This document shows positions 1 to 64,000 of a DNA stretch of 64,000 nt, in pieces; position 1 is the first letter of the stretch, and each line of letters begins with the position of its first letter. The stretch spans positions 37,262,001-37,326,000 of the forward strand of contig OZ024756.1 in NCBI GenBank assembly GCA_964016885.1, written 5' to 3'. Under the pieces are notes generated by a model. That model did not search any database and had not been told where the DNA came from. It worked only from the letters and a program-made list of their open reading frames with translations. Source of the DNA: Eledone cirrhosa. Lineage: Eukaryota. Position numbers and translations under genes: made by a program.

Positions 1-158
1 CTGCCATTCGCGTTCATCTTCGCTACCTCGTTAATACCATATCTTCTGCCACCTCTCACTCCTCCCTCATAAACTTCACCTCTTCCCCCTCCTCCCCCTC
101 CTCCTCTTCCTTCCTTTATATATATCTACCTTCTCTACTGTTAAGTCTAACACCCTCT

Positions 159-514
<356 letters not shown>

Positions 515-695
515 TGTGTGTCTGTCTGTCTATCTATCTACCCACCATTCTTTTCCTCTCTCTCTCTCGCTTTATATATATTTATTTATATATATATTTA
601 TGTATGTATATATGTGTGCGTGTGTGTGTTATGTATATATATATATATATATATATATTAATTAATGTTTTAAGTATATGTGTGTACGCGTGTAT

Positions 696-731
<36 letters not shown>

Positions 732-761
732 ACGCGTGTCTTCTTTACTTCACCTTAATCC

Positions 762-842
762 TCATTGGCTGAACGACGAAAGACCAATACACTTTGATTG
801 ACAACACAAGCACGACCGACTGATAGCTAGGCCACGCCCCTC
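762..842. promoter_or_regulatory. Candidate promoter-like island (two CCAAT boxes plus KLF/Sp GC box)
   Basis: ATTGG 765-769, CCAAT 784-788 and GGCCACGCCCC 830-840 in unique sequence between microsatellites. Motif match only. Confidence 0.3.
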
Positions 843-898
843 TTTCTCTGGCTTCACTTTTTCTTCTTCCGTCAACTTTCTTCTACTTCTTAAGCAGA

Positions 899-1011
<113 letters not shown>

Positions 1012-1069
1012 GCACACACACACACACATACACACAGACATACACACACACACACATACACAGACACAG

Positions 1070-1101
<32 letters not shown>

Positions 1102-1640
1102 ACACACATACAGATTCAAACAGGAACACTCATATACATACACACATACACAGAAACATACATGCCAACACGCACACACACACACACACACTCACACACA
1201 CACATACAGATTCAAACAGGAACACTCATATACATACACACATACACAGAAACATACATGCCAACACGCACACACACACAAACATACATGCCAACATACA
1301 CACAAACACACAGAAACATACATACCAACACACACACACACAGATCAGACATACGCACATTTATATAGACATGCACACGCATACATACACACAGTCTTAC
1401 ACACAGACACACACTCACACACACACATATTCAAATTGGAACACTCATACACATACACACATTCGTACATACACACACAGTCATACAAACACACATACAC
1501 ATACACACATTCATACATACACACATACACATACACACATTCATACATACACACACATATTTAGATATGCAGGCAGTCAGACAGGCAGACAGACAGATAA
1601 TTGCTGTGACAAGAAGTGTGTCAGCAAGATATACGCGCGC

Positions 1641-1900
<260 letters not shown>

Positions 1901-2096
1901 ATAACATTGTGTGTATGTGTGTGTATATATATATATATATTTATGTGTATATAATTATATGAATGCATGCATACACAACACATACACATACATATATATA
2001 TATATATGTGTGTATATATGTACGTATCTAAGTATGTATGTATATGAACACACACATATATATATATATATATCAATATACATACACACACACACG

Positions 2097-2154
<58 letters not shown>

Positions 2155-2336
2155 AAGGACATCTGCATACATACACACACACATATTCACGCATATACAC
2201 ACACATGTGTGTGAATGAAATACAAACTTATATGCACACAAATTGCATAAATTCACAAATTACTTAACATTGAGAGCAAGTTATATTTAGACACGCACGC
2301 TTATATATATACATATGTGTGTGTGTGTGTGTGTGT

Positions 2337-2410
<74 letters not shown>

Positions 2411-2428
2411 TGTGTGTGTGTGTGTGTG

Positions 2429-2493
<65 letters not shown>

Positions 2494-2499
2494 GTGTGT

Positions 2500-2530
<31 letters not shown>

Positions 2531-2650
2531 CGCGTGTCTCTGTCTGTGTGTGTGTGTGCGTGTAAAAGGTAAACATAAATAATAAAAATAATAAAACAAA
2601 CGACATGGAAGAAATATATTAGTTTAACGCTTGAAATAGCAGTAAGGGAG

Positions 2651-2686
2651 TCTTAACGTTTCGGACACCAGTCCTTCATCAGAGTT
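2651..2686 (-). ncRNA. Minimal hammerhead ribozyme motif (stem I degenerate)
   Basis: Minus strand reads CTGATGA-aGGAC-tggt-GTCC-GAAAC-GTT. Stem I pairing is poor in this copy. Confidence 0.6.
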
Positions 2687-2812
2687 CGAAATAGACGATA
2701 CATAGAAAGTAAAAAGAGATGAGAGGAAGGAATGGGGAAAACAAGGGAAAAAATTGAGGTGAAAAATCCACACGTGCTTATTCAGTCGACCATCGGAGGA
2801 AATGAAGATATT

Positions 2813-2855
2813 AATCTTGCTAGTTTCAACCTTCATTGGCGTCTCATCAGAGATC
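2813..2855 (-). ncRNA. Degenerate hammerhead ribozyme motif
   Basis: Minus strand gATCT-CTGATGA-gacgccaatgaaggtt-GAAA-ctag-CA-AGATt. Stem I ATCT/AGAT is intact; U16.1 appears mutated to C. Confidence 0.45.
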
Positions 2856-3047
2856 GGTTAAATATTCACTTTCGTTTGTTTTTAAATTGGATGTTTACTA
2901 AGAAATACGTATAATTGAAAGGTTTGCTTTACATTTCAAATGATCCTCCACGAGTGCTGTGTAGAGACTTTGTTGTATCGTCGTGTTCTTTTACTGGTTT
3001 TAGTAATTGGTTTGCGACCATGCTGGTAAATAGATAGATGGATAGAT

Positions 3048-3252
3048 ATGTTTCTTTATTTGCCACAGGGGCGCACAAAAATGGGACATTACAAGACGTG
3101 ACGGCGGGGGTTTTACATATATTCTTTAACAATGATAAATAACAATAAACTATATAAACATAAAACAAATGAAATCCCCATTAGGTGGGTGGGGGGTAAC
3201 GCTACTGCGGGGTTGTTTTACACCCCGGGGATAGAACAGCCCTCAACACCAG
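3048..3252 (-). mobile_element. Tx1/L1-like retrotransposon 3' end within a (GATA)n tract
   Basis: Minus strand ends ...CCCCTGTGGCAAATAAAGAAACAT(ATCT)n with AATAAA. Homologous to 51192-51360; GATA repeats on both flanks. Confidence 0.55.
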
Positions 3253-3334
3253 GATAGATAGATAATTAGATAGACAGATAGATAGATAGGTAGATAGGTA
3301 AGTAGATAGATAAATAGATAGATAGGTAGGTAGC

Positions 3335-3370
<36 letters not shown>

Positions 3371-3457
3371 AGATAGATAGATAGGTAGGTTGTTGGGGGG
3401 TAGGTAGGTAGATGGATAGATAGATAGATAGAGATAGAGAGAGAGAGAGAGAGAGGG

Positions 3458-3529
<72 letters not shown>

Positions 3530-3606
3530 AAAACCAGACACAGAGAAACAGATGGTTTTTCTTCTGACTTTACAATTAACCCATTTCTTACAATATATGT
3601 ATTTCT

Positions 3607-3624
3607 TACTGCTGCTGCTGCTGC

Positions 3625-3682
<58 letters not shown>

Positions 3683-4315
3683 ACTGTTGTTGTTATTGTT
3701 GTTATTGCTGCTGTTGCTGTTATTGCTGCTGTTATTACTGTTATTACTGTTGCTGTTATTGTTGCTGTTATTTTTGCTGTTATTATGTTGTTGTTATTTT
3801 TGCTGTTATTACTGTTGCTGTTATTGTTGCTGTTATTGTTGTTGTTATTACTGTTGCTGTTATTGTTGCTGTTATTTTTGCTGTTATTACTGTTGCTGTT
3901 ATTGTTGCTGTTATTGTTGCTGTTATTACTGTTGCTGTTATTGTTGCTGTTATTGTTGCTGTTATTACTGTTGCTGTTATTGTTGCTGTTATTTTTGCTG
4001 TTATTTTTGCTGTTATTGTTGCTGTTATTGTTGTTGTTATTGTTGCTGTTATTTTTGCTGTTATTGTTGTTGTTATTACTGTTATTACTGTTGCTGTTAT
4101 TGCTGTTATTATTGTTGTTGTTATTGCTGCTGTTATTGCTGCTGTTATTGTTGTTGTTATTGTTGCTGTTATTGTTGCTGTTATTGTTGTTGTTATTGTT
4201 GCTGTTATTGTTGCTGTTATTGTTGTTGTTATTACTGTTATTACTGTTGCTGTTATTGCTGTTATTATTGTTGTTGTTATTGCTGCTGTTATTGCTGCTG
4301 TTATTGTTGTTATTA
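3607..4315. repeat. Compound trinucleotide microsatellite (TGT/TGC/TAT)
   Basis: Direct inspection; explains the poly-Leu/Cys/Tyr pseudo-ORFs. Confidence 0.95.
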
Positions 4316-4390
4316 ACTGTTATTACAGTTGTTACTAGCAGGTCGGGAGATCAGGTAGTAGCTCCTTCATTGATATCATTGTAGTTGGTG

Positions 4391-4588
4391 GATTGGCAGA
4401 ATCGGTAGAGCGTCGAACACCATTCTTTGCGGCATAGAGTTTATGGCCCTTTACGTTCTGAGTTCAAATCTCGCCGAGGTTAACTTTGCCTTTTATAAAA
4501 TTAAGTACCAGTAATACTCTGGGGTCGATTTAATCGACTTTCCCCTCCCCCAAAAATGGTTGGCCTTGTGCCTAAATCAGAAACCAAT
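4391..4588 (+). mobile_element. tRNA-derived SINE (family S1) with TSD
   Basis: A-box-like TGGCAGAATCGGTAGAGCG, B-box GAGTTCAAATC, family tail TTGGCCTTGTGCCTAAATCAGAAAC. Flanked by ATTGTAGTTGGTG at 4378-4390 and 4589-4601. Confidence 0.85.
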
Positions 4589-4673
4589 ATTGTAGTTGGT
4601 GCTGTTGTGGATCTTACTGTTGTTGTAGTTGTTGTTTAGCCCTAGGCAAGCCTTTATTGAGCAAACATATAAT

Positions 4674-4899
4674 GGTTTCTTATATAGGCACAAGTCCAGC
4701 AATTTTGGGGTAGGGGAAAGTCGATTAAATCAACCCCAGTGCGTGGTGTGACTCGTATTTTATTTTATTGATCCCCGTAAAGATGAAAGCTCAAAGTTAA
4801 CCTCGGCGAGATTTGAATTCAGATCATAAAAGGCTGTAACTCTATGCTGCAAAGCATGGCGTCCGACCCTCTACCGATACTGCCAATCCACCGTCCTTC
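4674..4899 (-). mobile_element. SINE S1, full length, nested in an older repeat
   Basis: Reverse complement of the S1 consensus. 15-bp TSD GAGCAAAC(A/G)TATAAT at 4659-4673 and 4900-4914. Confidence 0.88.
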
Positions 4900-4914
4900 G
4901 AGCAAACGTATAAT

Positions 4915-5075
4915 AAAAAGCATTCCAGCCGTGACCACTCCGTATCCTTCCTAAGTACAGGGGACGCTGGACTACATTACATAGCGTGTTCTTTAATGAG
5001 ACGAAGGGGAAGGAGTTGAGGGAGATTTGGCTGCTATTACTAGCCGGCTGAGCGACTATGTTGTGATCTCCCCTT
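4915..5075 (+). mobile_element. Older interspersed repeat (GAGGGAGATTTGGCTGCTATT family)
   Basis: Related segments at ~19060-19150 (+) and ~15270-15420 (-). Confidence 0.5.
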
Positions 5076-5345
5076 TGACATGATACGTTTGGAATCACTG
5101 GATTTGCATTTACTATGCATAACTTGACACACGGAGTTCAAATACTCCCTGTATAAATGATATCAAGTACCAGTCATACACTGAGGTAGATGAGATCGTT
5201 TATACAGCTCCCCTACCCACATTGAAGCTGGTGGTGATAGTGTTAATAGCAATAATGGTGGTTGCATTTTCTGACGATGGAGTGAGTACATACGGTTGTG
5301 TGTGTGTATGAATATATATGTGTATGAATATATATGTGTGTATGA

Positions 5346-5385
<40 letters not shown>

Positions 5386-5445
5386 CATACTCCTACCCAG
5401 TGGAATGAGTTTGAGAAAACATATGCTTACGTTTGAACGCATATG

Positions 5446-5499
<54 letters not shown>

Positions 5500-5648
5500 C
5501 ATTCATGCATGCATGTGTAGAAGAGATGTGTGTGTGTGTATACGTGGCCTAATGTCCCACGAAGGACAAAATGGATTAAAATTAATGTGTGTATATATAT
5601 ATATATATATTTACATACATACATATATATTTGTATATACATACATAT

Positions 5649-5733
<85 letters not shown>

Positions 5734-6242
5734 TATATACATACATATATGAAAATATTCCTTTCTCTGTGTGTGTCCATATTTATAGACGTGTTAGCTA
5801 TCGTATCATATTTCACAGTGACACTTCTCCCTTGTCAAATGATACTGTTTTTAGTCATCACGTGACACCAGTCCTCTATCCCGAATTGACCCAAAATTTG
5901 GCAGCCATATTTCTTACAGATCTGAAACATTAAAAAATGATTAAAAATAAAATAAAATAAAATCTCCCCTGAAATGTAAACAAAATTATATCGAAATCAA
6001 AACATAATTATAAATTAATTTCATCGAATCAATTACAATTGAAATTTGAACATTGAAAATGTGTTAAACTGTTGTATATGTATATATTATTTTTTTAACT
6101 ATTTATTGCTGTTTTGGTTAGTTTTGTTGTTATTGCTGTTGCTGTTGTTGTTACTATAAACTTCTAATTTAATTATGTGTATATGTATAAAATAGTTTGT
6201 TACATCCATCAATCCATTTATCCATGTATACATTCATACATA

Positions 6243-6274
<32 letters not shown>

Positions 6275-6379
6275 CATACATACATTCATACATACATACA
6301 TACATACATACATACATACATACATACATACATACATACATACATACATACATACATACATACATACATACATACATAC

Positions 6380-6560
6380 ATGGTGGCTGCCAACTCGCTT
6401 TCGAGTACGGTCACTACTTTATATCCATGTAGGAGAACCCCTACCGATGCGCTGAACGAGTGACTTTTTAGTCCAGCCAGCGACTTGAAAACTCTGGTAC
6501 AAACACTACACTTGTGACAATTATTGACACATAGTGCTGGGCCCATGGTACCATGTGAGG
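6380..6560 (-). mobile_element. RTE-clade LINE 3' end with C-terminal zinc finger and (ATGT)n tail
   Basis: Minus-strand peptide HKCSVCTRVFKSLAGLKSH resembles the terminal C2H2 finger of RTE/BovB ORF2. A short UTR then runs into (TATG)n. Confidence 0.65.
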
Positions 6561-6828
6561 ACAAGTGCAGAGAGATCTCCAGATATAAAGCAATGCCTGT
6601 GCCGTGAAGCTTTTATAGTGAGCAAAGGCACTGCACAAAGCCAGTCCCACTCTCTTAACCAAGATGATATTTACCAAAAAGAAGAACAAGTCAACACCAT
6701 TGGATACCATCATACATACATACATACATACATACATAAATGTAAAAGGTAAACAGAAATAACAACACAATCGGTACAGTATATGAAAGGAATATATTAG
6801 GTTAACGCTTAATATAGCAGGCAGAGGG

Positions 6829-6864
6829 TCTTAACGTTTCGGACACTAGTCCTTCATCAGAAGA
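6829..6864 (-). ncRNA. Minimal type I hammerhead ribozyme motif (family G copy 2)
   Basis: Minus strand TCTT-CTGATGA-aGGAC-tagt-GTCC-GAA-ACGT-T-AAGA: 4-bp stem I, 4-bp stem II, palindromic ACGT stem III. Confidence 0.75.
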
Positions 6865-6995
6865 AAGAATGAGAAATAAGATAGATTGAAGCGGCGGGCG
6901 GGTTGGAATTGGAAAAAATGTCTTTAGATAAAAATAACAGGTCCATTCATGTTGACATCTCTTGGAAAACATACACTCATATATATATATATGTG

Positions 6996-7036
<41 letters not shown>

Positions 7037-7114
7037 GTGTGTGTGTGTAATGTGGTCCACACATCCTTCTTCTGTTAACCTCATACTCTAATATATATAT
7101 ATATATATATATAA

Positions 7115-7244
<130 letters not shown>

Positions 7245-7423
7245 CGTGTGTATATATGATTAGTTGTGTGTGAGTAAAACATGTGTTCAGGTGTTTCTCG
7301 GAATGTGTGTTTGTATCTGTGTGTCTTTGTAGGTGTGTATGTATGTGTATGTGTCAATGTATGTATATATATGTTTGTATCTGTGTGTCTTTGTAGGTGT
7401 GTATGTATGTGTATGTGTCACTG

Positions 7424-7496
<73 letters not shown>

Positions 7497-8370
7497 TTGT
7501 ATCTGACACACGGGAGAAGATCTATGTACTATCTACTATCTGTCAATCGGGGTGGGGGAGCTGAAGGTGGGGGCTTTGGAAAAGGGAAAGAGATTGGGGA
7601 GGTTAGAACAGGGGTACAGGTGGGTAAGTGTTGTTGTTGATGGTGGCGCTTGTCGTGGTGGTGGTGGTGGTGGTGGTGGTGATGGCTGTTGCAGTGGGCG
7701 GCTGTAATGATGGTGGTGATGGCAGGGATGGTGGTGGTGGTGGTGGTGCAGTTGTTGTTGAAGTGGTAGTGGCAGTGATTGGGATGGTGTTGGTGATGGT
7801 GGATAGTGACAGTGATGGTGGTGGTGATGGTTGTAGTGGTGGTGGATGGTGACAGTGATGGTGGTGGTGATGGTAGTAGTGGGAATGGATGGTGACAGTG
7901 ATGGTGGTGGTGATGGTTGTAGTGGTGGTGGATGGTGACAGTGATGGTGGTGGTGATGGTTGTAGTGGGAGTGGATGGTGACAGTGATGGTGGTGGTGAT
8001 GGTTGTAGTGGGAGTGGATGGTGATAGTGGTGGCGCTAGATAGGGGTGGTGGTGGTGGTGGTGGTGATCTTGGGATTACAGAACCACCCTCACAGCCCGA
8101 CTGTTTTAATACCGACACACACACACACACGCGCGCGTTCATATACATATACAATCCCTTATACTATAATACACACATAAACGTACACACTTAAATATGT
8201 GCATATATATATACTCGTATATATATACAGCCATATATTGCAACATACACACATATATATACACCCACATTCTTCTACACAAAGATAAACACTGATCAGA
8301 AGGAGACATGCTTCCATAGTCGAGTGTCGCCTATCTGATTTTGACATTATACATACATGCTTACATACGT

Positions 8371-8451
<81 letters not shown>

Positions 8452-8596
8452 AATATATATATATATAGTTATATACGTCTTCATGCTGATGTATATTCTT
8501 ATATATATATGTATATGTGTATATATACATATATATGTGTGTGTATATATATATGTGTGTGTGTGTATATAAATATATAAGAAGATATAGATATAG

Positions 8597-8665
<69 letters not shown>

Positions 8666-8774
8666 TAGATATAGATATATATATAGAGATATATACATAC
8701 GTATGTGTACTATTTGTAAGTATTTGACGATAAATAAATATGTACATATGAACATACACACATATACGTGTATC

Positions 8775-8992
8775 TGTGTGACAAAGGGTCAGATCAGGTC
8801 AGAAGCTAACGTATCCAGCTGATCCGGCTGCATCCTCAAGCGAGACCAGTCGAGCTCCAAGATATTATCCAACGCCATTTTGCTCGGGGTCTACATCTGG
8901 ATCATCTGCCAGTTGGTTTTGCCAGTAAAATCTTTCCAGTGATTCTTTCCTGAGTCATTCTAGCCACATGACATGCTCATAGTACTTGAGCT

Positions 8993-8995
<3 letters not shown>
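8775..8995 (-). mobile_element. Decayed RTE-type LINE ORF2 C-terminal fragment
   Basis: Minus strand, frameshifted: QLKYYEHV...GKILLAKPTGR*SRCRPRAKW...LDNILELDWSRL, matching the L.W.GHV.RM / R.RGRPR..W motifs. Confidence 0.6.
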
Positions 8996-9059
<64 letters not shown>

Positions 9060-9447
9060 ATATATATTGTTATACTTTGGGAGGGTCATGTTGCCAATAA
9101 GAAACACAAGCACCAGCTGCTTTCACTTCAATTTATTATAATAAATTTATAAATTTAGGAATTTATAAATTCATAAATTTCCGGTTGGTTGGTTGGTTCC
9201 ACAACCAGATCGTTGTTTATATATTGTCAAAGTTCTTTCGTCACACATTCTGTGACCTCTTCAGTGACTGGGGATTCTTTTCTTTGTTTTTGTGCCTCTC
9301 CTTTGTTCTGTCCTACGCCATCTTGTTTCTGTGTGCGTGTCAACATATATATACATACACATACTTATTTTATAAATGTGTATAACAGGATGATGTAATA
9401 AACAGAAGATGTATACGTGATACCGTCTCTCTTCTATTTTATAATAT

Positions 9448-9545
<98 letters not shown>

Positions 9546-10023
9546 AACAGAGAGAGAGAAAGAACGAGGAAGAGATATGTAGAAATAGGCGGTGGTATAA
9601 CTATCTATTACTCGATATATCGATTTTGTCATGATCAATCAACCCTCTGAAACGATCCCAAAACAATTAATTAAGAACCCTTTGTTTTATTTTCGTTGTT
9701 CAAATCCCACCCCATCACATGTATATATATTTTTAACCTGTTAGTTTTTTCGTTGCTCTGGCATTGTGTGTTAGGTTTTGCCTACCACAATGTTCAATTT
9801 GTCAAGCTATTTAAACGTATGTTGTTACTCTAAGGACCTACCTTATTGAGTGCTTTGCTAACTCATTCCTATTGTAGGTCGACTTTGCTTGCCCACAGCC
9901 AAAGCTTCGATTTTACTAAGACTCCACATGTATATATATATATAAAAGAAAATTTCGCTCTACATGGCTGAATACAATAAATGTAATCGGACATGGCTAT
10001 AAAATTGAGGCTTGTTTGCATAA

Positions 10024-10146
10024 CGATCTGAGTTCAAATCCCGCCAAAGTTAACTTTGCCTTTCATCCTTACGGGGTCGATAAAATAAAGTACCAGTAAT
10101 GTACTGAGTATTTGCTGGCCTTGTGCCTAAAGTAGAAACAATTATT
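10024..10146 (+). mobile_element. SINE S1, 5'-truncated
   Basis: GAGTTCAAATCCCGCC...TTTCATCCTTACGGGGTCGATAAAATAAAGTACCAG...GGCCTTGTGCCTAAAGTAGAAAC. Confidence 0.85.
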
Positions 10147-10166
10147 AATATTCGAAAAACTCAGAT

Positions 10167-10194
<28 letters not shown>

Positions 10195-10199
<5 letters not shown>

Positions 10200-10306
10200 C
10201 ATGAGAAGAAAGAAGGATACTGCGTGGTTGCACATAGGTTACATATGATAAAAATAGTCCTTCGTCAGTGATTTTCCAAGCATCATTGGTATTTCATCGC
10301 ATATAC

Positions 10307-10308
<2 letters not shown>
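10195..10308 (-). mobile_element. TA-inserted element related to family C (54697-54838)
   Basis: Minus strand AAATCACTGACGAAGGACTATTTTTATCATATGTAACCTATGTGCAACCACGCAGTAT aligns by eye with AAATCACTGATGAGGGACTTATTTTATTACATGTTACCATGTGCTACCTGCAGTAT. Confidence 0.6.
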
Positions 10309-10343
<35 letters not shown>

Positions 10344-10370
10344 CTGAGTTTTTCGAATATTAATAATTGT

Positions 10371-10411
<41 letters not shown>

Positions 10412-10452
10412 GGAGGTGAGTTTTATTGTAGTACAATAAAGCAATCTTATAT

Positions 10453-10622
<170 letters not shown>

Positions 10623-10679
10623 GTATATATATATTTATATATATATATATATATATATAAATATATATATATATATGTG

Positions 10680-10737
<58 letters not shown>

Positions 10738-12069
10738 CATGCTTACCCTCTTTTTAACGCTGTAGCACCTCATTATTCACTTTACCCCGTCGCATCTCTC
10801 CCCCTCTTGTTGCTACCCTAGCTAATGCTGTTGATGATGATGTTGCTGAAGTTGATGATGATGATGATGATGATGATGATAATGGTGGTGATGGTGGTGA
10901 TGATGATGACTGACTGACTAACTGACTATCATAGGTTAAGTCTCCCTTTCAACATATGTGAATATATGTGTGTGTGTGAGTATGTGTGTATATGTACCAC
11001 TACCACCAGAAGATCACCGCCACCACCACCACCACCAGCCCCATCACTACCACTACCACCACCACCACCACCACCACCACCACCATCATCACTACCACTA
11101 GCACCACCACCACCACCATCACCACCACCGCCACCATCACCACCACCACCACCATCACTACCACTACCACCACCACCACCACCATCACCACCACCACCAC
11201 CATCACCACCACCACCACCATCACTACCACTACCACCGCCACCACCACCATCACTACTATAATTACCACCACCAGACGATCACTAGTACTACCACCGCCA
11301 CCACCACCGCTACCACCACTACTATTACTACCACCACCACCAGAGGATCACTACCACTACCGCCAACACCATCACCACTACCACTAACACCACCACCACA
11401 CCCACTACGAACACCACTAACACTGCCATCAATGCCTCCACCAACACCACCAACACCACATCACCACCACCACATCACTACCACGACATTACCTTCATCC
11501 GCACCACCACTGCAACCAAAATACCCCCCCCCCCCATCCACCACCACCACCACCACCACCACCACCACCACCATCACCACCACCACCACCACCACCACCA
11601 CCACCACCATCACCACCACCACCACCACCACCACCACCACCACCACCACCACCACCACCACCACCACCACCACCACCACTATCAATCATCGACTACTTTT
11701 CAATTCTAGTAGACTTCAATCTCATGTTTATACTCGGACGTATGTGTATGTATGTGTATGTATATATATGCATGTATGTGTGTGAATGCGTATATACGTG
11801 TATGTATATATATATATATATATGCATGTATGTGTGTATATATGTATATATGTGTATCTGCACTTTTGTATGTGTTCGTGTATATCTATATATGTGTAAG
11901 TATATGTGTATACGTGCATATATATATATATTTATATGCACGTATACACATATACTTACACATATATAGATATACACGAACACATACAAAAGTACAGATA
12001 TATATATACATGCGTGTATACTGGTATATGGGCATATTTATGTCTCTATGTGTGTACGTGTGTATATGC

Positions 12070-12102
<33 letters not shown>

Positions 12103-12211
12103 TATATGCGTGTGTACATATATGTATGAGTGCATGTACACGTTAGTATATATGTGTATATGTGTACGTGTATTTGTGCATAATTTTATTCGTATGTGTA
12201 GTGTATGTATG

Positions 12212-12276
<65 letters not shown>

Positions 12277-12555
12277 ATGTGTATATGTGTGTGCGTGTGT
12301 ATGTATGCGCGTTTATGCGCGTGTATATTGGTACTTATCATTATAGGTATGTTATGTAAGGTAGTATATGTTTCAAGCTTTATACACTCGTGTATGTATG
12401 TCTGTTAGTTTGTCACTGTTTGTGAGCTGATATTCTTATATACACACAGCATGTATGTATATATGCGCATATTAGCCTGTTGCTATATCCATATGTGTAT
12501 GGGTATGTGAGTGTGTATGTGTCTATGTGTGTTGATATATCTGCATCTGTATATA

Positions 12556-12627
<72 letters not shown>

Positions 12628-12643
12628 GTGTGTGTGTGTGTGT

Positions 12644-12676
<33 letters not shown>

Positions 12677-12712
12677 AGTGCTTGTGTGTGTGTCTGTGTG
12701 TGTGTCTGTGAC

Positions 12713-12847
<135 letters not shown>

Positions 12848-12883
12848 AGTGCTTGTGTGTGTGTCTGTGTGTGTGTCTGTGAC

Positions 12884-12937
<54 letters not shown>

Positions 12938-13045
12938 CATATCAGAATATATGTACGTATGAATGTATGTATAAATAAGCACAGGCGTACACATACACAC
13001 ACACAGAGGCACATGCTCATACGCACATGCACACACATACAAACA

Positions 13046-13084
<39 letters not shown>

Positions 13085-13492
13085 ACACTGATATAGGGAT
13101 GAATCTAGCGAGGTTACGGAGGAAAGGGACGTAATACGAAGAAGAAGCTGAAGGATGAAGGGAATGGAAAACAAGAATACGAGAATGGGGATAGGGGGAG
13201 GCGGAGGGTGAAATTGAGGGGAGGAGTGGTATGTAAAAGAAGCGTAAAGTGATAGAGAGTAAACGCCAGAAAAATGGGGTGATAGTTAATGGTGGTGTGT
13301 TGCATGATGGGAAGGGGCAGACAGCTGAAGGAGAAATAGGTGTTTCTTTAGGGAGTCTTTGTTCCAACACAGAGATTTTTTGGTAAAATCTGGCAAGTAA
13401 GGGTTGAGGAGGTGCTGGTGGCGGGGGTTGAAGTATTGCAATGATAAACTTTCACTGTTGAACCAAACTTTCTTTCGTCATTTCTTATTTTG

Positions 13493-13890
13493 TCTGTCTT
13501 CTGCCTTCTATATTCTGTCTTCTGTCTTCTATATTCTGTCTTCTGTCTTCTATATTCTGTCTTCTGTCTTCTATATTCTGTCTTCTGTCTTCTACCTTCT
13601 GTCTTCTGTCTTCTATCTTCTGTCTTCTGTCTTCTGTCTTCTACCTTCTGTCTTCTAGCACCTTCTGTCATTTACCATCTTCAGTCTTCTGTCTTCTATC
13701 TTCTATCTTCTATCTTCTGTCTTCTGTCTTCTGTCTTCTATCTTCTGTCTTCTGTCTTCTGTCTTCTACCTTCTGTCTTCTAGCACCTTCTGACATTTAC
13801 CTCTGTCTTCTTCTATCTTCAGTCTTCTGTCTTCTATCTTCTATCTTCTATCTTCAGTTTTCTCTCTTCTGCCGTCTTCTGTCTTCTCTC
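13493..13890. repeat. Heptamer minisatellite (TCTTCTG)n with TCTTCTA variants
   Basis: Direct inspection. Confidence 0.9.
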
Positions 13891-13891
13891 T

Positions 13892-14075
13892 TCCATGCTT
13901 CACTGCATAGAATTACGGCCTCTTGTGTTCTGAGTTCAAATCCCGCCGAGGTTAGCTTTGCCTTTCATCCTTACGGGGATCGATAAAATAAAGCACCAGT
14001 AATGCACTGGGGTTGATTCAAAACTATTTTCCTCCTCCTCAAATTGCTGGCCTTGAGCCCAAATCAGAAACCATT
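13892..14075 (+). mobile_element. SINE S1
   Basis: B box, central TTTCATCCTTACGGGG.TCGATAAAATAAAG domain and family tail. Confidence 0.85.
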
Positions 14076-14289
14076 ATTATCATTATTCGTCTTCGTTTTT
14101 TTTCTTCCTTTTCTTCTGTTGCCCCATTTTTAGATTGGTTTTTGGTATTTTCACAATTTCTGTTGTTCTTCCTCCCTTTTCCTCACAACTCTCTGTCATT
14201 TCAGATTCTGTTGTTCTGGGAGAAGGAGGTGGTGAGGGGAGCATTTTTGTTATGTTTTTGTGTGGTTTTGTAGCTATTTTCATTGGTTT

Positions 14290-15110
14290 TCCAATGTTAT
14301 TTACGAGGTATTTTTGTAGTCCTACACTGGATAGTTTCTAAATGCCTTCTATTAACTTTTGTGTAATATCCAAGGAATCAGCAATTCTAGGATTGGTAGT
14401 TATTGTTATTTTAATCCGAAACTATTGAAGGTGCCTTTAAGATTTCTCTTAAGGTATCTAGTAAGTGGCTGTCACCGTGAGATGATACTGCTAACCTATC
14501 GTCTCGGTAAAGGCCGATTGTGGAGTTGGCGAATTTACTCTTCATTGGTTCAGATAGACAGACAAACAGATAGACAGACAGATAGACAGACAGATAGGCA
14601 GACAGATAGATAGATAGAGAGACAGACAGATAGACAGATAGATATAGGCCGACTAGATCCCATATGTTAGTACTTACATATGGACCCACACTGATGTCAA
14701 ATTAGCCAGTATATTCTGACCTTTTTTGAACAGGCTTACTCTTTATTAAAGTGTAAGGTTTTGCATAATCATTCCTAAATCTGCTTCGTCTAAAGTAGTA
14801 TATCACTTTAATAAAATTGAAAGTTTTGTCTACGAAGGGTGTAGATATTAAAGGATAGAAATCTACGATATCAAACTAAGTGATTCTGAACGTGTATATA
14901 TTCTCAATGTTTCTAAAGCTGTTGATAACCATATTATGTGTCCATTTTGGGGGCCTAGTTTTGTTCCTGATGTTAACATTGATTTTCCTTAAGATATTCT
15001 TGTTTATTGATCATATTTCCATTTTTCAGTGTGTTTATTGGTTTGCATTTAAGGTTATTAGAGAAGTCTGCTTTGTGATCTTTCAAAGTAATGTTTTTTC
15101 TTTTTTCTTT
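14290..15110 (-). pseudogene. Decayed Penelope-like element reverse transcriptase (possibly Naiad-type), interrupted by a GACA/GATA microsatellite
   Basis: Minus-strand motifs in the expected order: ITLKDHKADFSNNLKC (~15090-15045), FDIVDFYPLIS (~14875-14845), MGPYVSTNIWDLVGLY (~14683-14640), GLYRDDRLA (~14520-14495), FNSFGLK..TITTNPRIADSLDIT (~14430-14360). Stops and frameshifts present. Confidence 0.8.
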
Positions 15111-16041
15111 ACTTTTAGTTAGACATTCTATCCTCTTATTTTATTTCTTTAAGCTATTAGTGTAGTACCCACCCCAACCCCACCCTATATATCGTGGAAG
15201 TGTTCTGTGTTAGCTGCTTTACATTTATTATTTATGATGTTATCTTTCGTCCAGAAGATTCGGGGGGGAAAAATAGCAATAAAATCTCCCTCAAATCATT
15301 CTCTACAATCTTTTTTTAAAAAATGAACACATTACATAATGTAGCACTCAATACACTGCCAGGGTTACAACTATATAATATCTTTTGATCAGAACTGAGT
15401 TGGCTTAAACAACAACAACAACAACAACAACAATAACTTAGTAACATCTGGTGCTACCACGTGAACATTAAAATATTGTTGCTGTTGTTCTTTAGTTTAT
15501 TTTGCTGCTGCTGCTGTTGTTGCTGCTGTTGCTACTGCTGTTGTTGCTGCTGTTGTTGTTGTTGTTTACTTTATGTTCAAATTTTTGTTTGTTTTTATTT
15601 AATCCCGGCCGCCAACTTTCCACCGAAATCCCCCCCCCCTCCCACATTTACCCAACTTCTGCTCCAGTCGAGACTTGATCCTCTGATAACATCGACTCCC
15701 TGTACAGAGAGGACACTGGCTCCATTCATGACAGGCCTTTATATATTTTGGTGACAAATTTAGGTATCGGAATGATGGTGGTGGTGGCATGTACTAGTGG
15801 TGCTGGTGGTACAGGTGATGGTGGTGGTGTTGGTGGTGGTATGTAGTAGTGGTGCTGGTGGTACAGGTGGTGGTGATATGGAAGAGTGATGTTGTTGTTG
15901 GTGGTGGTGGTGGTGGTGGTGCTAGTGATATATGTGAATAATGGTGGTGTTGGTGTTGTGGTGATTGTAGAGACGGTGATAGACAGACAGACAGATAGAC
16001 AAGCAGACAGACAGACAGTCAGACAGACCAAAAAGGTGCTG

Positions 16042-16109
<68 letters not shown>

Positions 16110-16421
16110 GGAAACAGAGAGAGAGGGGAAGAGATAAAGAGACATATGAGAGAGAGAGATAAAAAGTTATTTAAGGTTTCTCTTTTGTTCACAAATAAAT
16201 AAAAAAACATGAGTGAAAATTGGTTTAAAACTGTGTGTGGGGTTGAGGGGGGAGGGGTGTTTGTATGTGGGGAGGGTTAGTTTGTGTGGGGGGATGGGTG
16301 TATGTGTGTGTGTGTGTCTGTATGTGTGTGTTTGTGTGTGTGTGTGTGTGGTAAAGAAATGTGTGTGGAGAAATTTCATTCATGAAACAGTTTCTTCGGC
16401 CATAATGTAAGTTTTATAGAA

Positions 16422-16428
16422 GTACTAT

Positions 16429-16485
<57 letters not shown>

Positions 16486-16641
16486 TACTACTGTTGCTGC
16501 TACTACTACTACTACCAATACTACTACTACTATTACTACTACTATTACTACTACTACTACTACTACTACTACTACCACTACTACTACTTCTACTACTACT
16601 GCTGCTGCTACTACTACTACGACCAATACTACTACTACTAT

Positions 16642-16677
<36 letters not shown>

Positions 16678-16720
16678 CGCCACTACTAGCGCCTCTACTA
16701 CTACTACCGCCACTACTACC

Positions 16721-16754
<34 letters not shown>

Positions 16755-16794
16755 TTACTACTACTACTAATGCTGCTGCTGCTACTACCACCAA

Positions 16795-16830
<36 letters not shown>

Positions 16831-16851
16831 CACTACCGCCACTACTACCAT

Positions 16852-16911
<60 letters not shown>

Positions 16912-16938
16912 CGCCACTACTACCATCACTACTACTAT

Positions 16939-16986
<48 letters not shown>

Positions 16987-17009
16987 CGCCACTACTACCA
17001 TCACTACTA

Positions 17010-17064
<55 letters not shown>

Positions 17065-17079
17065 CGCCACTACTACCAT

Positions 17080-17153
<74 letters not shown>

Positions 17154-17155
17154 AT
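16422..17155. repeat. (CTA)n compound microsatellite
   Basis: Direct inspection. Confidence 0.95.
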
Positions 17156-17278
17156 TATCATTATTATTATAACTATACCTCACTTCTTACGTATTTCATA
17201 CTCCAGATTCTTGCCCTTTGATAAGGTTTCCACCTTCTAATGTTTCTACTTGCAAAATATTGAGGTGTTGTATGCATG

Positions 17279-17329
<51 letters not shown>

Positions 17330-17880
17330 CATTAATGTGTGTGTGTGTATATAAATGTGTGTGTTTCTACACACACACACACACACATATATATATATGT
17401 ATATATATATTTATTTATGCATGTATGTATATACACTCATTGTCTTTGATCCTAATGTCAGGCATATTAGCTTTGCTTTCTTCATCAGTATCAATGGACT
17501 GCAGAGATATCTCTAATGTTATCAGTATAGTTTCATTTTAAGCTGGTTCATAATATGGCGGTGTTGCTGTTTGCTTTAAGGTTAACTACTCTGAGAGGGA
17601 CGGCATCACGTATAGTCCATTCTTGTGAGATAATGAACAGAAAGGAATGGAAGAAATATATGTTACGGAACGGAATGGAATGGAACGAAATGGACCTCCA
17701 TCTATTTTGACGATGAATGTTTAAGTTGTTCGATTAACGAAAGTCAGTAAACTGCAAGAGTTTTGTTATTTTTTTCTCTCTGTTTGAATAAATTTGCGAT
17801 TTCAGTAATGCAAGAGACGGTATCGTCCTGGATGTAAAAAAAAAATGCTAAAATGCTATTCGCTAAGTCTTGAAAAATCC

Positions 17881-17920
<40 letters not shown>

Positions 17921-17925
<5 letters not shown>

Positions 17926-18123
17926 AAAAGTATAACCCCCGACGATAGAGCTCAATGCGTTTCGACGGCTATTTCTGGACTAAATAGTCCAGAAATAGCC
18001 GTTGAAATGGCTTGAGCTCTGCCGTCGGGGTCATACTTTTCCTATTTTCCACTCTACTACCCTAAGTATTGAGTACTCTGGTGCGTTATGGTCCATTTGG
18101 TTCCTTACCACAATTCCTTTGTT

Positions 18124-18124
<1 letters not shown>
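17921..18124 (+). mobile_element. Fold-back TA-inserted element, family A copy 2
   Basis: ~60-bp inverted arms turning at GGACT-AAAT-AGTCC, same tail as copy 1, (TA)n flanks. Confidence 0.85.
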
Positions 18125-18152
<28 letters not shown>

Positions 18153-18154
<2 letters not shown>

Positions 18155-18215
18155 TAGAATAACAGATTAAAGTTTAAGCAAAGAATCGCTGTTTTCACCC
18201 TTAACGGAATCTTCT
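18153..18215 (-). mobile_element. TA-abutting element family F
   Basis: Shares GATTCTTTGCTTA.ACTTTAA with 36938-37025 (+) and 50233-50310 (-). Confidence 0.6.
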
Positions 18216-18544
18216 TAATAATAAATTTGAAGACTAAAATCCAAAGAGGGCTCGATAAGGATAAATATATATCAAATATATAAGAACCTTAGAGCAAATA
18301 TTTATATATATATATACACACACACACATACATCCATATATATATATAAGAAACGAAGCAGGCTGTGTGATTACTGTAAACAAAGTTTAAGAAGGTAATA
18401 TGGACGAAATAAGAGAAGAAACCCTTCATCAGCTGTTAACTGCAGATCATAGAGGTTTCGGTTTTTAAAACAGGATATCGAAATCGATCAGCAGCGCACC
18501 CATGGCCTTTTATCAATCAAAAGGCCCCGAGGGAAGAAAAGATA

Positions 18545-18623
<79 letters not shown>

Positions 18624-18759
18624 AAAAGCAATTGAAAATGCAACTGGAGTCTTTTAGGAATTTTTATTTATTTACTTTACCGGTTTCACAGTTCTTATGA
18701 TTTTCAAAAGTAAAATTGAGATGGAGGCTGTGTGTTTCTGTTGTGGTTTGTCTCACTGG

Positions 18760-18955
18760 ACAAATACTTTGCAGTATTTGCTCTGGCTCTTTACGTTCTG
18801 AGTTCAAATCACGCCGAGGTCAACGTCGCCTTCCATCCTTCCAGAGTCGATAAAATAAAGTACCAGTTAAGTACTAGGGTCGAGGTAGATAATATAATCA
18901 ACTTTTCACCTTCTCCTTTCAAATTGCTGGCCTTGTGCCGATATTAAAAACAGTT
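18760..18955 (+). mobile_element. SINE S1, diverged
   Basis: TTTACGTTCTGAGTTCAAATCACGCCGAGGTCAAC...GTCGATAAAATAAAGTACCAG...TTGCTGGCCTTGTGCC. Confidence 0.8.
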
Positions 18956-19182
18956 ATTCTGTCTCAACGCAGTCGTGATCCAGCGACAAACTTCAATTTG
19001 TTCCAGCTGTAAGTATCTCGTCTTTTATCCAGTGAATCTAGGACTGCATCTATCCAACACGTCCCGAATTTCTTTGAAAGACAGCATGGCGTAATTTAAG
19101 GAAACATTTGTAAACTATTTTTAGCAGGTCGAGCTATCCCATAGAGACTCCTCAGTTGGAAGTAATTCTTGATGATGGTGAG

Positions 19183-19445
19183 GTGGTGTAGTGTGGTGTG
19201 GTGTGGTGTGGTGTGGTGTAGCGTGTGGTGTAGTGTAGTGTGGTGTGGTGTAGAGTGTGGTGTAGTGTAGTATGGTGTAGTGTGGTGTGGTGTGGTGTGT
19301 TGTGGTGTGGTGTGGTGTGGTGTGGTGTGGTGTGGTGTGGTGTGGTGTGGTGTGGTGTGGTGTGGTGTGGTGTAGTATAGTGTGGTATGGTGTAGTGTGG
19401 TATGGTGTAGTATGGTATAGCGTGGTGTGATGTGGTGTGATGTGC
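19183..19445. repeat. Pentamer satellite (GTGTG/GTGTA)n
   Basis: Direct inspection. Confidence 0.9.
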
Positions 19446-20061
19446 TGTATGAATTGAGATCGCTGGAAAAGATGAGGACGGTATTTTTTCTCCGGGGTAT
19501 ATAAACGAGGTGGGAGATCTATCTATCTACTCCAGTGTATATATTTGAAGTTAATAGCTCATAGTTAATAGTTATATTATTGTTTATCTTAATAAAAGTC
19601 ACCTGTAACTAATACATATCGTTGTTCGTGCTAAGTCAAGTGTGGTGTACTCGGGGCTTCTGTCTTTGAAATATTTTGATGTTGGCGAAGCTGCCTCAGT
19701 CTCTAGATTCCCAGTGGAGACCATGCGGCGGCGGCGGCGGTGGCGATGGCGGCGGCGGCGATGGTGATGGCGGCGGCGGTGGCGATGGCGGCAGGCGACT
19801 GTCTTTAGTGATGACAGAATTATGAGAAATTTGGAGGGAAACAACGTCCCTAGATGATGATGTGAGGTGTTTAAAGTGACAGGGTTCTGACAAGGGGGTT
19901 AGTCTGAGTGATTTATTCATTTATTAACGAAACAATCGATCTAACCTACCACCGGCGAAGGAATGATGATATTATATATATATATATATATATATAGATA
20001 TAGATAGATATATAGATATATATATAGATATTTATATCGATAGATATGTGTGTATGTATGC

Positions 20062-20114
<53 letters not shown>

Positions 20115-20157
20115 TATATATATATATATATATAGATATATATATCGATAGATATGC

Positions 20158-20212
<55 letters not shown>

Positions 20213-20287
20213 TATATATATATATATATATAGATATATATATCGATAGATATGTGTGTATGTATGTATATATAGATATGTGTGTAT

Positions 20288-20327
<40 letters not shown>

Positions 20328-20505
20328 GTATATGTATATATATATGTATATGTATATATATAAAGGGTCATAACTCTATGCTGCAAAGCATGGCGTCTGG
20401 CGCTCTGCCGATCCACCCGAGAGTCAGAGTCGAAGGAAGGGAGAAAGAGTTGTATGTGTGAGGACATCCGTGCTTCGCCCAGCCCTCCACCCATCCAACC
20501 CAACT

Positions 20506-20532
20506 GTTACCATGACAACATTCCGCCATATT
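20506..20532 (+). promoter_or_regulatory. Candidate RFX X-box plus YY1 site
   Basis: GTTACCATGACAAC (20506-20519) fits GTHNYYATRRNAAC; CCGCCATATT (20523-20532) fits CCGCCATNTT. Confidence 0.35.
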
Positions 20533-20771
20533 AACAAACAAAAGCTCCCTCCCTCCTTCATCCCCCTTTCCCCTCTCCCTCCCTCCTTCATCCCCCTTTC
20601 CCCTCTCCCTGCCTCTGCCTCCCCCTCCCTCGCTAATGGAGATCAATGTCAAATAAAGATAGTTTCAACAACCAGAAACATTTATCATAATTTAATTAAA
20701 GACAGATGTACTCCAATAATAATGAGGCTTGCCTAAGGTCGTCATGAAGGAGTTTGGGCTGCTGCTGCTGC

Positions 20772-20802
<31 letters not shown>

Positions 20803-21354
20803 GGTACTGTTGTTGTTGGTGGTGCTGTTATTGTTGGTGCTGTTATTGTTGGTGTTGTTGTTGTTGTTGGTGGTGATGCTGTTATTGTTGGTGCTGTTGT
20901 TGTTGTTGTTGTTGTTGTTGTTGGTGGTGGTGGTGATGGTGCTCTTGTTGTTGTTGTTGTTGGTGGTGGTGCTCTTGTTGTTGGTGGTGGTGCTCTTGTT
21001 GTTGGTGGTGGTGGTGGTGCTCTTGTTGTTGTTGTTGTTGGTGGTGGTGCTCTTGTTGTTGGTGGTGGTGCTCTTGTTGTTGGTGGTGGTGGTGGTGCTC
21101 TTGTTGTTGTTGTTGTTGGTGCTCTTGTTCTTGTTGTTGTTGGTGGTGGTGGTGCCCTTGTTGCTGTTGATGGTGGTGGTGGTGGTGGTGGTGGTGCCCT
21201 TGTTGCTGTTGATGATGATGAAGATGATGCTTCTGTTGTTCCGTTTTTGTTGTTTTGTTTTCATTTTTGTTGTTGTGCCAAGGCTACTATTGTACCTGTT
21301 GTTGCTGTTGTTGTTGTAGTTGCTGTTGCTGATGCATCTGTTGGTGTCATTTTG

Positions 21355-21528
21355 GGGGAAGGGGAAAGTCTATTAAATCGACCCCAGTGCATAACTGGTA
21401 CTTTATTTTATCGACTCTGTAAGGATGAAAAGCAAAGCTAACATTGACGGGATTTGAACTCAGAACGTAAAGGTCCCTAATTCTACGCCACAAAACATAT
21501 TGCCCGACGCTCTACCGATACTGCCAAA
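21355..21528 (-). mobile_element. SINE S1
   Basis: Reverse complement of the S1 consensus from head to central domain. Confidence 0.8.
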
Positions 21529-21544
21529 ATAATGGTAATAATAA

Positions 21545-21718
21545 ATGTTTCTAGTTTTGGCACAAGGCCAGCAATTATCCCAGTGTATTACTGGTACTTT
21601 ATTTTATCGAAAGGCAAAGTTAACCTCGGCGGGATTTGAACTCAGATCGTAAAGGGCCGTAACTCTATGCTGCAAAGCATGGCGTCCGACCCTCAACCGA
21701 TACTGCCAATCTACCGCC
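21545..21718 (-). mobile_element. SINE S1, young, with 15-bp TSD
   Basis: TAATGGTAATAATAA at 21530-21544 and 21719-21733 flanks the element. Confidence 0.88.
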
Positions 21719-21999
21719 TAATGGTAATAATAATGGTAATGTTTTTCTATGATGTGGGGAGAGGGCTGACAAACCCAACAGTTTATAGAAGAGGGTGTGT
21801 CGGGGGAATTTTAATATATTACCGTTTATTTATTCTGTCGACCCTCGGGGGGTGGGGATTGGATAAAAAGTCAACCCTAGTGGGATTTGAACTGATAATG
21901 TAAAAATAACAGTAGTCAAACCCGAGCCTCTCTGCCACAACCCCAACACCGCCATCAAAGATTATAATTAATTTTCTCTAGAAGCACTGAGTAGAATGG

Positions 22000-22140
22000 G
22001 CATCCGTCGGTGTCGTCGATGACTGTCTCAGTTATTTGATCAACACAACAGCATGCTCGGGAAATATACGTGTAAAGTGTTTGAGTAAGCCACAAACACG
22101 TGTATCATAACGTAACACTCAGAAAGATTCAGCAGATATA
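22000..22140 (-). mobile_element. 3' part of a CORE-type SINE
   Basis: Reverse complement resembles 38300-38420. Confidence 0.5.
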
Positions 22141-22842
22141 TGTGTGTATGTATGATTCTGCTGGTCCCTCATTAGATTACAGGTACAGTCTGTCTGATGA
22201 GCTGCCAAATAGCCTTCGTCTATCCAGTCATAAGGTTAACCCTTACCCACAAAGTTAACCCCCACCCTATCAAAATCTATTATAATTTTATGTAAGAACC
22301 TTTAAGTTAAATTGCTTTATATATATATATATATTTTTTAATCTAGCATAATTTTATGTAAGAACCTTTAAGTTACAGTATATTCCTAACACTAGCTTAA
22401 TAACGAGAAAGCTGGCTATATTACAAAATTATACCAGATTCTTGATTATTTGCAAAAATTATTTAGAAGTCATTAGCAGTGTCTTTGATGTGGTAACGAA
22501 AATGTTAAAGTGTTTATATCTACCTAAAAACATTCTATCATAATTATATATAAGAATTTTTTTGTTAAATTTTGATCCAACCACCGGATAAATAATCGGA
22601 AAATTAGTCATATTACCAGACCTGTCTGTCAAGTCTCCACGTCCGACGAGGAGATTTCCCTGTTTAAGTTCATTTCTCCTCGTCTCCCCATTATTTTGAG
22701 AATAGCTTTAGCTTTCATTATGAAAAATCTCCCCATTTTGGGGCACTTTTTATTTCATGGTACCCCGTTTAGGTTTTCAGAGGTTGGCAGGTCTGTATTA
22801 CTAAATTACGGCAACTACTTGATTATTTTAAAAAAAAGAAAG

Positions 22843-23539
22843 AAATATGTATGCAGTAGATGTACAGGGAAATTAGACAGTAGAAGTCGCACTGATAGAC
22901 ACATTTTTCAAATGCAAGAGGGCGCTATAGAAGTGGTGGATAGCTTCCGGTACCTAGGAGATCAGATTAGCATGGGAGGAGGGTGTTCCGAGGCCATAGT
23001 ATCTAGAATAAGGACGGGTTGGAAGAAGTTTAGGGAGCTGCTTCCTCTGTTGACGAAGAAGGGTTTCTCCCTGCGTACGAAAGGCCGGTTGTATGATGCC
23101 TGTGTGAGGAGCGCGATGCTGCATGGTAGTGAGACATGGGCAGCAACTGCAGAGGATATGCGACGGCTGGAGAGAAATGAGGCAAGCATGCTCCGTTGGA
23201 TGTGCAGTGTAAATGTGCGTGAACGACCCAGCATAAATGTGTTGAGAGAGAGACTGTGTCTGAGAGGGATAGAATGTAGTGTACGGGAGAGGAGACTGAG
23301 GTGGTATGGACATGTGATGCGCATGGAGGATGACCGATGGGTGAAGAAGTGCCAGGAAATGCCAGTTGAAGGAAGACGTGGTAGAGGTAGACCACGAAAA
23401 ACATGGGCGGAGGTGGTGAGAACAGACCTCAGATCATTGAAGCTCACGGTGGAGATGACGAGGGACCGTGACGAGTGGAGAGATGCTGTGCTGAATAAGA
23501 CCCGTCCCACCCTTGCAAGCAGGGAAAAGCGGACGTAAA

Positions 23540-23570
<31 letters not shown>
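22843..23570 (+). mobile_element. 5'-truncated RTE-clade LINE (C-terminal ~230 aa of ORF2, stop 23536-23538, (GAT)n tail)
   Basis: EVVDSFRYLG, RIRTGWKKFRELLPLL, KGRLYDACVRSAMLHGSETW, RRLRWYGHVMRM, RGRGRPRKTW and DRDEWR are characteristic RTE motifs. Open frame, terminal CGTCC...GGACG hairpin, then (GAT)10. The first ~50 aa of the predicted ORF are flanking DNA. Confidence 0.95.
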
Positions 23571-23571
<1 letters not shown>

Positions 23572-23699
23572 AGTGAAGGATCATAGTGTGTGTGACAGCT
23601 CACACCTATGCAGGTTTAGCTGGCCTCCTCCAAGTTATATCTAGTTGGAGGTGTCTTGGGTAATTTAATGATAGGGACCCTAGTCCTAAAATCTCATTT

Positions 23700-23823
23700 C
23701 TACAGCTGAGTAAACTGGAGCAACGTGAAATAAGGAAACAACACATCACCCGGTCCGAGAATTGAACTCACAACCTTTCCATTGCAAGCCCAATGCTCTA
23801 ACCACTAAGCAATGCGCCTTCAC
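23700..23823 (-). mobile_element. CORE-type SINE head
   Basis: Minus strand GGCGCATTGCTTAGTGGTTAGAGCA...GAGTTCAATTCTCGGACC...TATTTCACGTTGCTCCAGTTTACTCAGCTG. Confidence 0.75.
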
Positions 23824-24055
23824 GAGAGATGATAGGCGGTGTCTTTAATTAGAAATATGGTAGAGAAAGGGTTAGCTGACACCCCAAGAATTGTTTTTAG
23901 CACGAAATTGAAAGTCAAAGAAAAACAGAAATGAAAAAAAAAAGAAATCTGTTGAAGCTCTTAGAATTCTAGACGAGAACTATTTAGCTTCTGTATGTTA
24001 TCGCAGACTGTACCGAGTTGATATGAATGTAGCTAAACACTATAACATATACTGC

Positions 24056-24192
<137 letters not shown>

Positions 24193-24245
24193 GCACACAC
24201 ACACACATACACACACACACACACATACACACACACACACACACA

Positions 24246-24291
<46 letters not shown>

Positions 24292-24367
24292 GCATATATA
24301 TAGTGACTGACAGAAACATGCATATGCACACGCAGAGCTACATCTCTATGGGTATATATACATATAC

Positions 24368-24423
<56 letters not shown>

Positions 24424-24460
24424 ATATATGTGTGTGTGTATATATGTGTGTGTGTACATT

Positions 24461-24492
<32 letters not shown>

Positions 24493-24631
24493 TATATATA
24501 TATATATATATATATGAAAAAATGGGATATTTATATATATATAGATATATATATTTATATATATATATATATATACATATATATATTCATATATACATTT
24601 ATACACATATATATATGTATATATATATATA

Positions 24632-24674
<43 letters not shown>

Positions 24675-24687
24675 TTTCATTTTTTCC

Positions 24688-24752
<65 letters not shown>

Positions 24753-24820
24753 TTCAAAATATTAATAAATATAGACATTCACGTAATCAAATATATTTTA
24801 TTATATATATTTCGGAGGTA

Positions 24821-27800
24821 CAGACCACCACACCACCACACCACCACACCACACCACCACACCACCACACCACCACACCACCACACCACACCACCACACC
24901 ACCATACCACCACACCACCACACCACCAGACCACCACACCACCACACCACCACACCACCACACCACCACACCACCACACCACCATACCACCAGACCACCA
25001 GACCACCACACCACCACACCACCACACCACCACACCACCACACCACCACACCACCACACCACCACACCACGACACCACCATACCACCATACCACCAGACC
25101 ACCAGACCACCACACCACCACACCACCACACCACCATACCACCACACCACCAGACCACCACACCACCACACCACTATACCACCACACCACCAGACCACCA
25201 CACCACCACACCACCACACCACCACACCACCACACCACCACACCACCACACCACCACACCACCACACCACCAGACCACTATATCACCACACCACCAGACC
25301 ACCACACCACCACACCATTATACCACCACACCACCAGACCACCACACCACCACACCACCACACCACCACACCACCACACCACCACACCACCACACCACCA
25401 GACCACTATATCACCACACCACCAGACCACCACACCACCACACCACCACACCACTATATCGCCACACCACCACACCACCACACCACCATACCACCACACC
25501 ACCACACCACCACACCACCACACCACTATACCACCACACCACCACACCACCACACCACCACACCACCACACCACCACACCACCATACCACCACACCACCA
25601 CACCACCACACCACCACACCACCACACCACCATACCACCACACCACCACACCACCACACCACCACACCACCACACCACCACACCACACCACCACACCACC
25701 ACACCACCACACCACCACACCACACCACCACACCACCATACCACCACACCACCACACCACCAGACCACCACACCACCACACCACCACACCACCACACCAC
25801 CACACCACCACACCACCATACCACCAGACCACCAGACCACCACACCACCACACCACCACACCACTATACCACCACACCACCACACCACCACACCACCACA
25901 CCACCACACCACCACACCACCATACCACCATACCACCAGACCACCAGACCACCACACCACCACACCACCACACCACTATATCACCACACCACCACACCAC
26001 CACACCACCACACCACCACACCACCACACCACCATACCACCACACCACCAGACCACCACACCACCACACCACTATACCACCACACCACCAGACCACCACA
26101 CCACCACACCACCACACCACCACACCACCACACCACCACACCACCACACCACCACACCACTATATCACCACACCACCAGACCACCACACCACCACACCAC
26201 TATACCACCACACCACCAGACCACCACACCACCACACCACCACACCACCACACCACCACACCACCACACCACCACACCACCACACCACCACACCACCAGA
26301 CCACTATATCACCACACCACCAGACCACCACACCACCACACCACCACACCACTATATCACCACACCACCACACCACCACACCACCATACCACCACACCAC
26401 CACACCACCACACCACCACACCACTATACCACCACACCACCACACCACCACACCACCACACCACCACACCACCATACCACCACACCACCACACCACCACA
26501 CCACCACACCACCACACCACCACACCACCATACCACCACACCACCACACCACCACACCACTATATCACCACACCACCAGACCACCACACCACCACACCAC
26601 CACACCACCATACCACCACACCACCACACCACCACACCACCACACCACTATATCACCACACCACCACACCACCACACCACCACACCACCACACCACCACA
26701 CCACCATACCACCACACCACCACACCACCACACCACCACACCACTATATCACCACACCACCATACCACCACACCACCACACCACCACACCACCACACCAC
26801 TATATCACCACACCACCAGACCACCACACCACCACACCACCACACCACCATACCACCACACCACCACACCACCACACCACCACACCACTATATCACCACA
26901 CCACCACACCACCACACCACCACACCACCACACCACCACACCACCATACCACCACACCACCACACCACCACACCACCACACCACCATACCACCACACCAC
27001 CACACCACCACACCACCACACCACTATATCACCACACCACCACACCACCACACCACCACACCACCACACCACCACACCACCACACCACCACACCACTATA
27101 TCACCACACCACCACACCACCACACCACTATACCACCACACCACCACACCACCACACCACCACACCACCACACCACCACACCACCAGACCACCACACCAC
27201 CACACCACCACACCACCACACCACCACACCACTATATCACCACACCACCACACCACCAGACCAACACACCACCACACCACCAGACCACCACACCACCACA
27301 CCACCACACCACCACACCACACCACCACACCACCACACCACCACACCACCACACCACTATATCACCACACCACCACACCACCAGACCACCACACCACCAC
27401 ACCACCACACCACCACACCACTATATCACCACACCACCACACCACCACACCACCACACCACTATACCACCACACCACCACACCACCATACCACCACACCA
27501 CCAGACCACCACACCACCACACCACCACACCACCACACCACCAGACCACCAGACCACCAGACCACCAGACCACCACACCACCAGACCACTATATCACCAC
27601 ACCACCATACCACCACACCAACAGACCACCAGACCACCACACCACCACACCACCACACCACCACACCACCACACCACCAGACCACCACACCACCAGACCA
27701 CTATATCACCACACCACCAGACCACCACACCACCAGACCACCATACCACCAGACCACCATACCACCACACCAACAGACCACCAGACCTACAGACCACCAG

Positions 27801-29312
27801 ACCACCAGACCACCACACCACCAGACCACCACACCACCACACCACCACACCACCACACCACCAGACCACCAGACCACCAGACCACCAGACCAACACACCA
27901 CCAGACCACCAGACCACCAGACCACCAGATCACCATACCACCACACCACCACACCACCAGACCACCAGACCACCAGACCACCAGACCACCACCACACCAC
28001 ACCACCAGACCACCAGACCACCAGACCACCACCACACCACACCACCATACCACCACACCACCACACCACCACACCACCATACCACCACACCACCACACCA
28101 CCACACCACCACACCACCATACCACCACACCACCACACCACCACACCACCACACCACCACACCACCATACCACCACACCACCACGCCACCAGACCACCAG
28201 ACCACCAGACCACCTCACCACCACACCACCAGACCACCAGACCACTATACCACCACACCACCACACCACCATACCACCACACCACCACACCACCACACCA
28301 CCACACCACCACACCACCACACCACCACACCACCATACCACCATACCACCACACCACCACACCACCACACCACCACACCACCACACCACCAGACCACCTC
28401 ACCACCACACCACCAGACCACCAGACCACCACCACACCACACCACCATACCACCACACCACCACACCACCACACCACCACCACACCACCACACCACCACA
28501 CCACCACACCACCACACCACCATACCACCACACCACCACACCACCACACCACCACCATACCACCACACCACCAGACCACTATACCACCATACCACCATAC
28601 CACCACACCACCACACCACCACACCACCACACCACTATACCACCATACCACCATACCACCACACCACCACACCACCACACCACCACACCACCACACCACC
28701 ACACCACCATACCACCACACCACCACACCACCACACCACCACCATACCACCACACCACCAGACCACTATACCACCACACCACCACACCACCACACCACCA
28801 CATCACCACACCACCACACCACCATACCACCACACCACCACACCACCACACCACCATACCACCACACCACCACACCACCATACCACCATACCACCACACC
28901 ACCACACCACCACACCACCACCATACCACCACACCACCACACCACCATACCACCAGACCACCACACCACCACACCACCACACCACCACACCACCACCATA
29001 CCACCAGACCACCACACCACCACACCACCACACCACCACACCACCACACCACCACACCACCACACCACCACCATACCACCACACCACCACACCACCACAC
29101 CACCACACCACCACACCACCACACCACCACACCACCATACCACCACACCACCACACCACCACACCACCACACCACCATACCACCACACCACCACACCACC
29201 ACACCACCACACCACCACACCACCACCATACCACCACACCACCACACCACCACACCACCACACCACCATACCACCACACCACCACACCACCACACCACCA
29301 CACCACCACGCC
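24821..29312. repeat. ~4.5-kb octamer satellite (CCACACCA)n with CCAGACCA, CCATACCA and CTATATCA variants
   Basis: Direct inspection; source of the VVWWCGG pseudo-ORFs. Confidence 0.97.
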
Positions 29313-29739
29313 CACCAACTAACATACGACTTGTGTCAGAAAGATCTCACAGCTTACCTCTTACTTTATCTAACAGGTCTTACGTTTAGTCACTGACACT
29401 AGCATTTTATATCTATATATCTATATATATACGTGTATGTGTGTACATATATATATATATATACACGTGTGTATGTATGTGTATATATATCTATACGTGT
29501 GTCTGCGTGTGTGTGTATATATATATATGTGTATATAAGTATATATATGTATGTATATTTATATATATATATAAATAAGAAAATGTATAAAAAGTGGTAA
29601 TGGGGGGGAAATTTTATCATTAACATGGTGAAGGGAGAGGGAGAGGGTGATACATAAAGGGGGAGGGGCGTTGTTGTTGTTGCAGTTGAGGGTGATGTTG
29701 ATGATGATGATGATGGTAGAAGTTGAAGGGGAAATGACT

Positions 29740-30620
29740 ACGGTGGTGGTGGTGGTGGTGGTGGTGGTTGTGGTGGTGGTGGTGATGATGGTGGTGGTGG
29801 AGGTGGTGGTGGTGGTGGTGGTGGTAGTGGTGGTAGTGTTGGTGGTAGTGATGGTGGTGGTTGTGGTGGTGGTGCTGGTGGTGGTGCTGGTGGTGGTGGT
29901 AGTGGTGGTGGTAGTGGTGGCAGTGTTGGTGGTAGTGGTGGTGGTGGTTGTGGTGGTGGTGCTGGTGGTGGTGCTGGTGGTGGTAGTGGTGGTAGTGTTG
30001 GTGGTAGTGGTGGTGGTGGTTGTGGTGGTGGTGCTGGTGGTGGTGCTGGTGGTGGTAGTGGTGGTAGTGTTGGTGGTAGTGGTGGTGGTGGTTGTGGTGG
30101 TGGTGGTTGTGGTGGTAGTGGTGGTAGTGTTGGTGGTAGTGGTGGTGGTGGTGGTTGTGGTGGTGCTGCTAGTGGTGGTAGTGGTGGTAGTGTTGGTGGT
30201 AGTGGTGGTGGTGGTGGTTGTGGTGGTGCTGCTAGTGGTGGTAGTGGTGGTAGTGTTGGTGGTGGTTGTGGTGGTGGTGCTGGTGGTGGTGCTGCTAGTG
30301 GTGGTAGTGGTGGTAGTGTTGGTGGTGGTTGTGGTGGTGGTGGTTGTGGTGGTGCTGCTAGTGGTGGTAGTGGTGGTAGTGTTGGTGGTAGTGGTGGTGG
30401 TGGTGGTTGTGGTGGTGCTGCTAGTGGTGGTAGTGGTGGTAGTGTTGGTGGTGGTTGTGGTGGTGGTGCTGGTGGTGGTAGTGGTGGTAGTGTTGGTGGT
30501 AGTTGTGGTGGTGGTGCTGGTGGTGGTAGTGGTGGCAGTGTTGGTGGTAGTGGTGGTGGTGGTTGTGGTGGTGGGACTGGTGGTGGGGGCGGTGGTGGGG
30601 GCGGTGGTGGGGGCGGTGCT
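29740..30620. repeat. (GTG)n compound microsatellite
   Basis: Direct inspection. Confidence 0.9.
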
Positions 30621-30836
30621 GGGGAGAGTAAAGGAACGCAGTCAAGAAGTAAGCAGAAATGATTAAAAAAAAAAAAAACAGGGCTAGACTTACTTCTGTT
30701 CTGAGAGATTTAGGGGTCGTAAGGGTTGGGGGTGGGATGGGGGAGAAACAGAGATGGGATGACATAGCATGAGATGGGATTAGGGTGGGGGGCTGCTACT
30801 GGTGCAGGGGTGGTGTTGGTGTTGGTGGTAATAGTA

Positions 30837-30869
<33 letters not shown>

Positions 30870-30967
30870 AGAAACACAGACATATATATATATATATACG
30901 TATGTGTAAATACGTACACATATATACATATACATATATCTATATATAAAATGTCTGTGTATATATG

Positions 30968-30998
<31 letters not shown>

Positions 30999-31264
30999 TT
31001 ATATATGTATATATGGTGTATGTATGCAAATGTAATAAAGATATATAAACTTAGTGTCACACTTATGTGTATGTGCGTATATACGATGTATATGTATATA
31101 TGTACATATATATACATCCGTGTACGCACATCCGAACGCGCGCCTTGTGTGTGTTCGTAGACATACATGCATACTTATATATATATGTATATATATATAT
31201 ATATTATATATGCATTCATATACAAATACACACACTTATACACATATATATATAATATACTATA

Positions 31265-31413
<149 letters not shown>

Positions 31414-31570
31414 CATATATAATATACATATATATATCTACAAGCATATATATGTGTGTATATATACATATATATATACATACATATATACACATATATA
31501 TATATGTGTATATATATATATATATGTGTGTATATATATATATATATATGTGTGTGTATATATATATGTG

Positions 31571-31601
<31 letters not shown>

Positions 31602-33132
31602 ATATATATATATGTGTGTGTATATATATATGTGTATATATATATATATGTGTGTGTATATATATATGTGTGTGTGTGCGTGTCTCAAGGCTACATCAGT
31701 CGGCATCAGCAGTGATATTGAATATCAGAAACCCACGTGCCTATGGAGGAGCGGGTGGAGGAGATGTTGGGTGGCTGAGAGAGGGGTTAGGATAGGTTTG
31801 GGATGTAGTGTAGGAACGGCTGAAGGGGTTGGTAGTGTGGTGGTGGTAGTGTGGTGGTGGTAGTGTGGTGGTGGTAGTTTGGTGGTGGTAGTGTAGTGGT
31901 GGTAGTACTAAAGTGGTAGTTTGGTGGTGGTAGTACTAAAGTGGTGGTAGAGTGGTGGTGGTAGTTTGGTGGTGGTAGTACTAAAGTGGTGGTAGTGTGG
32001 TGGTGGTAGTTTGGTGGTGGTAATGTGGTGGTGGTAGTACTAAAGTGGTAGTTTATGGTGGTAGTACTAAAGTGGTGGTAGTGTGGTGGTGGTGGTGGTT
32101 TGGTGGTGGTTTGGTGGTGGTTTGGTGATGGTTTAGTGTCAGTGTGGAGGTAGTAGTAGAGATGGTGGTGGTTTGGTAGTGTGGTGGTAGTGGTGATGGT
32201 GGTTTAGGTGGTGGTGTTGTTGTTGTTGTGGTGGTGGTGGTGGTGGTGGTGGTGGTGTTATGGTGGTACTACGCTGGTATTGTGGAAGTGTTGGAGTGTG
32301 CTAGTGGTATGGAGGTAGTGTGCTGGTGTAGTGTTGTTTGTGATGGTGGTGACTTGGTAGTATGGCGGGGGTGGCTTTAGAGATGGGGGTGGTAGTGGTG
32401 GTGGTTTTGGTGGCGGTGATGATGATGGTGATGGTGGTGGTGTTTGGGAGTGGGGGGGTAGAGGTGGTGTGCTGATGAGGGCAAAATGTGTAAAGTAAGA
32501 AAGGGTGAATAAAGGGGTGGGTGTGTGTGATAGAGATGAGACGTGGTGGTGGGGTGGGTGAGGTTGGTGTGTGGGTGGGGGTGGGGTTATGGGGGGGCTT
32601 TGAGGGACCGGGGTGGGGGATAGTTGGGTAGACGCAGTGTAGGGTTGAGTGTATGTGTGCGTCTGTGCGTGTGTGTGTGTGTGCGTCTGTGCGTGTGTGT
32701 ATGTGTGACTGTGTGCCTGTGCATGTGTATGTGTGTCAGTGTGTATGTGTGCGTGTGTGTGTCTGTGTGTGTGTGTCTGTGTGTGTATGTGTGTCTGTGA
32801 GTGTGTGTGTGTATGTCTGTGTCTGTGTGTGTGTGTGGATATCATATGTAACATACACATACATATATTTAGCTGTGTGTGCAGGATCACACACACACAC
32901 ACACACACAAACAAACACGCACGCACAAACACACACACAGACACACTCATACTCAGAGATACATACCTGCACACAAGCACGCAAACAGTGTCATACGCAC
33001 ACATATACATAGCTCTACACACGCACGTACTCTATACAGAAACGTTTCGTGTCCAGAAACCGAAATATTTTGTATGTTTTATTGACCATAGACTCTTGGT
33101 TTTTCCTGTAGTATATATACAACATTATATAT

Positions 33133-33460
33133 TGCAGCATAGAGTTACGGCCCGTTACGATCTGAGTCCAAATCCGGCCGAGGTTAACTTTGCCTTTCAT
33201 CCTTACGGCGGTCGATAAAATAAAGTACCAGCAATATACTGGGGTTCGATTTAAGCAACTTTTCCCTTCCCAAAAAATGATGGCCTTGTGCCTATATATG
33301 AAACCATTATATATTGCAGCATAGAGTTACGACCCTTTACGGCCTGAGTTCAAATCCCGCCGAGGTTAACTTCGCCTTTCATCCTTACAAGGGTCGATAA
33401 AATAAAGTACCAGTGATACACTGGTTAATTGCTGGCCTTGTGCCAATAGTAGAAACAATT
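33133..33460 (+). mobile_element. Two head-to-tail 5'-truncated SINE S1 copies (33133-33308, 33313-33460)
   Basis: Both begin at TGCAGCATAGAGTTACG, preceded by the same CATTATATAT. Confidence 0.85.
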
Positions 33461-33550
33461 ATATATATATAAAGATATATATATATATATATATATATCT
33501 TTATATATATATATATACATATCTATATATATATATATATATATATATAT

Positions 33551-33608
33551 TTAGTCCAGAATTAGCCGTCGACACGGCTTGAGCTCAGCCGTAGGGGTCT
33601 TACTCGTT

Positions 33609-33612
<4 letters not shown>
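33551..33612 (+). mobile_element. Family A single arm (no tail) in (TA)n
   Basis: TTAGTCCAGAATTAGCCGTCGACACGGCTTGAGCTCAGCCGTAGGGGTCTTACTCGTTCCTA. Confidence 0.8.
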
Positions 33613-33676
<64 letters not shown>

Positions 33677-33812
33677 AGTCTGTTTGAAGTCAGGAGGCTT
33701 ATGGCATGAAGCGACTGAGAGTATAAGACTTCCCCCTAGATAGGACGCAGTGTTAAACCCCCAGGAACTGAAATGAAGAGTTTTGCTCAAGAACACGCAA
33801 CCCAGCCCAAGA

Positions 33813-33875
<63 letters not shown>

Positions 33876-33986
33876 TAAAAGGAATTCCAACTTTGTCTGA
33901 TTTACTCGTTTTATTTACAATCCTTTAAAATTATAATGGTATTAGAATGAAATAGTATGGTAGAATATTAAATGTTAAGTGTTAAT

Positions 33987-34025
33987 TGAACAAGTACTTT
34001 CATGCTTTCGCAATCTTCAGGTTCA
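33987..34025 (-). ncRNA. Minimal type I hammerhead ribozyme motif
   Basis: Minus strand TGAAC-CTGAAGA-t-TGC-gaaa-GCA-t-GAA-AGTACT-T-GTTCA: 5-bp stem I, GNRA-capped stem II, palindromic stem III. Confidence 0.8.
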
Positions 34026-34231
34026 TATTCTGTGGTGACAGTCAAGTTTGCAATTTTCAACTATAATGAGATGGGTAAATTCTGTGCCTTATATACAGTA
34101 AAAAGGGGCCGTTTCGACAGCTATTTTTAAACAGATTTCAGATTCGGGGTCCTGACTCTTTTCCTATATATATATATATATATATATATTCATATATATA
34201 TAGAGAGAAATGGCTTCTACAGGGACTAGAA

Positions 34232-34289
<58 letters not shown>

Positions 34290-34291
<2 letters not shown>

Positions 34292-35995
34292 CACCACCAC
34301 TACATCTACCATCATACCACCACCACCACCACTACATCTACCACCACCATCACCACCAACACCACCACCACCACCACCACTACTATCACCACCACCACCA
34401 CCACCATCACCACCACCACCACTACCACCACCACTACTATCACCACCACCACCACCACCACCACCACCACCACTACTATCACCACCACCACCACCACTAC
34501 TATCACCACCACCACCACCACCACCACCAACACCACTACTATCACCACCACCACCACCACCAACACCACCACTACTATCACCACCACCACCACCATCACC
34601 ACCACCACCACCACCACCACCACTATCACCACCACCACCACCACCACCACCACCACCACCACCACCACCACCACTATCACCACCACCACCATCACCACCA
34701 CCACTATCACCACCACCACCACCACCACCACCACCACCACCACCACCACCACCACCACCACCACCACCACCACTACTATCACCACCACCACTACTATCAC
34801 CACCACCATCACCACCACCACCACCAGCAACATTCCCCTTTCACAAGTTACAGAAAATGATTCCAGTGGCAGTGTCAGGTTGTGTGGTGGCTGGGTGGGG
34901 GTGGCGGGTAGGGGTAATGGGTTATGGGGGAGGGGGTTGTAGATACCACTCGTCATAGGTAAGTTGGTATGTGTGGTGGAGTGGTGGTAGGAGTAAAAGA
35001 CAGAGAGAGAGAGAGAGAGAGAAGATAGATATAGGTGAGAGGATGGCTTGGTGTTGGATAGGAACACAACTACCACCAAACACATACATATACCCCTGCC
35101 CCCACTACCACCACCACCAGCACTACCACTACTACCACCACCACCAGCACTACCACCACCAACAACTACACTACGACTACTACCACCACCACCAGCACTA
35201 CCACCACCAACAACTACACTACCACTACTACCACCACCACCAGCACTACCACCACCACCAGCACTACCACCACCAACAACTACACTACCACTACTACCAC
35301 CACCACCAGCACTACCACCACCAACAACTACACTACCACTACTACCACCACCACCAGCACTACCACTACCAACAACTACACTACCACTACTACCACCACC
35401 ACCAGTACTACCACCACCAACAACTACACTACCACTACTACCACCACCACCACTACTACCACCACCACCAGCACTACCACCACCAACAACTACACTACCA
35501 CTACTACCACCACCACCAGCACTACCACTACCAACAACTACACTACCACTACTACCACCACCACCACTACTACCACCACCAACAACTACACTATCACTAC
35601 TACCACCACCACCACTACTACCACCACCACCAGCACTACCACCACCAACAACTACACTACCACTACTACCACCACCACCACTACTACCACCACCAACAAC
35701 TACACTATCACTACTACCACCACCACCACTACTACCACCACCACCAGCACTACCACTACTACCACCACCACCAGCACTACCACCACCACCAGCACTACCA
35801 CCACCAACAACTACACTATCACTACTACCACCACCACCACTACTACCACCACCACCAGCACTACCACTACTACCACCACCACCAGCACTACCACCACCAC
35901 CAACAACAACAACAATGCTACAACCACCACCACCAGCAACAACAACTACGACCAGCACCACCACTACCATCATCATCATCATCATCATCATCAAT
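34290..35995. repeat. (CAC/CTA)n compound microsatellites with higher-order units
   Basis: Direct inspection; explains the poly-His/Pro/Gly pseudo-ORFs. Confidence 0.9.
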
Positions 35996-36219
35996 AGCAG
36001 CCATCGTCACCACCGGCACCACCTTACCCCCCTCCCCCCCCCACGACCACACTACCTCCCCCCTATCCTCCCCCCACCACCCCATAGTAACAGCTGCACC
36101 CTTCATGAGTGTTACCATCATTTTTTAAATACGTTAGGGGTTTCTTGAATAGCAGAAGGAATATATTACACACACGCACGCAAACACGTATATATAGCAC
36201 ATTTTTAACATGTATATAT

Positions 36220-36253
<34 letters not shown>

Positions 36254-36408
36254 ATATACACGCTTATATATATGTGTGTGTATATATATTTATTAATATA
36301 TATATAAATATATATATATTTATTCATATATATATATATATATATATATATACGCTTATATATATATTTATTAATATATATATATATATGTATATATATT
36401 TTTATATA

Positions 36409-36492
<84 letters not shown>

Positions 36493-36580
36493 CGCTTATA
36501 TATATATTTATTAATATATATATATATGTATGTATATATATTAATATATATATATATATTAATAAATATATATATATTTA

Positions 36581-36646
<66 letters not shown>

Positions 36647-36832
36647 GAGAAAGAGAGAGAGAGGGGGAGAGAGAGAGAGATATGCAGACAGACAGACAAA
36701 CAGACAGATAGAGAGATAGACAGGGGGATAAGATAGAGACCTAGTTTATAACAATGCTCCTACGAGAATTACATACCGACCTGACACCACCACCACTAGT
36801 CCCTAACCCCTGCCAGCACCTCTATCACCAGC

Positions 36833-36928
<96 letters not shown>

Positions 36929-37073
36929 AATAATAATTATGAAAACCAAAATCCGAAGAGTTTCAGAAGATCCTGGAATAGGGAAAAAGCAACGATTCTT
37001 TGCTTAGACTTTAATCTATAACAAATATATACATATATATATATATACATACATATATATATATATATATGTT

Positions 37074-37122
<49 letters not shown>

Positions 37123-37190
37123 GAAAGGTATAGAAAGTATTGTAGCAAGAAGCCAACAGTATTCCACACACATATATATATATATATATA

Positions 37191-37366
<176 letters not shown>

Positions 37367-37500
37367 TACATACATATATATATATCCGAGGTCAACTTTG
37401 CCTTCCTCCCATTCAACTTCAAAAAAAAAAAAAGTACCAATCAAGTACTGAGGGCGCTTCTTCCTCTACATCTCTCTCTCTCTCTCTCTCACTCTCTATC

Positions 37501-37945
37501 CTTCTCACACGTCAAACACTTTCACAGCCAGCTACCAAACCATCTCACACGTCAAACACTTTCACAGCCAGCTACCAAACCTTCTCACACGTCAAACACT
37601 TTCACAGCCAGCTACCAAACCATCTCACACGTCAAACACTTTCACAGCCAGCTATCAAACCTTCTCACACGTCAAACACTTTCACAGCCAGCTATCAAAC
37701 CATCTCACACGTCAAACACTTTCACAGCCAGCTATCAAACCTTCTCACTGGTCAAACAGACTTACAAACCATTCCATTTGTCAAACAGTTTCACAGCCAG
37801 CTACCAAACCATTCCATTCGTCAAACAGTTTCACAGCCAACTACCAAACCATTCCATTCGTCAAACAGTTTCACAGCCAGCTACCAAACCATCTCACTCG
37901 TTAAACAGATTTACAGCCAGCTATCAAACCATTTCATAGCCAGTT
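37501..37945. repeat. 40-bp minisatellite, ~11 units
   Basis: Unit C(T/A)TCTCACACGTCAAACACTTTCACAGCCAGCTA(C/T)CAAAC, contiguous with no spacers, degenerating to the right. Confidence 0.92.
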
Positions 37946-38142
37946 AAAAATCACCACACGAAGAAAACAGATGACATCGGACTCATTGTTTATCAGATAC
38001 CAGGAATACCAGGAAAATAGAAAAAAGTCAATAGAAAAAATCTAGAACTAAAGAAATATTGAGGCTCCAGAAGCCACAAACGTAAAAGTCTGAAGGAATT
38101 TATAACACTCACCAAGATCTTCAACTGCTTACACAATATAAA

Positions 38143-38420
38143 AGGACGTGACTTAGTTTTAAGATGTTCAGCTCACGATCATAAGGCCATGGGTTCAAAT
38201 GCCGACAGTGCATTGTGTCCTTGAGCAAGACGATCTATTTCACGTTGCTCCAGTCCACACAGCTGTATCTGTAATACAAACAACCAATCTCATCATATAT
38301 TGTATCATGCTAAATCCTTCTGGAAAATACGTTAGGAGTACACGTGCCTATGGAATGTTCAGTCATTTGCACATTAATTTCACGAACAGGAACACTCGTC
38401 GTCGTAACGGACGGAGGACC
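38143..38420 (+). mobile_element. CORE-type tRNA-derived SINE
   Basis: tRNA-like head (GGGTTCAAATGCC) followed by TGTGTCCTTGAGCAAGAC...TATTTCACGTTGCTCCAGTCCAC. Confidence 0.75.
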
Positions 38421-38598
38421 AACAAATAAATCAATGAATAAATGGAGTAGCCGCTATATGGACGATGGATCGACAAGAAATGGCAGCCAAGTCTCTGTGT
38501 ATTGTCCTACCTTAATTAAGCGAAGGCATGATATGTGTGAAGTACAATAGATTCCTACGTTGTACCTGGTCGTCCAACCGACAATTTCAGGCCATGAT

Positions 38599-38767
38599 CA
38601 GGGCCTATAAGAGTGGAGGGGGTCCAGCCGGTACTTTGTTCCGGAGCCCAAGAGCTAAGAAAGCCCCACGGCAACCATACAACATCCATTTTGAGAAAGA
38701 TCTTTGCTTGCTTCGGGTCCCAATGGGGTCTTGTACCGACTTGCAGAAGTTCTCTTGGGGGGCCCTG
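38599..38767. mobile_element. hAT-like MITE
   Basis: TIRs CAGGGCCtataAGAG / CTCTtggggGGCCCTG; 8-bp flanks GCCATGAT / ATCATGAT (6/8 identical). Confidence 0.6.
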
Positions 38768-38816
38768 ATCATGATTCAGTTGAGTCATAGCAGACCGAGG
38801 GTCAAACAATAACAAT

Positions 38817-38852
<36 letters not shown>

Positions 38853-39186
38853 ATTTACATCACAACCATCACTACCACCATTATCCCCAGCACCACCAGC
38901 ACTACCACTACCACCACCACCACCACCACCACCACCACTACCACTACCACCACCACCACCACCACCACCACCACCACCACCACCACTACCACTACCACCA
39001 CCACCACCACCACCACCACCACTACCACTACCACCACCACCACCACCACCACCAAAGCCACCGAAACACTACACTACTTTTTTTTGTTCAGCAGGAAATT
39101 TCATTCATGAGAAAGCTACTTTTCACCCCCCCCCCCCCACACACACTTACACACACATACATACATATACATCATCATCATCATCA

Positions 39187-39244
<58 letters not shown>

Positions 39245-39351
39245 TGCATATATATATATACATATATACATACATGTATATATATACACACATATATATA
39301 TATATATATATATATCGTAACAGTTTAAGCTTGACCATCGACCACATTTAC

Positions 39352-39460
<109 letters not shown>

Positions 39461-39534
39461 CATGTGCGTGTGTGTATGTTTATGGTTGAGTGTGATTCTG
39501 TGTGCGTGTTTGTGTGTGTGTTTGTATAAGTGTC

Positions 39535-39598
<64 letters not shown>

Positions 39599-39601
39599 TA
39601 T

Positions 39602-39636
<35 letters not shown>

Positions 39637-40078
39637 CCAGATGGAACCGTTCCAAGTATTAAACATCCAGTTCACTGTCATGCTTTACTCACCTTAATTT
39701 CATTCTTTCTTTCCTTCTCACTTTCTTTCTTTATTTCTTTCTCTCTTTCTTTCTTTCTTTCTTTCTTTCTTTCCTTCTTTCTCTCTTTCTTTCTTTCTCT
39801 CTTTCTTTCTTTCTTTCTTTCTATCTTTCTTTCTTTCTCTCTTTCTCTCTTTCTCTCTTTCTCTCTTTCTTTCTAACTGTGAGCTTAACACCCTAACCAT
39901 TAAGCTACGCGCCTTCACATACATACACACATACAGACATACATATATACATACATATAGACATACATACATACATACATACATACACATACATACACAT
40001 ACATACGTACATACATACACACACACAACCACTCAATCACATACACTCACACAAATATAGACACACAAACACCAATAC

Positions 40079-40146
<68 letters not shown>

Positions 40147-40160
40147 AGAGAGAGAGAGAT

Positions 40161-40205
<45 letters not shown>

Positions 40206-40223
40206 AGGAGAGAGAGAGAGAGA

Positions 40224-40266
<43 letters not shown>

Positions 40267-40821
40267 TCAAACACAAACATACAGACACACAACCACAAAC
40301 ACAGAAAGAGAGAGAGGGAGTTACACAACCACAAACATACACACCGACATATATATATACAGTATATATATATACATACATACATATACATATAATTATA
40401 ACCATCCCCATACATGTTAGATTAGATCACTGTGGGTGTAAACATGGTCGAATGGTTTGTCAGAATATATGACAAGGATGGACAATTGAATTAGAAATAC
40501 AGTCATCTGACAGGCTTCCACACAAATTTCATTCACAAGGCTTGGCTTGGCTCGCCTCCAGACAAGAATAAATGGAAAAATGACGCATGTTCCACGATTC
40601 CAACAGGATTGCTTGGCCATATTTTCTTTATTCTCAACGTTATTCAACACACTGCTACCACCACCACCACCACCACCACCACCACCCGCCACCACTGCTA
40701 CCACCACCACTACCGCCTCCACCACCGCCGCCGCCACCGCGGCCATGCTATCATCTAGTCGGTCCCTATAAACATCAAAAACATACTTATACTCACATAT
40801 ATATATATATACACACACAAA

Positions 40822-40885
<64 letters not shown>

Positions 40886-40892
<7 letters not shown>

Positions 40893-40945
40893 GATGATGT
40901 CACCTGATTCATATTGAACCCGGTCATTGAAATGATCATAGTATA
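40886..40945 (+). ncRNA. Hammerhead ribozyme motif with long stem II at the 5' edge of a TA-inserted element (to ~40995)
   Basis: TATAC-CTGATGA-(31 nt including ACC..TTCA-tat-TGAA..GGT)-GAA-ATGATCAT-A-GTATA. Confidence 0.7.
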
Positions 40946-40989
40946 ATAAACCTTTCAAGGATTTACACCTGTCCAGCCTCCTGTTATTT

Positions 40990-41036
<47 letters not shown>

Positions 41037-41246
41037 CAAAATTAAGATAGATCAAAATAAATTTAATCTAAATCAAATTTAAATCAATATATATACATTA
41101 TATTAACAAATACATTATATACATTTTATTAACAAATGGAAACTATATTTATAAAACCATATTTATTTCATTATACATATTTCAAGGGCCACCAAGGCAT
41201 CCCAACAAATTAAACAAGGCATCCCAACAAATTAAATATAACCTCT

Positions 41247-41301
<55 letters not shown>

Positions 41302-41439
41302 AGCAAAAGGGATATTCAATTTGTTGGTAATTCAACAAATATAAATGATTATAACTGATTTAGAGCACTCAAAAAATTTTCTGGAGTATAATATTCAATG
41401 ATATTAAATAAATGGCAACTATATTTATAAAACCATATT

Positions 41440-41500
41440 TATTCTATTATATATATTTCAAGGGTACCAAAACTTTGGTACGCTTTCATCAGATAAAATA
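41440..41500 (-). ncRNA. Hammerhead ribozyme motif (family D, left arm)
   Basis: Minus strand TATTTTAT-CTGATGA-AAGcGTACCAA-agtt-TTGGTACcCTT-GAA-ATATATAT-A-ATAGAATA. Confidence 0.8.
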
Positions 41501-41644
41501 CAAAGTTTGTTTTATAAATTTTGACATAACCAAGAAAAATACCTTAACGGTTCAAGTTTTTCTTGGATAGTCCAAGAAAAACTTGAAGAAAATATCCAAG
41601 AAAAACTTTTCTTGGTTATGTCAAAATTTATAAAACAAAGTTTG

Positions 41645-41705
41645 TATTTTATCTGATGAAAGCCTACCAAAGTTTTGGTACCCTTGAAATATATATAATA
41701 GAATA
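41645..41705 (+). ncRNA. Hammerhead ribozyme motif (family D, right arm)
   Basis: 8-bp stem I (TATTTTAT/ATAGAATA), CTGATGA 41653-41659, GAAA 41686-41689, palindromic ATATATAT stem III. Confidence 0.8.
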
Positions 41706-41749
41706 AATATGGTTTTATAAATATAGTTGCCATTTATTTAATATCATTG

Positions 41750-41791
<42 letters not shown>

Positions 41792-42114
41792 CACCTACAG
41801 ACACCCCTCATATATATATAACAGCGAGAAGCATTTGTGTGATGTGTGTATATATATATATATATAGATATATATATGAGGGGTGTCTGTGGGTGGGTGT
41901 CTGTCTGTCTGTCTGTGTGTCTGTCTGTGTGTCTGTATGCAAATAATGTTGAGTAGTATTTGTGTGATGTGTTGTGTATGTCATGCTATAGTGAAATAGT
42001 TAACTGATTCATTTCTACTACACCTGACTGTGCAACCACTCCAACTGGAAATCACCCCGGTGTGTGTGTGTGTGTATGTGTGACTGTGCGTGCGTGTGTG
42101 TGTCTGTCTGTGTT

Positions 42115-42159
<45 letters not shown>

Positions 42160-42215
42160 CAGGTGAACTACTCATTATCATAATAAACAACCACATCCTG
42201 TAACTGATAGGTAAG

Positions 42216-42288
<73 letters not shown>

Positions 42289-42413
42289 TATATATATATA
42301 TAATTATATATACATATATAATTATATATACATATGTGTTTATCCCGGGTTCAATCGGGGGTAACCACAGTAAGTAAGGCACTCAATGAATCAGTTCTAG
42401 TCCTGTAGAACCT

Positions 42414-42529
<116 letters not shown>

Positions 42530-43523
42530 ATATACATATGAATAAAACAATGTGGTCTCTGATCGAGACGAAGAAAGACTGTATTTGAATACTTATAATA
42601 ATGAGAAGAATCATCGCTAGAAGAGCCGTTAAGACAGCTAAATGCTGTCAAAGAAAACGATGAGCAAAATTGCCTCAGAGGACAGAGACCTGTGGCTAGT
42701 GGTCAACAGAGAGGCAATCTACAAGGTGCGTGACAGGTAGATGAAATATAGAAATGATTGAAAGAGAAGGAGAACAAGGACAAGTGTGTTGGTGCATAGA
42801 AATGACTGGAAGAAGGAAATAAAGAAAGGCGATGTAGAAGAGTTTACACACACTCATATCTTCACCCCCATCAGCTCTTAAACCAGCAAAATGGTTTCGC
42901 ACGATTTAATTGAGAGTACCATTTTAAAATGCTGGATCGTGCGACAGAAAAATAAATCTTTCTGCTGGTATGATGTGTGTGTGATAAAACAAACAGCACA
43001 GATAGAAGGACGTCTTTTTGGCGCCGCGGTCTGGATTTTGTTTCATGTAAACAGACATTCGTTTCATTCTGACGTCACCAGCCATGTCTCTCCGTGTGCG
43101 TTTATTTTTCATAATTACGTACGAGGTGAACTAGCCTGTCTTTAAATTCCATTTTTGGCATATTCTACAGTGGGATTAGTGGTTATCGTGTTTGAGCTCT
43201 GCTGATGAACGATGAAAAAAAAATGACCATCCCCACTGAAAGTTTCGCGAAATATTCTTTTTAAGACTATACAGAGCATTTGTAGTTTTTCCAAATTGAA
43301 GGATGAGTATTTAGACTTTATTTTATTCTGAGTTAAGGCTCTATTGATTGTTCCCTGGATTTCACAAAATTCTGTGGATGAATCTATGTCTTGATTTTTT
43401 TTTAATTGAGTTTGAATTATTTTCCCACATCTTACGTTAACTATTTTCCCATTTTGACGTTATAGTCACTTATATATTATGAAATACTGTTGGCTTCTAG
43501 CTCACATTAATTTCTATACTTTA

Positions 43524-43565
<42 letters not shown>

Positions 43566-43790
43566 TGTGTGTGTGTGTGTGCGTCTGTAACAGTCTTTAT
43601 TCCCCAATTTTTCAGAAAACTCCCTCCCTTCCTCCCCTTAAGTTTATCTTCCTCTTATTCTCTATGCACTCCACCCACTACTTTCTTCCCTCCTACCACC
43701 ATTACTGTCTAAACTGTGAAAACTTGTAGAGCGATAAACTCCTTCTCCTCCGTATTTTTCCTCATTTTCTCTCTCACACTCTCTCTCACT

Positions 43791-43838
<48 letters not shown>

Positions 43839-43972
43839 ACACATAGACATACACACACACAGACTTTCTCCTTTTATCTATCTACCTATCACACTAGATT
43901 TATCTCTCTCGGTCTCTCTCTCTCTCTCTCTCACTCTCTCTCTCGCTACCAATATATGTATGTATGTGCATG

Positions 43973-44039
<67 letters not shown>

Positions 44040-44221
44040 ACGTATGTATGTATGTGTATGTATGTATATATATATATATATATACATGCATACATATATA
44101 TTTACGCACATACATACAGTCACACACAGTCACGCACACATACACACTCACTGACACAGTCACGCACACACATAAACACACACAGATGCACACACGCAGA
44201 TGCTACCAACGAGACTAATTC

Positions 44222-44333
<112 letters not shown>

Positions 44334-44607
44334 CCAAAAGTTTAACATATTTAATATATATACACACACATATATATATATGTGTGTGTGTGTGCGTGTC
44401 TGTGTGTGCGTGTCTGTGTGTGCTTGTGTGTGTGCAAGTGTGTGTGTGTATGAACGCCTGTGTGTCACTGCAAACAGTGACAGATAGCAGAAGAAAATGA
44501 CAAAAAAGTGGGCGTGACTTAACTGACACAAAAATCACAGAGGCGCGTGTGCGCACGCGTTCAACTACTTTATACACGCCTTCACATAGACACATACAGA
44601 CCGCCCC

Positions 44608-44670
<63 letters not shown>

Positions 44671-44696
44671 CATTATATATACATACATACATACAA

Positions 44697-44727
<31 letters not shown>

Positions 44728-45108
44728 TATAGATATATATGTCTGTATATATAAAGCTATGTATATATCTATGTATGTATGTATACAGTCACATACATAT
44801 ACGCATACCTATTGATATGCAGCAACATGTGTATAAATATATACACATATATACGCACATGCCAACACGCTTCTGCCACTCGCTAAATTAACTCGCACAT
44901 GTGCTCAAATATATACACCCATATCATAATATACACACTTATATATATGAGAGTGTGTGTATGCATGTGTGTATGTGTTTGTATATGTATATGTATATGT
45001 GTATGTGTATGTGTGTATGTATGAGATTGAATATATATTTATATGTATACGTGCATCGTGTAGTGTATGTACGCATGTATATATATGTATATATATATAT
45101 ACATACAT

Positions 45109-45159
<51 letters not shown>

Positions 45160-45335
45160 ATATATAATATATATATATATATATGATGTAGATTATATAT
45201 ATGCATTTATGTATATATTTATATATGTTTTTCTCTACACATAAACATACACATATACATATGTACTATCTCTCGCATATACATACATACACATTAATGT
45301 ACACCCTCTAACACATACACTACACTACACATACA

Positions 45336-45373
<38 letters not shown>

Positions 45374-45509
45374 GTATGTGTATGTGTGTGTCTATGTGTT
45401 TATGCCTGTGTACATATATACGTTAGTATGTATATATATATATATGCATATACATATGTGTGAATATGTATAAGTATCTATATAAATATATATATATATA
45501 TGTATGTGC

Positions 45510-45568
<59 letters not shown>

Positions 45569-45690
45569 ATCATACATACATAGACCAGACACACGTCCCA
45601 CATACACACACATATACATACATTGCATTGTACTGTATTTACATTACTCAAAATTCACACTTAACGAGTGTCGTGCGCGCTTACGGTGAG

Positions 45691-45701
45691 TGCGCATGCG
45701 C
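45691..45701. promoter_or_regulatory. Candidate NRF1/ewg site in a CpG-rich patch ~2 kb upstream of the SNAG exon
   Basis: TGCGCATGCGC matches the NRF1 consensus. Confidence 0.35.
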
Positions 45702-46111
45702 CAGACCCCCCCCCCCCCCCCCCATCACCGACAACCACCCATCTGCCACCATCCGTTCGGCCTTGTCCCTCATATTCCGCCCACTTACCCGGGCACCAGG
45801 CCACACATCGCCCTGTCCTGCCCCCCCCCCCCCCCCCAATCACACCTTGGTCACACCCATTCACTAGTACCATCTTTTCCTCCACCCCTTTCCGCCAACT
45901 CACACACACATACACACACACATACAGACATAGACACACACATATACACACATACAGAGAGAGAGAGAGAGAGAGAGACACACACACACACTAACAGCTA
46001 TACAATTGCATATGCACTATATCTACTGACATACATATACATACACTAAAATGACACACGTACATAGACACAAGTGTGTGTATATATATAAATATATATA
46101 TATATACACAA

Positions 46112-46148
<37 letters not shown>

Positions 46149-46419
46149 CAATAAAATACATATACATACATATATCCATACATAAATATATACATACATA
46201 CATTCATACATACATAGTACATACATACATATATACATCCATACATCCATACGTACATACATACATTCATAGTACATACATACATACATACATACATACA
46301 TACATAGTACATACATATATACATTCATATATACATATATACATACATACATGCATACATACATACATGCATACATACATATACATTCACACACACATAC
46401 ATTCATTCATAAACACACC

Positions 46420-46464
<45 letters not shown>

Positions 46465-46633
46465 CATTATATACACAAAGAAACACGCACCATCCGGCAC
46501 ATAGCTGATGACACACACACATATATACACACACATACATATATACATACATATATACATACTCACACATATAAGCACATATATACATGCGCACACACGA
46601 TGACAAAAATCACTAACACAAACACACACACAG

Positions 46634-46668
<35 letters not shown>

Positions 46669-46814
46669 GTATGCACACATAAGCCCTACCCCTAACACAC
46701 ACGAACGAACGCGCGTGGACGGCATAAGGCCCAAACCCATACAGACACACACACATATACTTACACTGACAATGACGCAGACACACAGACACTGTGATAG
46801 ACTCATACATCCCT

Positions 46815-46853
<39 letters not shown>

Positions 46854-47089
46854 GTGACACATGCACACACAAAAGCACGCGCACGACGACAAACAGTCGA
46901 ACACATACACACCCACAAGCTACACACCCACAAACACATTCACACATATCTCTTAACACACATACCTAAACACACACATATACACAGACATACACACTTA
47001 TCTTGGTTGGCTTACCTTCTAACACAAGTCCTCCACCATCTCATCTTCCAGCCCCACACCGCCAACCCACCCCTCATCAGACAGGTTCT

Positions 47090-47379
47090 CTCAATTCGTC
47101 AGCATGGGACCCCGGGTTGTGCGCGCGCGGGCAGGCGGGCAGGCAGGCAGGCAGGCAAGAGAGGGTGGTCTGGTTATGGTAGGGCGGAAGGGTTGCCCTC
47201 GATTTTTCTCCCCCACATTCCACCCTTTCACCCCACACCACACCAACTCTCACATCCCTGCCCCTCCTTGCCTGCCTGCCCGCCTGCCCGCCCGCCTGTC
47301 TCTTTCTCAATGGTCTCCCCCCCCCCTCCCTCTCGCCCGCCCCGCGTTCCAAACCAAACTTGTTGCAGCACACCTCCCG

Positions 47380-47418
<39 letters not shown>

Positions 47419-47661
47419 TCCCTCCCGCCCTCTTTCTTTATATCTCTCTCTCCCTCGCTTCATCCCACCCTCTCTCTCTCTCTCGCATACACTCAATCCC
47501 GCCCTTCCTCTCTCTCTATATCTCTCATTCTCTGCTCTGCTCTCTGCTGGCGAGCGTTGCTTAAGTTAAATATTGTAGACATACACCGCTCAAGCTAAGG
47601 CGACACGCGCAAACACAGTAGCCACGGCTTCATACGCCTGTTGTCAAGCACGGAGCAAGCA
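47090..47661 (+). promoter_or_regulatory. Probable promoter/5'UTR of the SNAG-domain gene
   Basis: Locally GC/CpG-rich (GCGCGCGCGGGCAGGCGGG, CCCGCCC boxes, CT tracts) unique sequence directly upstream of the ATG. TSS not determinable. Confidence 0.5.
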
Positions 47662-47782
47662 ATGCCACGCTCCTTTCTCTTCACAAATAAGCGATACTTT
47701 GCGGCTGGTTTGCCAGTGAGCAGCCCAACGAATTATGCTTACACAACATACACACAGAACCACGATAGCGAGGGCGAACATG
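47662..47782 (+). CDS. First coding exon of a SNAG-domain transcriptional repressor (Snail/Scratch/Gfi/Ovo/Insm-type C2H2 zinc-finger protein; family unresolved)
   Basis: ATG in purine -3 context (GCAATG) gives MPRSFLFTNKRYFAAGLPVSSPTNYAYTTYTQNHDSEGEH. MPRSFL is the SNAG core, which must be N-terminal. Phase-1 donor G|GTAAAT at 47783 is followed by an intronic (ATCT)n tract. Confidence 0.8.
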
Positions 47783-47860
47783 GTAAATATCTATCAATCA
47801 ATCTATCTATTAATCTATCTATCTACCCATCCATTTATCTATAAATCTATCTATCTATCG

Positions 47861-47926
<66 letters not shown>

Positions 47927-48219
47927 TTATCTATCTGTCTGTCTGTGCATCTATCTATCTATCTAATCTATCGATCAATCTGTGTATCTATCTGTATTTA
48001 TATCGATTTCCATATCGATATCTGTATGTATTGATCTGTGTATATATTTGAATGCCATTTTGTCTGTCTCTGTTTTGTCACTGATGAACTGTTTAGCTTT
48101 TTATTTTATATTTACGTTTAATGTTTGCATATAAACACACATGCATACATACACACACACATACATACACATACATACATACATACATACATACATACAT
48201 ACATACATACATACATACA

Positions 48220-48253
<34 letters not shown>

Positions 48254-48295
48254 CATATATATATACATACATATATACATATATATATATACATG

Positions 48296-48339
<44 letters not shown>

Positions 48340-48376
48340 CGATTTGTTTGTAAATGAATCGATGATATATATACAA

Positions 48377-48462
<86 letters not shown>

Positions 48463-48623
48463 AGTGAAATTCGAAAGATAATATAATGTAGGTGTGTGTT
48501 CGATGTGTATTGAACCACGTTTAATCACCTGCTGATCACAGTAACTAATCAACATGTATAGACACATGTGGACAATGACTCTTCTATTGGATTTATTCAT
48601 TTACATGCAAGCATGTATATGTC

Positions 48624-48654
<31 letters not shown>

Positions 48655-48778
48655 AGTTTATCCCGGGTTCAATCGGGGGTAACCACAGTAAGGTACTCAA
48701 TACAAAGCAGAGTATAAATATTTAATATAGAAATGGCTTCTACAGGACTAGAACTGTTTCATTCGGGAGAAATCATCA
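48655..48778 (-). mobile_element. TA-inserted element family E with 5'-clipped hammerhead core
   Basis: Minus strand (TA)n-TGATGA-tTTC-tccc-GAAt-GAAACAGTTCTAGTCCTGTAGAA...; other pieces at 34205-34233, 42338-42417, 52095-52135 and 56147-56187. Confidence 0.7.
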
Positions 48779-48810
48779 TATATAAATATACATATATATA
48801 TATATATATA

Positions 48811-49002
<192 letters not shown>

Positions 49003-49564
49003 TATAAACAAAGCAAAAATGTGGTATAATGATTTTTTTAAAAATAAAATTTCCACCATATATATATACTATGCTTAGTGTGTTATTCCTTATACATGCA
49101 TCTATACACACATGCACATGTATGTAAATATCTTTGTATTTGTATATGTGTATGTGTATGTGGTATATATAGGTGTGTTTGTCTGTGTGCGAGCGTGTGT
49201 ATGTGTGTGTTTGTCTGTGTGCGAGCGTGTGTATGTGATTGTAACATTCCATGAGTGTACAGGTGCGAGTTGTATTTTATGTGCAAATCAGATATCACAG
49301 TAATCTCACCTAACAGCTTACCGGCGCCGCCACCTTACACACCACCATACAGTCCCCGTACAACCACCACCACCACCACCACCACCACACAACCACCACC
49401 ATCACCACCACCACATAACAACCACCACCACCACCACACAACCACCACCACCATCACACAACCACCATCACCACCACCATCACCGCCACCACTGCTCAAC
49501 CACCACACACCACCATATGATTACTGCACAGCTACTCCCACCCCACCAGACAACCACCACACAC

Positions 49565-49617
<53 letters not shown>

Positions 49618-49655
49618 TAGCAACGACACCGCCAACAATTGCAAAATTAACACTG

Positions 49656-49691
<36 letters not shown>

Positions 49692-49888
49692 GGATCCTAC
49701 TATCATAATTCTACCATCACAACCAACCCCATCACAACCACCACCACCACCACCATCACCATCATCACAACCACCACTACCATCACAACCACCACCAGCA
49801 CCACAACCACCAGCACCACAACCACTGCTATTACAACCATCAAAACAACAACAACTAGGGATGCAATAAATAAATATAAATATATATA

Positions 49889-50148
49889 TAGAAGCTTTCA
49901 CCGTATTTTTTGACTAAAGAAATTTTAGCCTGATAATGGGGTTTAGAACTCTCAGAGAAATGGAAAAAGATGAGTATTGACGTACATGGGGATCGAACCC
50001 ACATCTTTGGTTATCCAGACTCATCTTTTTCCATTTCTCTGAGGGTTCTAAACCCCAATATCAGGCTAAAATTTCTTTAGTAAAAAAAATACGGTGAAAG
50101 CTTCTATTTTCTAATTTCAAACTTGCTCGCTGTTTCAAAACATACTTA

Positions 50149-50152
<4 letters not shown>
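49889..50152 (+). mobile_element. Fold-back TA-inserted element family B (87-bp arms, tRNA-like loop, 46-bp tail)
   Basis: 49889-49975 is the reverse complement of 50019-50106. The loop on the minus strand reads CCAAAGATGTGGGTTCGATCCCCA (tRNA T-arm/B box). Confidence 0.8.
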
Positions 50153-50235
<83 letters not shown>

Positions 50236-50569
50236 TAAAATAACAGATTAAAGTTTAAAGTTTAAGCAAAGAATCGCTGCTTTCACCCTTAACGGGATCT
50301 TCTGAAACTAACAAAGTCAATCTGTAAACGCAGAACTGGATATTTCAAAGCTAATAGCGATACTCCGGCCAAATCCCAACTCACTCAACAAACATTAGTG
50401 TAATACATAAATACGCTTTAAAGACAATATATCGACCCCCATAGTGTTCAATAACTGGGTAAGTTATTGAGAAAACGAAGGAGGGAGGGAAGGAAAATAG
50501 AAGGGAAAAGGGGAAAGGGAAGAAAAGAGAATATATACATACATACATATGTATATATATATATATAGA

Positions 50570-50665
50570 TTAGAGAATTGGATTCGCAATCGTGAGGTTT
50601 TGAGTTCGATTCCCGGACCGGGCGATGCGTTATGTCCTTGAGCAAGACACTTTATTTCACGTTGC
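50570..50665 (+). mobile_element. CORE-type SINE head fragment
   Basis: GAGTTCGATTCCCGGACCGGGCG...TGTCCTTGAGCAAGACACTTTATTTCACGTTGC. Confidence 0.8.
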
Positions 50666-51191
50666 GACCGATAGAAAGTGTTAGCAAATCGGACCAACGG
50701 AAACATTGTTTCCTCGGTCCGATTTGACGAAAGTCGATCGTTCCATTTCTATATTATAAACACATCCTATATGTTTGAGTGTAGTAAACATTAAATCCAT
50801 GTGTACCAAACTTTATCACCAACATTTAGATTGATCATAGATTACTACTACTTCTACTACTACTATTACTACTTCTACCACTTCTACTACTACTACTACT
50901 ACCATAAATACACCACCAAATAGTTACAACAACTGCAACTGCAACAACAACTGCAACTACAGCAACAAGACTAACACTGACGTGTTCCCGACTGGATCTA
51001 AAGATATTTGATTTACTGGTAAGAATTCTTGATATAAATGATAGGGGGTGGAGTGACATAGAGAGAGGGTGGAGTGACATAGAGAGAGGGTGGAGTGACA
51101 TAGAGGAGGTGATAGTAAGAGAGAGAGGGAGGAGAGGGATAGAGAGAATAAAAATAGATAGATTGATAGATTGATAGATAGATAGATAGAT

Positions 51192-51360
51192 ATGTTCCTT
51201 TATTAGCCACAGGGGCACAAAAGAAGGGGACAATACAAAGGGGGAAGTTTACATACAATAAAAACGTAAAATACTATCACAAATGCAATTTAAAAATTAA
51301 TCGATTTTCCCCAATAGGGGGAGACATTACATATGGGTAACACATACCCCCGAAAAAATG
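51192..51360 (-). mobile_element. Tx1/L1-like 3' end in (GATA)n, copy 2
   Basis: Minus strand ends GCCCCTGTGGCTAATAAAGGAACAT(ATCT)n; homologous to 3048-3252. Confidence 0.55.
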
Positions 51361-51508
51361 TTAGATAGATAGATAGATGCACAGACAGAGAGAGGTGGAA
51401 GAGAGAGGGGTAAATAAATAGATTTATAGGTAGAAAAAGGTTGTAGAAAGAGGGGACATAGGAAAGTTTTCTGTTAAAAGAAACACCTTTCTTGAAATAC
51501 CCAGTATA

Positions 51509-51557
<49 letters not shown>

Positions 51558-51735
51558 CAATGTCTGTGTGTGGATGTATGTGTAACAATGTGTGTGTGTG
51601 AATGTATGTAACAATTTGTGTATTTGTGCATGTGTGGGTATGTGTATGCATGCATGTGTGTGTGTAGATGTATGTTCAATTTTTATCTATTAAGATTCGA
51701 TTTTTCTAGTTTCTAAATATACTCATTCATATATG

Positions 51736-51825
<90 letters not shown>

Positions 51826-51829
51826 TATG

Positions 51830-51861
<32 letters not shown>

Positions 51862-51884
51862 ATACATATGTATATATACATATG

Positions 51885-51916
<32 letters not shown>

Positions 51917-52007
51917 AGTACATGTAATCATACATGTATGTATGTTTATACATAAATGCTTGCATGCTTGCATAAAAGCATAGTTACATGCATATACACA
52001 TATATGC

Positions 52008-52092
<85 letters not shown>

Positions 52093-52634
52093 GATTCTAC
52101 AGGACTAGAACTGTTTCATTCTTTAGAAATCATCATATATATATACATATAAAATTTCTAATGTAAACATGTAGCCACATACATACCTGTTTAACACACA
52201 CACACACACACATTTATGTGTGTGTGTGTGTCTGTCTGTATATATGTGTGTATGTGTGTGTGTGTGTGTGTGTGTTTATTTGTTTCTGAATCTTCTACCT
52301 GAATGATGAGAAAGACAGACAGAGAGACAGAGAGAGAGACAGAGAGAGAGACAGAGAGACAGACAGAGAGACTGAGAGACAGACAGAGAGACAGAGAGAC
52401 AGAGAGAGAGACAGAGAGACAGAGAGACTGAGAGACAGACAGAGAGACAGAGACACAGACAGAGAGACTGAGAGACAGACAGACAGACAGAGAGACAGAC
52501 AGCGAGACAGATGTGTTGCTGTGGGGTATGTCTATGGGGTGGGACTAGGGTGGGGTCGGGTGTTGTATTTTAAGTTGTTTACTAACAAAACAATGTCTTA
52601 CTCACCATCCACCTCTCACACACACATACTACAC

Positions 52635-52672
<38 letters not shown>

Positions 52673-53007
52673 ACACCACACACACCACACACCTACATAT
52701 ACTACACCACACACACACACATATATATATAATACCACACACACACACGGCACACATACATATACTACACCACACACACACACACATATATATATATAAC
52801 ACCACACACACCACACACCTACATATACTACACCACACATACACACATATATATATAATACCACACACACGGCACACATACATATACTACATCACATACA
52901 CACACACACACATATATATAATACCACACACCACACACTACACACATACATATACTACACCACATACACACACACATATATATAATACCACATACACACA
53001 CACCAGC

Positions 53008-53190
53008 TTGGCAGTATCAGTAGAGGGTCGGACGCCATGCTTTCCAGCAGAGTTACGTCCCTTTACGGTCTGAGTTCAAATCCCGCCGAGGTCAACTTTG
53101 CCTTTCATCCTTACGGGGTCGATACAATAAAGTACCAGTAATACACTGGGGTAATTGCTGGCCTTGTGCCAAAAGTAGAAACAATTATTA
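53008..53190 (+). mobile_element. SINE S1, near full length
   Basis: TTGGCAGTATCAGTAGAGGGTCGGACGCC...GAGTTCAAATCCCGCC...GGCCTTGTGCCAAAAGTAGAAAC. Confidence 0.9.
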
Positions 53191-53453
53191 TTAAATGATA
53201 AAGAAATTATTATTATTATTGTCATCACCACCATCACCACCACCACCATCACCATCACCACCACCATCACCATCATCACCATCACCATCACCATCATCAC
53301 CATCATCACCATCACCATCACCATCATCACCATCACCATCACCATCACCATCACCATCATTATCTCCATCATTATGACCAATACCATCATCATCACCGTC
53401 ATATCACAGTTAGAAGTTCCTCCATCATCACCGCCACCGCCGCCTCATCTCAA

Positions 53454-53500
<47 letters not shown>

Positions 53501-54198
53501 TCTTCTTCTTCTTCTTCTTCTTCTTCTTCTTCTTCTTCTTCTTCTTCTTCTTTTCTTCATCCTCCTTTCTGCCCTCTACCACCACCATCACCATCATCAC
53601 CACCATCACCATCACCACCACCATCACCATCATCACCATCATCATCACCATCACCACCATCACCATCACCACCATCACCATCATCACCACCATCACCACC
53701 ATCATCATAACCATCACCATCACCATCACCATCATCATCACCATCAACAACAACATCAAATTACGACCACCATTCTTACCACCACCTCTTCCATCACCGC
53801 CACCACTACCACACCACCACCTCCACTGCCACCACCACCACCTCCTCCATCACCGCCACCACTACCACACCACCACCTCCACTGCCACCACCACCACCTC
53901 CTCCATCACCGCCACCACTACCACACCACCACCTCCACTGCCACCACCACCACCACCACCTCCTCCACTGCCACCACCACCACCTCCACTGCCACCACCA
54001 CCACCACCACCTCCTCCACTGCCATCACGACCTCCTCCATCACCACCACCACCGCCGCCACCCGTGCAAGCAGCCTCCTCCCTTCCATCCGTGCCAGCAA
54101 CAGGGAATTTGGCATCTGGCATTCATTAGTCTAGGACAGGCGGCACGTGCCCAGGATGCAACAGGAGTGTGTGCGTGTGTGTGTGTGTGTGTGTGTGC

Positions 54199-54247
<49 letters not shown>

Positions 54248-54641
54248 TGTCTGTGTCTGTGTGTTTGTCTGTGTGTCTGTGTGTGCGTGTATGTCTGTGT
54301 CTGTGTGTTTGTCTGTGTGTCTGTGTGTGTGTGTCTATGTGTGTGTGTCTGTGTGTGCGTGTATGTCTATGGGTGTGTGTTTGTCTGTGTGTCTGTCTAG
54401 TGTAGGAGGCGGGATGACGACTGATGGTGATGGCGGTGGTGGTGTTGGTGGTGGAGGTGGGGGGATAAGGATGGAAGTCGTGGTGGTGGTGGTGGGGGTG
54501 GTGGTGGTGGTGAGAGGTGAGGCTTCTTCATCTGTGTTCCTCTGGCCATGTGGGTGGGTGTGAGGGGTATACGCATCCCTCGCTTTCAGGCAACACATTA
54601 ATAAGCGTCTACATATATCTATCTATCTCTCTATCTATCTC

Positions 54642-54696
<55 letters not shown>

Positions 54697-54704
<8 letters not shown>

Positions 54705-54831
54705 AGTCCCTCATCAGTGATTTGCCGAAGATCATAGATATTTCATTGCATTAAAAATCAATATCTATGATCTTCGGCAAATCACTGATGAGGGACTTAT
54801 TTTATTACATGTTACCATGTGCTACCTGCAG

Positions 54832-54838
<7 letters not shown>
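54697..54838 (+). mobile_element. Fold-back TA-inserted element family C (46-bp perfect arms, ~33-bp tail)
   Basis: 54697-54742 is the reverse complement of 54760-54805; (TA)n on both sides. Confidence 0.8.
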
Positions 54839-54880
<42 letters not shown>

Positions 54881-54919
54881 GATATTAACAAATGGAAACT
54901 ATATTTATAAAACCATATT

Positions 54920-54984
54920 TATTTCATTATACATATTTCAAGGACATCAAGTTAAATTATGGTGTGCTTTCATCAGATAAAATA
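54920..54984 (-). ncRNA. Hammerhead ribozyme motif, diverged family D copy
   Basis: Minus strand TATTTTAT-CTGATGA-AAGcacaccataatttaacttgatgtcCTT-GAA-ATATGTAT-A-ATGAAATA. Core conserved, stem I kept with the G-U pair shifted. Confidence 0.72.
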
Positions 54985-55134
54985 TAATATAGAGCAGTTT
55001 TATAAATAAATATTGACATACCCTTAAAGAATGCGACCATTTCTGTTGGAAGCTCCAGGATAGTGGGGCTATAACTTTATTTATACTATTATGTAAATTA
55101 GTATTGGATATTTTTAAATAAGCCGTTGGGTACG

Positions 55135-55209
<75 letters not shown>

Positions 55210-55246
55210 ACAAGAGAGAGAAAAAAGAAAATATATATATATATAT

Positions 55247-55354
55247 TACGGAGGAGATGGACCATAACGCACCAGAGTACTCAATATTTAGGGTAGTAGA
55301 GTGGGTAATAGGAGAAAGTATGATCCCCGACGGCAGGGGTCATACTTTCTCCCA
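55247..55354 (-). mobile_element. Family A copy with short fold-back
   Basis: Tail plus GGAGAAAGTATGA...TCATACTTTCTCC hairpin; (TA)n flanks. Confidence 0.8.
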
Positions 55355-55433
<79 letters not shown>

Positions 55434-55437
<4 letters not shown>

Positions 55438-55651
55438 AACGAGTAGGACCCCGACAGCTGAGCTCAAGCCGTTTCGATGGCTAATTCTGGACTAAAAAAA
55501 AATGATTTTTTTTAGTCCAGAATTAGACGTCGAAACGGCTTGAGCTCAGCCGTCGGGGTCCTACTCGTTCCTATTACCCACTCTACTACCCTAAGTATTG
55601 AGTACTTTGGTGCGTTATGGTCCACCTGGTTCCTTACCACATTTCCTTCGT

Positions 55652-55653
<2 letters not shown>
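55434..55653 (+). mobile_element. Family A copy with the longest fold-back
   Basis: Arms extend to GGACTAAAAAAAA / TTTTTTTTAGTCC; full tail. Confidence 0.85.
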
Positions 55654-55698
<45 letters not shown>

Positions 55699-55765
55699 AA
55701 TTGAGGTTGTAATTAGTATTTTTGTCGGTGTCATCGATAATTTGTCGTTTTTGTGTGTGTGTCTG

Positions 55766-55809
<44 letters not shown>

Positions 55810-56070
55810 GTTGTATATGTGAGTGTCTGTGCATATACCTGTATGTGTGGTGCTTGTGAGTGTGTGTATATGTGTGTGTGTGTGTTTCTGAGCCCTAATC
55901 TGGGACCTTGTTTTGTTCTCTTACGTCACAGCATCTTAAGTTACCTTACAGAAATCTGGGGGCTTCTTTGCTGAAATGTATTCTCTTTCACTACCTCCTC
56001 CTCCTCCCAGCTTCCCCTCTTTCTCTTTACCACTGCATGACTGCATACTGAGGTTTTACATTGATGTATG

Positions 56071-56142
<72 letters not shown>

Positions 56143-56188
56143 TATATGAAAAGGTTCTAGTCCTGTAGAAGCAATTTCTATATTTAAT

Positions 56189-56225
<37 letters not shown>

Positions 56226-56769
56226 ATTTATATGTATGTATATAAATATAATGTAAATATATATATACATACATATGTATATATATATATATATATATAT
56301 ATTTAATTATGTCTCATATAAAATAATACAACCAGCTATCCACGAAATACTGATTAGTTAGTACCCCAAACACTAAATTGGGAAAATACTTAGGTATATC
56401 CTAATGATTGTTCTGTGAGATGGAGTTAGTCAGAGTATCGCTTAAGGCTTTCTCTGTTAATGTATTATATATATATATATATACACGCACGCACACACAC
56501 ATATATATATTTACATACACACAAAGCAACCCTTTTAATAACCTTATACGACACAGAGGGGGCGATATGGTGTAGCTATTCTAAACTAGATAACCAAAGC
56601 TACCCAGATAGATTATCAGATTGAGAAAAAGGTGTCGAACCCTTCCAATGTTTGGATAAATCACCTGAAGTCTTCTTATTGGAGGAAAAGGAGTTGATTG
56701 TCAGATCGAATAAGGAAAATTACATTTTCATTGATCTATCGATTGCTGATATTATCGGTTGGTTGCAAC

Positions 56770-57190
56770 CTGAGCCGGATTTAGGACAAATAAGGCCCTG
56801 TGCTAGTTAAATGTTGAGGCTTTATGCTAGTCAAGTTATGAGGCCACTTACTTGGGCCCTAAAGGAGGGAGGCCCTGTAAAAAAAATTTGTGGGTGCAGA
56901 AAGATGGGTCTCTCTGGCCAACGGGGCCCTATGCTAGTTAAGTTATGAGGCCACTTATTTGGGCCCTAGAGAAGGTAGGCCCGGTAAAAAAAAAAATTGG
57001 GGCTGCAGGAAGATGGGTCTCTCTGGCCAACGGGGCCCTGTGCTAGTTAAGTTATGAGGCCACTTACTTGGGCCCTAAAGAAGGTAGGCTCGGTAAAAAA
57101 AAATTGCGGGTGCAGAAAGATGGGTGCCCCTGGGGGCAACGGGGCCCTGTGGTAAAGCACACCTAAAGCGCAATAGTAAATTTGGCACTG
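56770..57190. mobile_element. hAT-like MITE with ~3 internal ~115-bp tandem repeats
   Basis: Imperfect TIRs CTGAGCCGGATTTA / TAAATTTGGCACTG, many GGGCCC motifs, 8-bp flanks GTTGCAAC / GTCGCAGA (5/8). Confidence 0.55.
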
Positions 57191-57423
57191 GTCGCAGATC
57201 CCTTGGCAGAAAGAGGTGGGATTTGAACTTAGAACCAAGATATTTGGAACAGATGTCACAGAACATTCTGTCGGATTCTTTAACAATTCCTCTAAGCTAC
57301 CGGCCCAGCTGTAGCAACTTTATTTATCGATCTCAGAAGGATGAAAGGCAAAGTTCAGCTCCTTGAAGGGATTTACACTCGTAGAAAGCTATATGTGTGT
57401 GTGTATATATATTTATATATATC

Positions 57424-57455
<32 letters not shown>

Positions 57456-57465
57456 CATTTATACG

Positions 57466-57533
<68 letters not shown>

Positions 57534-57747
57534 TATATGTATGTATATGTATATATATGTATATATATATATATATGTATGCATATGTATATATATGTAT
57601 ATATATGTATATATATATGTATGTATATGTATATATATGTATGTATATATATATATATATACATACATATATATATATATATATACATATACATACATAT
57701 ATATATATATACATATATATATATATGTGTGTGTGTGTGTGTATATG

Positions 57748-57796
<49 letters not shown>

Positions 57797-57982
57797 GTGT
57801 GTGTATATATATACACACATATATATACGTGTGTGTGTATATATATACACACACATATATATATATATACGTGTGTGTGTATATATATACACACATATAT
57901 ATATATATATATATACGTGTGTGGGTATATATATACACACACACGTATATATATATATATGTGTGTGTCTGAATGTTCACAC

Positions 57983-58035
57983 TGACGTAATTAATTTCAG
58001 CATCATCGATGATGATGCTGAAATTAATTACGTCA
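57983..58035. repeat. Perfect 25-bp inverted repeat with 3-nt loop
   Basis: TGACGTAATTAATTTCAGCATCATC-gat-GATGATGCTGAAATTAATTACGTCA. Confidence 0.9.
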
Positions 58036-58390
58036 TCATCATCATCATCGTCATTGTTGTTGTTCACACCTCCCACAACTGTCACCTCCCACCAACACCT
58101 CACTTTGCTTTCTTTCTTCTAATTTATAAAAGCCCCCCCCCCCCCACTCTGCTCCTTTTACCCCAACCTCTCCCCACCCCCCAACAACTCTGCTCCTCCT
58201 CCTTCAGTTTTTTCCGTCTCCCCATCTCTCCACCTAACACTCACTCCTACCTCCTCTAAATCTTCCTCGTCTTTGTGTCTATACACACACTGCTAACTTC
58301 ATCACACACACACACACATACGCACACTGCTAACTTCATCACACACACACACACACACACACACACTGCTAACTTCATCACACACATACG

Positions 58391-58426
<36 letters not shown>

Positions 58427-58562
58427 GACGGAGACGCGTATATACGCACCCATTCAAACAAACACTCATATATATGTGTGTGTGTGTGTGTGTCTGTCTG
58501 TCTATGTGTGTGTATTCATATCATACATACATATAATTACACACATACCGATGCTCACCCCT

Positions 58563-58619
<57 letters not shown>

Positions 58620-58768
58620 TCTCTCTCTCTCACTCTCACTCTCTCTCTTTCTTTACATATATATATATTCTATTATATATATATATATCATCTCTGGCTA
58701 TCTAAAAGTATCTTTCTGCTTTTCTCTTCACCCAACTCCCATATCTGTCTCCTAGTCCCTTAATGGCG

Positions 58769-58822
<54 letters not shown>

Positions 58823-60267
58823 CTATTTATCTATCTATCTCTGATTAGCCAACATGGCAAGGTGCCTGGCACACGTACCTACCCCGTCCCCTGCACTCTA
58901 CCCCCACCGCGCCCGTCCCATGTCCCTCCAAAAGCCAGCACAGTCACTGCTTTAAATCTTCTCCTCTTCCCCACCGCCACACTCTGCCGTCATTCATATC
59001 TTCCACCACCGCCGCCACCACTACCACCACCACCACCGCCACCGCCACCGCCACCACCACCGTCCACCATATTTTCTTCTACAGATGATATGAGTTTTAT
59101 CAAAGTCACAGATGTAGTATTACTTGTATTGAATGCGCTCACCACCACCACCAACATCATCACCACCACCACCACCACCCCCACTACCACAACCACCAGC
59201 ATCACCTCTACCACCACCACCACTACTACCACCACCACTACCATCTTACATAAAACACACATCAGGTGAATCAACTGATGTGGTGGTGGTGGTGTGGTGG
59301 TGGCGGTGATGTTGTTGTTGGTGGTGGTGGTGGTAGAGGTGATGTTGTTGTTGGTGGTGGTGGTGGTAGAGGTGATGTTGGTGGTGGTGGTGGTGGTGGT
59401 GGTGGTGGTAGAGGTGATGTTGGTGGTGGTGGTGGTGTATAGTGGTGATGATAATAAAAATAGTTATGATGATAATGATGATAATGATGGTGGTGGTGGT
59501 GGTGGTGGTGGTCGTCGTGGTGGTGGTGGTGGTGATGGTGATGGTGATGGTGATGGTGGTGGTGATGGTGATGGTGGTGATGGTGGTGATGATGGTGATG
59601 GTGGTGATGCTGATGGTGGTGATGGTGGTGATGGTGGTGATGGTGATGGTGGTGATGGTGGTGATGGTGATGGTGGTGATGGTGGTGATGGTGGTGATGG
59701 TGATGGTGGTGATGGTGATGGTGGTGATGGTGGTGATGGTGGTGATGGTGATGGTGGTGATGGTGGTGATGGTGATGGTGATGGTGATGGTGATGGTGGT
59801 GGTGATGGTGATGGTGGTGATGGTGGTGATGGTGGTGACGTGATGGTGATGGTGGTGGTGATGGTGATGGTGGTGGTGGTGATGGTGGTGATGGTGGTGA
59901 TGGTGGTGGTGGTGATGGCGACAAGTCAACATCTCAGGCACAATGGAAAATTACTACATGGTGGATGTATGTTTGATGGAGGTGTTGCTGGTGGCGGGGG
60001 AGTGGCTTAGTAGGTGATTGTGTGTACGTGAGTGTGTGTGTGTACGTGAGTGTGTGTGTGTGTGTACGTGAGTGTGTGTGTGTGTACGTGAGTGTGTGTG
60101 TGCGTGTCTGTGTGTGTGTGTGTACGTGAGTGTGTGTGTGTGTACCTGTGTGTTAGTATAGTGTAGGTGAATGTGGAGTTCTATGTGTGGTGGTGTTGTT
60201 GGTGAGGGGTGCAATATTTGACCGTAAGATCTTTCAACCCTGGTGTATATATGTGTGTATGTATGAA

Positions 60268-60303
<36 letters not shown>

Positions 60304-60306
<3 letters not shown>

Positions 60307-60421
60307 CGAAGGAAATGTGGTAAGGAACCAGATGGACCATAACGCACCAAAGTACTCAATACTTAGGGTAGTAGAGTGGGTAATAGGAACGAGTAGGACC
60401 CCGGGGTCCTACTCGTTCCTA
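60304..60421 (-). mobile_element. Family A copy with loop-less palindromic turn
   Basis: TAGGAACGAGTAGGACCCC|GGGGTCCTACTCGTTCCTA plus full tail. Confidence 0.85.
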
Positions 60422-60474
60422 TATATATATATATTAGCATTGGAGCACCAATACTAATATATATATACATATAT

Positions 60475-60575
<101 letters not shown>

Positions 60576-60785
60576 TATATACATATATACATATATACAT
60601 ATTTATATATATATATAGAGAGAGAGAGAGAGCGGGGGGGGGGATGACAGAGATATGTATAATAGGGGTAGGTGGTGGTTTACAGAGATAGAGGAGATGG
60701 TGGGTGCTTTCGTTTTATTCTTTATTTATTTATCATTTTTACTTTACAAAAATCTTTAGGTGGGGTTTCACATTCTTTCATACCT

Positions 60786-60849
<64 letters not shown>

Positions 60850-60912
60850 CTCTCACTCTCTCACAGCTTTCTCTATTTCTTTCTCCCCCCCCCCCCCTCT
60901 CTATCTCTCTCC

Positions 60913-60945
<33 letters not shown>

Positions 60946-61058
60946 CAATCTTTTCTTTCGTTCTCTCTCAAATTTCCTCTGGGTTTTCCTTTCTTGCCTT
61001 TTACTTAAATATTTTAGATACTTTTCTCCTCATTTCCTTCCTGCCTCAATGTAAAGAA

Positions 61059-61109
<51 letters not shown>

Positions 61110-61137
61110 TGGTTACACAACAGTTAATTCACCATAT

Positions 61138-61175
61138 CGAGAACAATTGTTTCACCTTAACGGATCCTCAGCTCG
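61138..61175 (-). ncRNA. Minimal hammerhead ribozyme motif in a TA-flanked element (61107-61287)
   Basis: Minus strand CGAG-CTGAGGA-t-CC-gttaa-GG-t-GAA-ACAATTGT-T-CTCG. Confidence 0.7.
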
Positions 61176-61282
61176 TAATCCTTTAGTCAAGAAGGTCCGC
61201 CTCGAAACGGGCAAGTTCAGTTACCTTAGGAGGGTAGGCTCTCGATTTCAGGTTGAAGGTGTTACTGGTGCCTGTAATTACC

Positions 61283-61354
<72 letters not shown>

Positions 61355-61357
<3 letters not shown>

Positions 61358-61546
61358 CGAAGGAAATGTGGTAAGGAACCAGGTGGACCATAACGCACCA
61401 AAGTACTCAATACTTAGGGTAGTAGAGTGGGTAATAGGAACAAGTAAGACCGCGACGGCTGAGCTCAAGCCGTTTCGACGGCTAATTCTGGACGGAATTA
61501 GCCGTCGAAACGGCTTGAGCTCAGCCGTCGGGGTCTTACTTGTTCC

Positions 61547-61548
<2 letters not shown>
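61355..61548 (-). mobile_element. Family A copy
   Basis: Full tail plus ~55-bp fold-back ending in TTCCTA; (TA)n flanks. Confidence 0.85.
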
Positions 61549-61591
<43 letters not shown>

Positions 61592-62421
61592 CCGCCGAAG
61601 TCCACTTTTCGTTCCATCCTTCCAGGGTTTGATAAAATAAAATACCAGTCAAATACTGAGGTTGATTTAATAGACTTTTCTCCTTACAAAAATAATAGTC
61701 CTTGTAACAACTATAGAAATTATCCTTATCTTTATTACTGTTAATATTTAAAAAAACTAAAATGCTCGAAATTTTCAGCTCCTTTCGTTATTTTCCGGCG
61801 TTGAGTTCGATATTTCACCGGTGGCTATTGTTGAGTTATAGTTTAGACAAATAAATACATGAATTAACAAGATGAAACATAAGTTCAGCAGCTGAATAGC
61901 TATTAGAAACATTCGTGTAAATAGCTATGTATAGCACTAGGGACTTGAAATAACGCTCGTGTAAATAGCAAATGTTTAGAAGACTGCTATTTATAGTTGA
62001 AATCAACACAGTAGACATATAAATGGCGATAAGGTTCGTGCAAATAGCTTGCCTCAGACTTCTGTTGCTAGTGGTGGTGGTTAATGAGGGGAAAAAACCT
62101 ATCGTGGGTATAGCAAACATCAGAAAGTGTGTGGAAAGTAACACTTGTTGAAGTAATTATTAACAGCTGGTAGGGTTTCAATCCTCACATGTAACCCTTC
62201 CATTTCACTTACATAGATAGATCCCCCTTTTTGTAAGGCACGAACGCCACAATTTCATTAATGTCATGACAACAATAACAATAGTCAATATGGTAAAGAA
62301 AACTATATATTTGGGAGAGGCTTATAGTTAGTTAGACCTATCTAACCCACTACTTCATTGACACATCATTATCGTTCAGGTCAGTTTTACAATGCAGCCG
62401 ACTGAGGTTACCTAATTCCGT

Positions 62422-62602
62422 TGGATTGGAAGTATCGGTAGAGGGTCGGGCGCCATGCTTTGAAGCATAGAGTTACCTCCCTTTGTGATCTAAGTTCAAA
62501 TCCCGCCGAGGTTAACTTTGCCTTTCATCCTTACGGGGTCGATAAAATAAAGTACCAGTAATGCACTGGGACAATTGCTGGCCTGGTGCCAAAAGTAGAA
62601 AC

Positions 62603-62607
<5 letters not shown>
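62422..62607 (+). mobile_element. SINE S1, full length
   Basis: Matches the S1 consensus over its length and ends GTAGAAACAATT(AT)n. Confidence 0.9.
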
Positions 62608-62693
<86 letters not shown>

Positions 62694-62763
62694 TTTTATA
62701 ATTCTGTCCGTGAATATATATATATAAAGAGAGAGAGAGAGACAGAGATAGAGAGAGACAGAC

Positions 62764-62795
<32 letters not shown>

Positions 62796-62994
62796 GGTGA
62801 AATAAGGGGCGGGAGAGAGAAAGATACTGTGCAGATTAGTACAATGTTAGTTTCACTGATGGCTTCATATCTCAGTTAATAAACCAGCCACTCTCCAGAC
62901 TATATAATATTAGAAGCCTTCTAAAAATAACAAAGGCTCGCAGCATATGCAGAAACATAAATACATCCCTAGTCAAGCGGTCCAGCAATGCTGA

Positions 62995-63275
62995 GTCAAT
63001 AGCATATGAATTCGAAGTCAACTCAACTAAACTGCATGGTTTAGCATAAACACTAAATTGGGATGGTAGAAGAGTAATGTAAGCTTCGATAGTTCAACCA
63101 CTCATCCCCCTTTAATCCAGAAAAAAAATAAGAACACAGAACTTTATCAGGCTACAGTGAGCCTTTAAAAGATAATGACAGCAAGTGGAAGATCTTAGGA
63201 AAAAACAGACAATACATAAATGGGACTAAATGGTGCAATCATATACAGCTGATAAGAAATTCTATTATATAACAT
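62995..63275 (+). pseudogene. Decayed Penelope-like GIY-YIG endonuclease C-terminus
   Basis: Frameshifted NTEL...LKDN...KWKILGKNRQYINGTKWCN...KKFYYI (KW starts at 63183) resembles the TELS..IW.LK...I.W.I......Y......CNLC..EK..I end of PLE proteins. Confidence 0.55.
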
Positions 63276-63334
63276 CAGATATTTTTTGTTTATCAAAATT
63301 TATCCCTCATATTGACACCCACTATATATATACA

Positions 63335-63373
<39 letters not shown>

Positions 63374-63510
63374 TTCTGTGTGTGTGCATGTATATATACA
63401 AGAATGTCTGCATGTAAATATATATAAACGGAGTGACCAGTTCTATCCAGTGGTGAACCACACAACATATATATATATATATATATCGGTTCTTCCGATG
63501 ACTTCGTTTC

Positions 63511-63586
<76 letters not shown>

Positions 63587-64000
63587 GTGTGTGTGGGGGG
63601 GGGGGTGTATACATATATATATATATAAGAGGAAGTAAGGGTTCCATATGTTGCCAGACAAGGTGTCGGGGTATGTTGTGTGGTTGTGGTGCCAACTTTA
63701 AGATGTAACAACAGAGGTAGACGTAACAACTACTAAGCTATACAAGTATCAACAAACGTTCGTTAGATGGGATAGTTTATCGGATAACACTAGTGGCTCC
63801 ACCATAAACATAGCGGAATATCTGAGAAACTGTGACACTCACTTGGTTTCACTTTACGACTCTCTTAGGAACACCTGTTCATCATGTAAATCAACATCGG
63901 GCTGTCTGTCTGTGTGTGTGTGTATATCTATGTATGTGTGTGTGAGTATGTAAGTATTCGTGTATGTATATATATGTATGTATATACGTATGTTTATGGG

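Follow-up and report, generated by a model that had tools for sequence, protein, structure and literature searches.

A fold-back pair of hammerhead-bearing repeats in Eledone cirrhosa, likely a doubly truncated Penelope-like element insertion

The window considered here, by which we mean the whole 64-kb stretch of Eledone cirrhosa DNA analysed, is AT-rich and full of microsatellites, with 18% of its length masked as simple repeat. At 41302-41752 it holds an inverted pair of a hammerhead-bearing repeat, about 450 bases long and situated inside a TA tract, which we refer to as the family D fold-back. From left to right its parts are as follows.

41253-41301, no strand: left (TA)n tract, period 2, 24.5 copies, likely half of the insertion target
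41302-41392, minus strand: one-sided tail of 91 nt, native family D sequence (family read depth in four of four runs), with two predicted hairpins
41393-41571, minus strand: left arm, native extent about 179 nt (read depth to the 41566-41576 bin), of which 41393-41538 is mirrored in the right arm
41423-41519, minus strand: outer 11-bp helix, which would extend helix I (41519-41509 with 41433-41423; minimum free energy fold, all three copies)
41440-41500, minus strand: left type I hammerhead motif (core 41492-41486, helix II 41485-41460, GAAA 41459-41456)
41530-41566, no strand: native hairpin close to the left arm's 5' end (DNA fold -9.4 kcal/mol), within the read-supported native stretch
41572-41606, no strand: locus-specific junction scar of 35 nt (sequence parsing; near-zero family depth)
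41607-41752, plus strand: right arm of 146 nt, without tail (arm comparison)
41645-41705, plus strand: right type I hammerhead motif (core from 41653; cut predicted after 41697)
41753-41790, no strand: right (TA)19 tract (tandem-repeat period)

Each mirrored part of the arms (41393-41538 and 41607-41752) spans 146 nt, and the two are identical at 144 of these positions. A preliminary description of this DNA, made from the sequence, had reported inverted arms of about 146 bp and (TA)n flanks, both of which we recover (the flanks at 41253-41301 and 41753-41790); it also reported a one-sided tail of about 70 bp, which is indeed confined to one side and measures 91 nt. Since the two hammerhead motifs read from the centre outward, the pair is arranged head to head. 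No target-site duplication is readable at this fold-back inside the (TA)n sequence. The fold of the tail scores z = -1.98, with 9 of 200 shuffles equally good, and the tail variants at 41328, 41330 and 41332, among the variant rows listed, all lie within the distal hairpin's loop. The two differences between the arms (41481/41664 and 41505/41640) are both C-to-G transversions, leaving C-C or G-G mismatches in the hairpin.

Two further copies of family D lie in the window.

54881-55023, minus strand: solo diverged copy with the full hammerhead motif and a short 3' end at a TA tract, without tail and without mirror arm
41127-41236, minus strand: third copy, truncated within helix II; its 5' junction carries a direct duplication of 22 nt (41193-41214 / 41215-41236)

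A descriptor scan of the window places type I hammerhead patterns at 41492 (minus), 41653 (plus) and 54976 (minus), and the full motif, consisting of the CUGANGA and GAAA core with an NUH cut site, is present in three of the four window copies. The pattern arose in none of 5000 shuffles of the arm and only once in total over 50 block-shuffled windows, against three times in the real window, and we therefore do not regard the motif as a product of chance. Helix I comprises 8 bp, helix II 3 bp followed by a C-C mismatch and 6-7 bp, and helix III an 8-nt palindrome, in agreement with the 8-bp stem I and long stem II previously noted. The palindrome of the left motif occupies 41456-41449, with a predicted cut after 41448; in the right motif one helix II pair is broken, at 41664. 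The earlier claim of a complete hammerhead in each arm holds at the level of the motif, but not of the predicted fold or of model searches: helix III has a pairing probability of 0.0 in every monomer folded in silico, its 8-nt self-duplex is predicted at just -3.2 kcal/mol, and an Rfam search of the window returned no match at the gathering score, nor any hammerhead model among the 41 matches at E up to 10, which comprised only generic hairpins below that score.

The copy at 54881-55023 is 78% identical to the fold-back over 144 columns and retains the core and all 8 helix I pairs, two of them through one-sided changes, while helix II is altered, including two two-sided changes that preserve pairing. 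The third copy is identical to the 54-kb copy across 61 nt (41127-41187) and lacks the CTGATGA half. Both results bear out the preliminary description, which had placed a diverged relative with core and stem I kept and stem II changed at 54880-55020, and a truncated relative at 41130-41190. By eye, the 3' strand of helix II in the third copy is similar to the consensus of loose read ends behind 41464. Downstream of this copy, 41037-41126 is AT-rich, unlike the 91-nt tail, and carries local duplications of 15 and 26 nt. Given that the alignment has three rows, two of them near-identical, and that 44 of 500 shuffles reach its score, the covariation is weak on its own; the outer helix is invariant at 11 of 11 pairs and so shows none, and the loose ends of other subfamilies start behind 41519. 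Loose-end consensuses (24 of 514 rows, 30 letters each, compared by eye with the register assumed) provide two more versions of helix II, in which pairs 2, 5 and 6 switch between A-U and G-C type and the C-C mismatch is retained. As regards the expectation that the CTGATGA/GAAA core should be better conserved than its neighbours, the 13 core positions contain no variant among the 40 of 103 variant rows listed (P = 0.09 within the ribozyme and 0.17 within 41401-41530), so that any excess conservation of the core falls short of significance, and the block 41417-41443 is equally clean among the same rows.

Evidence for the native extent of family D comes from four of the 12 public runs listed, from organisms A and B, mapped on 41302-41630 at 80% likeness; the material comprised 8464, 495 and 48 contigs and 27,834 reads. 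Candidate runs numbered 9 holders in 5 studies, with a best word share of 0.42, and runs X6-X9 (small shares) were left out. As the runs share at most 0.42 of sampled words, a "rare variant" in what follows is one measured in other individuals or species. Summed depth, which is not copy number, lies far above the 6-15 of most single X1 pieces listed, indicating that the family is abundant. Depth peaks over 41412-41455, declines 5'-ward and collapses after 41576, and in the tail it peaks at roughly 12% (X1), 8% (X4) and less than 1% (X5) of its maximum over the core. There are two fixed 3' ends: loose ends enter TA sequence at 41391, 41399 and 41407 (the short end) and at 41307 (the long end; X5). 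Ten of the 14 joints listed switch strand, and six of these ten join 5'-side positions. At 41416 both arms carry C, where 1,815,302 of 1,818,951 X1 depth units are A (C at most 0.2%) and the other two window copies also have A; the sharing of this rare C suggests that the arms derive from one template lineage.

The spacer between the mirrored arms had been described as scrambled and composed of re-copied pieces, which applies to 41572-41606 and not to 41539-41571. Read depth continues across the latter stretch (X1 approximately 47,000-70,000; X10 first-mate-plus approximately 160-330) and drops to 265, then 1.6, beyond 41577, identifying it as native family D sequence. Consequently, the left arm is some 33 nt longer than the right, one of the CCAAGAAAAA/TTTTTCTTGG pairs is the native hairpin, and the possibility that the whole spacer is scar is ruled out. 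In the scar proper, 16 nt that copy 41551-41566 in reverse are followed by a short slip and then by 16 nt that copy 41554-41569 in reverse; the final 2 nt of this second piece are shared with the beginning of the right arm. Taken in the plus-strand direction, these pieces correspond to snap-back copying of the left cDNA's end; taken in the minus-strand direction, they correspond to the right cDNA jumping forward and back along RNA. The earlier proposal of a template-jump scar can thus be kept for 35 of the 68 spacer bases, with the qualification that the pieces fit reverse-transcriptase jumps and DNA snap-back repair alike, which sequence cannot separate. None of the read pieces listed from the four runs crosses the locus-specific junction, which is accordingly known from the window sequence alone. 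That no listed contig or read spans it is what an assembly or library fold-back artefact would predict; nonetheless, we consider such an artefact very improbable, given that 2 sites distinguish the arms, the right arm terminates at the short end of the family, a further seven TA-flanked fold-backs belonging to three other families are recorded in the window, and strand-changing joints occur in other runs.

A second group of fold-backs, family A, has the same general form.

277-450, 17922-18122, 55255-55352, 55436-55651, 60306-60422 and 61357-61549: six family A fold-backs, with one tail each and fixed outer ends
33550-33610: solo family A copy

Family A tails measure 71-80 nt in five fold-backs and are internally deleted in one. 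The longer arms contain GAAA, a helix of 4-5 bp whose loop is palindromic, and GTC, resembling the 3' half of a hammerhead; CTGANGA is reached by none of the family A copies. At the centres, the tailless arm extends further 5' in two fold-backs (by 14 and 2 nt) and the tailed arm in one (by 5 nt), two are level and one is unscored. The C-to-G pattern found between the family D arms is absent from family A arms. Taking families A (six) and D (one) together, exactly one tail is present on seven of seven window fold-backs, a tally that excludes two other tailed window fold-backs picked by having a tail. Insertion at TA of a DNA transposon of the foldback or MITE type, bounded by terminal inverted repeats, would account for long inverted arms and TA flanks, yet this explanation is largely refuted and we give it almost no weight: in place of symmetric ends and a fixed interior we find outer ends that differ by 91 nt of family sequence, centres that vary among copies, solo single-arm copies and read depth that declines 5'-ward.

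We conclude that the family D fold-back is likely a doubly truncated insertion of a Penelope-like element (PLE), and that PLE machinery in some form very probably lies behind the fold-backs. The traits that point to this class are an inverted, 5'-truncated module with a one-sided tail, a hammerhead with a palindromic helix III in the terminal module, an AT-rich or microsatellite target, and the two fixed 3' ends, each of them on record for PLEs (PMC3846280, PMC4209133, PMC8557442, PMC11167929). An inverted 5'-truncated copy and a one-sided tail of 30-40 bp are described as usual features of PLEs (PMC8557442), and in the rotifer element Pen2a_Av a pLTR of 218 bp is accompanied by an inverted copy that is 37 bp shorter, by a one-sided tail of 31 bp and by junction palindromes (PMC3846280). 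The endonuclease-positive (EN+) PLE insertions described in these two papers resemble the present locus in the head-to-head inverted module with a one-sided tail, the microsatellite or AT-rich target, the palindrome at the 5' end or junction and a module of about 180 nt, and the shortfall of the shorter arm is similar (about 33 nt here, compared with 37 bp in Pen2a_Av, PMC3846280). They differ in that the family D locus has no ORF between or beside its modules and has a 35-nt doubly templated junction insert, and our tails are longer (91 nt, and 71-80 nt in five family A copies, versus 30-40 bp as given in PMC8557442). Since no reverse transcriptase (RT) or GIY-YIG ORF is linked to the locus, membership of the PLE class is inferred from architecture. 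Such an ORF was found among none of the 202 window ORFs inspected, and a truncated copy is not expected to retain it. The preliminary description had derived the fold-backs from PLE pLTRs; the architecture supports this origin well, but with no PLE ORF linked it stops short of proof. The frame from the ATG within CTGATGA closes after 16 codons and has 3 stops in 62 codons; read through its stops, it gave four database matches, all to unrelated long repeat proteins without a PLE domain, and no Pfam family. Scans for the hammerhead pattern in metagenome and viral contigs, and for a 30-nt conserved pattern in metagenome, viral and prokaryote genome contigs, likewise yielded no match.

Comparison of the ribozyme motif with PLE hammerheads gives a mixed picture. 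Like those described in PMC4209133, the family D motif has a type I layout, a long and variable helix II, and an unstable palindromic helix III for which a dimer is predicted to be necessary; PLE hammerhead motifs are reported there to need a dimer and to cleave poorly. By comparison with those hammerheads, family D differs in its helix I of 8 bp with a possible 11-bp outer helix, in the C-C mismatch that all three window copies have at position 4 of helix II, in lacking the extra unpaired base before helix II, and in an A-U rather than the usual G-C at pair 10.1-11.1, the last of which counts against the PLE reading, as do the lack of an Rfam hammerhead match and the length of the tails. In the anole, the protein of the Poseidon element PAc nicks and extends both target strands, prefers AT-rich DNA and uses uncleaved RNA, with two RNA start sites delimiting the tail and the ORF starting at helix II (PMC11167929). 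[quoted passage not shown] By contrast, the PAc frame from helix II is open and that of family D shuts after its few codons, and the cut site lies at +42 in family D compared with +26 in PAc (PMC11167929); the end-to-end distance in family D is about 91 nt.

In a variant of this origin, a PLE protein would mobilise family D in trans, family D being a non-autonomous, retrozyme-like RNA and not the terminal repeat of a coding PLE; this would be compatible with either of the joining mechanisms discussed below, and we judge it improbable, although less so than the artefact or DNA transposon. Family D shares with non-LTR retrozymes (PMC7229834; bioRxiv 10.64898/2026.07.22.740005) its non-coding, AT-rich sequence, type I hammerhead and high copy number, and retrozymes are themselves argued to come from pLTRs (bioRxiv 10.64898/2026.07.22.740005). 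There is no open frame, helix II differs in length by a non-multiple of three (26 versus 30 nt), the tail has frame-breaking indels, and helix I is of canonical size with a possible extended rod. However, family D copies are dispersed, either solo or inverted, and not the head-to-tail units of retrozymes (PMC7229834); a tandem retrozyme at the locus was rejected for want of head-to-tail hammerhead units. Furthermore, none of the 14 joints listed is a unit-length return (relative to a reference without sequence 5' of 41571), and the copy ends lie far from the ribozyme cut site.

How PLEs build an inverted repeat with a one-sided tail is left open in the PLE papers cited here. For the family D insertion we lean, somewhat better than evenly, towards two separately primed cDNAs, one per target strand, that were subsequently joined. 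In this scenario, a PLE protein with RT and GIY-YIG domains would nick both (TA)n strands; one nick would prime a cDNA at the far end of the tail, approximately +188 from the ATG inside CTGATGA, and the other a cDNA at its near end, approximately +97, on the same or a sibling uncleaved RNA. Both cDNAs would halt early, near the native hairpin, and two short rounds of templated synthesis, with an overlap of 2 nt, would precede the joining of their 3' ends. The principal competitor, which we rate at roughly half that probability, retains the PLE origin but invokes a single RNA-templated cDNA (the tailed arm), the 3' end of which snapped back twice, skipping the native hairpin loop, such that the right arm would be a DNA copy whose end was set by endonuclease cleavage at the tail boundary. 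Self-priming at junction palindromes (PMC3846280) and endonuclease resolution of the tail (PMC8557442) have already been proposed. Snap-back accounts for the rare 41416 allele in both arms and for scar pieces that are reverse copies of the last 20 nt of the left arm, the first forming a predicted DNA hairpin of -16.3 kcal/mol.

The one-tail pattern, together with the varying centres of family A, leads us to favour double priming over such fold-back copying. In the fold-back at 277-450 the tailless arm outreaches the tailed arm by 14 nt in the 5' direction, and each arm has family sequence absent from the other, so that neither is a plain copy of its partner, although a later deletion at the hairpin centre could mimic this. 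Short ends occur without a mirror arm in the solo copies at 54881 and 33550-33610, and two RT start sites together with two-strand extension have been demonstrated in vitro (PMC11167929). Against double priming, the scar starts exactly at the end of the left arm and enters the right arm, which suits one continuous fold-back synthesis, and within-copy arms in family A are mutually closest clearly in only two of four cases, with one tied and one not. Centre deletions can imitate independent arm ends, and seven elements are few. More generally, one-tail fold-backs may be the footprints of obligately asymmetric priming on two strands, in which a PLE protein dimer nicks both (TA)n strands and makes one cDNA per RT start site on a single RNA, a proposal that we advance tentatively and hold at somewhat below even probability. 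If it is true, this genome, with approximately 8 stumps per 64 kb that belong to several families derived from hammerheads and have tails of 36-91 nt, would make the unexplained inverted repeat and tail of PLEs testable on thousands of events. The one-tail pattern and the independent end-points at the centres suggest that a simple census could part double priming from fold-back copying.

The combination of inverted module, one-sided tail and hammerheads on opposite strands is already in print: dual hammerhead motifs 100-700 bp apart on opposite strands were noted in Schistosoma in 2014 (PMC4209133). Our literature search, with subscription papers and supplements mostly outside it, found no paper giving the one-tail, two-start-site reading, and likewise none reporting twin priming with templated insertions; the alignments of PMC4209133 and Fig. 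S2 of PMC11167929 may bear on the novelty of the former. We regard the family D element itself as an ordinary, probably inert transposon stump, the value of which lies in being a datum on the inverted repeat and one-sided tail of PLEs.

With regard to its fate, the preliminary description had suggested that a transcript from either strand would contain a ribozyme that could be masked by the long hairpin, and folding in silico supports masking more strongly than was suggested. The read-through RNA is predicted to fold at -246 kcal/mol (z = -34), its ribozyme helix probabilities are 0.0, and forcing the ribozyme fold would cost 84-89 kcal/mol; transcripts beginning at 41480 or to its left are predicted to lose helix II. 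Whichever strand is transcribed, the antisense arm would be made first and the RNA would fold into the 146-bp hairpin, masking the ribozyme, and the copy is thus probably inert as a ribozyme. The idea that the two motifs serve as each other's dimer partner is excluded by their location on opposite strands. Such long perfect hairpins could, if transcribed, be substrates for editing or for small RNAs.

Several other repeats in the window were recorded. A fold-back at 54700-54838 has a 36-nt tail and arms with CTGATGA but without the following GAAA half, and a solo relative of it lies near 10268 (approximately 10200-10310). Another, at 49888-50150, carries a tail of 43 nt; close to its arm ends there is a palindromic GAAAGCTTC, and its spacer contains a 12-mer that we take to be similar to a tRNA B-box. 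Hammerhead-like cores with a short palindromic helix III occur on the minus strand at 2682, 6860, 2850 and 61171, and the segments 2561-2683 and 6741-6861 are 80% alike. A small TA-flanked family (18156-18218, 36959-37021 and 50245-50309) resembles the hammerhead-like motif at 61171, with the core changed in at least one copy. The 320-codon open frame at 22576-23538, which matches no Pfam family, is presumably the C-terminal part of an RTE-type LINE protein. Finally, a frequent SINE-like family of about 200 nt is represented at 4387-4892, 10023-10151, 13893-14078, 21348-21716, 33112-33468, 53005-53193 and 62419-62605, with at least two close pairs.
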